Shown here piece after piece: positions 1 to 64,000 of a stretch of 64,000 nt of DNA. Both the position numbers and the translations under genes were made by a program. The notes below the pieces were generated by a model. It did no database searches and had not been told where the DNA came from. It worked only from the letters and a program-made list of their open reading frames with translations. Position 1 is the stretch's first letter, and each line of letters begins with the position of its first letter. Source of the stretch: Desulfobacterales bacterium (lineage in GTDB: Bacteria; Desulfobacterota; Desulfobulbia; Desulfobulbales; BM004); the NCBI GenBank assembly GCA_021647905.1, contig JAKITW010000005.1, forward strand, positions 181-64,180, written 5' to 3'.

Positions 1-1
1 T

Positions 2-442
2 ATGGAGAGATTCCGCCTCGAAAAGGTGCTGACCCACCGGCGTACCCTGGAGACCATGGCCCGGCAGGAACTGGCCGCGGCCCAGCAGCTGGAACAAGAG
101 ATCCTGTTGGAAGTTGACGCGGCCCGGAGGCGTCTGGCTGCCTGTGACCAGGAATTCGAGCGGTTAAAGCGGGCCGGCTTGACCTCCCAGGAGTTGATCC
201 TCCATCAGGAGCACCTCGGCCGCCAGGCCGAACATCTGGCTGCACTGCAGGAACGCCGGGGACTGGTCCGCCGGGATATTGACTCGCGCCGGGACCTGCT
301 GATCGCGGCCAGCATGGATAAACGCCTGCTGGAAAAATTTAAGGAAAAAAAGGACCGGCAGTTCCGCCGGGAATTGCTCCGCAAGGAAAACAACATCCTG
401 GACGAGATCGCCATCCGGCAATTCCATAACAGCGGGCGGTGA
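2..442 (+). CDS. fliJ: flagellar export chaperone FliJ
   Basis: 146-aa charged coiled-coil ORF rich in R/E/L/Q with no TM segment. It lies directly upstream of the MotE-like gene and fliK, the usual fliJ position. Confidence 0.7.
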   Translation: MERFRLEKVLTHRRTLETMARQELAAAQQLEQEILLEVDAARRRLAACDQEFERLKRAGLTSQELILHQEHLGRQAEHLAALQERRGLVRRDIDSRRDLLIAASMDKRLLEKFKEKKDRQFRRELLRKENNILDEIAIRQFHNSGR

Positions 443-492
443 AGTTCCAGGGTTGAGTCCCCGGATGAATAAATGAATGGTTACGAGGTGAT

Positions 493-1026
493 GTGATGCG
501 TTTAAGATTTCCCGCGACCACTGCCATGCTGTTCGGAGCGCTTCTGCTCCTCCCTGCTCTGATTCATTCCGTGGCGGTCGCTGCCCGGGAAACTCCGGCG
601 GCCGCAGTGCCGGAGTCGGTGGAAGAGCGGCGGCTGCTTTATGACATGGGCCGGGAACAGGCCCGCCTGCAGGCCGAATATCAACAACGGCTCCAACAAC
701 TTGACCTGCGTGAAATTGAGCTAAAGACTCTGGCCGGTGAGGTCGAGAAGAAACTAAACGAATTAAAGAAGCTCCGGGAATCGGTGCAACAGCTCCTGGC
801 GGTAAAGAACGCTGTTGAAGCCAGGCGGATCAAGGGTCTCAGCAAGATGTACGCCAAGATGGCGCCGGCCCAGGCCGCCAATCTGCTGACCGGCCTGGAG
901 CAGGACCTGGCGGTCGCTATCCTGGCGGGCATGGCTCCCAAGTCGGGAGCAAAGATTCTGGACAGTATGCCGGTCAAGATCGCAACCACCCTTTCAGTGG
1001 CGTACTCCTCGCTGGAAAAACAGTGA
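493..1026 (+). CDS. MotE / MgtE-N-domain flagellar protein (signal peptide plus coiled coil)
   Basis: 177 aa with an N-terminal signal/TM segment and a central coiled coil. The C-terminal region (MAPAQAANLL...LAVAILAGMAPKSGAKIL) looks like an MgtE_N-type domain. This gene type typically sits between fliJ and fliK. Confidence 0.55.
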   Translation: MMRLRFPATTAMLFGALLLLPALIHSVAVAARETPAAAVPESVEERRLLYDMGREQARLQAEYQQRLQQLDLREIELKTLAGEVEKKLNELKKLRESVQQLLAVKNAVEARRIKGLSKMYAKMAPAQAANLLTGLEQDLAVAILAGMAPKSGAKILDSMPVKIATTLSVAYSSLEKQ

Positions 1027-1113
1027 AAGGATTGTCCGGGTGGCCCGGCAGACAGGTGGCAACCGGTCATTGGGCAATAAGGCCTGCAATCCTGGTGGCC
1101 GCTTACAACAGAT

Positions 1114-2856
1114 ATGAAAGGAGGGTATATCCCCGTGCTGTCCGTAATGCCTGGCCCATCCCTGAACTCGCCGGCCAAAGATGCTGGATCGGTTGTTGCG
1201 GAGAAGCCGGGAGTTGATTTCGCCGTAATGCTGGCAACGGAAGCCGGGGTCCGGCCCACCGGCCCGGCCGGGCCGGCACTGCTTGAAGCAGATGGACTTG
1301 GCCCGGGTTGCCCGGAGTCTTCTTCCGATGACCGCGGCCCGGTCGAATTCGATCCGGCTGGTCCCCTGGCCCCGGGTTTGATCGCGGCCGGCCGGGAGAT
1401 TGCTCCGGTTTCCGGTTCTGTTGCTGCCGCAACTGTGTTGCCCGGTCCGGCAGAGGGACATGACCGGTCCCGGCCATTGGCTGAGACTGCTCCGAATCCT
1501 GGTTCTGTTGCCGCGGCGGTGTTGCCCGGTCCGGCAGCGGGGGATGACCGGTCCCGGCCATTGGTTGAGACTGCTCCGAATCCTGGTCCTGTTGCTGCCG
1601 CAACGGTGTTGCCCGGTCCGGCAGCGGGGCATGACCGGTCCCGGCCAGTCACCAACGACATCACCCGGCCTCTGCAGTCGCGCATCGCCGGGGCCGCCAT
1701 CCCGCTGTTGTTTTCCAGGGATTTCAATGGGGCGATGACGCCCGCGGCCTTGAACAGCCAGGGCGAAAGACATTCCTCACCGTTTGCCGCGGGTCTGGCC
1801 GGCGAATCCGGTAAAGACAATATTTTGACATCCGGACATGACTCGCTTTCCGCTTTGGAGGTGGCCCGGCGGGTTATGGAAAATGATTATCCCGCGTCAG
1901 CGGTTGCCGGGAGTCTCAATCGGCCGCAATCCGGGCGGCCGGCGCGAAGCGGGTTTCCCTTGCAACCGTTGCCAGCCGGTACCGGGCATCTGGCCGGGCC
2001 GTTTCCTCCCCCCACTGTTGCCGGCAGCAGCGCCGGGGTAACATTGTTGTCCGGCGTACAGCCGGCGGACGGTGCGCGGCCGGCCCTTGTCCCTGGCAAT
2101 GTTCCGTCCGGCCATGGCCCGGCCCCAGGCCAGCGGAACCAGATTGACGCCGCTGTTTTTCAGGCTGCCGGCGATTCTCCGGCCCGGCGGCTGGGAACCC
2201 CGCCCACCCCGGTCCCCACTGTTGCCGGGCTGGAATCGCGGCCGGCCGGCCCGTTCGAGCAGGCTCCACGGCCTGCCGGGGAAGAGCCGCCGGGCCCCGC
2301 GGGCCGGGAGTTGACCACTGTTTTGCCGGCAGCCGCGGCCTTGTCCGGCAACGGGCCCAGGCCCGGCCCAGGCCCGGCCCATCCGCCGTTGCATCCGAAC
2401 CATGGCCTGACCGGTCCTGACCGCCGAATCATTGACCAACTGGTGAACCGGGTGATCTTTTCCCGTTCAAACCAGGGTACCAGCCTGGTCCTGACCCTTC
2501 ATCCCAGGGAACTCGGCGAGGTCCGTATTGAACTGGTCGCTGACAAGGACGGCCTGCAGGCGCATCTCTATTCCCGGAACCAGCAGGTCCAGGATGTCCT
2601 GGAAAGGCACCTGCCCCGGTTGCGCGAGGCCTTTGAGCAGCAGGGGCTGAAGATACATGATCTCCAGGTCGGCGGCGATGCCCGCCGTGACGCTGATACC
2701 GGTTCCAGGCCCGATCAGGGGCCATCCTATTATTCCCGGCCCGGTGTTGCCCCGGCCGTTGCCGCGGCCAACAGGGCCGAACCGGATCGGCCGGTTGAAC
2801 CGTTCCCGGTTGCCACCGGCTGGTCAGGCGTGTCAGGCTTCAGCCTGCGAATATAG
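1114..2856 (+). CDS. fliK: flagellar hook-length control protein FliK
   Basis: 580 aa with a long Pro/Ala/Gly-rich disordered region. The C-terminal Flg_hook-like domain reads LVLTLHPRELGEVRIELVADKDGLQAHLYSRNQQVQDVLERHLPRLREAFEQQGL. It lies immediately upstream of flgD-flgE. Confidence 0.85.
   Translation: MKGGYIPVLSVMPGPSLNSPAKDAGSVVAEKPGVDFAVMLATEAGVRPTGPAGPALLEADGLGPGCPESSSDDRGPVEFDPAGPLAPGLIAAGREIAPVSGSVAAATVLPGPAEGHDRSRPLAETAPNPGSVAAAVLPGPAAGDDRSRPLVETAPNPGPVAAATVLPGPAAGHDRSRPVTNDITRPLQSRIAGAAIPLLFSRDFNGAMTPAALNSQGERHSSPFAAGLAGESGKDNILTSGHDSLSALEVARRVMENDYPASAVAGSLNRPQSGRPARSGFPLQPLPAGTGHLAGPFPPPTVAGSSAGVTLLSGVQPADGARPALVPGNVPSGHGPAPGQRNQIDAAVFQAAGDSPARRLGTPPTPVPTVAGLESRPAGPFEQAPRPAGEEPPGPAGRELTTVLPAAAALSGNGPRPGPGPAHPPLHPNHGLTGPDRRIIDQLVNRVIFSRSNQGTSLVLTLHPRELGEVRIELVADKDGLQAHLYSRNQQVQDVLERHLPRLREAFEQQGLKIHDLQVGGDARRDADTGSRPDQGPSYYSRPGVAPAVAAANRAEPDRPVEPFPVATGWSGVSGFSLRI
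1414..1647 (+). repeat. in-frame tandem repeat inside fliK (87/84/63 nt, about 2.7 copies of a 28-29 aa unit)
   Basis: Units start at 1414, 1501 and 1585. The peptide unit is GSVAAATVLPGPAEGHDRSRPLAETAPNP, and copies differ by a 3-nt indel and a few substitutions. Confidence 0.9.
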
Positions 2857-2881
2857 AAATTCAAGAAGGAGGTAAAAGCTG

Positions 2882-3547
2882 ATGGTGGTCAGTGTAGCTG
2901 ATATCGCGCCTGCCGGCGCTTCGAGTAACGGAACCATTGCCAGTGGTTCGATTCTGGGCAAGGATCAGTTCCTGCAACTCCTGGTGGCCCAGTTACAGAA
3001 CCAGGACCCGCTAAAACCCCTTGACCCGACGGAGTTTACCGCGCAGTTGGCCCAGTTCAGTTCCCTTGAGCAGTTGTTCAGCGCCAACGAGAGTCTCTCC
3101 CGGATGGTCCAGGCCAGCCGGGATAATCAGGAACTGGGCCGGTTGTCGGCCGTGGGGCTGATCGGCCGCCGGGTCGAGGTCGCTGGGGCGGATTTTCATT
3201 ACCGCGACACCCCGGTCGAGTTCGGGTATACCCTTGACGCCCCGGCGGCAGCGGTCAGGGCGCGGATCCTGGACTCCAGCGGCCAGGTGGTGGCGGTCCT
3301 GCCGCAGGACCAGACCGGCCCGGGCCGCCATTATTCCTCCTGGGACGGAGACGGACTGGCCGGGCGCTCCCTGCCGCCCGGGGATTACCGGCTGCAGGTG
3401 GAGCGGGTCGACAGGGAATCGGCCACCGCTGTTCCAACCCGGATCCGGGGGGTGGTGGCTGGTGTGGATCTGGACAGCCAGGGCAGTATCCTGGCGACCA
3501 GTGCCGGCGAGTTCGGCCTGGCGGAGGTCGTAAGCGTGACGGATTGA
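2882..3547 (+). CDS. flgD: flagellar hook capping/assembly protein FlgD
   Basis: 221 aa with the N-terminal FlgD signature LGKDQFLQLLVAQLQNQDPLKPLDPTEFTAQLAQFSSLEQ. A GGAGG RBS is upstream, and the gene lies between fliK and flgE. Confidence 0.9.
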   Translation: MVVSVADIAPAGASSNGTIASGSILGKDQFLQLLVAQLQNQDPLKPLDPTEFTAQLAQFSSLEQLFSANESLSRMVQASRDNQELGRLSAVGLIGRRVEVAGADFHYRDTPVEFGYTLDAPAAAVRARILDSSGQVVAVLPQDQTGPGRHYSSWDGDGLAGRSLPPGDYRLQVERVDRESATAVPTRIRGVVAGVDLDSQGSILATSAGEFGLAEVVSVTD

Positions 3548-3549
3548 TG

Positions 3550-3707
3550 GTAAGTGATCACAGGCACCCCATCTTCGCACGATCGCTCCTGCCCGCATAG
3601 GCGGACTATAGCGGCCGGTCACGCTTGCGCAAATCTGCGGCACCTGTGGTCACTTACAGGTTTGGGGGTAATAATATCACAGAGTTATACACCCAGTGAT
3701 CAGTTAC
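3550..3707 (+). repeat. family-A structured intergenic element, diverged copy (A1)
   Basis: Same architecture as the copies at 17779, 44839 and 61531. The 5' arm GTAAGTGATCACAGG (3550-3564) is followed by the conserved block GCACCCCATCTTCGC. The complementary 3' arm CCTGTGGTCACTTAC is at 3643-3657, and a second arm copy CCCAGTGATCAGTTAC is at 3692-3707. Confidence 0.6.
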
Positions 3708-3798
3708 GATTGATGAAATGGTGCCGGTACCACTTGTAACCGGTTGGTTTCGCACAGTGGCATTTGAAAAAGTTGAGCTTTTTACGAGTTCATCAAAA

Positions 3799-3902
3799 TT
3801 GTCGGTCTCGCAACAACCCGCTCGACGGAGGTGATTCGTCTTGTAACTTGTTGATTTTATTGGGTGGCATTTGAAGCCTTTCGGGTTGTTACGAGTTCAT
3901 CA
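3799..3902 (+). repeat. family-B 104-bp leader repeat, copy 1 (upstream of flgE)
   Basis: 103/104 identical to 5373-5476 and ends 20 nt before the flgE ATG. It contains a 9-bp long-range complement, AACAACCCG (3812-3820) with CGGGTTGTT (3882-3890). Confidence 0.9.
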
Positions 3903-3921
3903 AAATTAACGGAGGACAATC

Positions 3922-5196
3922 ATGGGCATTCTATCTTCTCTCTACAGTGGTGTCAGCGGCCTTGCCATTAATGCCAACGCCATGAGCGTGATCGGCAACA
4001 ACATCGCCAACAACAACACCATCGGCTTCAAGACCGGGCGGATGCTCTTTTCCGACCTGCTCTCCAGTTCGGTGTCCGGTTCCGGCGGCACCAGCCAGGT
4101 GGGCCGCGGGGTCGGCTTTTCCTGCATTGACAACATCTTCAGCCAGGGAACCCTGGAAAATACCGAGCAGAATACTGACCTGGCCATTGAGGGCGATGGC
4201 TTCTTCATGGTCAAGGAACCGATCACCGGCGGTACTCTTTATACCCGGGCCGGGGCCTTTCGCTTTAACGCCGACGGCTATCTGACCAACCCGGAAGGGC
4301 TGCACGTCCAGGGCTATGCGCTGAACAGCCTCGGCAATATCTCCGGCGCCTTGACCGATATCCAGGTGGACACCATGTCCCTGAGCGCGCCCAAGGAGAC
4401 CGAAAACATCGCGCTGGCGACTAATCTCGATTCCGGTGCGCCCTACCTGGGGCCGTTCGATGTCCTGGATCCGAGCAATACCAGCAACTACGCCAACTCC
4501 CTCAATATCTACGATTCCCTGGGCAATGCGCACCTGCTGCAGACCTATTTCACCAAAATGGACCCGGCGACCAATCCCCTGGAATGGGAGTGGAACGCGA
4601 CCGTGGATGGCGCCGAACTGGGCGGGGCCGCCGGCCCGGTGGTGGTGGGCAGCGGTACGTTGCTTTTTGATATCAACGGTGAGATGACCGCGGCCAATCC
4701 CCCGACCCAGTCGACCCTGGCGGGCGTGCTGACCTGGGACAACAATTCCGATCAGACCCAGCAACTCGATCTGACGTTCAAAACCACCCAGTACTCCAGC
4801 GCCTCGGTGGTGATTTCCCAGTCCCAGGACGGCTACACCACCGGCAGCATCGCCCAGTTGTCCATTGACAACCAGGGCAATGTCCTGGGCAACTACTCAA
4901 ACGGCCAGCCCCGCAAGCTATTTCAGCTCGCCCTGGCCAGGTTCAGCAACCCGGCCGGCCTGGTAAAGCAGGGGAACAACATGTTCGCCGACGGCACCGA
5001 GTCGGGTAACGCCATTGTCGGCACCGTTGGTTCCGGCATCGGCAAGATCTTTACCAATGCCCTTGAACAGTCCAACGTGGACATTGCCCAGGAGTTCATC
5101 AACATGATCACGGTCCAACGCGGTTTTCAGGCCAGTTCGAAGATCATCACCACCACCGACGAGATGCTCAACGACCTGATCAATCTCAAGCGTTAG
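3922..5196 (+). CDS. flgE: flagellar hook protein FlgE
   Basis: 424 aa. The N-terminus SGLAINANAMSVIGNNIANNNTIGFK and C-terminus SNVDIAQEFINMITVQRGFQASSKIITTTDEMLNDLINLKR are canonical rod/hook family termini. GGAGGA RBS present. Confidence 0.95.
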   Translation: MGILSSLYSGVSGLAINANAMSVIGNNIANNNTIGFKTGRMLFSDLLSSSVSGSGGTSQVGRGVGFSCIDNIFSQGTLENTEQNTDLAIEGDGFFMVKEPITGGTLYTRAGAFRFNADGYLTNPEGLHVQGYALNSLGNISGALTDIQVDTMSLSAPKETENIALATNLDSGAPYLGPFDVLDPSNTSNYANSLNIYDSLGNAHLLQTYFTKMDPATNPLEWEWNATVDGAELGGAAGPVVVGSGTLLFDINGEMTAANPPTQSTLAGVLTWDNNSDQTQQLDLTFKTTQYSSASVVISQSQDGYTTGSIAQLSIDNQGNVLGNYSNGQPRKLFQLALARFSNPAGLVKQGNNMFADGTESGNAIVGTVGSGIGKIFTNALEQSNVDIAQEFINMITVQRGFQASSKIITTTDEMLNDLINLKR

Positions 5197-5221
5197 GGCT
5201 GGTCAAATTTTTGACTTGTTC

Positions 5222-5253
5222 GGGCCGGTCTTTCGAGACCGGCCCTTTTTTTT
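5222..5253 (+). terminator. intrinsic terminator after flgE
   Basis: GGGCCGGTC-TTTCGA-GACCGGCCC hairpin followed by a T8 run, 26 nt after the flgE stop. Confidence 0.8.
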
Positions 5254-5307
5254 ATCGTCGCGGGTGTAACCTGCTGTAAACAGGTGGATGTTTTTTTACG
5301 GAAAGCA

Positions 5308-5323
5308 TGGCACACGGTTTGCT
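5308..5323 (+). promoter_or_regulatory. sigma-54 (RpoN) -24/-12 promoter upstream of motA
   Basis: TGGCAC-ACGGT-TTGCT matches the TGGCAC-N5-TTGCW consensus exactly. It lies between the flgE terminator and motA, about 170 nt before the motA ATG. Confidence 0.65.
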
Positions 5324-5372
5324 ATTCCCCTCCGGGAATGATCTTCTCCCTCTTGCGGGGGTGATACTACTT

Positions 5373-5476
5373 TTGTCGGTCTCGCAACAACCCGCTCGAC
5401 GGACGTGATTCGTCTTGTAACTTGTTGATTTTATTGGGTGGCATTTGAAGCCTTTCGGGTTGTTACGAGTTCATCA
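5373..5476 (+). repeat. family-B 104-bp leader repeat, copy 2 (upstream of motA)
   Basis: 103/104 identical to 3799-3902. It lies between the sigma-54 promoter and the motA start, ending 20 nt before the ATG. Confidence 0.9.
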
Positions 5477-5495
5477 CTTTTAAGGTAAGGCATTT

Positions 5496-6269
5496 ATGGA
5501 TCTGTCCACCCTCCTGGGAATCGTTGCATCATTTACCTTGATGATCCTGGCCATTCTGTCGGGCGGCTCGATTTTTCTGTTTTTCAATGTCCCGTCGGTG
5601 ATCATCGTGGTCGGGGCCACGATCGGTTCGACCTTTATCCATTATCCGTTCCGGGATATCTTCGGGGCCGCCGCAGTGTGCAAGAAGGCATTTTTTCATC
5701 GTGAGCCGACCCTGCGGGAAACGGTTGCGCAACTGGTCCGTTTTGCCGGCAAGGCCCGCAAGGAAGGGATACTCGCCCTGCAGGAGGTGGCCGGCGAGAT
5801 CCAGGACCCCTTTTTCCTCAAGTCGCTGCAGATGGCCATCGACGGCCTGGAGGCCGAAGACCTCCGGCAGATGCTGGAAAGGGAGATTGAGTATATCCAG
5901 GGACGGCATGAGGATGGGGCGGATATCTTTGTCGCCATGGGAACCTATGCCCCGGCAATGGGGATGATCGGCACCCTGATCGGCCTGGTGCAGATGCTGC
6001 AGACCATGAACGATCCATCGACCATTGGCCCGGCCATGGCCGTGGCCCTGTTGACCACCTTTTACGGGGCGATCATCGCCAACGTCATCTGCATGCCGAT
6101 TGCCGGCAAGCTGCGCAACCGGTCCCAGAAGGAGATTCTGCGCAAGACCCTGATCGTCGAGGGCATGCGCTGTGTGCTGGTGGGCGAGAATCCGCGGCTG
6201 ATGGAACAGCGGCTCCATGTTTTTCTCGCCCCCAGGCTGCGGGAGAGCAGCTTCGGCAAAAAAGGATAG
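5496..6269 (+). CDS. motA: flagellar stator protein MotA/PomA
   Basis: 257 aa with 4 TM segments and the MotA/ExbB-type channel region AMGMIGTLIGLVQML...GPAMAVALLTTFYGAIIAN. Followed by motB. Confidence 0.9.
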   Translation: MDLSTLLGIVASFTLMILAILSGGSIFLFFNVPSVIIVVGATIGSTFIHYPFRDIFGAAAVCKKAFFHREPTLRETVAQLVRFAGKARKEGILALQEVAGEIQDPFFLKSLQMAIDGLEAEDLRQMLEREIEYIQGRHEDGADIFVAMGTYAPAMGMIGTLIGLVQMLQTMNDPSTIGPAMAVALLTTFYGAIIANVICMPIAGKLRNRSQKEILRKTLIVEGMRCVLVGENPRLMEQRLHVFLAPRLRESSFGKKG

Positions 6270-6271
6270 CC

Positions 6272-7012
6272 ATGGCCAGGAAATCCAAAAAAGCGGCCCC
6301 CGGGGCCCCGGCATGGATGGTCACCTTCAGCGATATGGTGACCCTGCTGCTGACCTTTTTCGTACTCATGCTGTCGATGGCCAGCCTGGACAAGATGAAG
6401 TTCGAGGATGCGGCCGGTTCGCTGCGCAACGCCTTCGGGGTGATGAACGGGAGCAACATGACCGATATCACCAAACCCAAGGTGGTGGAGTTCGTACCGA
6501 TCAGCGATGATTTTGTCAGCCGGCTCTACCAGCGGATGTTAACCGAGTTCAAGCGGCTGAAGATCGATGCGCGGATTACCCTGGTCAAGGACCGGGGCGC
6601 GGTGGTCCTGCGGGTCAACGAATCTCTGCTGTTCGCGCCCGGGCAGACGCGGCTCCGGCCCGAAGCCTACCCGGCCCTGGCCGACATCGCCAGGCTGGTG
6701 CAGGACCTGCCGCTTCACCTGCGGATCGAGGGCCATGCCGACAATACCCCGGTCCGGGCCGAGGGGGTCAGCAACTGGGACATCTCCGTGGCCCGGGCGG
6801 TCTCTGTTCTCAAATATTTTGTCAGCAAGCGGCTGTTGCCGCTGGATCGGCTTTCCGCGGTGGGCTACGGTTCGCAGCGACCGGTGGCGGCAGGAGACAG
6901 CGCCGAGGCCCGGGCGATGAACCGGCGGGTCGATTTTGTTCTGGAGAGTATCGGCGGCAACCGGGATGAGCTGCCCTACCTGATCAATGTCAAGGACCAG
7001 ATGGCCTTTTAA
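6272..7012 (+). CDS. motB: flagellar stator protein MotB (OmpA-like C-terminal domain)
   Basis: 246 aa. The N-terminal plug/TM segment reads APAWMVTFSDMVTLLLTFFVLM. The C-terminal OmpA-like peptidoglycan-binding domain reads IEGHADNTP...NWDISVARA...NRRVDF. Confidence 0.9.
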   Translation: MARKSKKAAPGAPAWMVTFSDMVTLLLTFFVLMLSMASLDKMKFEDAAGSLRNAFGVMNGSNMTDITKPKVVEFVPISDDFVSRLYQRMLTEFKRLKIDARITLVKDRGAVVLRVNESLLFAPGQTRLRPEAYPALADIARLVQDLPLHLRIEGHADNTPVRAEGVSNWDISVARAVSVLKYFVSKRLLPLDRLSAVGYGSQRPVAAGDSAEARAMNRRVDFVLESIGGNRDELPYLINVKDQMAF

Positions 7013-7047
7013 CCCGCATTTTTTCAATATCGAACAGGGAGATAACC

Positions 7048-7554
7048 ATGGCTGAGGCAGCTGAGGCAGCGGTTGAGCAAAAGGGTGGCAAAAGGACAAT
7101 GATCATCATCGGGGGGGTGGTGCTCCTGTTGATGATCGGTTGCGGGGCGGGCGGCTATTTTTTCGGGGTGAAGAACAGCGGCAAGGCCGCGGCAGCCGAC
7201 GCCGCCGGGCTGGAACAGGCGTCCGGCACGGCGGCCGCGGCCAGCGCCGGCATCGGTTCGCTGCTGGCCATTGACGATATCATCGTCAACCTCCTTGACG
7301 ATCGCGAGACCCGCTACCTCAAGGCGGCCATCACCCTGGAGCTGGACAGCCCGGCCGTGGCCGAGGAGGTCGAGCAGCGCAAGCCCCAGGTGCGCGATGC
7401 GGTTCTGCTGCTGATGAGCAGCAAGACCTTTGCCGAACTGCGCGACCTGCAGGGCAAGCTGCAGCTCCGGGCGGAACTGTTGGAGCGGATCAACGGGTTT
7501 CTGCAGACCGGCAAGGTGAAAACCATTTATTTTACCGATTTTGTCGTGCAATAG
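7048..7554 (+). CDS. fliL: flagellar basal body-associated protein FliL
   Basis: 168 aa with a single N-terminal TM segment. FliL-like core: IVNLLDDRETRYLKAAITLEL...RDAVLLLMSSKTFAEL...LQLRAELLERIN. Confidence 0.8.
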   Translation: MAEAAEAAVEQKGGKRTMIIIGGVVLLLMIGCGAGGYFFGVKNSGKAAAADAAGLEQASGTAAAASAGIGSLLAIDDIIVNLLDDRETRYLKAAITLELDSPAVAEEVEQRKPQVRDAVLLLMSSKTFAELRDLQGKLQLRAELLERINGFLQTGKVKTIYFTDFVVQ

Positions 7555-7562
7555 GGGGGAGC

Positions 7563-8564
7563 GTGGAACGGATCCTGAGCAAGGAAGAGATCGCCGAGCT
7601 TCTCTCGGCCGTTAAGGAGGGTGAGGTCGAGACCGGCAGCGGGCCGGAGGGCAACGACGGCGGGCGGAGCGTGGCCCGGCTGGACCTGGTCCGTCTGCCC
7701 GGTCCCGGGCACTGGAAGATTCCTAATCTCGATATCGTCCTTGAGGCCTTTGCCCGTCATTTTGCCGCCTCCCTGACCAACCGGCTGCAGCGGTCGGTGA
7801 CCATCAAACTGGCGGAAATCGAGTCCGGCGAGTTTGAGCCGATCCTGGCGAAGCTGACCCCTTACGGGGCGATCGGCATCCTCAGCCTGGAGCCGTTCAA
7901 GTCCGGTGGACTGCTGATCTTTGACGAAAGGCTGGCCTTTGTGATGCTGGAGATGCAGTTGGGCGGGACCGCGGCGGGCAAGATGACAACCCTGAACCGG
8001 ACCTTGACGACCATTGAGACCAATATCCTGTCGGCGATTATCAGCGATTGCTGTCCGGACCTGCAGAAGGCGTTCAGCGCCATTGAGCCGGTCCATGTCA
8101 AACTGCTCAAGGTTGAGAACAATCCGCGGCTGGTCAACATCGTTGAGCCGGACACCGGGGTCCTGGCCGCGGGTTTTACCGTGGATATCGACGAGTTTTC
8201 CGGACCCATGACCCTGGTCATTCCCCATGTGTCCCTGGAGCCGATGCGCGAGCGTCTGCGGGACACCATCCTGTCGCTTTCGTTCCAGCGCAGCGACGGC
8301 TGGTCAGCGCGTCTCCGGCAGGGGGTCGGCCAGTTGCACTCAACCGTGGCCGGCCAGGTCGCCGAGGTCAGGCTGCGGCTGCGCGATATCATCAACTTTC
8401 AGGTCGGCGACGTCATCGAGTTCAGCGCCCCCCGGAACTCCCGGATAAGGGTCCTGGTCGAGGGACGGCACAAGTTCAACGGCGTGGCCGGGGTCCGTAA
8501 CGGCGGCAAGGCCGTGCGGATCAATGAAATCCTTTTAAATGGAGCAGACAATGAGCCAAGCTGA
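7563..8564 (+). CDS. fliM: flagellar motor switch protein FliM
   Basis: 333 aa with an N-terminal LSKEEIAELL CheY-P-binding-like peptide and a SpoA-like C-terminus. GTG start; precedes fliN. Confidence 0.9.
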   Translation: MERILSKEEIAELLSAVKEGEVETGSGPEGNDGGRSVARLDLVRLPGPGHWKIPNLDIVLEAFARHFAASLTNRLQRSVTIKLAEIESGEFEPILAKLTPYGAIGILSLEPFKSGGLLIFDERLAFVMLEMQLGGTAAGKMTTLNRTLTTIETNILSAIISDCCPDLQKAFSAIEPVHVKLLKVENNPRLVNIVEPDTGVLAAGFTVDIDEFSGPMTLVIPHVSLEPMRERLRDTILSLSFQRSDGWSARLRQGVGQLHSTVAGQVAEVRLRLRDIINFQVGDVIEFSAPRNSRIRVLVEGRHKFNGVAGVRNGGKAVRINEILLNGADNEPS

Positions 8565-8898
8565 TGGAGCTGATGTTGCGGCCGTGACCGAGCCGTCACA
8601 AAAAAAACAAGCGGTTGCGCAGGAGGGTGAGCAGGGCATGAAGAACTTCGAGTTTCTGCTGGACATCCCGCTGAACATCTCGGTGGAGGTGGGCCGCACC
8701 CGGATCATGATCAAGGATCTGCTGCAGATGCGCGAGGGCAGCGTTGTCGAACTGGACAAGCTGGCCGGGGACCCGCTCGACGTGTACGTTAACTCGCGAC
8801 TGATCGCCAAGGGCGAAGCAGTGCTGGTCAATGACAAGTTCGGCATTCGGTTGACCGATGTGGTCAGCCCCTCCGAACGGATCGAGAAACTGGGATGA
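8539..8898 (+). CDS. fliN: flagellar motor switch protein FliN
   Basis: 119 aa with a SpoA/FliN domain (LLDIPLNISVEVGRTRIMIKDLLQMREGSVVELDKLAGDPLDVYVNSRLIAKGEAVLVNDKFGIRLTDV). The ATG at 8551 is an alternative start. Confidence 0.9.
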   Translation: MEQTMSQADGADVAAVTEPSQKKQAVAQEGEQGMKNFEFLLDIPLNISVEVGRTRIMIKDLLQMREGSVVELDKLAGDPLDVYVNSRLIAKGEAVLVNDKFGIRLTDVVSPSERIEKLG

Positions 8899-9284
8899 AA
8901 CAGCTGCTGATTTTTGTTGTTGTCCTGGCAACGCCGGTTCCGGCCCTTGCGGCCGGGAGCCCCTCCGGGCTGCTGGTCCCGGGGCTTAAAATGGTGGCCG
9001 GTCTGGCCGTGGTGCTGGGGCTGCTCTACCTTCTCCATGCCCTGTCGCGCAAGGGATTGTTTATGATGCCCGGGGCCAAGCAGGGGCTGATCCGGATCGT
9101 TGAGGTGCGGTCCCTGGGGGGCAGGAAGGGGCTGTGCCTGGTCGAGGTCCGCGGTCAGGAACTGTTGCTGGGGTTCGGCCCGGAGCGGATCGAGTGTCTG
9201 GCCCGGCTGGAGCCGGGCGCGGCAGCCAAGGGCTTTGCCCGTCAACTTGACCTGGCCCAGGCCCAGGGCCAGGGGCAGCCATGA
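8895..9284 (+). CDS. fliO: flagellar biosynthesis protein FliO/FliZ
   Basis: 129 aa with a single TM segment and a FliO-like motif (IRIVEVRSLGGRKGLCLVEVRGQELLLG). Its position directly before fliP supports the call. Confidence 0.65.
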   Translation: MKQLLIFVVVLATPVPALAAGSPSGLLVPGLKMVAGLAVVLGLLYLLHALSRKGLFMMPGAKQGLIRIVEVRSLGGRKGLCLVEVRGQELLLGFGPERIECLARLEPGAAAKGFARQLDLAQAQGQGQP

Positions 9285-10042
9285 ACGGCAAACGGTTCCA
9301 TCAGTGGCTGATTGTCCCGGGGCTGGTTGTGCTGGGGCTGGTTGTCCCGGCCGGCCTTCAGGCGGCCGGCCTGCCGACCATCACCCTGGGCATCGGCGAG
9401 GCCGCCGGACCCGGGCAGGCCGTTCCGGTGCTGCAGATTCTGCTGATCCTGACCGTGCTTTCGGTGGCGCCGGCCATCCTGTTGATGACAACCTCCTTTG
9501 TCCGGGTCGTCATTGTTCTCTCCTTTGTCCGCCAGGCGATCGGGACCCAGCAGATGCCCCCTAACCAGGTGATCATCGGCCTGGCCCTGTTTCTCACCTT
9601 TTTCGTCATGTCCCCGGTGTTGCACCAGATCAACGACACGGCCCTGCAGCCCTTTCTGAATAAGGAGATCTCCCAGGGGGATGCGCTTGAAAAGGCAGTG
9701 CAGCCAATGCGGGACTTCATGCTCAGGCAGACCGGGGAAAAGGATCTGGGACTGCTTGTCGACATATCCGGGCAGCCCGGGCCGGCAACCCCGGAAGAGA
9801 TCGAAACCATGACCCTGATCCCGGCCTTCATGCTTTCGGAACTGAAGCGTGCCTTTCAGATCGGCTTCATGATCTTTGTCCCGTTCCTGGTGATCGACAT
9901 GGTGGTGGCCTCGGTGTTGATGTCCATGGGCATGATGATGCTGCCGCCGGTCATCATCTCGCTGCCCTTTAAATTGCTGCTGTTCGTCCTGGTCGACGGC
10001 TGGACCCTGACCGTTGCCTCGCTGATAAGGGGCTTTGCCTGA
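9281..10042 (+). CDS. fliP: flagellar export apparatus protein FliP
   Basis: 253 aa carrying conserved FliP blocks (LTVLSVAPAILLMTTSFVRVVIVLSFVRQAIGTQQMPPNQV...PAFMLSELKRAFQIGF). Confidence 0.95.
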   Translation: MNGKRFHQWLIVPGLVVLGLVVPAGLQAAGLPTITLGIGEAAGPGQAVPVLQILLILTVLSVAPAILLMTTSFVRVVIVLSFVRQAIGTQQMPPNQVIIGLALFLTFFVMSPVLHQINDTALQPFLNKEISQGDALEKAVQPMRDFMLRQTGEKDLGLLVDISGQPGPATPEEIETMTLIPAFMLSELKRAFQIGFMIFVPFLVIDMVVASVLMSMGMMMLPPVIISLPFKLLLFVLVDGWTLTVASLIRGFA

Positions 10043-10081
10043 CCTTGTTCTCCTTCCGGCAAGATAGGAGGTTTTTTCGCC

Positions 10082-10351
10082 ATGACCCCTGAATTCGTGG
10101 TTGATCTGGCCCGCAAGGCAATCGAGACCACCCTGCTGCTGGCAGCGCCCATGCTCCTGGCCGGGCTGGTGATCGGCCTGCTGGTGAGCATCTTTCAGGC
10201 AGCCACCCAGATCAACGAGCAGACCATGACCTTTATCCCCAAGATCGTGGCGGTGCTGCTGGCGCTGCTGCTGTTCTCTCCCTGGCTGATCAAGATCATG
10301 CTTGCCTTTACCAACGAGGTGTTTGCAGAGATCGCCAGGGTCGGCGGCTGA
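10082..10351 (+). CDS. fliQ: flagellar export apparatus protein FliQ
   Basis: 89 aa, 2 TM segments, conserved FQAATQINEQTMTFIPKI block. Confidence 0.95.
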   Translation: MTPEFVVDLARKAIETTLLLAAPMLLAGLVIGLLVSIFQAATQINEQTMTFIPKIVAVLLALLLFSPWLIKIMLAFTNEVFAEIARVGG

Positions 10352-10359
10352 GACCCGGC

Positions 10360-11136
10360 ATGGATCCGACCTTTCTCTCCGTTGAAACCTTTCAGCGTTT
10401 TCTGATCTGCGTGGCGCGGATCGGCGCCCTGGTCGGAAGCCTGCCGGTCTTCAGCGGCGGCCAGACGCCGATGCGGTTCAAAACAGCCCTGGCGGTTGCC
10501 TTTTCCCTGGTGGTCTTCCCGGTGGTTGATCCCCTGCTGCCGCGGTTTGTTTTTGAGCCGTTCACCCTGGGCCTGCTGCTGACCCGGGAGGTCATGCTGG
10601 GGGTCATGGTCGGTTTCATTGCCAGGCTGATCTTCACGGCGGTCGAATTCGGCGGCACGATCATCGGTTACCAGATGGGCTTTGCCGTGGCCGAGGTGTT
10701 TGACCCGCAGAACCAGCGGCAGATCTCGTTGATGTCCCAGTTCCAGAACGTCTTCGCCATCCTGATCTTCCTGGCCGTGGACGGTCATCATCTGCTGCTG
10801 CGGGCCATGGTGGAATCGTTCCGCCTGGTGCCCCCGGCCGCCGAACTCCTCAACCGGGAGGTGGTCCCATACCTGATGGAACTCACCGGCGACATGTTTA
10901 TCCTGGGGGTCAAGTTCAGCGCGCCGATTCTCGCGGTGCTGCTCCTGTCCAGCCTGATCATGGGGATCATGTCCAGGGTCTTTCCGCAGTTGAACGTCTT
11001 CATGTTGTCCTTTCCGGTCAACATCGGCCTGGCGTTCATCCTCCTGGGGCTGACCCTCAACCTGGTCGCCGGGCTGCTCAGCCGCGAGTTCGTCGACCTG
11101 GGCGGCCGGGTCCTGGAACTGTTCAACCGGCTGTAG
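10360..11136 (+). CDS. fliR: flagellar export apparatus protein FliR
   Basis: 258 aa polytopic membrane protein between fliQ and flhB, with FliR-like motifs (GYQMGFA...FDP). Confidence 0.9.
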   Translation: MDPTFLSVETFQRFLICVARIGALVGSLPVFSGGQTPMRFKTALAVAFSLVVFPVVDPLLPRFVFEPFTLGLLLTREVMLGVMVGFIARLIFTAVEFGGTIIGYQMGFAVAEVFDPQNQRQISLMSQFQNVFAILIFLAVDGHHLLLRAMVESFRLVPPAAELLNREVVPYLMELTGDMFILGVKFSAPILAVLLLSSLIMGIMSRVFPQLNVFMLSFPVNIGLAFILLGLTLNLVAGLLSREFVDLGGRVLELFNRL

Positions 11137-11145
11137 GGGGCGGCA

Positions 11146-12207
11146 ATGGCGGAAGATCCGGGACAGGAAAGGACAGAACAGGCGACTGCCAAGCGGCGGG
11201 ATGATTTTCGTAAAAAGGGGCAGGTGGCCCAGAGCCGCGAGGTGCAGACCGCGGCCCTGATGACCGGCGCCGTCCTGATCTGGTACGCCTACGGGTCAAC
11301 TTTCTGGCAGTCCCTGAACCAGCTGTTGGCGCATCTCTTCGGCATTGCCGGCGGTTTTGCGCTGAGCCCGCTCTCGGCCGGCGACCTGCTCGCTTTTCTG
11401 CTCGGCCGGCTCGCCCTGTTGCTCTGGCCGCTGCTGCTGCTGGTGCTGGTGGTCGGTTTTCTGTCAAGCTTTCTGCAGATCGGCTGGCTGTTCACCACCA
11501 AGCCCATGGCCCCTGATTTCAGCAAGCTCGATCCGGTCCAGGGGCTGAAGCGTTTTGTCTCGATCCGCTCGCTGGTGGAACTGCTCAAGTCGCTGGCCAA
11601 GATCCTGCTGGTGGGCTGGGTGGCCTACCGGACCGTGCGGCCTGAACTGGCGTCGGCCGCCATGCTGATAAATATGGAGGTGGTCGATACCCTGCGTTTT
11701 CTCGGCCGGGTATCGGGTCTGGTGCTGCTCAAGAGTTGCGGGGTGCTGATTCTGCTCGCCGGGGTCGATTTTCTGTTTGTCCGCTGGGAAATGGAACAGA
11801 AAATGAAGATGACCAAGCAGGAGCAGAAAGAGGAGTTCAAGGAGACCGAGGGCGATCCGTTCCTCAAGGCCCGGATCCGTTCCCTGCAGGCCCAGATGGC
11901 CCGCCGGCGGATGATGGCCGAGGTGCCCACCGCGGACGTGGTGATTACCAACCCGACCCAGCTGGCAGTGGCCATTGTTTATCAGCGGGACAGGATGGAG
12001 GCGCCGCAGGTCGTTGCCAAGGGCGGTGACCTGGTGGCGGCGCGGATCAGGGAAATCGCCGGCAACAATGGCGTACCGCTGGTGGAGAACGTTCCGGTGG
12101 CCCGGGCGCTCTTCCAGGTGGAACTGGGCGGTGCGGTCCCGGAAGAGCTGTTTCTGGCAGTGGCCGAGATCCTGGCCTATGTCTATAACCTGAAGAGGGT
12201 GATGTAA
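11146..12207 (+). CDS. flhB: flagellar export switch protein FlhB
   Basis: 353 aa. N-terminus EKTEQATAKRRDDFRKKGQVAQSRE; NPTQ autocleavage site within ADVVITNPTQLAVAI. Confidence 0.95.
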   Translation: MAEDPGQERTEQATAKRRDDFRKKGQVAQSREVQTAALMTGAVLIWYAYGSTFWQSLNQLLAHLFGIAGGFALSPLSAGDLLAFLLGRLALLLWPLLLLVLVVGFLSSFLQIGWLFTTKPMAPDFSKLDPVQGLKRFVSIRSLVELLKSLAKILLVGWVAYRTVRPELASAAMLINMEVVDTLRFLGRVSGLVLLKSCGVLILLAGVDFLFVRWEMEQKMKMTKQEQKEEFKETEGDPFLKARIRSLQAQMARRRMMAEVPTADVVITNPTQLAVAIVYQRDRMEAPQVVAKGGDLVAARIREIAGNNGVPLVENVPVARALFQVELGGAVPEELFLAVAEILAYVYNLKRVM

Positions 12208-14291
12208 TGATAGCCGATGTTCTGGAATCCCGCTGGTCGCGACTTGTTTTTCGCAGCGACGCGATCATTTCCCTGGCAGTGGTCGCCATCCTGATGGTGA
12301 TGATCATCCCGTTGCCCTCGGTGTTGCTCGACATGTTTCTGGCAACCAACATCACCGTCAGCCTGCTGATCCTGGTTATCAGCCTTTACACGTCCCGGGC
12401 CCTTGATTTTTCTGTTTTTCCCTCGCTGTTGCTGGTGACCACCCTGTTCCGTTTATCTCTCAACGTGGCCTCGACCCGGCTGATCCTCCTCTACGGCAAC
12501 GAGGGTCCAGGGGCGGCCGGCTCCATTATCCAGTCCTTTGGTCAGTTCGTGGTCGGTGGCAATTATGTGGTCGGGATCGTGGTCTTTCTCATCCTGGTGG
12601 TGATCAACTTCATGGTCATTACCAAGGGTGCCGGCCGGGTTGCCGAGGTTGCCGCGCGTTTTACCCTGGACGCCATGCCTGGCAAGCAGATGGCCATTGA
12701 CGCTGATCTCAACGCCGGCCTGATCAGCGACGACGGGGCCCGGGCCCGCAGGGAGGAGATCGCCCGGGAGGCGGATTTCTACGGCGCCATGGACGGCGCC
12801 AGCAAGTTCGTGCGCGGCGACGCCATTGCCGGGATCATTATCACCCTGATCAACATCGGCGCCGGGTTCATCATCGGGGTCCTGCAGAAGGGGATGCCGA
12901 TGATCCAGGCGGCCCAGAACTATACCATTCTTACGGTGGGTGACGGGTTGGTCGGCCAGATTCCGGCCCTGGTTATTTCAACCGCGGCCGGGATCCTGGT
13001 CACCCGCAGCGCCGGGTCCGGTGATTTCGGCTCTGAACTCAAGGGGCAGTTCACCCCCCATCCCCGGGCGATCTGGGTGGTGGCGGGGATCCTGCTCGCC
13101 TTTGTCCTGATTCCCGGGATGCCTAAAATCGCCTTTCTGATTCTTGCCGCACTGCTCGGGGCCGGGGCCTACCAGTTGCAGAAGAATTTCCGCCGGGCCG
13201 CGGCGGAAGAGCAGGCCGTGGCATCCGAGCAGGTCCGGCCGGAACAGATCGACTATCAGCAGATGCTGGGTGTCGATCTGCTGGAACTGGAGGTCGGCTA
13301 CGGCCTGATTCCCCTGGTCGACGCCCAGCAGGACGGGGAGTTGCTGCAGAGGATTCACTCCATTCGCAAACAGTTCGCCCTGGAGATGGGAATAATCATT
13401 CCACCGATCCATATCCGGGACAACCTGCAGCTCAAACCCAATGAGTACGGGATCTTGCTCAAGGGGACCCGGGTTGCCCAGGGAGAAATTCTGCCCGGCC
13501 ATTTTCTGGCAATGGATCCGGGTACGGCCACCGAGCCGGTCAAGGGCACGCCGACCACTGAACCGGCCTTCGGGCTCCCGGCCCTGTGGGTTCCCGTTGA
13601 CCGCAAGGAGCGGGCCCAGATCTCCGGCTACACGGTGGTTGACTGCAACACGGTGATGGCCACCCACATCAGCGAGACGATAAAGCGGCACTGTCACGAG
13701 TTGCTGGGCCGGCAGGAGGCACAGAACTTGCTTGATAACCTTGCCAAGAGTTATCCGAAACTGGTTGAAGAGCTGGTTCCCCAACTGCTGTCACTCGGTA
13801 ATGTTATGAAAGTACTGCAAAACCTGCTGCGCGAACAGGTCTCGATCCGGGACATGCGCTCGATCCTTGAGACCCTGGCCGATCATGCCGGCCAGAGCCA
13901 GGATCCCGACGTGCTGACCGAGGATGTCCGCCAGGCGCTGGGCCGCTCGATCTGCAGCCGCATCAGCGAGGACGGGGCCACGCTGCCGGTACTGACCTTT
14001 GACCGCAGGATCGAAGAGACGCTGCAGGAAGCGGTGCAGAATCCGGGGCAGGGGGGGTATCTGGCCCTGGACCCGGACCGGGCCCGGGCGATTCTGGCCG
14101 CCCTGAGCAAGACCGGCGAGTCCTGGAGCGGCGGACAGCAACAGGTCCTGCTCTGCCCGTCAACAATCCGGCGGCATGTCAAAAAGTTGACCGAACGTTA
14201 TCTGCCCAATCTGGCGGTTTTGTCTCACAATGAGATTGCCGCGCATCTCAAGGTCAAATCCGTGGCCACGGTGAGCATCCATGAAGGTTAA
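12207..14291 (+). CDS. flhA: flagellar export gate protein FlhA
   Basis: 694 aa with the FHIPEP block (ITKGAGRVAEVAARFTLDAMPGKQMAIDADLNAG...FYGAMDGASKFVRGDAIAG) and a C-terminal cytoplasmic ring domain. Confidence 0.97.
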   Translation: MIADVLESRWSRLVFRSDAIISLAVVAILMVMIIPLPSVLLDMFLATNITVSLLILVISLYTSRALDFSVFPSLLLVTTLFRLSLNVASTRLILLYGNEGPGAAGSIIQSFGQFVVGGNYVVGIVVFLILVVINFMVITKGAGRVAEVAARFTLDAMPGKQMAIDADLNAGLISDDGARARREEIAREADFYGAMDGASKFVRGDAIAGIIITLINIGAGFIIGVLQKGMPMIQAAQNYTILTVGDGLVGQIPALVISTAAGILVTRSAGSGDFGSELKGQFTPHPRAIWVVAGILLAFVLIPGMPKIAFLILAALLGAGAYQLQKNFRRAAAEEQAVASEQVRPEQIDYQQMLGVDLLELEVGYGLIPLVDAQQDGELLQRIHSIRKQFALEMGIIIPPIHIRDNLQLKPNEYGILLKGTRVAQGEILPGHFLAMDPGTATEPVKGTPTTEPAFGLPALWVPVDRKERAQISGYTVVDCNTVMATHISETIKRHCHELLGRQEAQNLLDNLAKSYPKLVEELVPQLLSLGNVMKVLQNLLREQVSIRDMRSILETLADHAGQSQDPDVLTEDVRQALGRSICSRISEDGATLPVLTFDRRIEETLQEAVQNPGQGGYLALDPDRARAILAALSKTGESWSGGQQQVLLCPSTIRRHVKKLTERYLPNLAVLSHNEIAAHLKVKSVATVSIHEG

Positions 14292-15495
14292 GGTCTTTGA
14301 GGCCAACGACATGGGCACGGCCCTTAAGATGGTCAGGGAGAGCCTGGGCCCGGACGCCTTGATCCTGTCCACCAGGACCGTGCGCAAGGGCGGGCTAGGC
14401 CTGCTCGGCAGATCGACCCTTGAGGTGACCGCGGCGATCGATTCAGCGGATTTCGGGTCAGAACCGCCGGTTGCCGGCACCCCGGCCGCGGGTGATGACC
14501 AGGGTGATCCAGAGTTGACCTACGACAGGATCTGGCGCCGGCGCAAGGTTATTGACCCCCTGGAGGAAGAGGTCCTGGAACTTAAGGGCCATCTGGCCAA
14601 CCTGGATGTCGAGGCGCTGCGTACGGAGATCCTTGAGCTGAAGGACCTGATGAAGAGCCATGCCGCCCTTGCCCCGGCCGGGCAGTCCGCCGGTCCGGCA
14701 GCCGAATCGCCGCTGATGGGGATGATCGTCGAACTGAGTTCCCGCGGGGTGGAGCCGGCAACCGCGGAACAGATCGTCCGGCGGGCGGTCCGGCAGCAGC
14801 CCCTTGACCGGAGCAAGGTAAGCCCGGGTGAGTTTCTTTCCCAGGCGATCGCCGGTTCGATCCGTTGCAGCGGGCCGTTTTACGGGCCGATGAGCGGAAA
14901 ACCCCGGCGGATCGCCCTGCTTGGACCGACCGGGGTGGGAAAGACAACCACGGTGGCCAAACTGGCCGCCGACTACCTGCTCAACCAGGGTCGCAGCCTG
15001 GCCCTGGTGACCATTGACATCTACCGGATTGCCGCGGCCGAGCAACTCAAGGTCTATGGCGAGATCATGAATATCCCGGTGGACGTTGCCGGCAGCGCCC
15101 AGGAGTTCAAGCGGGTCATGCAGCGCCACCAGGACAAGGAACTGGTGCTGATCGATACTGCTGGCCGCAGTCCGCGTGACCGGGAAGGAATCGAGGCGTT
15201 ACACGCCTTGATCGGCCCGGAGAGCGGGATCGAGAACCACCTGGTTCTGTCGGTCACCACCCGGGAGCGGGAAAACCATACCGCGGTCCAATGTTTCACC
15301 GGGGTGCCGCTCAAGAGCATGATTCTGACCAAGCTGGACGAGTGTGACACGCTGGGGCCGCTGCTCAACATTCATCTCCGGCACGATACGCCGTTGTCTT
15401 ACCTGACCGACGGCCAGCGGGTTCCCGAAGATCTGCTGCTGGCTGAACCGGCCCGGGTGGGGCAACTTATCCTCGGGGCCCAGGCAGGTAAATGA
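14281..15495 (+). CDS. flhF: flagellar SRP-type GTPase FlhF
   Basis: 404 aa. G1 LLGPTGVGKTTT, DTAGR and TKLDE boxes identify an SRP-like GTPase. The start overlaps the flhA stop. Confidence 0.9.
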   Translation: MKVKVFEANDMGTALKMVRESLGPDALILSTRTVRKGGLGLLGRSTLEVTAAIDSADFGSEPPVAGTPAAGDDQGDPELTYDRIWRRRKVIDPLEEEVLELKGHLANLDVEALRTEILELKDLMKSHAALAPAGQSAGPAAESPLMGMIVELSSRGVEPATAEQIVRRAVRQQPLDRSKVSPGEFLSQAIAGSIRCSGPFYGPMSGKPRRIALLGPTGVGKTTTVAKLAADYLLNQGRSLALVTIDIYRIAAAEQLKVYGEIMNIPVDVAGSAQEFKRVMQRHQDKELVLIDTAGRSPRDREGIEALHALIGPESGIENHLVLSVTTRERENHTAVQCFTGVPLKSMILTKLDECDTLGPLLNIHLRHDTPLSYLTDGQRVPEDLLLAEPARVGQLILGAQAGK

Positions 15496-15652
15496 GCCGG
15501 TCGATATTACCCCTGGACAGGGCCGGGTCCGGCCGGGGCGGCCTTTATCCAACCAGCATGGCCGGAGCAAACTTTATGGCCGCGGCCACAACCAACAATG
15601 AAAATCTCCCCGGACAGCGAGCTTCGTCCGGAACGACTTTGATATAAACATC

Positions 15653-16549
15653 ATGGAACAGGTAAACAACCCCATGGATCAGGCAACCACCCTGCGCACC
15701 CTTGCCGGCGACTGCAAGCCGGAGCTTCAGCCCCGGGCCGACTCCAAGCTTGCCTCGGTTATCTCGGTCACCAGCGGCAAGGGCGGGGTCGGCAAGACGG
15801 CGGTGGTGGCCAATATCGCCCTGGTTCAGGCCAGGCAGGGGCGGCGGGTGATGATCATTGATGCGGACCTGGGCCTTGCCAACATCGATGTGGTGTTCGG
15901 CTTGAACCCGCGCTTTAACCTGAACCACTTTTTTTCCGGGGAAAAGACCCTTGAAGAGATTGTGATCGAGGGTCCTTTCGGGATCAAGATCCTGGCGGCC
16001 GGTTCCGGGGTCCAGTCCTTCACCCACCTGAGCGCCCCGCAGAAACAGCGCTTCCTGGAAAGCATGGATGTGTTTCACGGCCTTTTCGACCTGATGCTCA
16101 TCGATACCGAGGCCGGGATTTCTGAAAACGTGACCTATTTCAATGTGGCGGCGCAGGAGATCCTGGTCGTCACCACCTCGGATCCGACCGCGATTACCGA
16201 TGCCTATGCGTTGATGAAGGTACTTTCCAAACAGTATCACGAGAAACGTTTCAACCTGATTGCCAACCAGGTCAAGGATCAGGACGAGGCCCTTGAAATC
16301 TATAAGAAACTGACCATGGTGTCCGGACGCTACCTCGATATCTCCATCGATTTTCTCGGTTGGATACCATATGAGAGACGGATGCGGGAGACGATCTCCA
16401 GGCAGCGGGTGATTGCCGATCTTTTCCCGGGGACCCGGGCCAGCCGGAACTTTGAAGAGATAGCCCGGCAGCTCGATTCCCTGTTGCGGAACGGTTGTCC
16501 CAAGGGCACAACGCAACTCTTCTGGAAACGCCTGATGGAGTTTGAATAG
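15653..16549 (+). CDS. flhG: MinD/ParA-type ATPase FlhG (FleN/YlxH)
   Basis: 298 aa with the deviant Walker A box SGKGGVGKT. Located between flhF and fliA. Confidence 0.9.
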   Translation: MEQVNNPMDQATTLRTLAGDCKPELQPRADSKLASVISVTSGKGGVGKTAVVANIALVQARQGRRVMIIDADLGLANIDVVFGLNPRFNLNHFFSGEKTLEEIVIEGPFGIKILAAGSGVQSFTHLSAPQKQRFLESMDVFHGLFDLMLIDTEAGISENVTYFNVAAQEILVVTTSDPTAITDAYALMKVLSKQYHEKRFNLIANQVKDQDEALEIYKKLTMVSGRYLDISIDFLGWIPYERRMRETISRQRVIADLFPGTRASRNFEEIARQLDSLLRNGCPKGTTQLFWKRLMEFE

Positions 16550-16557
16550 GGGATGAC

Positions 16558-17304
16558 ATGAACCAAGCCTTTGCCTGCTATCAGAGCCCGGCGCCGGTCC
16601 TGGACCGTGACCGGCTGATCAGGTCGCATCTGCCCCTGGTGGATTTTCTGACCAGCCGGATGGTTGCCCAGGTCCCCCACTATATGACCCGGGACGATAT
16701 TGCCAGCGCCGCGGTCCTCGGCCTGGTTGACGCGGCCCAGCGTTTCGACCCGGCCAAGGGGGTGCAGTTCAAGACCTTTGCCGAGCAGCGGATCCGTGGG
16801 TCGATCATCGACGAGGCCCGGAAAATGGATGCCTTTTCCCGCACCCTGCGGGCGAAACAGTCCCGGATCGAGGATGCTGTGGCCCGTCTCGAAGGGAGGC
16901 TGGGACGGACCCCGGAAGAAGTGGAGATCGCCGCGGCCCTTGGTTGCAGTCTCGAACAGTATCGCCGGCAGTTGCAGGAGGTCAGTCATCTCGGGATGGT
17001 CAGTCTTAACAAGACCTTTGGCCGCGAGGGGACGGCAGGGGTCGAGCTGCAGGAGATGATCGAGGACAAGAGCATCCCCGGTCCCCATGAACAGGCCGAG
17101 GGCAAGGCCCTGGCCCGGGAGATCGCCCGCCATCTGCGGGGCCTCTCCGAAAAGGAGCAGCTGGTCGTTAGCCTCTATTACTATGAAGAGTTGAGTCAGA
17201 AGGAGATTGCCCGGCTCCTTGATCTGACCGAGGGACGTATTTCACAGCTCCACAGCCAGGCATTGATCAAACTACGGGCAAAGATGCGTCGGCAACGCGA
17301 TTGA
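16558..17304 (+). CDS. fliA: flagellar sigma factor FliA (sigma-28)
   Basis: 248 aa with sigma-70 regions 2, 3 and 4 (FKTFAEQRIRGSIIDEARK...LSEKEQLVVSLYYYEELSQKEIARLLDLTEGRISQLHSQALIKLR). Confidence 0.9.
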   Translation: MNQAFACYQSPAPVLDRDRLIRSHLPLVDFLTSRMVAQVPHYMTRDDIASAAVLGLVDAAQRFDPAKGVQFKTFAEQRIRGSIIDEARKMDAFSRTLRAKQSRIEDAVARLEGRLGRTPEEVEIAAALGCSLEQYRRQLQEVSHLGMVSLNKTFGREGTAGVELQEMIEDKSIPGPHEQAEGKALAREIARHLRGLSEKEQLVVSLYYYEELSQKEIARLLDLTEGRISQLHSQALIKLRAKMRRQRD

Positions 17305-17325
17305 TCCGGACGGAATAATGGTGGG

Positions 17326-17772
17326 ATGATGGCAAGGGACATGATTTTTCTGCTGGTGCTGTTCAGCGCCGGCACACTGGCCGTACTCAGTTTCTGGCTC
17401 GATGGCCGGCTGCGCAAGGCCCGTTGCCGGCAACAGGAGGCAGAGGCGGCCCGGGTCGAGTATCAGCAGCAACTGTTGCGCCTGGAGCGGCAGCTGGCCG
17501 CCGGCCTGGCGCCGGCCACCGTGGCGGGTCCGGCAGACCGGTCCCGGCGGGAAGGTGCGTTTGCCGGGCCGCTTGGGCAGGCCGGGCTGCGATTACGCCT
17601 GCGGCAGGGGCCGGTGCGCACCACCGGGGTGGTCGAGCGGTATCGGCTGATGGCGGCAATGGCCCGGCAAGGGCTGGCGGCCCAGGATATCAGCGCCGTG
17701 CTGCGGTTCTCTGACAGCGAAACAGAACAGTTGCTGAAACTATCCCGGGTCGGCCGGCGGGCCGCGGCTTAA
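17326..17772 (+). CDS. hypothetical membrane-anchored protein, possibly DUF2802-like (flagellar-cluster associated)
   Basis: 148 aa with an N-terminal TM segment and a coiled coil. The C-terminal HTH-like segment reads ERYRLMAAMARQGLAAQDISAVLRFSDSETEQLLKL. Only its position after fliA links it to motility. Confidence 0.45.
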   Translation: MMARDMIFLLVLFSAGTLAVLSFWLDGRLRKARCRQQEAEAARVEYQQQLLRLERQLAAGLAPATVAGPADRSRREGAFAGPLGQAGLRLRLRQGPVRTTGVVERYRLMAAMARQGLAAQDISAVLRFSDSETEQLLKLSRVGRRAAA

Positions 17773-17778
17773 GGAAAG

Positions 17779-17931
17779 GTACAAGTTCACCAGCACCTCA
17801 TCTTCGCCCGTTTGGGCCTCCTCACATCCGCCAAGGATAGATTCGGAGCCCCAAACGAACGAATCCAAGGCACTGGTGAACTCGTACGGGCTGAGTATCC
17901 CCCGAGGTTGTCGCCCTTGGTGAACTGTTAC
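17779..17931 (+). repeat. family-A structured intergenic element (A2)
   Basis: The 5' arm GTACAAGTTCACCAG (17779-17793) is followed by the block GCACCTCATCTTCGC. The 3' arm CTGGTGAACTCGTAC is at 17873-17887 and the second arm CCTTGGTGAACTGTTAC at 17915-17931. Only 4 mismatches to 61531-61683. Confidence 0.85.
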
Positions 17932-18021
17932 AAGGGAAGAGGATTTTTTGCCCGGGGCGGGCTAAAGAATCCAGCCCCGGCGGTCGAAGAGAGTTTCGAC
18001 CCCATATGGAGGAGAGTATAG

Positions 18022-18750
18022 ATGAGTTCAGGCATGTACAGTGCGGTTTCCGGCGCCGCGACCCGGCTGCGGATGATGGACACGATCAGCGATAACCTGA
18101 GTAACGGCAAGACCCCCGGATTCAAGAAAGGCGGGTTTTTTTTCGCCTCGATGCTCGACCGGTCGGTGGACCTGCGGCAGGCGCGGGGCATCGATTATAC
18201 GCAGATCAAGGAGGGATTCTCCGATTTTACCCAGGGTGAATTGATCCGGACCGGCGTTCCCCTGCAGCTGGCCATCGAAGGGGAGGGGTTCTTCAAGGTG
18301 CGGGATGGGAACGGGCAGATATTTTTCACCCGCCAGGGAATGCTGCGCCGCGATCCTTCCGGCCATCTGTTGACCCAGCACGGGATGAAGCTGATCGGCG
18401 AGAATGGGCGGCCCCTGTCGTTCCCTGACAACGGGGTGACCATCGACGAACAGGGGATGGCGCAACTGTCCGGCGGCCAGAAGATGCGGGTGCCGGTCTA
18501 CTCGGTCCCGGATCTTGCCATGCTCGAACGGGTGGGCGGCGGGTTGTTCCGGGCGGCCCGGCCCGAGGATGCTGTTATGCTGGAGAGACCGCGCGTCTTT
18601 CAGGGCTACATCGAGGATTCCAATGTCAACATCATGCGGGAGATGGGCCGGATGATGGAGTCCCTGCGGATTTTCGAGGCCTGCCAGAAGATGATGAAGA
18701 ACTACCGTGAACTCGACCGCAAGGTTATTGAACTGGGAGTTATCGGTTGA
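18022..18750 (+). CDS. flgF: flagellar basal-body rod protein FlgF
   Basis: 242 aa with rod-family N- and C-termini (DTISDNLSNGKTPGFKK...YIEDSNVNIMREMGRMMESLRIFEACQKMM). Directly upstream of flgG. Confidence 0.85.
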   Translation: MSSGMYSAVSGAATRLRMMDTISDNLSNGKTPGFKKGGFFFASMLDRSVDLRQARGIDYTQIKEGFSDFTQGELIRTGVPLQLAIEGEGFFKVRDGNGQIFFTRQGMLRRDPSGHLLTQHGMKLIGENGRPLSFPDNGVTIDEQGMAQLSGGQKMRVPVYSVPDLAMLERVGGGLFRAARPEDAVMLERPRVFQGYIEDSNVNIMREMGRMMESLRIFEACQKMMKNYRELDRKVIELGVIG

Positions 18751-18816
18751 ACTGATGTTTTCACCCATTGGTGAATTACTGCACGGCCACCGCAACAAAC
18801 ACAAGGAGCAGGTCAG

Positions 18817-19602
18817 ATGATCAGGGCATTATGGACCGCCGCCACCGGCATGGAAACCCAGCAGCTCAACATGGACGTGATCGCCAACAACCTGGCCAAT
18901 GTCAACAGTTCGGGCTTTAAAAAAAGCCGGGCCGATTTCCAGGATATCCTGTATCAGACCGCCAAGCTGCCCGGCACCACCTCTGGAACCGGCAGTGAAA
19001 CACCGACCGGGGTCCAGGTGGGCCTCGGCTCCAGGGTGGCGTCGGTGCAGAAGGTCTTTACCGTGGGCGACATTCGCAAGACCGAGGGTGAACTGGATCT
19101 CGCCATTGAAGGCCAGGGCTTTTTTCAGATCACCCTGCCGAGCGGCGATCTCGCCTATACCCGGGCCGGGGCCCTGAAAAAGGACAGCACCGGCCGGCTG
19201 ACCACCCCGGAAGGGTATCCGCTTTATCCCGAGATCGTGATCCCCAGCAATGCCAGCAGTGTCTCGATCAGTGAAAACGGCAGTGTCGAGGTGATGCTTG
19301 ACGGGCAGAACATCCCCAGCGAGGTCGGCACCATCGAACTGGCCCGGTTCAGCAACCCGGCGGGGCTGAAGAGCCTCGGCCGCAGCCTGTTCAGCGAAAC
19401 CCTGGCAACGGGTGCGCCATCCACCGGCATCCCGGGGGAAAACGGGTTCGGCATGCTGTCGCAGGGCTTTCTCGAGGGCTCCAACGTCAGCATCATGGAG
19501 GAAATGGTCAACATGATCGCCGGGCAGCGGGCCTATGAGGTGAATTCCAAGGCGATCAAGACGGCTGATGAGATGATGCAGATGACCAACAACCTGGTAT
19601 AA
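18817..19602 (+). CDS. flgG: flagellar distal rod protein FlgG
   Basis: 261 aa: MIRALWTAATGMETQQLNMDVIANNLANVNSSGFKKSRADFQD ... GFLEGSNVSIMEEMVNMIAGQRAYEVNSKAIKTADEMMQ. Confidence 0.95.
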   Translation: MIRALWTAATGMETQQLNMDVIANNLANVNSSGFKKSRADFQDILYQTAKLPGTTSGTGSETPTGVQVGLGSRVASVQKVFTVGDIRKTEGELDLAIEGQGFFQITLPSGDLAYTRAGALKKDSTGRLTTPEGYPLYPEIVIPSNASSVSISENGSVEVMLDGQNIPSEVGTIELARFSNPAGLKSLGRSLFSETLATGAPSTGIPGENGFGMLSQGFLEGSNVSIMEEMVNMIAGQRAYEVNSKAIKTADEMMQMTNNLV

Positions 19603-19612
19603 CGGAGCAACC

Positions 19613-20365
19613 ATGACAACCGGTTTTTTCAGTTTGCTGATCGCCGGCCTGAGCCTGCTGCTGGCTGTGGCCGGCGCCGGTCCTGCCCGGGCCCTGGAGT
19701 TTCCATTGGCTGTTGACAGCAGTGGCGCGCAAGTTGTTGATCAGGCCCGGATCAGGGGGCTTCTCGATGCCTTTCTGGTGGCCCGGGCCGATATGCTGCC
19801 AATGGCCCGGGTCCGCTTCAAGTCGGTCGAAGAAATAAGGCCCTTTGAATTGCCGGCCGGAGTGGCGACCTGTGAGATCGTGCCGGCCCTGCCGGCGATT
19901 ATCGGCAGCCGGCGGTTCAGCTTGATATTCCGGGTCAATGGCCGGGTGAAGAAAAACCTCGCCCTGCGCACCGATCTGGAAGCGCTTGCCCCGGTCGCGG
20001 TTGCAGCCATAAGTTTGCCCCGCGGCGCGGTGATTGCCCCGGGAGATGTGCGTATGGTGGAACGGGACCTCAGCGGCCTGCGCCAACCATGCCTGGACGC
20101 CGGGTCCCTGGTCGGCAAGAAGGTGCGCCGGACCCTGCGGGCCGGCGAGGTCCTGCTGAAGGGGCTGTTGAAGACTCCGCCGGTGGTGCGCCGGGGCGAC
20201 CTGGTAACAATGACCCTGCGCAGTGGCGGCATGGTCCTGACCGCCCGGGGGGCGGCCCGGGAAAACGGGGTGACCGGGGCCACGATCCGGGTGCGCAACA
20301 ACGCCTCGCACAAAGAAATACTGTGCCGGGTGACCGGTCCCGGCACGGTGGTGGTGGAGATGTGA
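19613..20365 (+). CDS. flgA: flagellar P-ring assembly chaperone FlgA
   Basis: 250 aa with a signal peptide and a SAF/ChapFlgA-like C-terminus (VRRGDLVTMTLRSGGMVLTARGAARENGVTGATIRVRN). Confidence 0.85.
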   Translation: MTTGFFSLLIAGLSLLLAVAGAGPARALEFPLAVDSSGAQVVDQARIRGLLDAFLVARADMLPMARVRFKSVEEIRPFELPAGVATCEIVPALPAIIGSRRFSLIFRVNGRVKKNLALRTDLEALAPVAVAAISLPRGAVIAPGDVRMVERDLSGLRQPCLDAGSLVGKKVRRTLRAGEVLLKGLLKTPPVVRRGDLVTMTLRSGGMVLTARGAARENGVTGATIRVRNNASHKEILCRVTGPGTVVVEM

Positions 20366-20366
20366 G

Positions 20367-21044
20367 ATGACGAGAATATGGCTGTTAATGGTTGTCCTGT
20401 TGCTGCTCGGGGGGTGTGCGGCGATCCAGCCCCCGGCGCCGCCGCCGGTCGAGATGGCCGCCGGGCCGGCGGTGCGGCCCGCGTCCGCCCCTGGTTCCCT
20501 GTGGAACAGCGGTAGCGCCGGGATTTTTGCCGACCTCAAGGCCAGGCGCATCGGGGACATCCTGACCGTGGCCATTTACGAGAAGGCCAGCGCCAGCAAG
20601 GAGGCGACCACCAGTACCGGCAGGGACAGCAGCGCCTCCGCCGGGCTGACCAACCTGTTTGGCCTGGAAGCGGAGATAGGCAAGATCAATTCCGCGATTG
20701 ATCCCGGCAAGTTGATTAATGCCAGCTATGTAAACGGGTTCAAGGGGACCGGCGCCACCACCCGCAAGGAAGACCTGGTGGCAACCCTGACCGCCCGGGT
20801 GGTGGCGGTGCTGGCCAACGGCAACCTGAAAATTGCCGGCAGCAAGACGGTGACCGTCAACCGCGAAGACCAGTTGATCAAACTGACCGGCGTGGTCCGG
20901 CCGGCTGATGTCTCTGCCGGCAACATCGTTGATTCCAAGTATGTTCTCGATGCCCGGATCGTCTATACCGGCAAGGGTGTTATCAGTGATAAACAGGGGC
21001 AGGGCTGGTTGGTCCGGGCCCTGGATACGGTCTGGCCTTTTTAG
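20367..21044 (+). CDS. flgH: flagellar L-ring lipoprotein FlgH
   Basis: 225 aa with a lipobox (LLLLGGC) and FlgH blocks (SLWNSG...ADLKARRIGDILTVAIYEKASA...VTVNREDQLIKLTGVVRPADV). Confidence 0.9.
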   Translation: MTRIWLLMVVLLLLGGCAAIQPPAPPPVEMAAGPAVRPASAPGSLWNSGSAGIFADLKARRIGDILTVAIYEKASASKEATTSTGRDSSASAGLTNLFGLEAEIGKINSAIDPGKLINASYVNGFKGTGATTRKEDLVATLTARVVAVLANGNLKIAGSKTVTVNREDQLIKLTGVVRPADVSAGNIVDSKYVLDARIVYTGKGVISDKQGQGWLVRALDTVWPF

Positions 21045-21119
21045 ATAGTGCCCGTCCAGAAATGGCCCTTTCGCTCAATCTCGGCGTCATGCTCAAAAAA
21101 TAATCCTCGAGTGAGGGAG

Positions 21120-22214
21120 ATGCACAGAACAATCGGACTACTTTGCCTGTTGGTGATTCTCTGTTGGCCGGGCCCCGGCCTGGCCACCCGGATCAAGGAC
21201 ATTGCCGATATCGCCGGGGTTCGCGACAATCAGCTGGTTGGCTACGGGCTGGTGGTCGGCCTCAACGGCAGCGGTGACGGCGCCGGCACCCGGTTTACGG
21301 TGCAGTCGCTGGTCAACATGATGGAACGGATGGGCCTCACCATTGACCGCAACGCGGTCAAGGTGTCCAATGTCGCCGCGGTGATGGTCACCGCCCAGCT
21401 CCCCCCTTTTGCCAGGACCGGCAACGGCCTGGATGTCCTGGTCTCCTCGGTCGGTGATGCCAAGAGCCTGGTCGGCGGCACCCTGTTGATGACGCCGCTC
21501 AAGGGGGCCGACGGCCTGATCTATGCGGTCGCCCAGGGGCCGCTGATGGTCGGGGCCCTGTCCTTCGGCGGCAAGGCGGCCAAGGTCCAGACCAACCATC
21601 CCACCGTGGGACGGATTCCCGGGGGCGCCCTGATCGAACGGCAGCTGCCGCCGGTCCTGCCGGATAACGGTGAACTGGTCTACCGGCTGCGCCAGGCCGA
21701 TTTCAGCACCGTGGCGCGGATGACCAGGGTGATCAACGACCGGTTCGGCGCCGGAACCGCCGAGCCGCTGGACGGCGGCGGGGTCAGGATCGTCATCCCG
21801 GAGGGCTACCGGGACAAGGTGCTGTTCATCGCTGATCTTGAAGGACTGCAACTGCAGCCGGACGCCCGGGCCCGGATCGTCCTGAACGAGCGGACCGGGA
21901 CGATCGTGATGGGTAAGGATGTCCGGATTTCAACCATTGCCGTTTCCCACGGCAATCTCAGCCTGATGATCAATGAGTCCGCCTCGGTGTCCCAGCCCAA
22001 CCCGCTGGCCCAGGGTGATACGGTAATCGTGCCCGAGACCACGATCCAGGTGAACGAGGATCAAAGCGAGTTGGTTGTGCTCCAGCGGGGGGTCAGTATC
22101 GGCGAGGTGGCCAGGGCCTTGAACGCCATCGGCGCCACCCCCCGTGACCTGATCGCCATCTTTCAGGCGATCAAGGCGGCCGGGGCGCTGCATGCGGAAC
22201 TGGTGGTCCTTTAA
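21120..22214 (+). CDS. flgI: flagellar P-ring protein FlgI
   Basis: The ORF track starts at 21048. I prefer the ATG at 21120 because it has a GAGGGAGA RBS and is followed by a signal peptide (MHRTIGLLCLLVILCWPGPGLA). FlgI blocks: RIKDIADIAGVRDNQLVGYGLVVGLNGSGD...ALHAELVVL. Confidence 0.9.
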   Translation: MHRTIGLLCLLVILCWPGPGLATRIKDIADIAGVRDNQLVGYGLVVGLNGSGDGAGTRFTVQSLVNMMERMGLTIDRNAVKVSNVAAVMVTAQLPPFARTGNGLDVLVSSVGDAKSLVGGTLLMTPLKGADGLIYAVAQGPLMVGALSFGGKAAKVQTNHPTVGRIPGGALIERQLPPVLPDNGELVYRLRQADFSTVARMTRVINDRFGAGTAEPLDGGGVRIVIPEGYRDKVLFIADLEGLQLQPDARARIVLNERTGTIVMGKDVRISTIAVSHGNLSLMINESASVSQPNPLAQGDTVIVPETTIQVNEDQSELVVLQRGVSIGEVARALNAIGATPRDLIAIFQAIKAAGALHAELVVL

Positions 22215-22239
22215 CCGTAACCCTGACCCACATGCAAGG

Positions 22240-22551
22240 ATGCCGATGAATCTGTCCATTGATCCCCGATTTCCCCCCCAGCCGGCGGCTCCGGCTACCC
22301 CTGCCGAGCGCCGCAAGAGTGGCGATGATCCCGCCCTGGCCAAGGCCTGCCGGGATTTTGAGGCGATCTTCCTGCAAGCGCTTTTCAAGGGTATGCGCGC
22401 GACCGCCATTGAGGGCGGTCTGTTTGAAAAAGGCAATGACCAGGAGATGTTTCAGGACCTCATGGACATGGAACTGGCCAAGTCAGCGGCCTCGCGGAAT
22501 ATGCTCGGCATCGGCCGGGCCCTGTTCCGGGATTTGCAGGACCAGAGGTAG
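22240..22551 (+). CDS. flgJ: FlgJ-like rod-binding protein (Rod_binding domain only, no muramidase domain)
   Basis: Rod-binding motif ACRDFEAIFLQALFKGMRAT...MFQDLMDMELAKSAA. The start at 22240 was chosen to avoid a long overlap with flgI. Only about 103 aa. Confidence 0.75.
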   Translation: MPMNLSIDPRFPPQPAAPATPAERRKSGDDPALAKACRDFEAIFLQALFKGMRATAIEGGLFEKGNDQEMFQDLMDMELAKSAASRNMLGIGRALFRDLQDQR

Positions 22552-22574
22552 TGTCTGTCCGGAAATCGCGGAAT

Positions 22575-22652
22575 TGTAAGGTTTCGGTAAACCCCGTACG
22601 TTTGAGGTTGGACCGGGAAAGGGGTTTTCTTATAGCGAACGGTGTAGCGGAC
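22575..22652 (+). repeat. family-D 78-bp repeat, copy 1 (3' of flgJ)
   Basis: Reverse complement of 35119-35196 with 3 mismatches. Contains AAACCCC (22589-22595) and GGGGTTT (22621-22627), the latter followed by TCTTAT. Confidence 0.85.
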
Positions 22653-22698
22653 AGGGGGGGTACTGAATGTTTACCCGGAATATTTTTTCCCAAGCTGC

Positions 22699-22725
22699 TA
22701 AATATTTGTTTCAGCCAGTCGATAA
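22699..22725 (+). promoter_or_regulatory. sigma-28 (FliA) promoter upstream of flgM
   Basis: TAAATATT-N11-GTCGATAA compared with the consensus TAAAGTTT-N11-GCCGATAA: 6/8 and 7/8 matches at exact spacing. About 160 nt upstream of flgM. Confidence 0.6.
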
Positions 22726-22886
22726 GAGATACAGGCAAGGACTGGCAGCAGTGGACCGATGACCGGTCCTGGTCCGGATCGAACAGCGGCCATGTTTCCC
22801 GCCGGGTCGGCCAAGGTATCGCGCCGGCCGGGGATTGCGGGGAATTCTTATTATGAACGGACAGCAGGCAACCATGTCGGCCTGGG

Positions 22887-23186
22887 GTGATCACCATGAC
22901 GGATAACATCAACTTCGGCAGTGGATTGGGGCCGATTAACCGCATTAATGGGCAGCAGAAGACAGCGGACTGCCGGCCAAGGGCTGACAAGGGTCCTGTT
23001 GATCGGGTGGATTTTTCCTCGGTTCTGCAGGAGGTGAGCAGGGCCAGGGAGGTCCCGGCCCCGGTTGACAGCGAACGGGTGCAGAAGCTGGCCTTGCTCA
23101 AGGCCCAGATTGCCGACGGCTCCTACCGGCCCGATCTGGAAAAGGTCGCCGTCAGTCTGATTGATTTCCTTGCCGGGGTGAAATAG
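22887..23186 (+). CDS. flgM: anti-sigma-28 factor FlgM
   Basis: 99 aa with the C-terminal FlgM signature VDSERVQKLALLKAQIADGSYRPDLEKVAVSLIDF. GTG at 22887 or ATG at 22896 could be the start. Confidence 0.85.
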   Translation: MITMTDNINFGSGLGPINRINGQQKTADCRPRADKGPVDRVDFSSVLQEVSRAREVPAPVDSERVQKLALLKAQIADGSYRPDLEKVAVSLIDFLAGVK

Positions 23187-23188
23187 TC

Positions 23189-23545
23189 ATGTCCGGTCAT
23201 ACCCTTGCCGAGCAGCTGCAGCAGCTGCATGACCTGATTCTGCGTGAGCGGGAATGCGCCAAGGCCCTTGATCTTGACGGCCTGCGGGCCGTTACCCGCG
23301 AAAAAGAGGAACTGGTGCGCCGGCTGGAGCCGGCCGTGGACCGGGGACCTGAACTCCGGGCCCTGGCGGAAAAGATCAAATTGGAAAACCGGCGCAACGC
23401 CTATCTGTTCTGGTCGTCCCTGAAGTTTGTCCGCGACAGCATGTCGTTTTTCACTCGCCAGGTCAGCCCGCCCGCTGCCTATGGCGCCGGCGGGCGGATG
23501 ATCGAAAGCAGCGGCAGCGGCCTGGTCCTGGCCGGGAGAGTGTGA
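23189..23545 (+). CDS. flgN: FlgN-like flagellar chaperone
   Basis: 118-aa helical ORF (LQQLHDLILRERECAKALDLDGLRAVTREKEELVRRLE) between flgM and flgK. Confidence 0.6.
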   Translation: MSGHTLAEQLQQLHDLILRERECAKALDLDGLRAVTREKEELVRRLEPAVDRGPELRALAEKIKLENRRNAYLFWSSLKFVRDSMSFFTRQVSPPAAYGAGGRMIESSGSGLVLAGRV

Positions 23546-23546
23546 G

Positions 23547-24926
23547 ATGGGCGGGATCGGCAGCGCATTGAGTCTGGGCAAAAGCAGTCTGCTCACCGGG
23601 CAGAAGGCGCTTGAGGTGGTGGGCAACAACATTGCCAACGTGAACACCCCCGGGTATTCACGCGAGGTCCCGGTGTTCAATGATTTTCCCACCTTGATGA
23701 TCAAGGGGGTCTCGACCGGCAGGGGCGCTTATATCGACCAGGTGGAGCGCCAACACGACCTTTTTCTGACCCGCCAGATACAGGCCAAAAACGCCGGCCT
23801 GGGGGAGGAGGCGGCCAAGGCGCCCCCCCTGGCCGAGATCGATCGCATCATTGATATCTCGGAGAACGGCCTGGCCGCTGAAATCGACCGTTTTTTCGGC
23901 TCCTGGCAGGATCTGAGCGCTGACCCCGGGAGCCGGCTGACCCGGGAGGCGGTGCTGCAGAGCGGTATCCGGCTGACAAAGGCCTTTGCCCGGCCGGTCA
24001 ACGAGTTAACCGGCCTGCGCAAGAGTCTTGACTTTACCCTGGCCGCCCGGGTCAACGAATTGAACGACAAGTTCGAGGAAATGGCGAGCCTCAATCAGAC
24101 GGTTGCCAACATTGAGTCCGCCGGCTCGAACGCGCTGGCCGCCCGGGACCGGCGGGACGTCCTGCTCCAGGAGATCTCCCATGCCCTGGGCGGTACATCC
24201 ATTGAGGGCGATAACGGCATGGTTTCCTATTTCCTGATCAACGGGCTGCCGGTGGTGCAGGACCAGAATGCCTACTCGCTGAGCCTGGTCCAGGCGGGCA
24301 GCGTGATGGGGTTGCAGCTGCAACTGGGGAGCCGGCAGATTGCGGTGACAGCGGACAACCTGGCCGGCGAGTTCGGCGGTCTGCTCACGGTGCGTGACCA
24401 GCTCATCCCGGGGTTGGTCGATGACCTGGACAAGCTCGCCTACAGCCTGGCCGATGCGGTGAACCAGGTCCACCAGCTCGGCACCGGGCTCGACGGGGTG
24501 TCATCCCGTGATTTTTTTGTTCCCCCGGCCCAGCAGGCGGGCGCGGCGACCTCGCTGGCCCTGGCCTTTAACGACTATCGCCAGGTGGCCGCCGGCCGGT
24601 CGGCCGCTCCGGGGGACAATGCCAATGCCCTGGCGCTGAGTGACCTGGGCACCGCGCCGCTGGTTGACGGCAGCCAGAGTTTCAGTGAATTCTACGGCCA
24701 GATCGCCAGCAACCTGGGGATGGAGGTCCGCGGCAATGAGCTGGCCCTGGCCGGCAACCAGGATGCCCTGACCCAGTTGAACAACCTGCGCGACGGCAAG
24801 GTCGGCGTGTCCCTGGAAGAGGAGATGATCAACCTGTTCCGTTACCAGAAGAGTTTTGAGGCCTCGGTCAAGTTTTTAAGCACGGTCGACGAGATGATGG
24901 ATTCCCTGCTCAGTATCAAGAGGTAG
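23547..24926 (+). CDS. flgK: hook-associated protein 1 FlgK
   Basis: 459 aa. N-terminus LLTGQKALEVVGNNIANVNTPGYSRE; C-terminus VSLEEEMINLFRYQKSFEASVKFLSTVDEMMDSLLSI. Confidence 0.9.
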   Translation: MGGIGSALSLGKSSLLTGQKALEVVGNNIANVNTPGYSREVPVFNDFPTLMIKGVSTGRGAYIDQVERQHDLFLTRQIQAKNAGLGEEAAKAPPLAEIDRIIDISENGLAAEIDRFFGSWQDLSADPGSRLTREAVLQSGIRLTKAFARPVNELTGLRKSLDFTLAARVNELNDKFEEMASLNQTVANIESAGSNALAARDRRDVLLQEISHALGGTSIEGDNGMVSYFLINGLPVVQDQNAYSLSLVQAGSVMGLQLQLGSRQIAVTADNLAGEFGGLLTVRDQLIPGLVDDLDKLAYSLADAVNQVHQLGTGLDGVSSRDFFVPPAQQAGAATSLALAFNDYRQVAAGRSAAPGDNANALALSDLGTAPLVDGSQSFSEFYGQIASNLGMEVRGNELALAGNQDALTQLNNLRDGKVGVSLEEEMINLFRYQKSFEASVKFLSTVDEMMDSLLSIKR

Positions 24927-24929
24927 CGC

Positions 24930-25868
24930 ATGCGAGTCACCGAGTCCAGCACCTATCGCACCCTGATCCAATCCATGAACCGGAACAGCCTGCGCCTGCA
25001 GGAGGCCCAGATCGCGGCCGCCACCGGGAAAAAACTGCAAAAGGCCTCGGACAATCCGGCCGGGGTCGGGCCGGTGCTCATTGCGCGGGGACAGCTGCAG
25101 AGCGCCAACCTGTTTCTCAAGAACAGTGCGGCGGCCGCGGATCGTCTGAAGTCCCAGGACACGGAACTGGGCCAGGTTGACAACCTGCTGGTCCGGGCCA
25201 TTGAACTTACCATCGCCGCTGGCAACGGCGGTTACGGCCGGTCCGAACGTACGGCAATGGCCAACGAGATCCGCGATATCAAGGCGGAAATGCTCGGCCG
25301 GGCCAACGGCCAGATGGACGGCAGGTATTTTTACGGCGGTTTTCAGGACCGGACCCCCCCTTTTTCGGTCAACCCGGGCTACGATCCGGTACTGGATCCC
25401 CGGCCGGTGCTGTACAACGGCGATAACGGGGCAGTGGAACTGGAGATTGCTCCGGACGAGAAGATGACGGTCAATTTCACCGGCAATGCCGTTTTTCTGG
25501 GCGATGAGGATGGCGACGGGCTGGTCGATGGCGGCCGGGTCGATGTGTTTGCCGTGTTGACCTCCCTGGAGGAGGCGATGCGGGCCAATGACCAGGCCGG
25601 GGTTACCGCGCTGGTGGACGATCTATACGCGGCCCAGGAGCAGATCGGGGTGTATCAGGGCAAGACCGGCTCAGCCCTTGGCCGGCTGGACCGGTCCATT
25701 GAGCAGATGCGGGATATCCAGGTCGATCTCCAGGAGATTCTCTCCCGCTATCAGGATGTCGACCTGGTCGAGGCGATCACTGATATGACCCGGCAGGAAC
25801 AGGCGCTGCAGGCGGCCATGGGCGTCACCGGGCGGATCGCCAGACTGTCGATCCTTGATTATCTGTAA
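24930..25868 (+). CDS. flgL: hook-associated protein 3 FlgL
   Basis: 312 aa with a flagellin-like N-terminus (MRVTESSTYRTLIQSMNRNSLRLQEAQIAAATGKKLQKASDNPAG) and C-terminus. Follows flgK. Confidence 0.85.
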   Translation: MRVTESSTYRTLIQSMNRNSLRLQEAQIAAATGKKLQKASDNPAGVGPVLIARGQLQSANLFLKNSAAAADRLKSQDTELGQVDNLLVRAIELTIAAGNGGYGRSERTAMANEIRDIKAEMLGRANGQMDGRYFYGGFQDRTPPFSVNPGYDPVLDPRPVLYNGDNGAVELEIAPDEKMTVNFTGNAVFLGDEDGDGLVDGGRVDVFAVLTSLEEAMRANDQAGVTALVDDLYAAQEQIGVYQGKTGSALGRLDRSIEQMRDIQVDLQEILSRYQDVDLVEAITDMTRQEQALQAAMGVTGRIARLSILDYL

Positions 25869-25981
25869 CCGGCCGGCGGGCCGGGGTAACCACTGTAAGC
25901 GAACACCGGCGCCAACTCCAGGCATGATCGCTCCCGCCCGCCGGGTGAATTATTCTTTATTTCAAAGTAGAAAACCTGGTC

Positions 25982-26106
25982 CTCAGGGCCAGGTCAGTGA
26001 CTGTCGGCTTTGCCGATAATTTATATACCTCTGAATTACGGGTAATCGAATGACGAACAATCGAATGACGAACAATCGAGTGACGAATAAAGGGCTGTAG
26101 CGGACC
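25982..26106 (+). repeat. family-C intergenic repeat, copy 1, containing 3 tandem 15-bp units
   Basis: Aligns with 54339-54433 (CTCAGGGCC.GGTCAGTG...CGAACAATCGAGTGACGAATAAAGGGCTGTA.CGG.CC). Tandem units ATCGAATGACGAACA / ATCGAATGACGAACA / ATCGAGTGACGAATA lie at 26045-26089. Confidence 0.8.
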
Positions 26107-26161
26107 GTCATAGATGCGGCGTCCGGGGAGACGGACGTGACTTCAAGCCAGGGAGGGCGAT

Positions 26162-26404
26162 ATGCTGGTATTAACCAGAAAGGCAGGGCAAGGCATTGTA
26201 ATCGGCGGAACTATCACCGTAACCGTACTCGAGGTCAAGGGAGGTGGCATTCGAATCGGAATCGATGCGCCGCCGGATAAAAAAATATACCGGCAGGAGG
26301 TCTATGACCGGATCTGCCGGGAAAATGTGGAGGCAGCCAAGTGGAATATTGCCGATCTGGATGTATTGAATCCGAATATCGCAACAACTCATCGGAAAAA
26401 ATGA
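26162..26404 (+). CDS. csrA: carbon storage regulator CsrA
   Basis: 80 aa: MLVLTRKAGQGIVIGGTITVTVLEVKGGGIRIGIDAPPDKKIYRQEVY, the canonical CsrA fold sequence. Confidence 0.95.
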   Translation: MLVLTRKAGQGIVIGGTITVTVLEVKGGGIRIGIDAPPDKKIYRQEVYDRICRENVEAAKWNIADLDVLNPNIATTHRKK

Positions 26405-26850
26405 GTAACAGTAAAATGGCGCAATTGAAAAAAATCAATACCCGGTTCGGCGAGGTGGAGTATGATCCCGAAAAAACCATCCATTTCCCCATGGGGATGC
26501 TGGGGTTCAAAGACCTGCATGAATACATTGTCATGCCTAACAAAAAGGACGGACCCCTGTTCTGGCTGCAGAGCGTGGAAGACCCGGAGGTGGCCTTTGT
26601 CCTGACCGACCCGACCAACTTCTTTCTCGACTACCGGATCGCGCCGGATAAAAACGAGCAGGCCCGGCTCGCCATGCGGGAAGGTGATGTGTGCCATGTC
26701 CTGTCAGTGGTTACGGTGCAGCCCGACCGCAAGGTCACCTTGAATCTGCAGGCCCCGATCCTTTATGCGCCGGCCGCCAACCGAGCCCTGCAGATTATCC
26801 TTGATAATTCACCCTACGGGGTCCGCACCCCCCTGCCGGAGATGGAATAA
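26401..26850 (+). CDS. fliW: flagellar assembly factor FliW (CsrA antagonist)
   Basis: ATG at 26401 overlaps the csrA stop (ATGA). FliW blocks: INTRFGEVEYDPEKTIHFPMGMLGF...FWLQSVEDPEVAFVLTDP...TLNLQAPILYAP. Confidence 0.9.
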   Translation: MSNSKMAQLKKINTRFGEVEYDPEKTIHFPMGMLGFKDLHEYIVMPNKKDGPLFWLQSVEDPEVAFVLTDPTNFFLDYRIAPDKNEQARLAMREGDVCHVLSVVTVQPDRKVTLNLQAPILYAPAANRALQIILDNSPYGVRTPLPEME

Positions 26851-26948
26851 ACCCGGCCGGCCCTGGCCCCTGTCCGGGAACGATGACTTTCCGGGGGGGC
26901 GCCACCTTCGCTGGCCCGGCCAGGGGCAAGGACTGCGAAAAAAATAAT

Positions 26949-26976
26949 TAAAGTTTTCCCCCATGCCTGCCGATAA
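26949..26976 (+). promoter_or_regulatory. sigma-28 (FliA) promoter of the flagellin gene
   Basis: TAAAGTTT-N12-GCCGATAA: both hexamer/octamer elements match the consensus perfectly, and the spacer is 1 nt longer than consensus. About 155 nt upstream of the flagellin ATG. Confidence 0.75.
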
Positions 26977-27089
26977 CAGATAAACCCAACCCTCAACCCG
27001 GAACGGATAAAACTAAAAAAATAAAGGAGGTGAGTGCCGGCGAGTCAAGCAAAACAGAGCAGACAAGGCAATAAAACAGGTTAGTTACA

Positions 27090-27124
27090 GGGCAAGGATG
27101 CCCGCGCAAAAACTTCAAGGAGGA
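27090..27124 (+). promoter_or_regulatory. putative CsrA binding sites in the flagellin 5' leader
   Basis: Hairpin GGGCA-AGGA-TGCCC (27090-27103) presents GGA in its loop. A second GGA lies in the SD region CAAGGAGGA (27116-27124). This is the same two-site layout as CsrA-controlled flagellin leaders. Confidence 0.5.
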
Positions 27125-27129
27125 TTACC

Positions 27130-28719
27130 ATGTCGTTAATAGTCAACACCAACATTGGTTCATTAAACGCCCAGAACAATCTAGCCAAATCACAGAAATC
27201 ACTTGCCACCTCAATGGCACGCCTCTCCTCGGGTCTGCGGATCAACAGCGCCAAGGACGATGCCGCCGGCCTGGCCATCTCCAACCGGATGACCTCCCAG
27301 ATCCGCGGTTTGAATCAGGCGGCCCGGAACGCCAACGACGGTATTTCCCTGGCCCAGACCGCTGAAGGCGCCCTGAGTGAATCAACCAACATCCTGCAGC
27401 GGCTCCGCGAACTGGCGGTGCAGTCGGCCAATGACACCAACACCTCATCGGACCGCGCCTCCCTGCAGTCCGAGGTCTCCCAACTGGTTTCCGAACTCGA
27501 CCGGATCGCCACCACCACCACCTTTAACGGCAAGAACCTGCTGGACGGCACCCTGCAGTCCGCCTCGTTCCACGTTGGCGCCAATGCCAACCAGACCATC
27601 TCGCTGTCAATCTCCGGGGCGCGGAGCGCGCAACTCGGCGCCCTGGCAACGGGCTCATCCGATGTCAGCCAGACCGCGACAGCAACTGAGACCGGCACCG
27701 CGGCTCTTATGACCCAGACAACCACCACCTATACCGGGGTCAATACCGCTGCCATTACCGCGGGTGATCTTACCATCAACGGTACGGATATTGCCGCGAC
27801 CACGGCCGAGGATGCGGCCGCGGGCAAGACGATCGGCAGCGCCTATGCCAAGGCCGCGGCCATCAATTCGAGCGGCGTCGATGGGGTGACGGCCACGGCC
27901 AGCACCACCAAGACCTTCACCGACCTGGCAACCGGGGTGTTTCTTGACAACAATATAATTGACGGTGCCACCGATGGTTCAGCAGTTTACACCCTGACCA
28001 TCAACGGGGACGACGTCTTTACCCAGACCTTCACCTATGGTACGGCTGATGTCACCATTGATTCGATCGTCACCAGCATCAACAACAACACCGCCGATAC
28101 CGGGGTGGTGGCCAGCAAGAACGGGTCCAACGACCTGGTGCTTACTGCGGCCGACGGCCGGGACATCATCATCAAGGATTCCTTTAACTATACCGAAGCA
28201 ACCGATGTTGCCGACGAAATAAAAACCGTATTTAACACCTTTCTGGCAACCGGCGGCGGCGGTGTGGATGAAACAGGCGTGCATACCGCACAGCAGACCT
28301 GGGGCGGTTCGGTAGCCCTTTCCTCAACCGCGGACATCAGCTTCGGCGGCACTGTGGGCGGCGCCCTGCTTGGCCGTTCCGGCGGGATATCCATTAACCT
28401 CAACAACAATATTTCCACTGTGGATATCTCCACCGCGGCCGGCGCCAACAGCGCTATTGACGTTATTGACGCGGCCCTGGGCACTATCGACTCCACACGC
28501 GGCGCCCTCGGTGCGGTGCAGAACCGTTTCGAGTCGACCATCGCCAACCTGACCAATGTTGCCGAAAACCTGACCGCGGCCCGTTCGCGGATCATGGATG
28601 CCGACATTGCCATGGAAACCGCGGCCATGACCAAGGCGAACATCCTGCAGCAGGCCGGGGTCGCCATTCTGGCCCAGGCCAACCAGACACCATCGCTTGC
28701 CCTGTCGCTGCTGCAATAG
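27130..28719 (+). CDS. fliC: flagellin
   Basis: 529 aa. N-terminus [54 protein letters not shown]; C-terminus [41 protein letters not shown]. Long T/A/G-rich variable central domain. Confidence 0.95.
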
Positions 28720-28749
28720 AGGACCGGCAGGTTAATTAAATCATGACCA

Positions 28750-28777
28750 GGGAAGCCGGGATAATTCCCGGCTTCCC
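28750..28777 (+). terminator. stem-loop downstream of flagellin (terminator-like, no U tract)
   Basis: Perfect 12-bp stem GGGAAGCCGGGA-TAAT-TCCCGGCTTCCC, 31 nt after the stop codon. Confidence 0.5.
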
Positions 28778-28884
28778 GCCATGACTTATTTAATCAAAGA
28801 CGTGACGGGAAAAGGTTGATCAATGCGTGTCTGTTGCGCGTAACGACTTTTACCGCCGCGATCGACTTATGGTGAGGATAGCCA

Positions 28885-29232
28885 ATGAAGATCGAAGCAA
28901 TCGCTCTCGCCGGTGCCGGTCTCAAGGTTGAGCAGCCGGCCGCGGAAAAGATCGACGAGCAACGCAAGGCACCTGAATTGTCTGTTGCCGGGCCGGAACA
29001 GGACCGGAGCAAGGTCGCCCCGGAAGAGATACTCTCGAAGATCAAGGACCTTACCGAGGACGGGGTCTACAGCATCCGGTTTGAGATGAACAAGGAAATA
29101 GAAAAACTGATCATCAAGGTTGTTGATAAGGAAAGCGGCGAACTGATCCGCCAGATCCCGCCGGAGGAATTGATTACCGCCTCGGAGCGGATGCGGGATT
29201 ACCGCGGGCTGATCATTGAAACCGAAAGCTGA
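28885..29232 (+). CDS. flaG: flagellar protein FlaG
   Basis: 115 aa with the FlaG signature SIRFEMNKEIEKLIIKVVDKESGELIRQIPPEELI. Located between flagellin and fliD. Confidence 0.85.
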   Translation: MKIEAIALAGAGLKVEQPAAEKIDEQRKAPELSVAGPEQDRSKVAPEEILSKIKDLTEDGVYSIRFEMNKEIEKLIIKVVDKESGELIRQIPPEELITASERMRDYRGLIIETES

Positions 29233-29275
29233 CCCGATGCCGGCAATTTCGTAAGTCGGCAGGGAGGATGAACCT

Positions 29276-30745
29276 ATGAGCATCAGTTTTGGCGGCCTGG
29301 CCACCGGCCTGGACACCACCGCTATAATCGAATCGATCATGGGTGTTGAACGGCGGCCGATCATCCGGCTGGAGGCGGACAAGGCCTATTTCAACAGCCG
29401 TCTTAACGCCTTTACCGACCTCAATACCAGGCTGACCTCCCTGTTAAGCAATATCAAGACCCTGGCCGATTCCACGGGACTGCAGCCCAGAAGCGCCACC
29501 CTGAGTTCAACGGATTTTATCAGCGCCTCGGTTGCCGACACCGCGGCAACAGGCAATTATGAAATCAAGGCCCACTCGCTCGCCCAGGTGGAAAAACTGG
29601 TCAGCGATACCGGTCTGTTCGCTGACAAGGACACCACCACCTACAAGACCGGCACCCTGAACCTGACCGTCGGCACTACCCTTACCAGTATCACCATCGA
29701 CGACACGAATAATACCCTGGCCGGTATTGCCCAGGCCATTAACGATGCCGGCGCCGGGGTGTCCGCCACCATCATCAACGACGGCACCGCAACAAATCCT
29801 TACCGGCTGGTCCTGGCCGGTGACAGCGTACCGGACACGGTTCCGGATTACACGGCCCTTGACCCCGACGACCCGGACGGGGCTGACAATATTCTGGGGA
29901 CGGCCGACGATAACACCTATATCGTTTTTGACGCCTCAGGGCTGACCGTGGGCACTGACAGCGATTTTGCCCCCACCTTTACCCTGGCCCAACAGGCCCG
30001 GAAGGCCCACATCGAGGTTGACAACATTGACATTTACGGCACCACCAACAGGTTTACCGAGGCCATCCCCGATGTGACCCTTACCATTGACGCTGCTGAT
30101 GGCGGCGCCACCATCACCAACCTGGCCGTCAACCTGGACCAGGCAGCATTGAAAAGCAGGATACAGGAGTTTGCCTCGGGATATAACAGTGTGATGGCCT
30201 TTATCAACGATCAATCCACCCATGGCGATGATACTGCCGGGATCCTCAGCGGCGATTCGACCCTTGCCATGGTCAAACGCCGCCTGCAGGGGTTGCTCAC
30301 CACCCGGGTGGACGGCAACCTGTCCATACCAACCCTTTCCGGACTCGGACTGGAAACCCAGCGGGACGGTTCCCTGACCCTGGATGACTCCATCCTTACC
30401 AATGCCATCAACAATAACCTGGACGAGGTGGTGACCCTGCTGGCCGGCAGCGGCTCGGGCGCTTCGGCGGTTGAAGGAGTGGGCAGCCGTTTTCAGGAAT
30501 ATCTTGAGGGTATTACCAGTAGTACGGATGGATTTCTGGCTGTCCGGCAAAAAAGCTATGATGACAATATCAGCCGGATGAACAACGATATCGCCAGGCT
30601 TGAATTACGTCTTATAAAACGGGAAGAGACCCTGAACAAGCAATACGTGGCCCTGGAACAGTTGATGAGCGTGTTTAACGCCCAGAGCAGTTACCTGACC
30701 CAGCAGATGCAATACATGAGCAACCTATGGAGCAGACATAAATGA
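29276..30745 (+). CDS. fliD: flagellar filament cap protein FliD
   Basis: 489 aa. N-terminus ISFGGLATGLDTTAIIESIMGVERRPI; C-terminal coiled coil EETLNKQYVALEQLMSVFNAQSSYLTQQM. Confidence 0.9.
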   Translation: MSISFGGLATGLDTTAIIESIMGVERRPIIRLEADKAYFNSRLNAFTDLNTRLTSLLSNIKTLADSTGLQPRSATLSSTDFISASVADTAATGNYEIKAHSLAQVEKLVSDTGLFADKDTTTYKTGTLNLTVGTTLTSITIDDTNNTLAGIAQAINDAGAGVSATIINDGTATNPYRLVLAGDSVPDTVPDYTALDPDDPDGADNILGTADDNTYIVFDASGLTVGTDSDFAPTFTLAQQARKAHIEVDNIDIYGTTNRFTEAIPDVTLTIDAADGGATITNLAVNLDQAALKSRIQEFASGYNSVMAFINDQSTHGDDTAGILSGDSTLAMVKRRLQGLLTTRVDGNLSIPTLSGLGLETQRDGSLTLDDSILTNAINNNLDEVVTLLAGSGSGASAVEGVGSRFQEYLEGITSSTDGFLAVRQKSYDDNISRMNNDIARLELRLIKREETLNKQYVALEQLMSVFNAQSSYLTQQMQYMSNLWSRHK

Positions 30746-31197
30746 ACCATTATCCGCGCCAGTATCAGAATACCCAGGTAAACACCTCCTCGCCGGAACA
30801 GCTTCTGATCATGCTGTATGACGGCGCCATCCGCTTTGTCCGCCAGGCCCAGGAAGCAATGGCCGCCGGCAACAGGAAGACGAGGCTGGAGAAAATCAGC
30901 AAGGCGATGGCCATTATCTGTGAGTTGGCAAATACCCTTGACCACGGGGCTGGCGGGGAAATCGCCGGCAATCTTGACCGGCTCTACGAATTCATGAACC
31001 GGGAACTGCTGCAGGCCAATGTCCACCACGATGCGGAGCGGCTCGTCCGGGTCGGAGAGATGTTGACCGGGCTGCGCGATACCTGGAGGCAGGCGATTGA
31101 GCAGGTCCAGGCCGCGGGGGCCGCGGCCAAGGGAAAGAGGGAGGGGCGGGCCGGCGCGGCCGCGGATAGTCCCAAATCCCTGTCAATAGCTTTGTGA
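30742..31197 (+). CDS. fliS: flagellin-specific chaperone FliS
   Basis: 151 aa: YQNTQVNTSSPEQLLIMLYDGAIRFVRQA...NLDRLYEFMNRELLQANV. Confidence 0.9.
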   Translation: MNHYPRQYQNTQVNTSSPEQLLIMLYDGAIRFVRQAQEAMAAGNRKTRLEKISKAMAIICELANTLDHGAGGEIAGNLDRLYEFMNRELLQANVHHDAERLVRVGEMLTGLRDTWRQAIEQVQAAGAAAKGKREGRAGAAADSPKSLSIAL

Positions 31198-31616
31198 GAC
31201 GGGTTATGAAAGGGCTTGGGGATCTGTTGGTTGCGGCGATAACGCGCTACCAGGCGGTGCTTGGGGCATTGGCGGCCCTGGACCTGGCGGGAAACCTGGG
31301 GGCGGGCGCCCGGCTGCCGGCCCTGGCCGCGGAGCTGACCGCACACCTGGCCGCGGCCAGGGAATCGGACCTGGCCCTGCGGGAATCCCTTGACACAACC
31401 GGTTCCTCCTCCTTCCACCACCTGCCCCTGCTGCGGGAATACCAGGACCTGTTGCAGCAGGTCGCCGCCCGGAACCAGGATCTGCTCGACCGGGCCCGCA
31501 CCCATCTCGCCCTGGTCGGGTCTGATCTTGCTGAACTCAAGGACGGCAAGACGGTGTTGTCCGGTTACCGGGCGCCGTCCGAACAGCGCGGCCGGAAACT
31601 GAGTAAAAGCTGTTGA
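31194..31616 (+). CDS. hypothetical helical protein (FliT-like position)
   Basis: 140-aa Ala/Leu-rich helical ORF overlapping the fliS stop, with GTG at 31194 or ATG at 31206 as start. I recognise no diagnostic motif, so the call rests on position only. Confidence 0.4.
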   Translation: MRRVMKGLGDLLVAAITRYQAVLGALAALDLAGNLGAGARLPALAAELTAHLAAARESDLALRESLDTTGSSSFHHLPLLREYQDLLQQVAARNQDLLDRARTHLALVGSDLAELKDGKTVLSGYRAPSEQRGRKLSKSC

Positions 31617-31778
31617 TTTAATCGCGGTATTGTATTCTGATGGGTGTTCCGGGAGTCGTGGTTGTTGTCTTTCGGTTGAAGTTGTAACCTGTTCAGGGCC
31701 AGGCGGGCCGGCGAGACCCCGGCGGGGGCGCTTGAACGGGTAGCTGCGGTCGAGCTTCAGAAGTATCGGAGGGGTAGA

Positions 31779-32462
31779 GTGATCAGCAGTAAAATCAGAG
31801 AGTTTTTTTCAACGCCCCGCCCGGCGCAGGCCAGCTTGCCCAGCCAGGGGCAGGGCTCCACCCGCTTGTCCTGCCAGTTGTTGATCAAACCCCCGAACCT
31901 GCTCATGGCGCATTTTCCCAATGCGTCCTTCACCCCGTTGTCATTCGACCCGACCGGCACGGTTTTCTGCTACTGTGCCGGGACCGATACGGTTTTTCAT
32001 CTCTATTCCCGGATCGACAAGATCACCGGCGAGCAGGACCTGCAGATGATCGTTGTGGAGGCCTTTTCCTACCCGCAACTGCGGCGGTTCTTCCGGGTTG
32101 ATGCCGAGGTGTTCCTGAAGTGTCGTCCGTTGCGGGCCGCGGCGGCGGCGCCGGCTGAGGCAAAACGGACAAGGGTCAACCTGAGCGCGGTCGGCCTGCG
32201 TTTCCAGACGATCCAGCCCTTTAACCAGGGGGAACAGGTGGACATTGAAATGCAACTGCCCGGGGAGCCGCCCGAGCTGATCCATTGCCTCGGCCGGGTG
32301 ATGCGGAGCGGTTCCGGCAAGGATAACCGGAGCCGGGAGGTGGCCATCGACCTGGTGGAGATCCCGGTCGAGGCGCAGGATAAGATCATCAAGTTCTGCC
32401 TGATAGAGCAGCGGCGTCAGATCCGGCTCAAGGTCCAGGTCCTTGATCCGGGAGTGATATGA
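31779..32462 (+). CDS. PilZ domain c-di-GMP receptor (possible YcgR-like flagellar brake)
   Basis: PilZ motifs RRFFR (RxxxR) and NLSAVG (D/NxSxxG) are present in the C-terminal half. The start codon is uncertain (GTG at 31779). Follows the flagellar filament genes. Confidence 0.7.
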   Translation: MISSKIREFFSTPRPAQASLPSQGQGSTRLSCQLLIKPPNLLMAHFPNASFTPLSFDPTGTVFCYCAGTDTVFHLYSRIDKITGEQDLQMIVVEAFSYPQLRRFFRVDAEVFLKCRPLRAAAAAPAEAKRTRVNLSAVGLRFQTIQPFNQGEQVDIEMQLPGEPPELIHCLGRVMRSGSGKDNRSREVAIDLVEIPVEAQDKIIKFCLIEQRRQIRLKVQVLDPGVI

Positions 32463-32498
32463 TCCTTGATCCGTGAGTCTCTGCCAGCCCCCCCGGGC

Positions 32499-33491
32499 TC
32501 AGGAACAACCGATTTCCGCCCGCATGATTCCGGGGCCGGGGAAGATCGTTGCCAGGCCCTTGGGCCGCGGCCGGGAGTAGATTTCCGTGCGGTTGCGGCC
32601 TTTTCGTTTCCCGGCATACAGGGCCGTGTCGGCCTGTTCGAGAAGGCTCTGGGCGTCGAGATCCCGCAGGTCAGGGCAACTGAGGCCAATGGTTGCGGAG
32701 ATCTTGACCTGTTTCTCCGCTGCAATGCATGTCACTCCCTGGAGATTCCGGCGAATGCGATCGGCCAGAACAATGGCCGCCGGTGCGTCGGTTTCCGGAA
32801 GAATGAGCACAAATTCCTCGCCACTGTACCGGCAGACGATATCGGGCCGGCGGCAGGTCACCTTAAAGCTCTCGGCCACCAGCTGCAGGACCCGGTCACC
32901 GACCTGATGGCCAAAGGTGTCGATGATCCGCTTGAAGTGGTCCAGATCAACCAGTAACAGTGAGATGGGTTGACCGGTGCGTTTGCTGCGGGTGACCTCG
33001 TTTTCAAGGGCCATGTCAAAGTAGGCCCGGTTGTAGAGGCCGGTCAGCATATCGGTCAATGCCACCCGGGCCAGGCGTTTGTTGGCCTTGCGCAACCTGG
33101 TCAGCCGTTCCCTCAGATTGAGATGGGTTTTGACCCGGGCCTGACATTCCGCGACTGGTAATTGCCAGGGAAGACAGTCGGCCGCGCCGTGCTCAAGGGC
33201 GGTCAGGCTGGCGAGCAGCTGATTTTTTTCGGTCATCACCAGTACCGGCAGTTCCGGCCAGGCATCATGTTGTTGTATTGTCCGCAGGAAGGTAAAGAGG
33301 CCGGCGGTATCGTTTTCCGACCAGGCGTAAAATACCGCGTCTGCCGGCGATTGCTCCAGCAGATCCAGGGCGCTGGCCTCGTCGGAGCAGACCCGCAGGT
33401 CCTTGAACAGGCCCCAGCCTTCCAGGGTACACCGGCAGTCGTTGGCCCGGGATCGCGGTAATTCGTGGGATATAAACAATGCAGTCGACAT
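32499..33491 (-). CDS. receiver-like domain / GGDEF diguanylate cyclase
   Basis: 330 aa. The C-terminal GGDEF domain has the active-site variant SGEEF and an RxxD I-site (RRPD) 5 residues upstream. The N-terminal CheY-like fold lacks the acidic pocket and acceptor Asp. Confidence 0.85.
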   Translation of the reverse strand: MSTALFISHELPRSRANDCRCTLEGWGLFKDLRVCSDEASALDLLEQSPADAVFYAWSENDTAGLFTFLRTIQQHDAWPELPVLVMTEKNQLLASLTALEHGAADCLPWQLPVAECQARVKTHLNLRERLTRLRKANKRLARVALTDMLTGLYNRAYFDMALENEVTRSKRTGQPISLLLVDLDHFKRIIDTFGHQVGDRVLQLVAESFKVTCRRPDIVCRYSGEEFVLILPETDAPAAIVLADRIRRNLQGVTCIAAEKQVKISATIGLSCPDLRDLDAQSLLEQADTALYAGKRKGRNRTEIYSRPRPKGLATIFPGPGIMRAEIGCS

Positions 33492-33564
33492 GGCCGCCTC
33501 ACCTTGAGATTAGAAAGAAGTATTTATGCTACTTGTCGGCGTTTGCCGCGGAAACTTTAGCAGT

Positions 33565-33592
33565 TAATTTTTCGCCGGGCCTTGGCTGATAA
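33565..33592 (+). promoter_or_regulatory. candidate sigma-28 promoter upstream of the FliK-like/FlhB-CTD pair
   Basis: TAATTTTT-N12-GCTGATAA (6/8 and 7/8 matches to consensus), 33 nt upstream of the ORF start at 33625. Confidence 0.35.
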
Positions 33593-33624
33593 AGAAATCC
33601 GCTGATTCAGCCGAAAAGAGAGTT

Positions 33625-34647
33625 ATGAGCACTATTACCCCGATTACGCCGAATATTCCGTTGCCGGCGGCCCAGGCAGGCTTCACCCCGCGGGAGAGCC
33701 GCGAGCAGCAGTTGCGGGTTGACCAGGTGGTCCGGGCCACGGTCAGCGAAGGCGGTCATGAGCGGGTGTGGCTGAATATCGGCCGCCAGCGCTTTCTGGC
33801 GAAAACGGAAATTCCTCTCAAGACCGGGATGAACCTGACGCTCCTGGTGAGCAGGACCAGCCCTCGCCTGGAGTTCCAGGTGCTGGCGGACCCTCTTGAC
33901 AGCCGCATCCGGCAGAAACTCCATCTGCTCGAAGGACCCTGGTCCCTTGACGGGCTGTCGGCGTTGATGTCCGACCCGGAGGTGTCAAGCCCCGGCAGTC
34001 GTGAGGTCTGGGCCAGGTTCCTGGAGCTGCGGGGGGCCGCCGACCAGGCCGTTGCCGGTGAACTGGCCCGGCTGTCGGCCCGGCTCGGCCTGGATTACGA
34101 GGCCCTGCTTGCGCAAGGGCAGGCCGCTGGCGCGGCAACAACCCTGAAACGGCTGCTGGAAGATGCCCGGAAGTCCGGCAACAGGCCGGAAAAAGAGTCG
34201 AGTTGCGAAAAGATCGAATCTTTTTCCGGCCTTTTTGAACTGTGGCAATTGATCCGTTTGAAGCTGGCGCAGCGGTCGGTTGAGTTCCAGCCCCTGCCGC
34301 TGCCCCGGATCGAGCAGGGATTTCTGCTCGCCGAGCGCGGCGAGGGTGCCGTGCCTGATGACAAGGGGAAGGATGAACGTTCCTGGAGGGTTACTGTACA
34401 CCTGCAAATGTCCGGTATTGGGCCGCTCCAGGTAGATTTCCTCTGGGAGCGGTCCGGCCTGTTCCTGCGTTTCCATTGTGCAACCCAGGCGCAGGCCAGC
34501 TTCCTGTCCGGCCGCCGGGCGGAACTGGGCCGGTCGGTTACGGCCCTGCCGCTGAAGGGCGCCGCCTTTTCCGTGGGGGCGCCGGCGCCGGCAACTGTTC
34601 TGGCGCAACTCCTGGCCGGTGACGGCGTGCTTGATGAAAGGGTTTAG
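33625..34647 (+). CDS. FliK-like (hook-length control C-terminal domain-like) protein, second copy
   Basis: 340 aa. N-terminus QLRVDQVVRATVSEGGHERVWLNIGRQRFLAKTEIPLKTGMNLTLLV and C-terminus WRVTVHLQMSGIGPLQVDFLWERSGLFLRFHC resemble the FliK-like partner of YlqH-type genes. It immediately precedes the FlhB-CTD gene. Confidence 0.6.
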   Translation: MSTITPITPNIPLPAAQAGFTPRESREQQLRVDQVVRATVSEGGHERVWLNIGRQRFLAKTEIPLKTGMNLTLLVSRTSPRLEFQVLADPLDSRIRQKLHLLEGPWSLDGLSALMSDPEVSSPGSREVWARFLELRGAADQAVAGELARLSARLGLDYEALLAQGQAAGAATTLKRLLEDARKSGNRPEKESSCEKIESFSGLFELWQLIRLKLAQRSVEFQPLPLPRIEQGFLLAERGEGAVPDDKGKDERSWRVTVHLQMSGIGPLQVDFLWERSGLFLRFHCATQAQASFLSGRRAELGRSVTALPLKGAAFSVGAPAPATVLAQLLAGDGVLDERV

Positions 34648-34652
34648 ATGAG

Positions 34653-34934
34653 ATGATGGACGATGGGGCGAAATTAACCAGGGCCGTGGCGCTCCGCTAT
34701 GATCGCGGCAATGATGGCGCGCCCCGGGTGGTGGCCGGCGGTCAGGGGGAGGTTGCGCTGCACATCCTGGAACTGGCCCGGGAGGCCGGGGTCCATGTGA
34801 CCGAGGATACCGGATTACTTGAACTGCTGGCCCGGGTGCCGCTCGGTTCGGAAATCCCGGCCGAGCTTTATCAGGCCGTTGCCGAGGTATTGTCTTTCGT
34901 GTACCAGCTCAACAAGGAGGTAAACATTCAGTAA
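34653..34934 (+). CDS. FlhB C-terminal domain-like protein (YlqH/FhlB family)
   Basis: 93 aa: AVALRYDRGNDGAPRVVAGGQGEVALHILELAREAGVHVTEDTGLLELL...IPAELYQAVAEVLSFVY. This parallels the C-terminus of FlhB at 11146-12207 (PQVVAKGGDLVAARIREIAGNNGVPLVENVPVARAL...ELFLAVAEILAYVY), but no NPTH/NPTQ site is present. Confidence 0.85.
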   Translation: MMDDGAKLTRAVALRYDRGNDGAPRVVAGGQGEVALHILELAREAGVHVTEDTGLLELLARVPLGSEIPAELYQAVAEVLSFVYQLNKEVNIQ

Positions 34935-35118
34935 ACCCCCTCCTGTCGGGAAAGGGGTCTTCTTCTACCAACGGCCGCTCCATTGAGAAGGGCCGGCTGT
35001 TCATAAACAGGCTATCAAACAGGAACTCGCTTCGCCGCGGCGGCGATTCGGAAGCCATAAGCATATCATGCCGAAGTTGTTTCAATTTCCGTTTTTGCCG
35101 TCACGGCCGCGGCTCAGG

Positions 35119-35196
35119 GTCCGCTACGCCGTTCGGTATAAGAAAACCCCTTTCCCGGTCCAACCTCAAATGTACGGGGTTTACCGAAACCTTACA
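35119..35196 (-). repeat. family-D 78-bp repeat, copy 2 (3' of the HD-GYP gene)
   Basis: Reverse complement of 22575-22652 (75/78 identical). Like copy 1, it lies in sense orientation shortly after a stop codon (35234, minus strand). Confidence 0.85.
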
Positions 35197-35233
35197 CAAG
35201 GAGGATGATCCGCAGGGTAATGAAGAGTCTGGA

Positions 35234-36226
35234 TCAGCGTTTGAAAAGCTTTAAAAAGGTCTCGAACAACTCCTGATCAATGTCAGAGACAACCTCTTCC
35301 TTCATCAGCTTGAGGGCGGCAAAAGAGGTCCGCGCTTTTTTGTAGGGTCGTTTTGCGGTCAGGGCCTCGTAGATGTCGGCCAGCCGGCAGATGCGGGCAT
35401 AGGGATGGATTTCCTTCCTCTTGAGCCCGTTGGGATAGCCGGAGCCGTCGTCCCGTTCGTGGTGCTGCAGGGTGATTATCTTGATCTCCTCGGTCATTAT
35501 CCCGCATTTCTGCAGGATATTGAAGCCGTCGTCAGGGTGCCTGTTGACGATCACCCGCTCGGCCGGTGTCAACGGCCCGGGCTTGTTGAGGATCTCCAGG
35601 GGGATCATGCTTTTTCCCATATCATGCAGAAAAAATCCAGCCCCGAACGCCTTGAGCTTGCCGACCGATTGGTGACCGTAGAAATGGCGGGCCAGGGCGA
35701 TGCTGAAGATGCCGACATTGGTGGAGTGGGTATAGGTCGACTGGTCGTAACTGGTGAGATTGAAAAGACATTTGGTGGCCACGTTGTCGGAGATGATCAG
35801 GTCCATGGTCGGGGAGATGGCATCCACTGCCGTGGCGATAAAAGAGGCGCGGGGATCTTCGTGGATCCGTTCCAGGATGTCCCGGCAGGAGTTGTAGACC
35901 ACCGCCGCCTTCTTGGGGGCGCTGACATGGGGGTCGGCAACGATCTTCAGACAGACCTCGCGCAGGTACTTGAAGTAAAGGGGAGCCTCCTCTTCCTGGA
36001 TATAGAGATTCGCCTGGCCCCGGTCCGCCAGTTTCTCGGGCAGGGACCGGTCAAGGGGCAGCCCTTTCTGGGCCAGCAGAACGTAGCGATGCGGCCCCAC
36101 GTTCCTGAACAGATTGCAGGGGGCCCTGCCGTGGCCGTTGATCACGCTCAGGCCGACGCAGAGCCAGCCGGCGGTCTTTTTAACGGCAGGCGCTGCCGAC
36201 GTTATCCTGTTTTGATCTTGAGACAT
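35234..36226 (-). CDS. HD-GYP domain c-di-GMP phosphodiesterase
   Basis: 330 aa with HSTNVG...HDMGK...HHERDDGSGYP motifs. Confidence 0.9.
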   Translation of the reverse strand: MSQDQNRITSAAPAVKKTAGWLCVGLSVINGHGRAPCNLFRNVGPHRYVLLAQKGLPLDRSLPEKLADRGQANLYIQEEEAPLYFKYLREVCLKIVADPHVSAPKKAAVVYNSCRDILERIHEDPRASFIATAVDAISPTMDLIISDNVATKCLFNLTSYDQSTYTHSTNVGIFSIALARHFYGHQSVGKLKAFGAGFFLHDMGKSMIPLEILNKPGPLTPAERVIVNRHPDDGFNILQKCGIMTEEIKIITLQHHERDDGSGYPNGLKRKEIHPYARICRLADIYEALTAKRPYKKARTSFAALKLMKEEVVSDIDQELFETFLKLFKR

Positions 36227-36341
36227 TTATTATATTCCCGGAAAAGACGATCAGCAGTCACCGGATCAAGCATGGCGCTGACCTCATATTGAACAGTTTG
36301 CATATACAGGTTGCCGGAATCGGGCGGCCCCCTGGCCGGGC

Positions 36342-37919
36342 TCATCCGCCCAGCAAGCCGATCCTCTGGTACCACTTGCCGCGCTCCGGTTCATACCCCT
36401 CGACCCGGTTGCGCCCCTTTTTCTTGGCCTCGTACAGGGCCGCGTCGGCGCGGGCAAGGAAGACATCCTTGCCCATCTTCTGCTCATCAGCGGTAAGGGT
36501 CGCTACGCCGAAGCTGGCGGTGACATCGTACGTTTCCCGGCCCTTGCGGAAATCATGACTCCGGGCCGCCGCCCGCAGCTGTTCGGCAACGCTCAGGGCC
36601 TGGTCCGCCGCTGTTTCGGGCAGCAGCACGGCGAATTCATCGCCGCCGTAGCGGGCCAGCAGGTCGTATTCGCGCAGCAGGCCACGCCAGACCCGGCATG
36701 CTTCGCGGAGCACGAAATCACCGGCCTGGTGGCCGTATAAGTCGTTGGTCTCCTTGAACTTGTCGAGATCGACCAGCACCAGGCTCAAGGGGCGGCCGGA
36801 GCGGATCGCCAGGCTCAGTTCCCGGGCCAGGCTCTCCTGAAAGTACCGGTGGTTATAGATCCCGGTCAATCCGTCCAGATTGGCGATGTTCTCCAGGTAG
36901 CGGTTCTTTTCCTGCAGTTCGGCGTTGAGTTTCTTCAGGGCCACCTTGGCCTCGACCAGTTCCCGGTTGATCTGCGCGTAGGACATGTTAAGCAGGCTCA
37001 GTTCGATATTGGCCTTCTGCAGGATCTCCGGAATCGACGGGATCCCGGCGATTTTCAGGTGAAAGTAATCAGCGGCCCGGGCCACTTCGTCGCCAGCGTT
37101 TTCCAGGACCCGATCGATATCGTTTCCGCAGAGGCCGAGCAGCCTGTCGGCCTGTTTGCGAAACCGGTCGGCCGAGTTGATCGGGTCGTCTGAGTAGAGG
37201 ATCCGGGTCACCAGGCCGGCCAGGTGGGATATCCGGATCGCCTTGACCATCTCCGGGTCCCTGCCAGGGTATTTATCCGGCGCGTGGTGGTAGAGGATCG
37301 GCTCGGAAAGGGAGGCCGGGAACTGCCAGTGCCGCGTTGCCGCATTTCCGATAAAGGGATGCCCGGCCCCGATCCGGGCCTCTTCCAGCGCGACCAGCGA
37401 ATCCCGGTCATCGCTCTGGTCAGCCTCGGCGAGCAGCTCGTCATAGATCCGCGGATAGGTCTGGGCAAGGATCAGTATCCCGATATTCTGCAGCAGACAG
37501 GCGGTAAACACCTCCTCGGAGTCCATGCTGATCTTGATCCGTTCGGCGAGCATCTTGCCCGACACCGCTGTTGCCAGCGACTGTTCCCAGAACCTGTGAT
37601 AGTCAAAGCCGCCGTCGCGGCGCGTCTTTTCCATGTTTAAAAAGGAAAACGACAGTACCAGGTTGCGCACGGCATTGGTGCCGAGGATTGTCACGGCCTG
37701 CTGGATGTTGCCGACTTCGTTGGGAAAGTTGTAGAAGGCGGAGTTGACCAGCTTGAGTACCTTGGCTGAGAGCGAGATGTCCTGGGTGATCAGGCCGGTG
37801 ATCTCGGCAATGGTCGTCTCCTCCCGGCCGGTGATACTGATCAATTTGGAGGCCACACTGGAGAGAGTGGGCAGGGATTTCGACTGCAGTACCTGGGTAA
37901 GAACTTCCTCGCGGGTCAT
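36342..37919 (-). CDS. HDOD domain / GGDEF diguanylate cyclase
   Basis: 525 aa. N-terminal HDOD domain (LPTLSSVASKLISI...VLKLVNSAFY), a coiled coil, and a C-terminal GGDEF domain with an intact GGDEF motif (RYGGDEFAVLLPE). Confidence 0.9.
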   Translation of the reverse strand: MTREEVLTQVLQSKSLPTLSSVASKLISITGREETTIAEITGLITQDISLSAKVLKLVNSAFYNFPNEVGNIQQAVTILGTNAVRNLVLSFSFLNMEKTRRDGGFDYHRFWEQSLATAVSGKMLAERIKISMDSEEVFTACLLQNIGILILAQTYPRIYDELLAEADQSDDRDSLVALEEARIGAGHPFIGNAATRHWQFPASLSEPILYHHAPDKYPGRDPEMVKAIRISHLAGLVTRILYSDDPINSADRFRKQADRLLGLCGNDIDRVLENAGDEVARAADYFHLKIAGIPSIPEILQKANIELSLLNMSYAQINRELVEAKVALKKLNAELQEKNRYLENIANLDGLTGIYNHRYFQESLARELSLAIRSGRPLSLVLVDLDKFKETNDLYGHQAGDFVLREACRVWRGLLREYDLLARYGGDEFAVLLPETAADQALSVAEQLRAAARSHDFRKGRETYDVTASFGVATLTADEQKMGKDVFLARADAALYEAKKKGRNRVEGYEPERGKWYQRIGLLGG

Positions 37920-38096
37920 GGCATGCCTCGGAGATATATTCTCTGGATGAATTCCGCCCCGGACAAAGCGCCTGGTCCGGAGAGATTTTCATATAACCTA
38001 CTATCGTCAGACTTTTCCTGTTTCTTTACCTTGCCGGCCGATTTCCGGGCGATCCGGTGCAGCGGGTCGTTGCCGGCCGCCGGTGGCCGGTTATGC

Positions 38097-38945
38097 TCAG
38101 GGGCGCTGGACGATGAGCACCGCCAGTCCGTTTGCCCGGGCCCGCTCCGCCGCCTGCCGGGCCGTGGCCATATCGGCGTAACCGCCAAAAGTGAGGGTGG
38201 TCACCGGCAAGGTGACCTGCACCGGTTCTTCCTCAACCCGCACCCCCTGTCGAGCCAACCGCGCCGCAAGGTCACGGGCCCTGCGGGTATCGGAAAAGGA
38301 ACCGGCATAGACCGCGGTCCGGTCCCCCTTTGGCAGCAAAAAAACATCAGGGGCCAGGGCCTTTAGTTCGCGCGCCCTGGCCCGGGCCTGTTCAAGGGGA
38401 TAGCGGCCGACCCGCAGCCGGGTCATCTTCGTGGTCTGCCGGCCCTTTTCCAGGCGAGGCTCAAAGCCGAGGGAACGGATGGTCTTTTCCGCCCTGGCCA
38501 GGTCTTCGGGAACGAGAAAGGGCCCTCCCTGCAGGACGTATTTGTCCGGCCGGGCAACCGGCGCGGACAACTCCATTGGCTCCGGCCCGGTTGCCGGCGC
38601 AACCAGGGCCGGGCCGGTTGCGGCCCGGCCCCGGGCAACGGGCTTTTCGCTGTTTTCCTTTTGCAACGGGCGTTCAGCCGGCCTTGTCTCAAGGGGGACC
38701 GGGGCCGGTTGCCGGCTGGGACCAGCCGGGGTCGGCACCAGGGCGGGCGGTTGTTTTTCGGCAACCGGGGGCAACGAATTGCCCAGAAAATAATAGCCGG
38801 CCGCCAGACATAACAGCAGGAGGAACAGCACCAGCAACAGTGAGCGTGACAGGAAACTCCGGGGCCGGCGGGCAGAATACCCGGTCACCTTGCCGGGCCC
38901 CTCTTCCCCCTTTTCATTAAAATCAATGCCATTCTTATTTGTCAT
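38097..38945 (-). CDS. SPOR domain-containing membrane-anchored protein
   Basis: 282 aa with one TM segment, a Pro-rich linker and two SPOR-like repeats (YVLQGGPF...ARAEKTIRSL; VYAGSFSDTRRARDLAARL...FGGYADMATARQAAERA). Confidence 0.65.
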   Translation of the reverse strand: MTNKNGIDFNEKGEEGPGKVTGYSARRPRSFLSRSLLLVLFLLLLCLAAGYYFLGNSLPPVAEKQPPALVPTPAGPSRQPAPVPLETRPAERPLQKENSEKPVARGRAATGPALVAPATGPEPMELSAPVARPDKYVLQGGPFLVPEDLARAEKTIRSLGFEPRLEKGRQTTKMTRLRVGRYPLEQARARARELKALAPDVFLLPKGDRTAVYAGSFSDTRRARDLAARLARQGVRVEEEPVQVTLPVTTLTFGGYADMATARQAAERARANGLAVLIVQRP

Positions 38946-38975
38946 GGCGGGACAGTCCTTCTTCTTGTCAAACCC

Positions 38976-39827
38976 TTACCGGAATATCAGCGCGATCTTT
39001 TCCGCCTCGGCAAAGGAAGCATCAATCATGTTGCCGACCAGGCCGGTTTCCATCTGAAACTCTTCCCGGCAGGCGGCCAGCAGTTTTTCCGTGCCATCGT
39101 TTTCATCATTGTAGCGAAGATGGGCGACCAGTCTGACCGCCGGATCGATCCGGCTGCTGTCGGTTGGGCCGTGGTGGCCGTCTATGGCGTTGACCAGATA
39201 ACCCGGCAGGCCCCATTTCTCGGCGATCAGGGCCCCGACCCGGGCATGATCGTAACCCAGGGCCGCCCTTTCAAGGGAGGCAAGATCAAGGCCGGGATCT
39301 TCATCCCACCTCTGAAAAAGTTGGCAATAGGTCTCTTTTTTTGCGGTGGAAAGGACCGGGATGGCCATATCCTGCAGGAGAGCGGCGGTGAAACATTCGC
39401 CCTGGGTGGCGGCATGGAGATGCAGGGCGAGCATCCTGGCCAGGCCGGCCCGTCTTGCCGCCACCAGCCAGAAACGGGAGGTGTCAAGGCAGAAGGTGGT
39501 TGATGATGCCAGGGACTCCGTCACCGCAAAAGAGAGTACCATGGATTCAAGCCGGGCGCGACCCAGGAGGGTAACCGCATGATCCAGGTTGCCAACCTCT
39601 TTCAATAAACCGAATGATACCGAATTAACGAGCCTGAGAATCTTTACATGCATGCCCGGGTCCATCTGGATCTGTCCGGCGATCTCAAGCACGGATGACT
39701 CGGGATTTCGAAGCATGGCAAGGACCCTGGTTGTCACGGCCGGGAAACTGTGCAGTTCATAATTGCCCAGCAGGCCCTTGAGTTCTTTTTTGGGGTCGTT
39801 GTTTTTTTTGCGCCAGAAATTCAACAT
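38976..39827 (-). CDS. HDOD domain protein
   Basis: 283 aa stand-alone HDOD protein (FPAVTTRVLAMLRNPESS...ILRLVNSVSFGL...AVTLLG...HARVGALIAEKWGLP). Confidence 0.85.
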   Translation of the reverse strand: MLNFWRKKNNDPKKELKGLLGNYELHSFPAVTTRVLAMLRNPESSVLEIAGQIQMDPGMHVKILRLVNSVSFGLLKEVGNLDHAVTLLGRARLESMVLSFAVTESLASSTTFCLDTSRFWLVAARRAGLARMLALHLHAATQGECFTAALLQDMAIPVLSTAKKETYCQLFQRWDEDPGLDLASLERAALGYDHARVGALIAEKWGLPGYLVNAIDGHHGPTDSSRIDPAVRLVAHLRYNDENDGTEKLLAACREEFQMETGLVGNMIDASFAEAEKIALIFR

Positions 39828-39839
39828 GATATGGATGGA

Positions 39840-40877
39840 TTATTCGCCCCGGCGGGCTATCTTGTTATTGAATATGCTGAGAAGACCGCCCAGCATGATA
39901 TAGCCGGTCATTACCTCCAGCATGGCAACGAAACGGGCCGTTGGCGAGAGCGGCACGATATCCCCGTACCCCAGGGTGGTCAAGGTGACGATACTGAAGT
40001 ACAACCGTGTTCCCCAGGAGTCGTTTTCGCCCAGGGCGATGTTGACAAAGGAATAGAGCCAGGCGAACATCAGGGCCAGCGCCCCAATCATGACGCACCA
40101 GCGCAGGATACTCCGGCCGCAGTCGCTGGTCACCCACCAGAGAAAATAAAGTGCCCTGAAGAAGCTGTTCCGGTCCCTGAACTCCTTGAGATAGTTCTGA
40201 TCGACGACAAAACGACGCAGCCGGTAGGCCCCGGCGAAGTTGATATCCCTGATATCCGCGCCGATCCATTTCGCCTTTTCGAAGTTTTTCACCAGCCGGA
40301 GCCGGGCGTTGCGCAGGTCCGCGTCATTGAAAATCGACCCGCTCACATCACAGCGGGAAAGATCGGCGCCCCGGAGATCGGCCCCGGTAAGATCCGTCCC
40401 GGTAACGGTCGTCTCGCGCATCCGGGCGTTCTTCATGACGGCACAGCGCAGATCCACATTTATAAGCCTTGCCTTGCTCAGGGTGCTGGCTTCAAGATTA
40501 ACATTGAAAAGACGGGCATCATCCAGGTTTGCCATGCCGAAACCAGCTGCTTGACAGTCGGCCTCTTCAAGGTTGGCATTGGCGAGATCAGCTCCGGTGA
40601 AATCGGCGCGGCGGAGTTTTGCTTGAAAAAGGCTGGCATTCCGCAGATTGGCTTTAAAGAAACGGGCCCCGGAGAGATCCGCCCTGGTCAGATCTGATTC
40701 CGAAAGATCCGCCCCGGAAAAATCAAGGCCGCTCAGGTCCTGTTCGGTCAGGGATACGCCCCGGAAACTCAGCCCGGCAACAGGGGGCTGCCCGCCCTTG
40801 CTCCGCATCTCTTCAATTTTTGCCAGGGCCTGTTCCCGGGTCAGGGCCGAGGTTGGAGGTTTTTGTATATATTCCAT
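39840..40877 (-). CDS. pentapeptide-repeat domain fused to a 2-TM K+ channel pore
   Basis: 345 aa. About 190 aa of A(D/N)LXX pentapeptide repeats are followed by TM1, a pore helix with the selectivity filter TLTTLGYGD, and TM2. Confidence 0.8.
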   Translation of the reverse strand: MEYIQKPPTSALTREQALAKIEEMRSKGGQPPVAGLSFRGVSLTEQDLSGLDFSGADLSESDLTRADLSGARFFKANLRNASLFQAKLRRADFTGADLANANLEEADCQAAGFGMANLDDARLFNVNLEASTLSKARLINVDLRCAVMKNARMRETTVTGTDLTGADLRGADLSRCDVSGSIFNDADLRNARLRLVKNFEKAKWIGADIRDINFAGAYRLRRFVVDQNYLKEFRDRNSFFRALYFLWWVTSDCGRSILRWCVMIGALALMFAWLYSFVNIALGENDSWGTRLYFSIVTLTTLGYGDIVPLSPTARFVAMLEVMTGYIMLGGLLSIFNNKIARRGE

Positions 40878-40901
40878 GGCAACGGTACCGTCAACAGGAC
40901 A

Positions 40902-41369
40902 CTAGGACAGGATATAGCCGGCCAGTTGTTTGGCGTATTCTTCATTGTTGATGAATTCGCAGCCGATGTCCCGGCCGCGGGTCGAGACCACCCTGGCCTC
41001 TGTCCTGATCAGCGTGCCCCGGGGATCGTCCAGGACAAAGGCCACCCTGAGCCGGTCATCGATTCCAAGGGGCTGGTCGCTGCAGTCCATGAATCCGATA
41101 CCCTGCAGTGAGATGTTGGTCACCAGCATCGGCGCCCGGGGCTGTTCAACGGTGAGGTTGGTATACCCGCCCTTGAGCATGGTCTCCCGGCGGAACAGGC
41201 CCCGGGCCTCAAGGCGCACCTTAAAGATCGTGGCACAGTTGCAGCGGACGGTTTTGTCCAGATGGAGATCCCTGAATTCGGCAACCGGGACCGTGCGGGT
41301 GCCCCGGCACCGGGGGCAGCTGATATCCACGGTCCGGTCTTTTTTGATGATCACTGTCAGGGGATACAT
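40902..41369 (-). CDS. PilZ domain protein with N-terminal Cys-rich (zinc-ribbon-like) segment
   Basis: 155 aa. CPRC...CNC at the N-terminus; PilZ motifs RGLFRR and NISLQG. Confidence 0.7.
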   Translation of the reverse strand: MYPLTVIIKKDRTVDISCPRCRGTRTVPVAEFRDLHLDKTVRCNCATIFKVRLEARGLFRRETMLKGGYTNLTVEQPRAPMLVTNISLQGIGFMDCSDQPLGIDDRLRVAFVLDDPRGTLIRTEARVVSTRGRDIGCEFINNEEYAKQLAGYILS

Positions 41370-41375
41370 TCTTTC

Positions 41376-42137
41376 CTACTCCTCGTCCGAACAGAGGACT
41401 GCGCGAAAGTATTCCCGGTTGAGCCGGGCGATGTTGGTAATCGAAATGGATTTGGGACAGGCCTTTTCGCACTCCCGTTCATTGGAGCAGTTGCCGAAAC
41501 CGAGTTCGCCCATCTCGTTGACCAGCCCCAGTGCCCGCGCGGCCCGCTCCGGCCCGCCCTGGGGCAGCAGGGCCAGATGCGAGATCTTGGCGCCGACAAA
41601 GAGCATGGCCGAGGCATTGGGACAGGCGGCCACACAGGCGCCGCAGCCGATGCAGGCCGAGGCGTCCAGGGCCTTTTCAGCGACTTGCCGGGCAATGGGA
41701 ACAACATTGCCGTCCGGGGCGCCGCCGGTATTCACCGAGATATAGCCGCCCTTGACAATGATATCGTCCAGGCTGCTCCGGTTGATGATCAAATCTTTTT
41801 CCACCTTAAAGGCCCGGGCCCGGAAGGGCTCGATCACCAGGATGTCGTTGTCCTGGAAATGACGCAGGTGCAACTGGCAGAGGGTGGTCCCCTTTTCCGG
41901 GCCATGGGCCTGGCCGTTGACCATGGTTCCGCACATGCCGCAGATACCCTCGCGGCAGTCATGGTCAAAGGCAATGGGATCGCGGCCCTCAAGGGTCAGC
42001 TGTTCATTGACCACGTCGAGCATCTCCAGAAAGGACATGTCAGTGGAGACCGGGCCGGTTTCGTAGGTCGCAAGGGAGCCTCTGGCCCCGGGATCCGGCT
42101 GCCGCCAGACCTTCAGGGTTAAGCGGATGGTGCTCAC
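41376..42137 (-). CDS. sdhB: succinate dehydrogenase/fumarate reductase iron-sulfur subunit
   Basis: 253 aa with Cys clusters for 2Fe-2S (CREGICGMC), 4Fe-4S ([12 protein letters not shown]) and 3Fe-4S ([12 protein letters not shown]). Confidence 0.9.
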
Positions 42138-44047
42138 TTGTAACTCCTCCGGCTGGGCCGGACGTTTTCAAAGACCAGCGGTTCCCGGTACAGGGTCGGC
42201 TCCTGGTCAACGCCGGTATATTCCCAGGCCGAGACATGGGCGTACTCTTCATCGTTGCGCAGGGCCTCATGGTCCTCGGTCTGGCTCTCCTCCCGCAGGT
42301 GGCAACCGCAGGACTCCTTTCTCGCCAGGGCGTCCCGCACCATCAGTTCGGCAAACTCAAGATAATCAGCCACCCGGCCGGCCCGTTCCAGGGACTGGTT
42401 CAGCTCCTCGCCGCGGCCGGGCACCAGGACGTTTTGCCAGAACTCCGCGCGGATCTCCGGGATCTTTTTCAAGGCCTGGTTGAGGCCTTGTTCGTTTCTG
42501 GCCATGCCGCAGTGGTCCCAGAGCAGCATGCCCAATTCCCGGTGGATATCGTCCACCGTGCGACTGCCGTTGATTGCCAGCAGTCTGTCGGTCATCTCGG
42601 TAGCGAATCTGCGGGCCGCGCTGAATTCATCCTGCTCAACATCCCGGGGCGCGGGCCCGGCCTCGGCCAGGTAATTGCCCAGGGTGGCCGGGATGATGAA
42701 GTAGCCGTCCGCCAGCCCCTGCATCAGGGCGCTGGCGCCCAGCCGGTTGGCCCCGTGGTCGGAGAAGTTGGCCTCGCCCAGCGCGAAAAGACCGGGGATG
42801 GTGGTCATCAGGTTGTAGTCCACCCAAAGGCCGCCCATGGTGTAGTGGACCGCCGGATAGATCAGCATTGGTTCGCGCATCGGGTCGCTGGCCGTGATTT
42901 TTTCGTACATCTGGAAGAGGTTGCCGTACTGCCGTTCGATCTCCGGAGCGCCCTGCCGGCGGATCGCCTCGGCAAAATCAAGGTACACCGCCCGGCCGGT
43001 ATTGCCCACCCCCTTGCCCTGGTCGCACTGCTCCTTGGCGTTGCGCGAGGCCACGTCCCGGGGCACCAGGTTGCCGAAACCGGGATATCTCCGCTCCAGG
43101 TAATAGTCCCGCTCCTCCTCCGGGATCTCGTCCGGGGGCCGGCGGTCGCCCTTTTGTTTCGGCACCCAGACCCGGCCGTCGTTGCGCAGGCTCTCGCTCA
43201 TCAGGGTCAGCTTGGACTGGTAGTCGCCATGCACCGGGATACAGGTGGGATGGATCTGGACAAAGCCGGGGTTGGCAAACAGGGCCCCCTGTTTATGGGC
43301 CCGCCAGCAGGCCGAGACATTGGAGTTCATTGCGTTGGTGGACAGGAAATAGACGTTGCCGTACCCGCCGGTGGCCAGGACCACTGCATCGGCGCCATGG
43401 GATTCCAACCGTCCGGTGCGCAGGTCGCGGACCACGATCCCCTGGGCCCGGTTGCCGGCCTTTACCAGTTCCAGCATCTCCCGCCGGGGAAAAAGCCGGA
43501 CCCGGCCCGTTTTCACCTGGCGCATCAGGGCACCGTAGGCCCCGAGCAGCAGTTGTTGGCCGGTCTGGCCCCGGGCGTAGAAGGTGCGCGACACCTGGGC
43601 CCCGCCGAACGAACGGTTGGCCAGCAGGCCGCCGTATTCCCGGGCAAAGGGTACGCCCTGGGCCACGCATTGATCGATGATGTTGTTGCTGATCTGGGCC
43701 AGCCGATAGACATTGGCCTCCCGGGCCCGGAAATCGCCGCCCTTGATGGTATCGTGGAACAGGCGGAAGATGGAGTCGCCGTCGTTGGGATAGTTCTTGG
43801 CCGCGTTGATCCCGCCCTGGGCCGCGATACTGTGCGCCCGCCGCGGGCTGTCGTGGAGACAGAAGGTCTTGACATTATAGCCCTGTTCGGCCAGGCTGGC
43901 CGCGGCCGAGGCCCCGGCCAGGCCGGTGCCCACCACGATGATCTTGAATTTTCTTTTATTGGCCGGGCTGACCAACCGGCTGGCGAACCGGTGGCTGTCC
44001 CATTTTTCAGCCAGCGGGCCGGCGGGTATCTTGGCATCCAGTATCAT
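42134..44047 (-). CDS. sdhA: succinate dehydrogenase/fumarate reductase flavoprotein subunit
   Basis: 637 aa. FAD-binding [10 protein letters not shown], covalent-FAD His context [14 protein letters not shown], and HPT...HYTMGG blocks. Confidence 0.95.
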
Positions 44048-44111
44048 TTGTTTCTTTGTCTTCCAGTCTTGTGAATAGCGGTACTTGCCGGTTCCACGGT
44101 TTATTCCGGAA

Positions 44112-44765
44112 CTATTCCAAAAGAAACCGTTGCGACAGCATGGCCAGGGTGGGGATCAGGATGAAGACCGCGCCGATCAGCAGACTGATCGCCAGGGCCC
44201 CGTTTCTTACCAGCGGCTCGTACTTGGGATGACTGAGGCCGAGGCTCTGGAACATGCTCCAGAAACCATGGCTGAGATGAAGCCCCAGCGCGGCCATGGA
44301 CAGGATATAGAAGAGTCCGTAGCCGGGCTGGTGCAGGGTCGAGCGGACCAGGTCGGCGATCTCCACCTCTCCGTTGGTGAAGTGAAAATTGGCAAGATGG
44401 ACCAGCACAAAGACCAGGATGACAAGTCCGGTGTAGGGCATGGTCCGGGCTCCCCAGTGGCCGGCTTGCCGTTTGTAGACGGCATAGCGTTGCGGCCGGG
44501 CTCTGAGGTTTTCCAGATAGAGGAGCGCGGCCAGAATGACGTGGACCGCAAACAGCGAAACAAGCATTGCCTCGAACAGCTGGATCAGCGGGCCCAGGCG
44601 GTGCAGGTGTTCGGCATAGGAGAGAAAGGCCTGGCGGCCCATGAAGGCGGTGAGATTACCGAGCAGGTGGATCAGTAAAAAAAACCCGAGACCAGCGCCG
44701 GAAAGCGCCATCAACCCTTTTTTGCCAAGCGGGGTGGAGATGATCCCCCTAAGGAGCCGCAGCAT
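44112..44765 (-). CDS. sdhC: succinate dehydrogenase/fumarate reductase cytochrome b subunit (single-subunit, type B-like anchor)
   Basis: 217 aa, about 5 TM segments with conserved His residues. It is the first gene of the C-A-B operon on the minus strand. Confidence 0.75.
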
Positions 44766-44838
44766 ACCATTCCTTGCAGATCGGTCTGATTTTGAAGTAA
44801 GTTGCCAGAAGGATCGCTCCCTGGATTATGGAATTGTG

Positions 44839-44990
44839 GTAAGCGTTCACCAGCACCTCATCTTCGCCCATTCCGGCCTGCTCGAATAGCACCAGTATGC
44901 TTCGCAGTCCCGAATGAACGAATCTAAGCCACTGGTAAACGCTTACGGGCATGAGATTACCGTAAATCCATACCCCCGGTGAACGGTTAC
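44839..44990 (+). repeat. family-A structured intergenic element (A3, intermediate divergence)
   Basis: The 5' arm GTAAGCGTTCACCAG (44839-44853) is followed by GCACCTCATCTTCGC. The 3' arm CTGGTAAACGCTTAC is at 44932-44946 and the second arm CCCGGTGAACGGTTAC at 44975-44990. Confidence 0.8.
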
Positions 44991-45033
44991 GAATTGTGAT
45001 TACCGTTGCAAAGCCTAACAGACAAGAGAAAAA

Positions 45034-45990
45034 ATGACAATATCCGAGCCACGTTACCGCCAACTGTATGCCAGCGGGGAATTAGCCGCAAGAAGGGATG
45101 CGGCCCTTGAACAGCTTAAGGAGTGCCGCCTCTGTCCCCGTGCCTGCGGCAGGAACCGGGTCGCCGATGAGGCCGGCTTCTGTTGCACCGGTTCCCGGGC
45201 CAAGGTTGCCAGCTATTCTCCTCACTTTGGCGAGGAGGGCCCCCTGGTCGGAACGGGCGGTTCGGGAACCATCTTTTTTAGCAACTGCAACCTGGGCTGC
45301 GTCTTCTGTCAGAACTACGAGATATCCCACCTCGGTGAAGGGGTGGAGGTTGACAGCGGCCAACTGGCCGCGATCATGCTCAGCCTGGAGAAACAGGGCT
45401 GCCATAATATCAACTTCGTTACCCCCAGCCACCTGGTGCCCCAGATCCTGGCCAGCCTGGTTATTGCCGCTGAGCACGGCCTGTCGCTGCCCCTGGTTTA
45501 CAACTCCGGCGGCTATGACTCGGTGGCTACCCTGCGGCTTCTGGACGGGGTCATTGATATCTACATGCCGGATTTCAAGTTCTGGGATCCAGCCACAGGC
45601 ATGCGTTACACCAAGGCACCTGATTATCCGGACCGGGCCCGGGCCGCGATCAGGGAGATGCACCGCCAGGTGGGCGATCTGGTTATCGATGACCGGGGCC
45701 TGGCAGTGCAGGGGCTTCTGGTCAGGCACCTGGTCATGCCCGGCGGGCTTGACCAGACCGGGGCGATCCTTGGTTTCCTGGCCCGGGACATTTCAAAAAA
45801 CACCTATGTCAATGTGATGGACCAGTACCGTCCCTGCGGCCGGGCCGATGAGTTCCCGCCCCTGGACCGGCGCACCAGCCGACAGGAGTATGAACAGGCC
45901 CTGGCCCTGGCCCGGGAGGCGGGCCTCATTCGGCTGGACCGCAGGGAGTGGTCCCGGATGCTGTACCAGCTGGCATCTGTTGATGGATGA
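45034..45990 (+). CDS. radical SAM protein (PflX/activase-like)
   Basis: 318 aa with the CNLGCVFCQN (CxxxCxxC) motif and an upstream Cys-rich segment CRLCPRAC. Confidence 0.8.
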   Translation: MTISEPRYRQLYASGELAARRDAALEQLKECRLCPRACGRNRVADEAGFCCTGSRAKVASYSPHFGEEGPLVGTGGSGTIFFSNCNLGCVFCQNYEISHLGEGVEVDSGQLAAIMLSLEKQGCHNINFVTPSHLVPQILASLVIAAEHGLSLPLVYNSGGYDSVATLRLLDGVIDIYMPDFKFWDPATGMRYTKAPDYPDRARAAIREMHRQVGDLVIDDRGLAVQGLLVRHLVMPGGLDQTGAILGFLARDISKNTYVNVMDQYRPCGRADEFPPLDRRTSRQEYEQALALAREAGLIRLDRREWSRMLYQLASVDG

Positions 45991-46022
45991 GTGATCACCC
46001 GGGTCGAAGGGAGGGAGGGGAG

Positions 46023-48809
46023 TCAGGCCGGCATCACTGTTTCCGGGGAAGTGATCGGGCTGCCGTCGCCCTGCTCCCCGGTCGGCCGGGGCAGGCTGAA
46101 GACAAAGGTGGTCCCCGGGCCGGGCCGGTTCCTTACCCAGATCCGGCCCTGGTGATGTTCAACGATTCCCTTGCAGATTGCCAGGCCCAGACCGGTGCCC
46201 TTGGGCTTGCCGTCATCCCGGTCCTTGAGCTGGTGGAATTTTTCAAAGATCCGCTTCCGTTCCTCCGCCGGAATGCCGGGGCCGTTGTCAGTGACCTCCA
46301 CCTGCACTGTTTCCCTCAACTCATACATCCGGACCAGCACCCGGCCCTTTTCCGGCGGGCAGAAATGGACCCCGTTGGAGACCAGGTTGATCACCACCTG
46401 CATGATCCGGTCCCGGTCCACCAGCATGGGCACCGGCCAGGGCGGCAGTTGTTTGTCGAGCCGGACCGATTTTTCTTGAAACAACTGGCTGGTGGCCAAC
46501 AGGGCCTCTTCCACCACCCCGCGCAGGTCAGTGGACTCGGGATTCCATTCGACCCGGTTGGCCTCGAGCTTGGCCAGGTCCAGGATCCGGTTGATCAGCC
46601 GGGTGAGCCGTTCGCTCTCCTTGACGATGATCCCCAGGAATTTACCATGCTCCTCCGGAGAGATATCCGGGTTGTCCTGCAGGATTTCGGAAAAGGCCCG
46701 GATCGAGGTCAGCGGGGTCCGCAGTTCGTGGCTCACCGTGGAAACGAACTCGTTTTTCATCCGGTCCAGTTCCTTGAGCCGTTCGTTGGCTGCCTGGAGC
46801 TTGCGGGTGGCTGCCTCCAGTTCCCGGGATTTTTCCTCCAGCCGGTGACTGTATTCAATGACCTGGGAGGTCTCGTCAAGGATCTTCATCACCCCTTCCA
46901 TGCTCAAGGCCTCGGCTTCACCCTGGATTACCGTGGAGACCATGATCCGGGCCGAGGCCGCGCCAATGGCGCCGGAGAGTAACCTTTCGGCAAACTCGAT
47001 CAGGTTGGCGTCGGCCTGGACGTCGGCGGGCAGTTCAATGCCCCTGGTCCGGGCGTAGCCGGTAAAGGCCTTTTCCGCCCGGCCCCGGCCGATGAAGCGG
47101 GTCACCAGCCCCTTGAGATCAGCGACCATCGCGGTACCGCGATGGAGAAAGACGTCATCGCTGTCAATGTCCTGTTCAAAGATGTCGACGAACAGGGTTG
47201 CCTGGATCCGTTCGATGGTGTTCTGCCGGGTGAAGAGGGAGACTCCCACCAGCAGGCCGATGTTGGCGAGCATGCTCCAGAACACCGCATGGGTAATCGG
47301 ATCGAACATATCCAGGCCAAAGAGTGCATAGGGCCGCAGGGCCTGGATTGCCAGCGGGCCCTGTTCGAGAAAGGAGCCGGGCAGCCAGCCTGTTTTGGCA
47401 AATGCCGGCAGGAGCAGGGTATAGGCCCAGACGATGAAGCCGGCCATCAGCCCGGCAATGGCGCCCTGGCGGCTGGCGCCTTTCCAGTAGATGCCCGCCA
47501 GGATCGCCGGCGCGAACTGGGCCGCCGCCGCAAAAGAGACCAGGCCGATGGAGACCAGGGCATAGGACTCGCCGATCAACCGGACATAGAGGTAGCTCAA
47601 GAAGAGGATGGCAACGATGCTGCCCCGCCGGATGGCGAGCAACAGCCCGCTTAACTCCTTGCGCTGCTGCAGGGCCGGGGTGCGGAGCAGGATCGGCATC
47701 ACCAGGTCGTTGCATACCATGGTGGACAAGGCCACCGTGGCCACGATCACCATCCCGGTTGCCGCGGAGAGGCCGCCGAGAAAGGCAAACAGGGCGAGAA
47801 GGTTCTGGCCCTCGGTAAGCGGCAGGATGAGCACGAATGTGTCCGGATCGATGCTGCCGTCGGGAAACAGCATCAGCCCGGCAAAGGAGATGGGCAGGAC
47901 AAAGATGTTGATGGCCAGCAAGTAAAGGGGGAAGAGCCACATTGCTTTTTTGAGATGTTGTTCGTCGACGTTTTCCACCACCAGGACCTGGAACTGTCTG
48001 GGCAGGAAGAGGATCGCCATCATTGACAGAAAGGTGAGTGACAGCCAGTTGGCATAGCCGCCGGGCAGCGCTTCCAGTTGGAGCAGCTCTCCCAGTTTCG
48101 GGTATTGGGGAATCCAGCTGAACAGTTCGGCGGGTCCGTCGAACAGGAAGAAGGTGATGTAGATGCCCACCGCGGAAAAGGCGAGCAGTTTGACCAGGGA
48201 CTCGAAGGCAATGGCCGCCACCATGCCCTCGTGCCGTTCGGTGGCATCGATGTGCCGGGTGCCGAAGAGAATGGAAAAAAGGGCCATGGCCAGACTTACC
48301 CAGAGCGCGGTATCCGACCACAGGGACAGGCCGGTGTGGGCCTGGGGAAACTGGACCGCCGGAAAGTGGAGCAGCACCTGGAAACTGGTGGACACCGCCT
48401 TGAGTTGCAGGGAGATATAGGGCATGATTCCGACCACGGCGATGATCGTGACCAGTCCGCCGATCCGGGTGGATTTGCCGTAGCGGGAGGCGATGAAGTC
48501 GGCGATCGAGGTGATCCGGTGTGCCTTGGAGATGCGGATGATCTTGCGGAGCACGAACCACCACAGGGCCGCCATCAGGGTGGGGCCGATGTAGATGGGG
48601 AGAAAACCGACCCCGGTGGAGGCGGCCCGGCCGACGCTGCCGTAGAAGGTCCAGGCGGTACAGTAAACCGCGATGGACAGGGTGTATACATAGGGGTTGC
48701 TGGTTACCGAGCGGCCGGCATCGGCCCGCTGGTCGGCAAAATAGGCAATGGCGAACAGCAGGCTCAGGTAACTGAACGCGATAAGGATGATGAGCCAGTC
48801 GGGCAGCAT
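46023..48809 (-). CDS. sensor histidine kinase with N-terminal sodium:solute symporter (SSS/SLC5) domain (CbrA/CrbS-like)
   Basis: 928 aa. About 13 TM segments of symporter-like sequence are followed by a coiled coil, HisKA (FVSTVSHELRTPLTSI) and HATPase_c (VTDNGPGIP...GTGLGLAICK). There is no C-terminal receiver domain. Confidence 0.9.
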   Translation of the reverse strand: MLPDWLIILIAFSYLSLLFAIAYFADQRADAGRSVTSNPYVYTLSIAVYCTAWTFYGSVGRAASTGVGFLPIYIGPTLMAALWWFVLRKIIRISKAHRITSIADFIASRYGKSTRIGGLVTIIAVVGIMPYISLQLKAVSTSFQVLLHFPAVQFPQAHTGLSLWSDTALWVSLAMALFSILFGTRHIDATERHEGMVAAIAFESLVKLLAFSAVGIYITFFLFDGPAELFSWIPQYPKLGELLQLEALPGGYANWLSLTFLSMMAILFLPRQFQVLVVENVDEQHLKKAMWLFPLYLLAINIFVLPISFAGLMLFPDGSIDPDTFVLILPLTEGQNLLALFAFLGGLSAATGMVIVATVALSTMVCNDLVMPILLRTPALQQRKELSGLLLAIRRGSIVAILFLSYLYVRLIGESYALVSIGLVSFAAAAQFAPAILAGIYWKGASRQGAIAGLMAGFIVWAYTLLLPAFAKTGWLPGSFLEQGPLAIQALRPYALFGLDMFDPITHAVFWSMLANIGLLVGVSLFTRQNTIERIQATLFVDIFEQDIDSDDVFLHRGTAMVADLKGLVTRFIGRGRAEKAFTGYARTRGIELPADVQADANLIEFAERLLSGAIGAASARIMVSTVIQGEAEALSMEGVMKILDETSQVIEYSHRLEEKSRELEAATRKLQAANERLKELDRMKNEFVSTVSHELRTPLTSIRAFSEILQDNPDISPEEHGKFLGIIVKESERLTRLINRILDLAKLEANRVEWNPESTDLRGVVEEALLATSQLFQEKSVRLDKQLPPWPVPMLVDRDRIMQVVINLVSNGVHFCPPEKGRVLVRMYELRETVQVEVTDNGPGIPAEERKRIFEKFHQLKDRDDGKPKGTGLGLAICKGIVEHHQGRIWVRNRPGPGTTFVFSLPRPTGEQGDGSPITSPETVMPA

Positions 48810-48810
48810 G

Positions 48811-49065
48811 TCAGGTCGGGTCCCTGGGATCGGAGGATTGGGCCTCGGCCGATGGAACGGGCCTGGTTTTTTTTCTTTTTTCCATTACCAGGGCCAGGAC
48901 AAGGATAAAGAAGGCCCAGAACATAAAGAGATAAAGGAACAGGGTCGGCAGGCCGAAGCAGATGGACGGCCTGCTGAACAGGGCCAGGAGCGGATAATTG
49001 AACGCCAGGCAGCCCAGGATGAACAGGGCGATAAGCAGTTCTTTTTTAGGTTTGGGCGCGGGCAT
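48811..49065 (-). CDS. small hydrophobic protein (CbrX-like position)
   Basis: 84 aa with 2 predicted TM segments. The stop lies 1 nt before the start of the SSS-kinase gene, suggesting translational coupling. Confidence 0.5.
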   Translation of the reverse strand: MPAPKPKKELLIALFILGCLAFNYPLLALFSRPSICFGLPTLFLYLFMFWAFFILVLALVMEKRKKTRPVPSAEAQSSDPRDPT

Positions 49066-49134
49066 GGCGGAATGTTGTTTTTTTTATGGCGATGGCCGGG
49101 GGCCTGGCCGGTCCGCGATCCGGGTGCGGGTCTT

Positions 49135-51255
49135 TCAGAACATGGTCTGCTGTTTCCGCACCGCGATCATCTTGTCTGCCGCGGCCATCGCCTGGCCCAG
49201 GGTAAGGATGCCGCGCTGCTTCAGCAGGTCCAGCAGCCGGATGAATATCTCGGCAGTGACCGTGGCGTCACCCAGGGCGGTGTGGCGGAAGCGGACCTCC
49301 ACCCCCAGGCGGTCGGCAATGGCATCCAGGTAATGGTCCCGGGTGTGGTCATGGAGAAAGACCGACAGCAGCAGGGTGTCGAGGATCGGGTTGGCGAACC
49401 GGACCCCGGCCGCGTCTTCCTTGAGTTGGATGAACTTCATGTCAAAGGCGGCATTGTGGGCCACCAGCACCGATTCGCCGACAAAGTTTTTGAACAGGGG
49501 CAGGATCTCGGTTATCAACGGCTGGTCCTTGATCATCTCGTCGGTGATGCCGTGGAAGCGCACCGAGCTTTTGGGGATCGTCCGGCCCGGGTTGACCATC
49601 CGGGTGAAGGTCTCGCCCTTGACGATCCGCTGGTTGACGATCCGGACCGCGCCCAGGGAGACGATCTCGTCGCCGGCCGAGGGCTCAAGCCCGGTGGTCT
49701 CGGTATCAAAAACCGTAAAGGTGCATTGGTTGAGCGGCCGATCAGCCAACTCTCCCAGGCCGCCGTGCATCTCGGCCAGGGAGAAATCGTAGAACTCCGG
49801 CCGGGCCGGCTGCGCTTGCTCTGTTGTTTGCCGCCACTGACGGGGCGAGATTGGCACCGGGATGCGCAAGGTGGCCCAGCCCTCCCGGCGATGGGACTGG
49901 CTCCAGAGATTGCTGCCGTGCCGGGCCAGGATGTCGGCCAGCTTAAGATCGCCGACACTGCCGGGCAGTGGTTGTTGCAGCCATTTATCGATCTCGGCCG
50001 GCAATACTGGTTTGCCGGGCCAGGCAAGGGCGAGGTAGACCCGCCGGTCGCCCAGCAGGGCCTCGGCGCTGAGCGAGGTGACCTGGCTGGACTCCTTTAT
50101 CCGTTGGGCCAGGAAGGTCAGGACCAGCATCAGGGAATGGCTGTCGCCGCGGAACCAGAGCGGCATCCCGCTGCTGGCCAGTTCCGGTCCGCCGGTCTCC
50201 CGCAGCCGGCGGGAGACGAACTTGAAAAGATCCCCGGAGTTGATATCGGTTAAGGAGTTGTGGGTCGAGGTCAAGAGCCGGCAGTCGCGGACCAGTTTTT
50301 CAAAGCGGTCGGTCAACTCCGAGCTTTCCTGGGCAATGACGTTCTCAAAGGCGCTCCGCATGACCGGGGCCATGTCGGGAAAGGCGACCAGGTTCTCGGC
50401 CGCGGCCCGCAGGCTGGCCAGCGGTCCGCGCAGGGCCTCTATCGGCCCGCGGAGCGAGATGTCGGTCAGTCCGGGCGATTCGGTCTGCAAGGCTACCTCG
50501 TCAAAGGTGATTACAAAAACCGGCCCGGCCGCCGAGCGGCCGGGGATCAACTCCATCTGGCATTGCAGGAGCTTGGCGCCGTTGACAGTGGGACAGAGGA
50601 AACGGCCCTCAATGCCGGCGGCCGGCTGGGAGAGGTTGTCCCGCCGGTGCTGGAGAAGCATGCCCAGGGTATGTTCGATCGGTCCCCGGGCGCAGATCGC
50701 ATAGAGGGAACGGCCGAGGCCGAGGGCCTCGTGATTGTCCAGCAGTCGTTGGGCCGCCGGGTTATAGAGCAGGATCCGGGCCTGGTGGTGGCAGACCACC
50801 ACCCCTTCGTGGATCTCCCGGACCACTGCTTCCAGCCAGGCCTTCTGTTCCTCAACCCTGGTGGCCCCGGTTGCCAGGGCCTCGCCGACCTCGCGCCGGC
50901 TGTTGTGGAGCCGGTCGCCTAACCGGTGCAGGGCATCCGGCAGTTCATCGAGAAGGTTGAAGCCGGGGATTTCCAGCCGGTGGGTGGGGTTGGACTCGGT
51001 GATTATTCCCACCCCGCGGATTACGGCCCCAAGGGGCCGGAACAGGGCCTGGTCGAGCAGGATCCCGAATATCGCCATCGCGGTGATCAGCAACAGTACC
51101 GCCCCGCCCAGGTAGAAGGCCAGGGCAACCTCCTGTTGCGGGGAAAGGGCCGGAAAAAAAAAGCTCAGCCGCCAGAGCGCGCCGGCCGAGATCAGCAGCA
51201 CGGCCAGGATGATTCCCGCCACCAGGCCCCAGAATTTTTTTCGGCTAGCCGGCAT
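49135..51255 (-). CDS. membrane sensor (HAMP/PAS-like, degenerate kinase core) fused to DEDDh 3'-5' exonuclease (DnaQ-like)
   Basis: 706 aa with 2 TM segments and a PAS-like region. The DHp-like helix IEALRGPLASLRAAAENL aligns to SHELRTPLTSIRAFSEIL of the neighbouring kinase but has His replaced by Glu. The G1 box is degenerate. C-terminal exonuclease motifs: DTETTG, HNAAFD, HTALGDA. Confidence 0.85.
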   Translation of the reverse strand: MPASRKKFWGLVAGIILAVLLISAGALWRLSFFFPALSPQQEVALAFYLGGAVLLLITAMAIFGILLDQALFRPLGAVIRGVGIITESNPTHRLEIPGFNLLDELPDALHRLGDRLHNSRREVGEALATGATRVEEQKAWLEAVVREIHEGVVVCHHQARILLYNPAAQRLLDNHEALGLGRSLYAICARGPIEHTLGMLLQHRRDNLSQPAAGIEGRFLCPTVNGAKLLQCQMELIPGRSAAGPVFVITFDEVALQTESPGLTDISLRGPIEALRGPLASLRAAAENLVAFPDMAPVMRSAFENVIAQESSELTDRFEKLVRDCRLLTSTHNSLTDINSGDLFKFVSRRLRETGGPELASSGMPLWFRGDSHSLMLVLTFLAQRIKESSQVTSLSAEALLGDRRVYLALAWPGKPVLPAEIDKWLQQPLPGSVGDLKLADILARHGSNLWSQSHRREGWATLRIPVPISPRQWRQTTEQAQPARPEFYDFSLAEMHGGLGELADRPLNQCTFTVFDTETTGLEPSAGDEIVSLGAVRIVNQRIVKGETFTRMVNPGRTIPKSSVRFHGITDEMIKDQPLITEILPLFKNFVGESVLVAHNAAFDMKFIQLKEDAAGVRFANPILDTLLLSVFLHDHTRDHYLDAIADRLGVEVRFRHTALGDATVTAEIFIRLLDLLKQRGILTLGQAMAAADKMIAVRKQQTMF

Positions 51256-51321
51256 GGACAGGGACCGGAGATGTTTTTTGAGGGCATCGATGGAAGACGA
51301 GACAATACATAGGGATTACTT

Positions 51322-51693
51322 CTATTCCCCCTTGAGGAGCGCCTTGACCGTATCCAGCACCTCCTGGGTGCTGAAGGGCTTGGTGATGTAGGCGTCGGCG
51401 CCCAGGGCGAGTCCTTTTTCCTGCTCAATCGCCCGGCCCTTGGCGGTGAGCATGATTATCCGTATGTCCGCCAGGGCCGGGTCGGCGCGGATGGCCTGGC
51501 ATACCTCATACCCGTCCAGCTTGGGCATCATTACATCGAGCAGGATCAGGTCGGGCCGGTTTTCTCTTACCGCCAGAAGCGTCTCCTCACCGTTGGTAGC
51601 GGTGCGCACCTTGTATCCTGCCTGGCGCATGAGAAAGTCCAGGGACAGGATGATGTTCGGAGCGTCGTCCACCACCAGAATACTGTGTGCCAC
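51322..51693 (-). CDS. single-domain CheY-like response regulator
   Basis: 123 aa with canonical motifs: VVDD, LILLDVMMP, LTAKG, KPF. GTG start. Confidence 0.9.
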   Translation of the reverse strand: MAHSILVVDDAPNIILSLDFLMRQAGYKVRTATNGEETLLAVRENRPDLILLDVMMPKLDGYEVCQAIRADPALADIRIIMLTAKGRAIEQEKGLALGADAYITKPFSTQEVLDTVKALLKGE

Positions 51694-52072
51694 GGGTCAC
51701 CCCCCCCTTTTTTTAAGAAATGGTCGTTAATGCCCGGACAAAGAATCCGGGCGCCAACCGGCGGCATGTTGTCGAAAGGCCGCTGGCCAACGCCGGGAAC
51801 AGGTCGCAGGGCGCGGAGTTTTCCGTTAAACTTATAAAATGGTAGCCGAAAGGACACGGTTATGCAAGGATATGGACATGAAGCGGCAAAGAGAAACAGC
51901 TATGCCACATTGTGGTATTTTTATCATGGGCATCGGTTGCCGGATCCGGCCGGAGGGGAACGGGGGCCGAAGATGGGGCCCCGGCGACCGTTGCTGGATT
52001 GCCGGGACGTTTTTCGAGCACAAAGCGGCAGACGCAGGTCATTGCGCTGATGCCGCGAATCGCTGGTGAGAA

Positions 52073-53605
52073 ATGCGGGTCAAGGAATCGGTTCATAATC
52101 TGCTGCGCTGGAAGTTCAGGGGCCGGGCCGACCCGGCCGCGCCGGACGCGGATTTTTCCCGCCGGCAGGAGGCCCGGCGGTTGAGCGAAGAACGGTTCGC
52201 CGCTGCATTTAAGACCAGTCTCGACGCGGTTCAGATCAACCGGCTCGAGGATGATTGCTATGTGGACATCAATGAGGGGTTTACCGCGATAACCGGTTTC
52301 GGCCGGGCCGAGGTGATTGGCAAAACCAGCGCGGAGGTTGATATCTGGGGTGACGGGGAGACCCGGGCCCGGATAATTGATGCGCTTAAGCAGGAACGTT
52401 CGTTGATGAACATGGAGGTCCGGTTCCGGGGCCGTACCGGTGAACTGCGGACCGGCACGGTGTGTGCCATGGTGATGAACCTCCAGGGCACGCCCCATGT
52501 CCTTACCGTTATCCGGGATATCGATGTTCTCAAGAAAACCGAAGAGGCCCTTGCCGTCAGCGAGGCCAGGTTTCGTGAACTCTTCAACAATATGAGTAAT
52601 GGGGTGGCGGTATTCAAGGCCCTGGAGGATGGCGACGATTTCGTGGTCGTTGATTTCAACCGGGCCGCGGAGCGGATCGAGGGGGTGTATCGGGACGAGG
52701 TGGTCGGCCGGAGCGTGTCAGCGGTTTTCACTGCGGCCGAGGAGCGCGGTCTGTCGGATGTGTTTCGCCGGGTGTGGCGCACCGGCGAGCCGGAACACCA
52801 CCCGGTGGCGATCTTCCGGCACGGACGGCTGCGGACCTGGAAGGAGAACTACATCTACCGGCTCCCTTCCGGTGAGATCATCGATGTCTACGAGGATATC
52901 ACCAAGCGGCGACAGGCCGAGGAGAAGCTGCTGGCCTACCAGGAGCAGTTGAAGGACCTGACCTCCGAGCTTTGCCTGACCGAGGAGCGTGAACGGCGGA
53001 GTATCGCCACCGATCTCCATGACCAGATCGGTCAGACCCTGTCGGTGATCAAGATGAAGCTCTTCGAGGTCCGGGAACGGTGTCTTGACCCTGATCTGGG
53101 CGGGCCCCTGGCCGAGGCCATGGAACTCCTGAAACAGGCCATTCGGGAGGCCCGTTCCCTGACCTTTGAGTTAAGCCCGCCGATGCTGTATGAACTGGGC
53201 CTGGAAGCGGCCCTGGAATGGCTGGGCGAGGTTTTTCAGGAACAGCACGGGATTAACTGTGTTGTCACCGTTGACCGGGAACCGAAGCCACTGGACGAGG
53301 ACCTGCGGATCGTCCTGTTCCGCTCGGTGCGGGAACTGCTGGCCAATGTTCTCAAACATGCCCGGACCCGGTCCGTGGACCTGTCGGTGTACCGGCGGGA
53401 GGACCGGGTGGTGGTGGTTGTGGTTGACCGGGGCGTCGGCTTTGACCCCAATGAGATCAATGACCGGACCATTCGCCACCGCGGCTTCGGCCTGTTCAAT
53501 ATCCGGGAGCGGCTGGGCCGGCTCGGCGGCCGGCTCTCCCTTGAATCCGGGCCCGGCCGGGGAACCCGGGTCACGCTCAGCGCTCCCTTGAAAACCGAGT
53601 GGTAA
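52073..53605 (+). CDS. PAS-PAS sensor histidine kinase (HisKA_3/NarL-pairing type)
   Basis: 510 aa with two PAS modules, an H-box ERRSIATDLHDQIGQTLS, and HATPase_c (VDRGVGF...GFGLFNIRERL). Confidence 0.9.
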   Translation: MRVKESVHNLLRWKFRGRADPAAPDADFSRRQEARRLSEERFAAAFKTSLDAVQINRLEDDCYVDINEGFTAITGFGRAEVIGKTSAEVDIWGDGETRARIIDALKQERSLMNMEVRFRGRTGELRTGTVCAMVMNLQGTPHVLTVIRDIDVLKKTEEALAVSEARFRELFNNMSNGVAVFKALEDGDDFVVVDFNRAAERIEGVYRDEVVGRSVSAVFTAAEERGLSDVFRRVWRTGEPEHHPVAIFRHGRLRTWKENYIYRLPSGEIIDVYEDITKRRQAEEKLLAYQEQLKDLTSELCLTEERERRSIATDLHDQIGQTLSVIKMKLFEVRERCLDPDLGGPLAEAMELLKQAIREARSLTFELSPPMLYELGLEAALEWLGEVFQEQHGINCVVTVDREPKPLDEDLRIVLFRSVRELLANVLKHARTRSVDLSVYRREDRVVVVVVDRGVGFDPNEINDRTIRHRGFGLFNIRERLGRLGGRLSLESGPGRGTRVTLSAPLKTEW

Positions 53606-53659
53606 GTGTTGCGACAGGCCTCTTTCCTGTAAATCGAATCCTGGCGGGAATTACAGCTC

Positions 53660-54310
53660 ATGACTATCCGAATACTATTGGCCGATGACCACAAGATCAT
53701 GCGGGCCGGTCTCTGCTCGCTGCTCGAAAAACAACCGGACATGGAGGTGGTCGCTGAGGCGGAAAATGGCCGCCGGGCCGTGCAGATGACCATTGAACAT
53801 AAACCCGACGTGGTGATCATGGATGTGAGCATGCCCGAACTGAACGGGATTGAGGCCACCCGGCAGATTGTCGCCGCGGTCCCTGGAACCAGGATAATCG
53901 CCCTGTCCATGTATTCGGACAAGCGGTTCGTGGTCGGCATGCTCCAGGCCGGGGCCGCCGGGTTTCTTTTAAAGGACTGCGCCTCCCAGGATCTGGCCCG
54001 GGCGATCAACGCGGTGGCGAGCGGCAAGAACTATCTGAGCCCGGAAATCGCCGGGGTAATGATCGAGGACTATGTGCATCGTTTTGCCGTGGCCGATGCC
54101 ACCACCCAGGTGTTGACCGCCCGCGAGCGGGAGGTGCTGCAGCTCATTGCCGAGGGCTGGGCCACCAGGGAGATCGCCGGCCGCTTGTACGTGAGCGTCA
54201 AAACCGTGGAGACCCATCGCCGCAAGATCATGAAAAAACTGGATATCCATTCCGTGGCCGACCTTACCAAGTACGCCATCCGGGAGGGGCTTACCTCGCT
54301 GGAGTCGTGA
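53660..54310 (+). CDS. NarL/LuxR-family response regulator
   Basis: 216 aa. Receiver domain (LLADDH...VVIMDVSMP) plus a LuxR HTH (LTAREREVLQLIAEGWATREIAGRLYVSVKTVETHRRKIMKKL). Confidence 0.95.
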   Translation: MTIRILLADDHKIMRAGLCSLLEKQPDMEVVAEAENGRRAVQMTIEHKPDVVIMDVSMPELNGIEATRQIVAAVPGTRIIALSMYSDKRFVVGMLQAGAAGFLLKDCASQDLARAINAVASGKNYLSPEIAGVMIEDYVHRFAVADATTQVLTAREREVLQLIAEGWATREIAGRLYVSVKTVETHRRKIMKKLDIHSVADLTKYAIREGLTSLES

Positions 54311-54338
54311 TTGTTCTTGAGGCGAACCCAACCCCGTG

Positions 54339-54433
54339 CTCAGGGCCGGGTCAGTGCTGGTCGGCTCTGCTGGTAGTTGATATAGTTCTGAATGGCGAAC
54401 AATCGAGTGACGAATAAAGGGCTGTAACGGGCC
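54339..54433 (+). repeat. family-C intergenic repeat, copy 2
   Basis: Aligns with 25982-26106. It is followed at 54461-54493 by inverted copies of the 15-bp unit (TTGTTCGTAACTCGAATGTTCGATTGTTTGTCA). Confidence 0.8.
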
Positions 54434-54510
54434 TTATCGAATCAGTTGTTTTTCATTTTTTTTGTTCGTAACTCGAATGTTCGATTGTTTGTCAATGTCC
54501 CCCTTCCCCC

Positions 54511-54547
54511 TTTCACATTTCACATTTCACATTTCACATTTCACATT
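54511..54547 (+). repeat. heptanucleotide microsatellite (TTTCACA)x5
   Basis: Five perfect tandem TTTCACA units plus TT, flanked by C-rich tracts (CCCCCTTCCCCC and C8). Confidence 0.95.
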
Positions 54548-54925
54548 CCCCCCCCTCAGCCGATCCTTTTTTGAATATCAGGGAAAGGAGCGGGCAATAT
54601 AAGGATATGCCCTATAGCGCCCCTGGCCCCGGACAGGCATAATGCCATCATGCAGCATTGGCATTAATACCACAATGTGGTAGTTGACCGGGGTGGTTGG
54701 TTTCCTGCCGGTCTTTGGTTGCTGAAAGCGTTTTCTGCTTCGCGTTTTTAAATTCCCGCGGTTTCTTTTTTATTTTGGTTGGGGAATTTATTTTTTTTCT
54801 ACTGTCAAGCAAAAGGCTGGACCCGGGCGGTGAGGAGGTGAAGAGGATGCGCCGGACGGCCGGGAGAAAGGGAGATCTGTTTCTTTAAAGAGTTGATCAA
54901 GCCTTAGCAAACAAGGAGGGGAATT

Positions 54926-56878
54926 TTGACAGCTGCAACCGTATGGCTATTTGTCTTTGTCGCCATGTACTGGGCCTACTGCATTTTCTGGGGCATCAAG
55001 GGCGCCAGGTCGGCAAAGACCGCTTCCGACTACTTTATCGCCGGCCGCCAGATTCCGATCTGGGTCTTTGTGCTGGCGGCAACGGCAACCAGCTTTTCCG
55101 GCTGGACATTCATGGGGCATCCGGGGCTTGTCTACCGTGACGGGTTCCAATATGCCTACGCATCATTTTATGCGATCACCATTCCGTTCACCGGGGTCAT
55201 GTTTTTAAAGCGCCAGTGGATCCTGGGCAAGCGCTTCGGTTTCGTCACCCCGGGCGAGATGTTCGCCGAATACTTCAAGTCCGACGCCATGCGGATTCTC
55301 ACCGTGGTCGTGGCCCTGGTCTTTTCGGTTCCGTATCTCGGGGTCCAGCTCCGCGCCTCGGGCTTTTTATTCAACATTCTCACCGACGGCCTGCTCGGGG
55401 TCGAAACCGGGATGTGGATGCTCTCCCTGGTGGTTATCATCTATGTGGCCTCCGGCGGGCTTCGCGCCGTGGCCTATGTTGACACCATGCAGTGTCTGCT
55501 GCTGGCCGGCGGTATCCTGGCCATCGGGATCATCACCCTGAACGCGGTCGGCGGCTGGAGCGCCCTGAATGAAGGGATTGCCCACCTTGCCGCGCTGGAT
55601 ACCAAGCGGACCCCGGACGGTTACAGTCATTACATCGCCATTCCCGGGGTGATCCAGTTTGTCAAGTCAGGCCCCAGCGCCGCGGGCGGTGCCTGGACCG
55701 GGATCATGTGCCTGACCTATATGTTCGCCCTGATGGGGATCCAGTCGGCCCCGGCCTTTTCGATGTGGTCCTTTTCCAACAAGAACCCGCGGCCCTTTGC
55801 ACCGCAGCAGGTATGGGCCTCCTCTTTCGGAATCGGCTTCATCCTGATCATCTTCACCGCGATTCAGGGTCTGGGCGGACATCTGATCGGTGCTGACCCG
55901 GTCATGCTGGCCGCGGGCCAGGCCAAGGACCTGCTCGGAATCGGCGGCGACATCATGAAGACCCCGGGCAAGCAGGGGATGATCGTCCCGGCGCTCATTC
56001 ATCTCATGTCCGTTTCCACCCCCTGGCTGGTCGGCCTGTTGGCGGTCTGTGCCCTGGCGGCCATGCAGTCCACCGGCGCGGCCTATATGTCCACTGCCGG
56101 CGGCATGCTGACCCGTGACCTGTACAAACGGTACATCAATCCCGAGGCAAGTCATGCAACCCAGAAACTGTTCGGCCGGATCGGGGTTGTGATCATCTGC
56201 GGCCTTGCCCTGGTGGTGGCCACCACCTCCCACGACGCCCTGGTGCTTCTGGGCGGTCTGGCCGTGGCCTACGGCTTCCAGATGTGGCCGGCCCTGATCG
56301 GGGCCTGCTGGTGGCCCTGGCTGACCAAGCGCGGGGTGACCGTCGGTCTGATCGCCGGGCTGATCGTGGTAACCTGCACCGAGACCATCGGTACCAAGTG
56401 GTTCGGGATTACCGCCTGGGGCCGCTGGCCCTGGACCATCCATTCCGCCGGCTGGGGCATCTTCTTCAACCTGGGCCTGGCCATTCTCGTCTCAGCGGTG
56501 ACCCAGGATGAGAAGGATATGGAACATAAGATGACCTTTCACCAGTACCTCAAGGAAACCGCGGCCCTGCCTGCTTCCCTGCAGGGTCTGAAGCCGGTTG
56601 CCTGGGGCGCTACCCTGATCTGGTTCATGTTCGCCATCGGACCCGGCGCGGTCATCGGCAACACCATCTTCGGCAATCCCAACGACTCCGCCACCTGGAT
56701 CTTCGGCATGCCCTCGATCTGGGCCTGGCAGATCATCTGGTGGGCCCTGGGCGTGGTGATGATGTGGTTCCTGGCCTATAAGATGAGGATGTCCACCATG
56801 CCGGAATCGGCTATCATCGCCCTGGTAGAGGATATCGGCGATACGAGCAAGGCCCGGCTGGACCTGGATAAACCCTAG
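54926..56878 (+). CDS. sodium:solute symporter family permease (ActP-like candidate)
   Basis: 650 aa with about 14 TM segments and SSS-type blocks (YFIAGRQIP...SFSGWTFMGHPG). TTG start preceded by AAGGAGG. Lies upstream of acs. Confidence 0.85.
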   Translation: MTAATVWLFVFVAMYWAYCIFWGIKGARSAKTASDYFIAGRQIPIWVFVLAATATSFSGWTFMGHPGLVYRDGFQYAYASFYAITIPFTGVMFLKRQWILGKRFGFVTPGEMFAEYFKSDAMRILTVVVALVFSVPYLGVQLRASGFLFNILTDGLLGVETGMWMLSLVVIIYVASGGLRAVAYVDTMQCLLLAGGILAIGIITLNAVGGWSALNEGIAHLAALDTKRTPDGYSHYIAIPGVIQFVKSGPSAAGGAWTGIMCLTYMFALMGIQSAPAFSMWSFSNKNPRPFAPQQVWASSFGIGFILIIFTAIQGLGGHLIGADPVMLAAGQAKDLLGIGGDIMKTPGKQGMIVPALIHLMSVSTPWLVGLLAVCALAAMQSTGAAYMSTAGGMLTRDLYKRYINPEASHATQKLFGRIGVVIICGLALVVATTSHDALVLLGGLAVAYGFQMWPALIGACWWPWLTKRGVTVGLIAGLIVVTCTETIGTKWFGITAWGRWPWTIHSAGWGIFFNLGLAILVSAVTQDEKDMEHKMTFHQYLKETAALPASLQGLKPVAWGATLIWFMFAIGPGAVIGNTIFGNPNDSATWIFGMPSIWAWQIIWWALGVVMMWFLAYKMRMSTMPESAIIALVEDIGDTSKARLDLDKP

Positions 56879-56893
56879 ACTCAACCCTCTCTC

Positions 56894-56955
56894 CTGCGGA
56901 ACCCGTGATTCCCGAACATGCCTGGTTCGGGGTCCGGGTTCCGCAGGTTTTTTTT
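56894..56955 (+). terminator. compound stem-loop with U tract downstream of the permease
   Basis: The outer stem CCTGCGGAACCCG / CGGGTTCCGCAGG encloses the inner stem CCCGAAC / GTTCGGG and is followed by T8. Confidence 0.7.
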
Positions 56956-56960
56956 GGGGA

Positions 56961-57221
56961 GTGCGCATGTACTATTTACTGTGGTATGGAATTACATCGA
57001 CTATCTTGGGAATTCTGTTGTTTTTCCCCACCCGGAAGTTTATCCTGACCCTTAACGTGAACCGACACCAGAGCAAGGTCGGCCGGGATATCAGCAGCGA
57101 CGAACTGGCCCGCTTGCGGAAGAAGGTGACAATGATCAGCGTCTGTATCGCGGTGACCTTTGCCTTTGTCTACAACAAGGTGGTGATGTTCAAATATCTG
57201 GGAGGTCTGGCTGGCGGATGA
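56961..57221 (+). CDS. small hypothetical membrane protein
   Basis: 86 aa with 2 predicted TM segments. Start at GTG 56961 or ATG 56967; overlaps the start of the TPR gene. I recognise no motif. Confidence 0.4.
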   Translation: MRMYYLLWYGITSTILGILLFFPTRKFILTLNVNRHQSKVGRDISSDELARLRKKVTMISVCIAVTFAFVYNKVVMFKYLGGLAGG

Positions 57222-57805
57222 ATAGCAGGGGAAGGTTTGACGCCAAGGCTGTTTACGCCCTGCTGGTCCTGGCCGGGATCATCGGCATTGTCTTCTACTG
57301 GCGGGTCGGAGTCGAGGACATCCCGGGCGATTATAACGTCAAGAAGGGTAACTACCGGCTTGAGGACGGACTCTTTGAACAGGCGGTGTCCGAGTTTTCC
57401 CAGGCCCTTGACAAGAACCCCGATCATGTCCAGGCCCATCTCGGCCTGGCCATAACCTATATGCAGATGAACCGCCTGGATGATGCCCGGGCCGAATTCG
57501 ACAAAACCATTGCCCTGGCGCCGGACCTTGCCGCGGCCTATGCCAACCTCGGCATCCTCTACGACCGGACCGGAAAATACCAGTTGGCCCTGGACAATTA
57601 CCGGAAGGCCCTGGCCCTGGACCCGGAGATCCTGGAGGGGCCGGGCTGGCTGTGGCGGTTCATGCACAATGTCGAGGAAAGGCCGCCCACTGTTGCCGAC
57701 CGGATCGTCTATCTGGAGGCTGAATTGAAAAAACCCCCTGAGGAGCGGGTGTTGCGGATTCAGGAACAGGATAAGCAACAACGGATGTACAAGGTGGATG
57801 ATTGA
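57218..57805 (+). CDS. TPR repeat protein with N-terminal TM anchor
   Basis: 195 aa with three TPR-like units (AVSEFSQALDKNPDHVQAHLGLAITY...; ARAEFDKTIALAPDLAAAYANLGILY...; ALDNYRKALALDPE). Confidence 0.75.
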   Translation: MNSRGRFDAKAVYALLVLAGIIGIVFYWRVGVEDIPGDYNVKKGNYRLEDGLFEQAVSEFSQALDKNPDHVQAHLGLAITYMQMNRLDDARAEFDKTIALAPDLAAAYANLGILYDRTGKYQLALDNYRKALALDPEILEGPGWLWRFMHNVEERPPTVADRIVYLEAELKKPPEERVLRIQEQDKQQRMYKVDD

Positions 57806-57836
57806 AATCGTAAAGATATTTTAAGGAGTTTGACCC

Positions 57837-59873
<2,037 letters not shown>

Positions 59874-59919
59874 TTCCGGACAGGGCCTGGTGAATCTCCA
59901 GCAATAACCAACAGACCAG

Positions 59920-59957
59920 CGCAGGGTTTCCAGGCCGGGAACCCTGCGTTTTTTTTT
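59920..59957 (+). terminator. intrinsic terminator after acs
   Basis: CGCAGGGTT-(11 nt)-AACCCTGCG followed by T9. Confidence 0.85.
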
Positions 59958-60005
59958 GATAATCCTTTTTATCCGGAAAGATGAGCTTTCCGGTCAACCC
60001 CCAGG

Positions 60006-61523
60006 GTGGTCCGGATGAAGAAACGGGCGGTCATTGATCTGGAATCGCTGAAGCGGTTGCAGGAGACCAGGGAAAACCTGCAGCGGGTCGAGTCCCTTCC
60101 GTACAGTGAAGAGCTGGTGTCGGTGATGGACCCCGAGGTGTATACCTGCTCCGAGGACCGGGCCGTGAAGGCGGTGCTCAAGGAGATGGCCGGCCGCAAT
60201 GTCTCCAGCGTCATTGTGGTTGACCATGCCGGCCTGCCCCGCGGGATTCTCACCGAGCGGGACGTGATGCAGCGGGTGGTGGCCGATGACGATGTCGATC
60301 CCGCGACCACCCCGGTCTCTGCGGTGATGACCCCGGAGCCGGTGACCCTGCGGCCCGGTAACACCATCTACCGGGCCCTGTCGGTCCTCACCGCCCGGCG
60401 GATCAAGCATCTGCCCCTGGTTGAGGGGGGCAAGGTCGTGGGGATCGTCACCCTGCGCCAGCTCCTCAAGTTGCGCTACCCCGAGCCCATGGTCATGATC
60501 GAGGCGATCCGGGCGGCGCAAGGCCCGGAGGCCCTCAAGGGCTTACGCAACCAGCTTGACCGGATGGTGGACGATCGCCTTCACTCGGGCCGCCGGGCCA
60601 GTGATATCGTGCTGATGATCTCGATGATCAACCGCGACATCCATCGCCGCGTCCTGGAGTTGGTCCTTGAGCGGTACGGCGACCCGCCGGCCCGGTTCTG
60701 TCTCTACGTCACCGGCAGTCACGGCCGCCTGGAAAATCTGCTCGGTCCGGACCAGGACCATGGCATGGTCATTGCCGACACCCCTGACAACCATCAGTAT
60801 GACCAGTACTATGTTGATCTGAGCGAGGCCTTTTCCAGGGATCTTGCCATTGCCGGTTTCCCGCTCTGCCCGGGCTATGTGATGGCGATGAATCCCCTCT
60901 GGCGCAAGAGTCTGACCGAGTGGAAGCAGCAGATTCGCTACTGGATAGAGCGGCAGGTCCGCCAACTGGGGCGGTTTGCCACCGTGCTTTTTGATGCAGC
61001 CCCGCTGGCCGGGGATTTCGCCCTGTTCGAGCAGGTAAGGGATTTTGCCTTTGGCGAGCTGCAAAAACATTACGAGGTCCTGCGGGTCATGCTGGAGGAG
61101 GCGGGCAGCCACCGGGTGCCGCTGGGATTGCTCGGGGGGTTTATTACTGAAAAACGGGGCCGGCACCGGGGCGAGATCAACATCAAACGGAGCGGACTGC
61201 TCTTTGTGGTGGAGGCAATGCGGATGCTGGCCCTGCGCCACAACATTTGCGAGACCTCCACCCTGAAGCGGCTGGCCCGGCTGGTGGACGCCGGCCAGAT
61301 CCATGCTGATGACGCTGAATATTTCGAGTCCGCCTATCATGTGCTTCTCCATCTCACCCTGTCCACCCAGATCGACAAGTTGCGGGACGGCCTGCCCCTG
61401 GACTGTTTTATTGATCCGAAACTGATCTCCCGGCGTGACCGGGAGATTCTCAAGGACGCCTTCAAGGCGATCGGTTCCCTGCAGGAACTGGTGGCCACCG
61501 AGTTCGGGGAACTGGTGCTGTAG
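60006..61523 (+). CDS. CBS-pair / DUF294 putative nucleotidyltransferase
   Basis: 505 aa with two CBS motifs and an NTase-like core (YVTGSHGRLENLLGPDQDHGMV). The C-terminal helical region looks like a DUF294_C substrate-binding domain. Start at GTG 60006 or ATG 60015. Confidence 0.8.
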   Translation: MVRMKKRAVIDLESLKRLQETRENLQRVESLPYSEELVSVMDPEVYTCSEDRAVKAVLKEMAGRNVSSVIVVDHAGLPRGILTERDVMQRVVADDDVDPATTPVSAVMTPEPVTLRPGNTIYRALSVLTARRIKHLPLVEGGKVVGIVTLRQLLKLRYPEPMVMIEAIRAAQGPEALKGLRNQLDRMVDDRLHSGRRASDIVLMISMINRDIHRRVLELVLERYGDPPARFCLYVTGSHGRLENLLGPDQDHGMVIADTPDNHQYDQYYVDLSEAFSRDLAIAGFPLCPGYVMAMNPLWRKSLTEWKQQIRYWIERQVRQLGRFATVLFDAAPLAGDFALFEQVRDFAFGELQKHYEVLRVMLEEAGSHRVPLGLLGGFITEKRGRHRGEINIKRSGLLFVVEAMRMLALRHNICETSTLKRLARLVDAGQIHADDAEYFESAYHVLLHLTLSTQIDKLRDGLPLDCFIDPKLISRRDREILKDAFKAIGSLQELVATEFGELVL

Positions 61524-61530
61524 ACTTTTT

Positions 61531-61683
61531 GTACAAGTTCACCAGCACCTCATCTTCGCCCGTTTTGGCCTCCTCACATCCGCCAAGGATAGATTCGGAG
61601 CCCCAAGCGAACGAATCTAAGGCACTGGTGAACTCGTACGGGCTGAGTATCCCCCGCGGTTGTCGCCCTTGGTGAACTGTTAC
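61531..61683 (+). repeat. family-A structured intergenic element (A4)
   Basis: 149/153 identical to 17779-17931. Starts 8 nt after the stop of the DUF294 gene. Confidence 0.85.
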
Positions 61684-61975
61684 GACTTTTTTTGTCTGCG
61701 GCCCGGGTAAGATTACGCTTGACACCGCAAATTGCGGAAGGGTGTTATCCTGTCTCGCCCGGTTAGGAAGGCCGGCACGTTCGAGGTTTTGCGGAACCGG
61801 CTGGTGGCGATATTCTGCGAATACGTTAAGTTTTCCGTGCAGCATCCTTGACAGGGCAGACAACTTCGGCTATAAAACTTCTTTTTTGTTGCGGTGGGCC
61901 AAGGGCAAAATCGTAGCGGAACCATACAGGATAACGCAACATGCTTTTCATCAACATATCTGGAGGAACACGGTA

Positions 61976-62263
61976 GTGGCTAATCATAAATCAGCATTAA
62001 AACGGGTCCGGCAGAGTCAGTTGCGCCGGGAACGGAACAAGGCCAACCGGACCAGGGTAAAGAATGCCGTCAAGGCGGTGGATGCGGCGGTTGAGATCGA
62101 TAAATCGGTTGAAAAGGCCCGGTCCTCGCTCAAGGCCGCGATTCCGGTGATCGCCGGAGTCGCCGCCAAGGGTACCTTTCATAAGAAAACCGCGGCCCGG
62201 AAGATCTCCCGGCTCACCAGACGGGTCAACAAGCTGGCCCGGTCCACGGAGTCGGCTGCCTGA
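61976..62263 (+). CDS. rpsT: 30S ribosomal protein S20
   Basis: GTG start preceded by GGAGGA. ANHKSALKRVRQSQLRRERNKANRTRVKNAVKAV is the canonical S20 N-terminus. The longer ORF-track start at 61742 is rejected. Confidence 0.9.
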   Translation: MANHKSALKRVRQSQLRRERNKANRTRVKNAVKAVDAAVEIDKSVEKARSSLKAAIPVIAGVAAKGTFHKKTAARKISRLTRRVNKLARSTESAA

Positions 62264-62445
62264 TAAAGCTGAGTTGAGCCGTACGCCGGCTCAAACGAAA
62301 CTTATGCCCTTGCGGTATAATAATGGATTGTGACCCGGACCCGCATCGCGGATCAGACAGTCGATCGCTCTTGTCTGTTGCCCGGTCTCCGGCAATGGGA
62401 TATCAGCCGGACCGTGTCTTTTCAAGGTTTGCGCAACTGTTGGTT

Positions 62446-62495
62446 CCCCAAAAAAAAGCCATTGGGCGGTTATCTGCCCAGGGCTTTTTTTTTGG
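62446..62495. terminator. A-tract/stem/T-tract hairpin (bidirectional terminator-like) 95 nt upstream of trpE
   Basis: CCCCAAAAAAAGCC-A-TTGGGC-GGTTATC-TGCCCA-G-GGCTTTTTTTTTGGG. A GC-rich stem is followed by T9 on the plus strand and preceded by A7. Confidence 0.6.
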
Positions 62496-62590
62496 GAAAA
62501 ATTACAGGGTCAAGCGACTGGACCGGACCTGTCCAGAGCAATCCCGGCGGGTGATCCCCGACCGGACGGAATCGTCAAAGAGGGTGATTA

Positions 62591-64000
62591 ATGCATAAGC
62601 CCGATCAAGACGCCTTTGCCCAGTTGGCCCGCACCTCGGGGCTGGTCCCGGTTTACCGGGAGATCGTTGCCGATCTGGACACCCCGCTCACCATCTTTGC
62701 CAAACTGGCGGCCCACCGGTCCCATGCCTTTCTTTTCGAGAGCCTGCAGGGCGGCGAGAAGTGGGGCCGTTATTCGTTCATCGGTTTTGATCCGATCATG
62801 ACCGTGACCAGCCATGGCGACCGGCTCAATATCCGTTGGGGCGAATCAGAGACCGAACAACAGGGCAACCCGTTCGAGGTCCTGCAGGGTTTACTGGCCT
62901 CCTTTAACGCGGCTGACGATGAATCCCTGCCCCGTTTTTTCGGGGGACTGGTGGGATACCTGGGATACGACATGGTCCGCTTTGTCGAGGAGATGCCGAG
63001 CGTGAATCCTCCCCTGGACCTGCCGGACAGCTCCTTTATGGTGCCCCGCCTGGTGTTGATCCACGACAGCTTCAAGCAGAAGCTGATCATTGTCAACTGG
63101 GTGGTTATTCCGGAACAGGGCGATGCAGCGGTCCTGTATCAGGCGGCCCGGGAACGGATCGATCAACTGGCGGCCCGGCTCAGGGAACCGCTGCCAGCGG
63201 CGGCGGTCCTTTCGGGCAACGGCTCGACCGCGCACCGGTTCACCGCCAACATGGAGCAGCCGGCCTTTGAGCAGATGGTCCGCCGGGCCAAGGATTACAT
63301 CATTGCCGGCGACATCATCCAGGTGGTGCTGTCGCAACGGTTTCACAGCCAGACCGATCTCCATCCCCTTACCCTTTACCGGGCCCTGCGGCATATCAAT
63401 CCCAGCCCCTACCTCTTTTTTCTCAAGCTCGACGATGTGGTCCAGATCGGGTCGTCGCCCGAGATCCTGGTGCGGCTGGAGAACAATGATATTGAACTGC
63501 GACCGATTGCCGGCACCCGCCAGCGCGGCGAAACCCCGGCAGAGGACCTGGCCCTGGAACAGGAACTGCTCGCCGATCCCAAGGAGCGGGCCGAGCATTT
63601 GATGCTGGTGGACCTGGGCCGGAACGATGTCGGCCGGGTGGCGGAATTCGGCTCGGTGGAGGTCCGGGACCTGCTGCTGATCGAGCGCTACAGCCATGTG
63701 ATGCATATCGTCTCCGGCGTGCACGGCAAACTCAGGCCCGAGTGCAATCAGTTCGACGTGCTGGCCGCCTGTTTTCCGGCCGGCACGGTCTCCGGGGCCC
63801 CCAAGATCAGGGCCATGGAGATCATCGAGGAGCTGGAGCCGGAACGGCGCGGCCCCTATGCCGGGTCGGTGGGTTATTTCGGCTTTTCCGGGAACATGGA
63901 TTTCTGTATCACCATCCGCACCTTTGTCATGCAGGACCGGAATCTCTGGATCCAGGCCGGTGCCGGGATCGTGGCCGATTCGGTCCCGGAAAGGGAATAT
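62591..64000 (+). CDS. trpE: anthranilate synthase component I (3' end outside window)
   Basis: My own translation from the ATG at 62591 is open to the window end. It reads MHKPDQDAFAQLARTSGLVPVYREIVADLDTPLTIFAKL...FLFESLQGGEKWGRYSFIGFDP...RPIAGTRQRGETPAEDL...ERAEHLMLVDLGRNDVGRV. The ORF is not in the supplied track because it has no stop in the window. Confidence 0.9.
   Translation, partial: MHKPDQDAFAQLARTSGLVPVYREIVADLDTPLTIFAKLAAHRSHAFLFESLQGGEKWGRYSFIGFDPIMTVTSHGDRLNIRWGESETEQQGNPFEVLQGLLASFNAADDESLPRFFGGLVGYLGYDMVRFVEEMPSVNPPLDLPDSSFMVPRLVLIHDSFKQKLIIVNWVVIPEQGDAAVLYQAARERIDQLAARLREPLPAAAVLSGNGSTAHRFTANMEQPAFEQMVRRAKDYIIAGDIIQVVLSQRFHSQTDLHPLTLYRALRHINPSPYLFFLKLDDVVQIGSSPEILVRLENNDIELRPIAGTRQRGETPAEDLALEQELLADPKERAEHLMLVDLGRNDVGRVAEFGSVEVRDLLLIERYSHVMHIVSGVHGKLRPECNQFDVLAACFPAGTVSGAPKIRAMEIIEELEPERRGPYAGSVGYFGFSGNMDFCITIRTFVMQDRNLWIQAGAGIVADSVPEREY

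Follow-up and report, generated by a model that had tools for sequence, protein, structure and literature searches.

The 158-bp element at positions 3550 to 3707 of the window (the whole 64,000-nt stretch of Desulfobacterales DNA that was analyzed) is very probably a non-autonomous MITE with IS66-family ends, of the DUF6444 + DDE_Tnp_IS66 kind and ISBst12-like. It lies between the flagellar genes flgD and flgE, and had been read in the preliminary description as a selected RNA or single-stranded DNA structure. A stand-alone RNA locus between these two genes is not supported, and gives way to a mobile MITE on three grounds: 8-bp target site duplications (TSDs), an empty site in a relative, and parents in the IS66 family. 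An imperfect hairpin that spans most of the element is nevertheless maintained by compensatory change, and folds better on the strand opposite to the one that was read.

Organization of the element

The element carries three related arms, two of them at its ends and one internal. The features of the element and its immediate surroundings are as follows.

2882-3547, + strand: flgD (Pfam FlgD, FlgD_ig, FLgD_tudor)
3542-3549, + strand: left TSD copy GATTGATG, which holds the flgD stop codon TGA (3545-3547)
3550-3707, + strand: MITE copy of a diverged subfamily, 158 bp (nhmmer E = 4e-25), with terminal inverted repeats (TIRs) and an 8/8 TSD
3550-3564, + strand: arm 1 GTAAGTGATCACAGG, the left TIR and the 5' half of the hairpin closing stem
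3550-3657, − strand: long imperfect hairpin of ~108 nt (roughly 110), from folding of the whole element
3564-3578, + strand: conserved subterminal block GCACCCCATCTTCGC, mismatched (C·A) on the + strand and G·U-paired on the − strand
3643-3657, + strand: arm 2 CCTGTGGTCACTTAC, an inverted internal copy of arm 1
3658-3691, + strand: variable spacer from arm 2 to the right end
3692-3707, + strand: arm 3 CCCAGTGATCAGTTAC, the right TIR (reverse complement GTAACTGATCACTGGG)
3708-3715, + strand: right TSD copy GATTGATG
3922-5196, + strand: flgE (Pfam FlgE_D2, Flg_bbr_C, Flg_bb_rod)

Members of the family are 152-158 bp long, without conserved coding capacity. The sole ORF across the element (3554-3739, 61 aa) is not conserved, as there are indels between copies. 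The arm positions given in the preliminary description are accurate, apart from the position that it implied for arm 2, which is ~1 nt off the true 3643-3657. Arms 1 and 2 of the 3550 copy form 15 pairs out of 15, one of them a T·G wobble, just as it stated.

Target site duplications and an empty site

The 8 nt directly to the left of arm 1 are repeated directly to the right of arm 3. Duplications were scored in 70 copies with a recognizable right end from Desulfobulbaceae-type genomes, and are perfect (8/8) in 35 of them and 7/8 in a further 11. In a shifted control, where the right flanks were moved by 3-4 nt, there were no perfect duplications in 280. Since the duplications flank arms 1 and 3, the mobile unit spans arm 1 to arm 3, and both of these arms are TIRs. 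The TIRs are ~16 bp long, with the consensus GTAA-N-[C/A/T]-GTTCACCRG, and arm 1 has 0-4 mismatches over 14 nt to the reverse complement of arm 3 in the 70 copies.

The empty site is found in L127, where FlgD is 76% identical to that of the window. Here the flgD-flgE site is intact, reading GTGACGGATTAATGAAATGG, that is GTGACGGATTAATG-AAATGG, with a single GATTAATG followed by AAATGG. At the same site the window has GTGACGGATTGATG-[158-bp element + GATTGATG]-AAATGG. Thus, insertion took place exactly at the stop codon of flgD, the TGA of which is retained in the left duplicate. An exact search for the FlgD protein of the window had no match. In L126, which has the closest FlgD (83% identity), the flgD-flgE spacer is just 48 nt long and the element is absent.

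Copies in the window

A profile built from related copies was searched over the window and found exactly four copies, every one on the + strand. These are the four copies (3550, 17779, 44839 and 61531) of the preliminary description. The three copies besides 3550 are listed below.

17779-17931, + strand: MITE copy of the GTACAAG subfamily (E = 1.5e-38); TSD AAGGAAAG (17771-17778) / AAGGGAAG (17932-17939), 7/8
44839-44990, + strand: MITE copy of the GTAAGCG subfamily (E = 8.7e-44); TSD GAATTGTG (44831-44838 / 44991-44998), 8/8
61531-61683, + strand: MITE copy, 97% identical to the 17779 copy (E = 4.6e-38); TSD GACTTTTT (61523-61530 / 61684-61691), 8/8

Three subfamilies are present in the window, with the 3550 and 44839 copies each differing in subfamily from the 17779/61531 pair. 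The 44839 copy had been presented as a third state of the arms, and does belong to a different subfamily, GTAAGCG. The 97% identity of the 17779 and 61531 copies indicates recent activity. Arm 1 was said to differ at about half of its positions between the 3550 and 17779 copies; the difference is in fact at 6 of 15 positions (4, 5, 6, 8, 13 and 14), or 40%. The conserved block was correctly described as nearly invariant, the other three copies being identical bar one C/T position, but it is unpaired only on the + strand, and is G·U-paired on the − strand.

The neighboring genes of the four copies are unrelated to each other. In addition to the flgD/flgE insertion, the 17779 copy lies between an ORF at 17326-17772 and a flgF/G-like rod gene at 18022, the 44839 copy is upstream of a radical-SAM gene at 45034, and the 61531 copy has rpsT downstream and a TSD that overlaps the stop codon of a DUF294/CBS gene. 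Three of the four copies are located directly after stop codons of + strand genes. The probable cause is that A+T-rich targets are preferred, the genome being rich in G+C.

Distribution in related genomes

A 21-nt pattern, made up of the end of arm 1 and the block, has at least 120 matches in species-representative genomes. Among the matches listed, nearly all are from Desulfobulbaceae, Desulfobia or other Thermodesulfobacteriota MAGs, with ~52 in MAG JANTGB01 and ~21 in MAG JAGHCC01. Many of the listed matches are at contig ends, a location that is typical of an assembly-breaking repeat. Five listed matches in unrelated phyla were rejected as chance matches within coding DNA. The MITE family defined here by its boundaries, consensus and 8-bp duplication is thus one that fragments Desulfobulbaceae MAG assemblies. 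The closest copies to those of the window are found in 'Bacterium BMS3Bbin14'. Two copies in this bacterium (L079:2882-3195) are in direct tandem, with a shared T-rich 10-nt junction between them.

A tiny recurrent insert, CAG|GTAAGCG-x(1-10)-AGACTCC|GA, was also observed, with a length of 15-25 nt and 86 occurrences in ~0.8 Mb of fetched DNA. It starts with the IS66-type terminus GTAAGCG, and many MITE copies carry it in one half of the hairpin or in both. Its other locations include the DruA-like ORF of one IS copy, and it also forms head-to-tail arrays. Example loci, all of them outside the window, are L002:6303; L004:2370 and 2424; L015:6760 and 6812; L135:~1309; L009:6476-6550; L014:~134; and L063:~5881.

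Probable IS66-family parentage

Inverted repeats in the IS66 family begin with GTAAGCG, and 8-bp direct repeats are made upon insertion (PMC11946415; PMC12888890). ISDge4, a member of the ISBst12 group, has the TIR GTAACTGCTCAGCA and an 8-bp direct repeat (PMC12898284), and this TIR is close to the terminus of the 3550 subfamily. The MITE and the IS66 family (DUF6444 + DDE_Tnp_IS66, ISBst12 group, e.g. ISDge4) are therefore alike in having TIRs that begin with GTAAGCG or GTAAC and TSDs of 8 bp.

Remnants of IS66-like elements carry parts of the MITE sequence. An IS66-like transposase is represented in L121 by a C-terminal remnant, and arm 3 follows it ~110 bp further on, as ...CCCGATGAACGGTTAC. 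L057 has the first 45 nt of the MITE directly next to a remnant of an L121-type transposase with an internal deletion. L057 was considered as a full-length parent and rejected, as it has only this 45 nt of left end joined to a deleted transposase remnant. It is a rearranged fragment.

A first protein search with the L057 transposase remnant returned two fragments only, and the parent family was reached by an exhaustive search of representatives plus a metagenome scan. The exhaustive search with the remnant found full-length 476-aa proteins with DDE_Tnp_IS66 (PF03050, E = 2.3e-39) and DUF6444 domains, in 1.6-kb elements with a single ORF (L123-L125; IRL GTAACCGTTCACCGGGTG..., IRR ...CACCCGGTGAACGGTTAC). 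Closer relatives, 69-89% identical to the C-terminal remnant, were found by the metagenome scan in ~2.49-kb elements (L132, L136, L137 and L140). The IRL/IRR of these elements are GTAACCGTTCACCRGG, which the termini of L123-L125 match, and they encode a 490-aa IS66-type transposase (DDE_Tnp_IS66, E = 2.8e-38). Two of the four, L132 (TAAAAAAG) and L140 (TAGTTACG), have a perfect 8-bp TSD, and the other two are without matching duplications.

The 2.49-kb elements additionally carry a 292-aa ORF upstream of the transposase that matches Pfam DruA, a Druantia protein (PF14236, E = 4.5e-35). This ORF is at L136:181-1059 and in the same place in L132, L137 and L140.

Full-length elements in related metagenomes have the same first 13-16 nt as the MITE (GTAACCGTTCACC...). 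Sequence shared between the MITE and the full-length IS is limited to the ~16-bp termini and ~30 nt of the right end; in the main subfamilies, the region equivalent to 3658-3691 resembles subterminal sequence from the right end of the parent IS. When the interior of the MITE (conserved block, arm 2 and loop) was aligned locally with that of the full-length IS, the result was noise only. Similarly, the conserved left and right blocks had no matches in the full-length IS relatives, by similarity or complementarity, with up to 6 mismatches allowed. The possibility that the element is an antisense regulator of the transposase was dropped, as there is no complementarity to the blocks in these relatives.

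Transposase genes are absent from the window and from the copy-bearing MAG contigs. As there is no DDE_Tnp_IS66 transposase in the element or the window, the element is a derivative and not an IS. A transposase supplied in trans would bind both ends and mobilize it. The differences in arms 1 and 3 among the three window subfamilies may reflect the various IS66-type ends from which they descend or to which they are matched. One such end is the GTAACTGCTCA-type terminus, which resembles that of ISDge4. Unlike an IS66-family IS, the window element is of a family of only 152-158 bp, encodes nothing, would depend on mobilization in trans, and has an interior that is absent from the full-length relatives. 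Its parentage links a MITE to IS66-family elements, for which the transposition mechanism is poorly understood.

Arms 1 and 3 versus arms 1 and 2

Tabulation of the three arms in 69 distinct copies reveals two distinct signals: arms 1 and 3 are related by end identity, and arms 1 and 2 by pairing. The first signal is seen at position 6 of the terminus, where both ends have the same base in 57 copies (C/C in 36, A/A in 18 and T/T in 3). Positions 8 and 14 change alike at both ends in the 3550 subfamily, in which position 13 is also off the consensus at both ends (A left, T right). At positions 4-5, the left and right ends vary freely with respect to each other, whereas arms 1 and 2 covary, with at least nine compensated states. 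In almost every copy, arm 2 retains GTAA..GTT[C/T]ACCAG.

Arms 1 and 3 would be expected to change in parallel as inverted repeats that are recognized by a single transposase, and base pairing is not needed to explain this. The preliminary description had reported that arm 3 changes in parallel with the other arms, and had spoken of compensatory changes in all three. The parallel change is present at positions 6, 8 and 13-14, but not at positions 4-5, where arms 1 and 2 covary, and it is what is expected of TIRs from different transposon subfamilies, not of a third pairing partner. Arms that serve as binding sites for a recombinase or transposase had been named there as an observation that would count against an RNA structure. 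Judging from their sequence, arms 1 and 3 appear to be such sites, namely TIRs of the IS66 type.

Covariation in the hairpin

RNAalifold analysis of 33 diverse copies predicts one 39-pair hairpin, running from arm 1 to arm 2. Of its pairs, 16/39 are changed on both sides, compared with 7.7 ± 1.6 in shuffles, and 88 cells are changed on both sides, compared with 24 ± 4. The proportion of hairpin cells that are paired is 96.3% in the 33 copies, and 38-48% in slid controls. None of 500 shuffles reaches any of the observed covariation measures. The inner stem, which is outside the transposase-type motifs, covaries as well (pairs 87/134, 90/130, 92/128, 93/127 and 97/123). Complementarity of arm 1 with arm 2, and of the two sides of the inner stem, is maintained by compensatory change.

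The correlation of substitutions in arms 1 and 2, which had been proposed from the window copies, is thus seen in a structure-aware alignment of 33 copies. Of the further proposal, that the covarying stems indicate a selected single-stranded structure, only the hairpin of arms 1 and 2 is left, with the fold on the strand opposite to the one that was read; the proposal does not stand for arm 3.

In two copies, L004:2335-2476 and L044:3593-3734, the two halves of the hairpin are perfectly complementary by Watson-Crick pairing, with no G·U pairs. The flanks of L004 are palindromic too. These copies may represent real palindromization or a fold-back artifact of assembly.

Strand asymmetry of the fold

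The fold of the whole 3550 copy is more stable on the − strand (-72.6 kcal/mol, z = -5.9) than on the + strand (-57.4 kcal/mol, z = -2.58), for which 6 of 200 dinucleotide shuffles fold at least as well. The − folds of all four window copies, and the + folds of the 17779 and 44839 copies, have z scores of -4.4 to -8.75 against dinucleotide shuffles. The + and − strand energies are -62.6 and -84.5 kcal/mol for the 17779 copy, and -52.7 and -81.4 kcal/mol for the 44839 copy. Among 69 distinct copies, the − strand is the more stable in 65 (means of -70.8 kcal/mol for − and -55.8 kcal/mol for +). The preference for the − strand is also seen with DNA parameters.

The greater stability of the hairpin on the − strand is due to conserved G·U or G·T wobbles. 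In the + fold, the conserved block is in an internal loop, whereas in the − fold G·U pairs join it to the facing arm. On the − strand, G·U is the majority state of six alignment columns and A·C of none, and 96.0% of cells are paired on the − strand versus 81.1% on the + strand. Among the polymorphic columns, G·U variants are seen in 14 and A·C variants in 14, with 42 G·U cells versus 20 A·C cells. The six fixed G·U pairs are shared by descent, so that the evidence for selection of the − strand form, although strong in thermodynamic terms, comes from few independent events.

This dependence of the fold on the strand is indicative of a single-stranded form (RNA or ssDNA), and from the predicted structures the folded − strand is likely to be the form under selection. 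Sequence constraint on the C-rich left block, combined with drift of the right half by transitions, could give rise to most of the bias with no selection on the fold. The folded − strand may be a transcript made by host read-through in that orientation, or alternatively ssDNA that is exposed during replication or transposition. The hairpin would most likely have a role that benefits the element itself, for example in stability or mobilization, and not in the regulation of flagellar genes.

It is possible, if somewhat doubtful, that the hairpin is purely a DNA-level feature. Arm 2 would then be either one more site for transposase binding, the third, or what is left of the right end of an older MITE of 110 bp. 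Occasional fold-back or template switching would copy one half of the hairpin from the other and thereby preserve their complementarity, and the strand asymmetry would be an accident of base composition, with no RNA involved. The retention of a transposase-type consensus by arm 2 in nearly all copies fits such a scenario, as do the equal numbers of polymorphic G·U and A·C columns, and the promoter, terminator and orientation results given below. The perfect right-half complements in L004 and L044 suggest that palindromization of DNA may occur, although these may be assembly artifacts, the flanks of L004 being palindromic. However, six columns are fixed as G·U on the − strand with none in the opposite state, more cells are paired on the − strand than on the + strand (96.0% vs 81.1%), and covariation extends to the inner stem, beyond the transposase-type motifs. 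Additionally, short forms of 110 bp, extending from arm 1 to arm 2 with TSDs of their own, were looked for among the copies and none was seen.

The three-arm layout and strand-biased hairpin of the MITE provide a handle on whether a folded single strand is used in IS66-type transposition or the control thereof. A more far-reaching possibility, which is speculative and rather unlikely, is that the MITE is a vehicle for a strand-specific structured RNA, with the ~110-nt − strand hairpin and its invariant 15-nt block as the selected product. Conserved G·U pairs, which become mismatches on the + strand, would hold this hairpin together. Transposition would in that case scatter a functional RNA module through Desulfobulbales genomes, for example as an RNase III substrate, a transcript stabilizer or a regulator of the cognate transposase.

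Search for a dedicated transcript

Rfam has no matches in the whole window at gathering scores, and none at E ≤ 1 in the two copies searched at this level. No sigma-70-like promoters on the − strand, and no intrinsic terminators, were found in or around the 3550, 17779 and 44839 copies. Promoter-like matches on the + strand are at chance level; the sole one within any of these three copies is a 9-of-12 match (3647-3675), which is near the shuffle expectation. A TAnnCT-like motif in the spacer was considered as a promoter element, and failed the promoter scan. The orientation of copies relative to flanking genes is unbiased (11 co-directional and 15 anti-directional, by a crude longest-ORF heuristic). 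A dedicated transcript, as envisaged in the preliminary description, is thus left with no promoter, terminator, Rfam family or orientation preference.

These results bear on whether the main identity of the element is that of a structured RNA (an sRNA, or a cis-regulator of the flagellar operon) in which three arms pair around a single-stranded functional block. The strong covariation of the hairpin and the near invariance of the 15-nt block are compatible with such an RNA, as is the location of three of the four window copies right after + strand stop codons; the 3550 and 17779 copies are between co-directional + strand genes, and hence would be co-transcribed with them. However, the TSDs, empty site and IS66-type termini show arrival by transposition, the copies adjoin unrelated genes in both orientations, and the flgD-flgE spacer of the closest relative lacks it altogether. 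On the strand that folds better, the block is in paired form, and arm 3, unlike arms 1 and 2, does not covary at positions 4-5. Rfam has no match to two copies even at E ≤ 1, and the three copies scanned have no promoter-like site on the − strand and no terminator-like site. As the primary identity of the element, a structured RNA is thus largely refuted, and must be considered very unlikely.

The specific suggestion of a flagellar regulatory RNA does not survive the analysis. The MITE reading explains a repeat family in the flagellar cluster as mobile DNA, and so averts its annotation as a flagellar riboregulator.

Relationship to known elements

MITEs with hairpin potential include Correia/NEMIS in Neisseria, ERIC/IRU in enterobacteria and RUP in pneumococcus. 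The window element resembles such bacterial MITEs in its short, non-coding sequence with TIRs and TSDs, its tens of copies per genome, its intergenic location, often inside operons, and its potential to form a long hairpin with compensatory changes between copies. MITEPsy1 is a further MITE of this kind (PMC3189936). The window element differs from hairpin MITEs in the partners that make up the hairpin, namely the left terminus and an internal third copy instead of the two termini, with a ~45-nt tail left over that carries the right terminus. It also differs in being strongly strand-biased through G·U pairs, and in having IS66-type ends. A literature search retrieved no report of an IS66-derived MITE or of a Desulfobulbaceae MITE. 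MITEs are known elements, among which the 3550-3707 family has probably not been described before; it is unusual in its closing stem, formed by the left terminus and an internal copy, and in its strand-biased fold.

Strand-asymmetric hairpin repeats are also typical of REP/REPIN sequences, which are mobilized by a RAYT (Y1) transposase, and of integron attC sites. Like the window element, REP/BIME/REPIN sequences are abundant intergenic hairpin repeats that probably act in single-stranded form, but they are not known to have a TSD, are mobilized by a Y1/RAYT enzyme and have much shorter palindromes. The window element has an 8-bp TSD and terminal repeats of the DDE (IS66) type, and REPINs and attC sites are not known to make such target duplications. 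Furthermore, no RAYT or integron integrase was identified with Pfam among flgD, flgE and six ORFs beside the other copies, and no copy is adjoined by a cassette array. The probability that the element belongs to either of these classes is negligible. REP and attC identities, which are refuted by the TSDs and termini, were accordingly rejected, as was a tRNA identity.

Other repeats in the window

A second repeat family is found at 22575-22652 (+ strand) and 35119-35196 (− strand), in inverted orientation and with 96% identity over 78 nt (GTAAGGTTTCGGTAAACCCC...GTAGCGGAC). It was considered as a possible tRNA, and this was rejected. A further repeat, at 26063-26106 and 54390-54433, likewise has the motif CTGTAGCGGAC of this family at its end. 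Just upstream of flgD, a 580-aa ORF (1114-2856) contains three 84-nt (28-codon) repeats in tandem, at 1422-1676.

A block of ~73 nt (...GTGGCATTTGAA...TTACGAGTTCATCAA...) is repeated at 3733-3805, 3840-3912 and 5414-5486. Two tandem copies are upstream of flgE, and one is upstream of a gene at 5496, which is motA-like by synteny with L126. One such block upstream of flgE is kept in the relatives L126 and L127. The ~73-nt block is probably a shared promoter or leader of flagellar genes.
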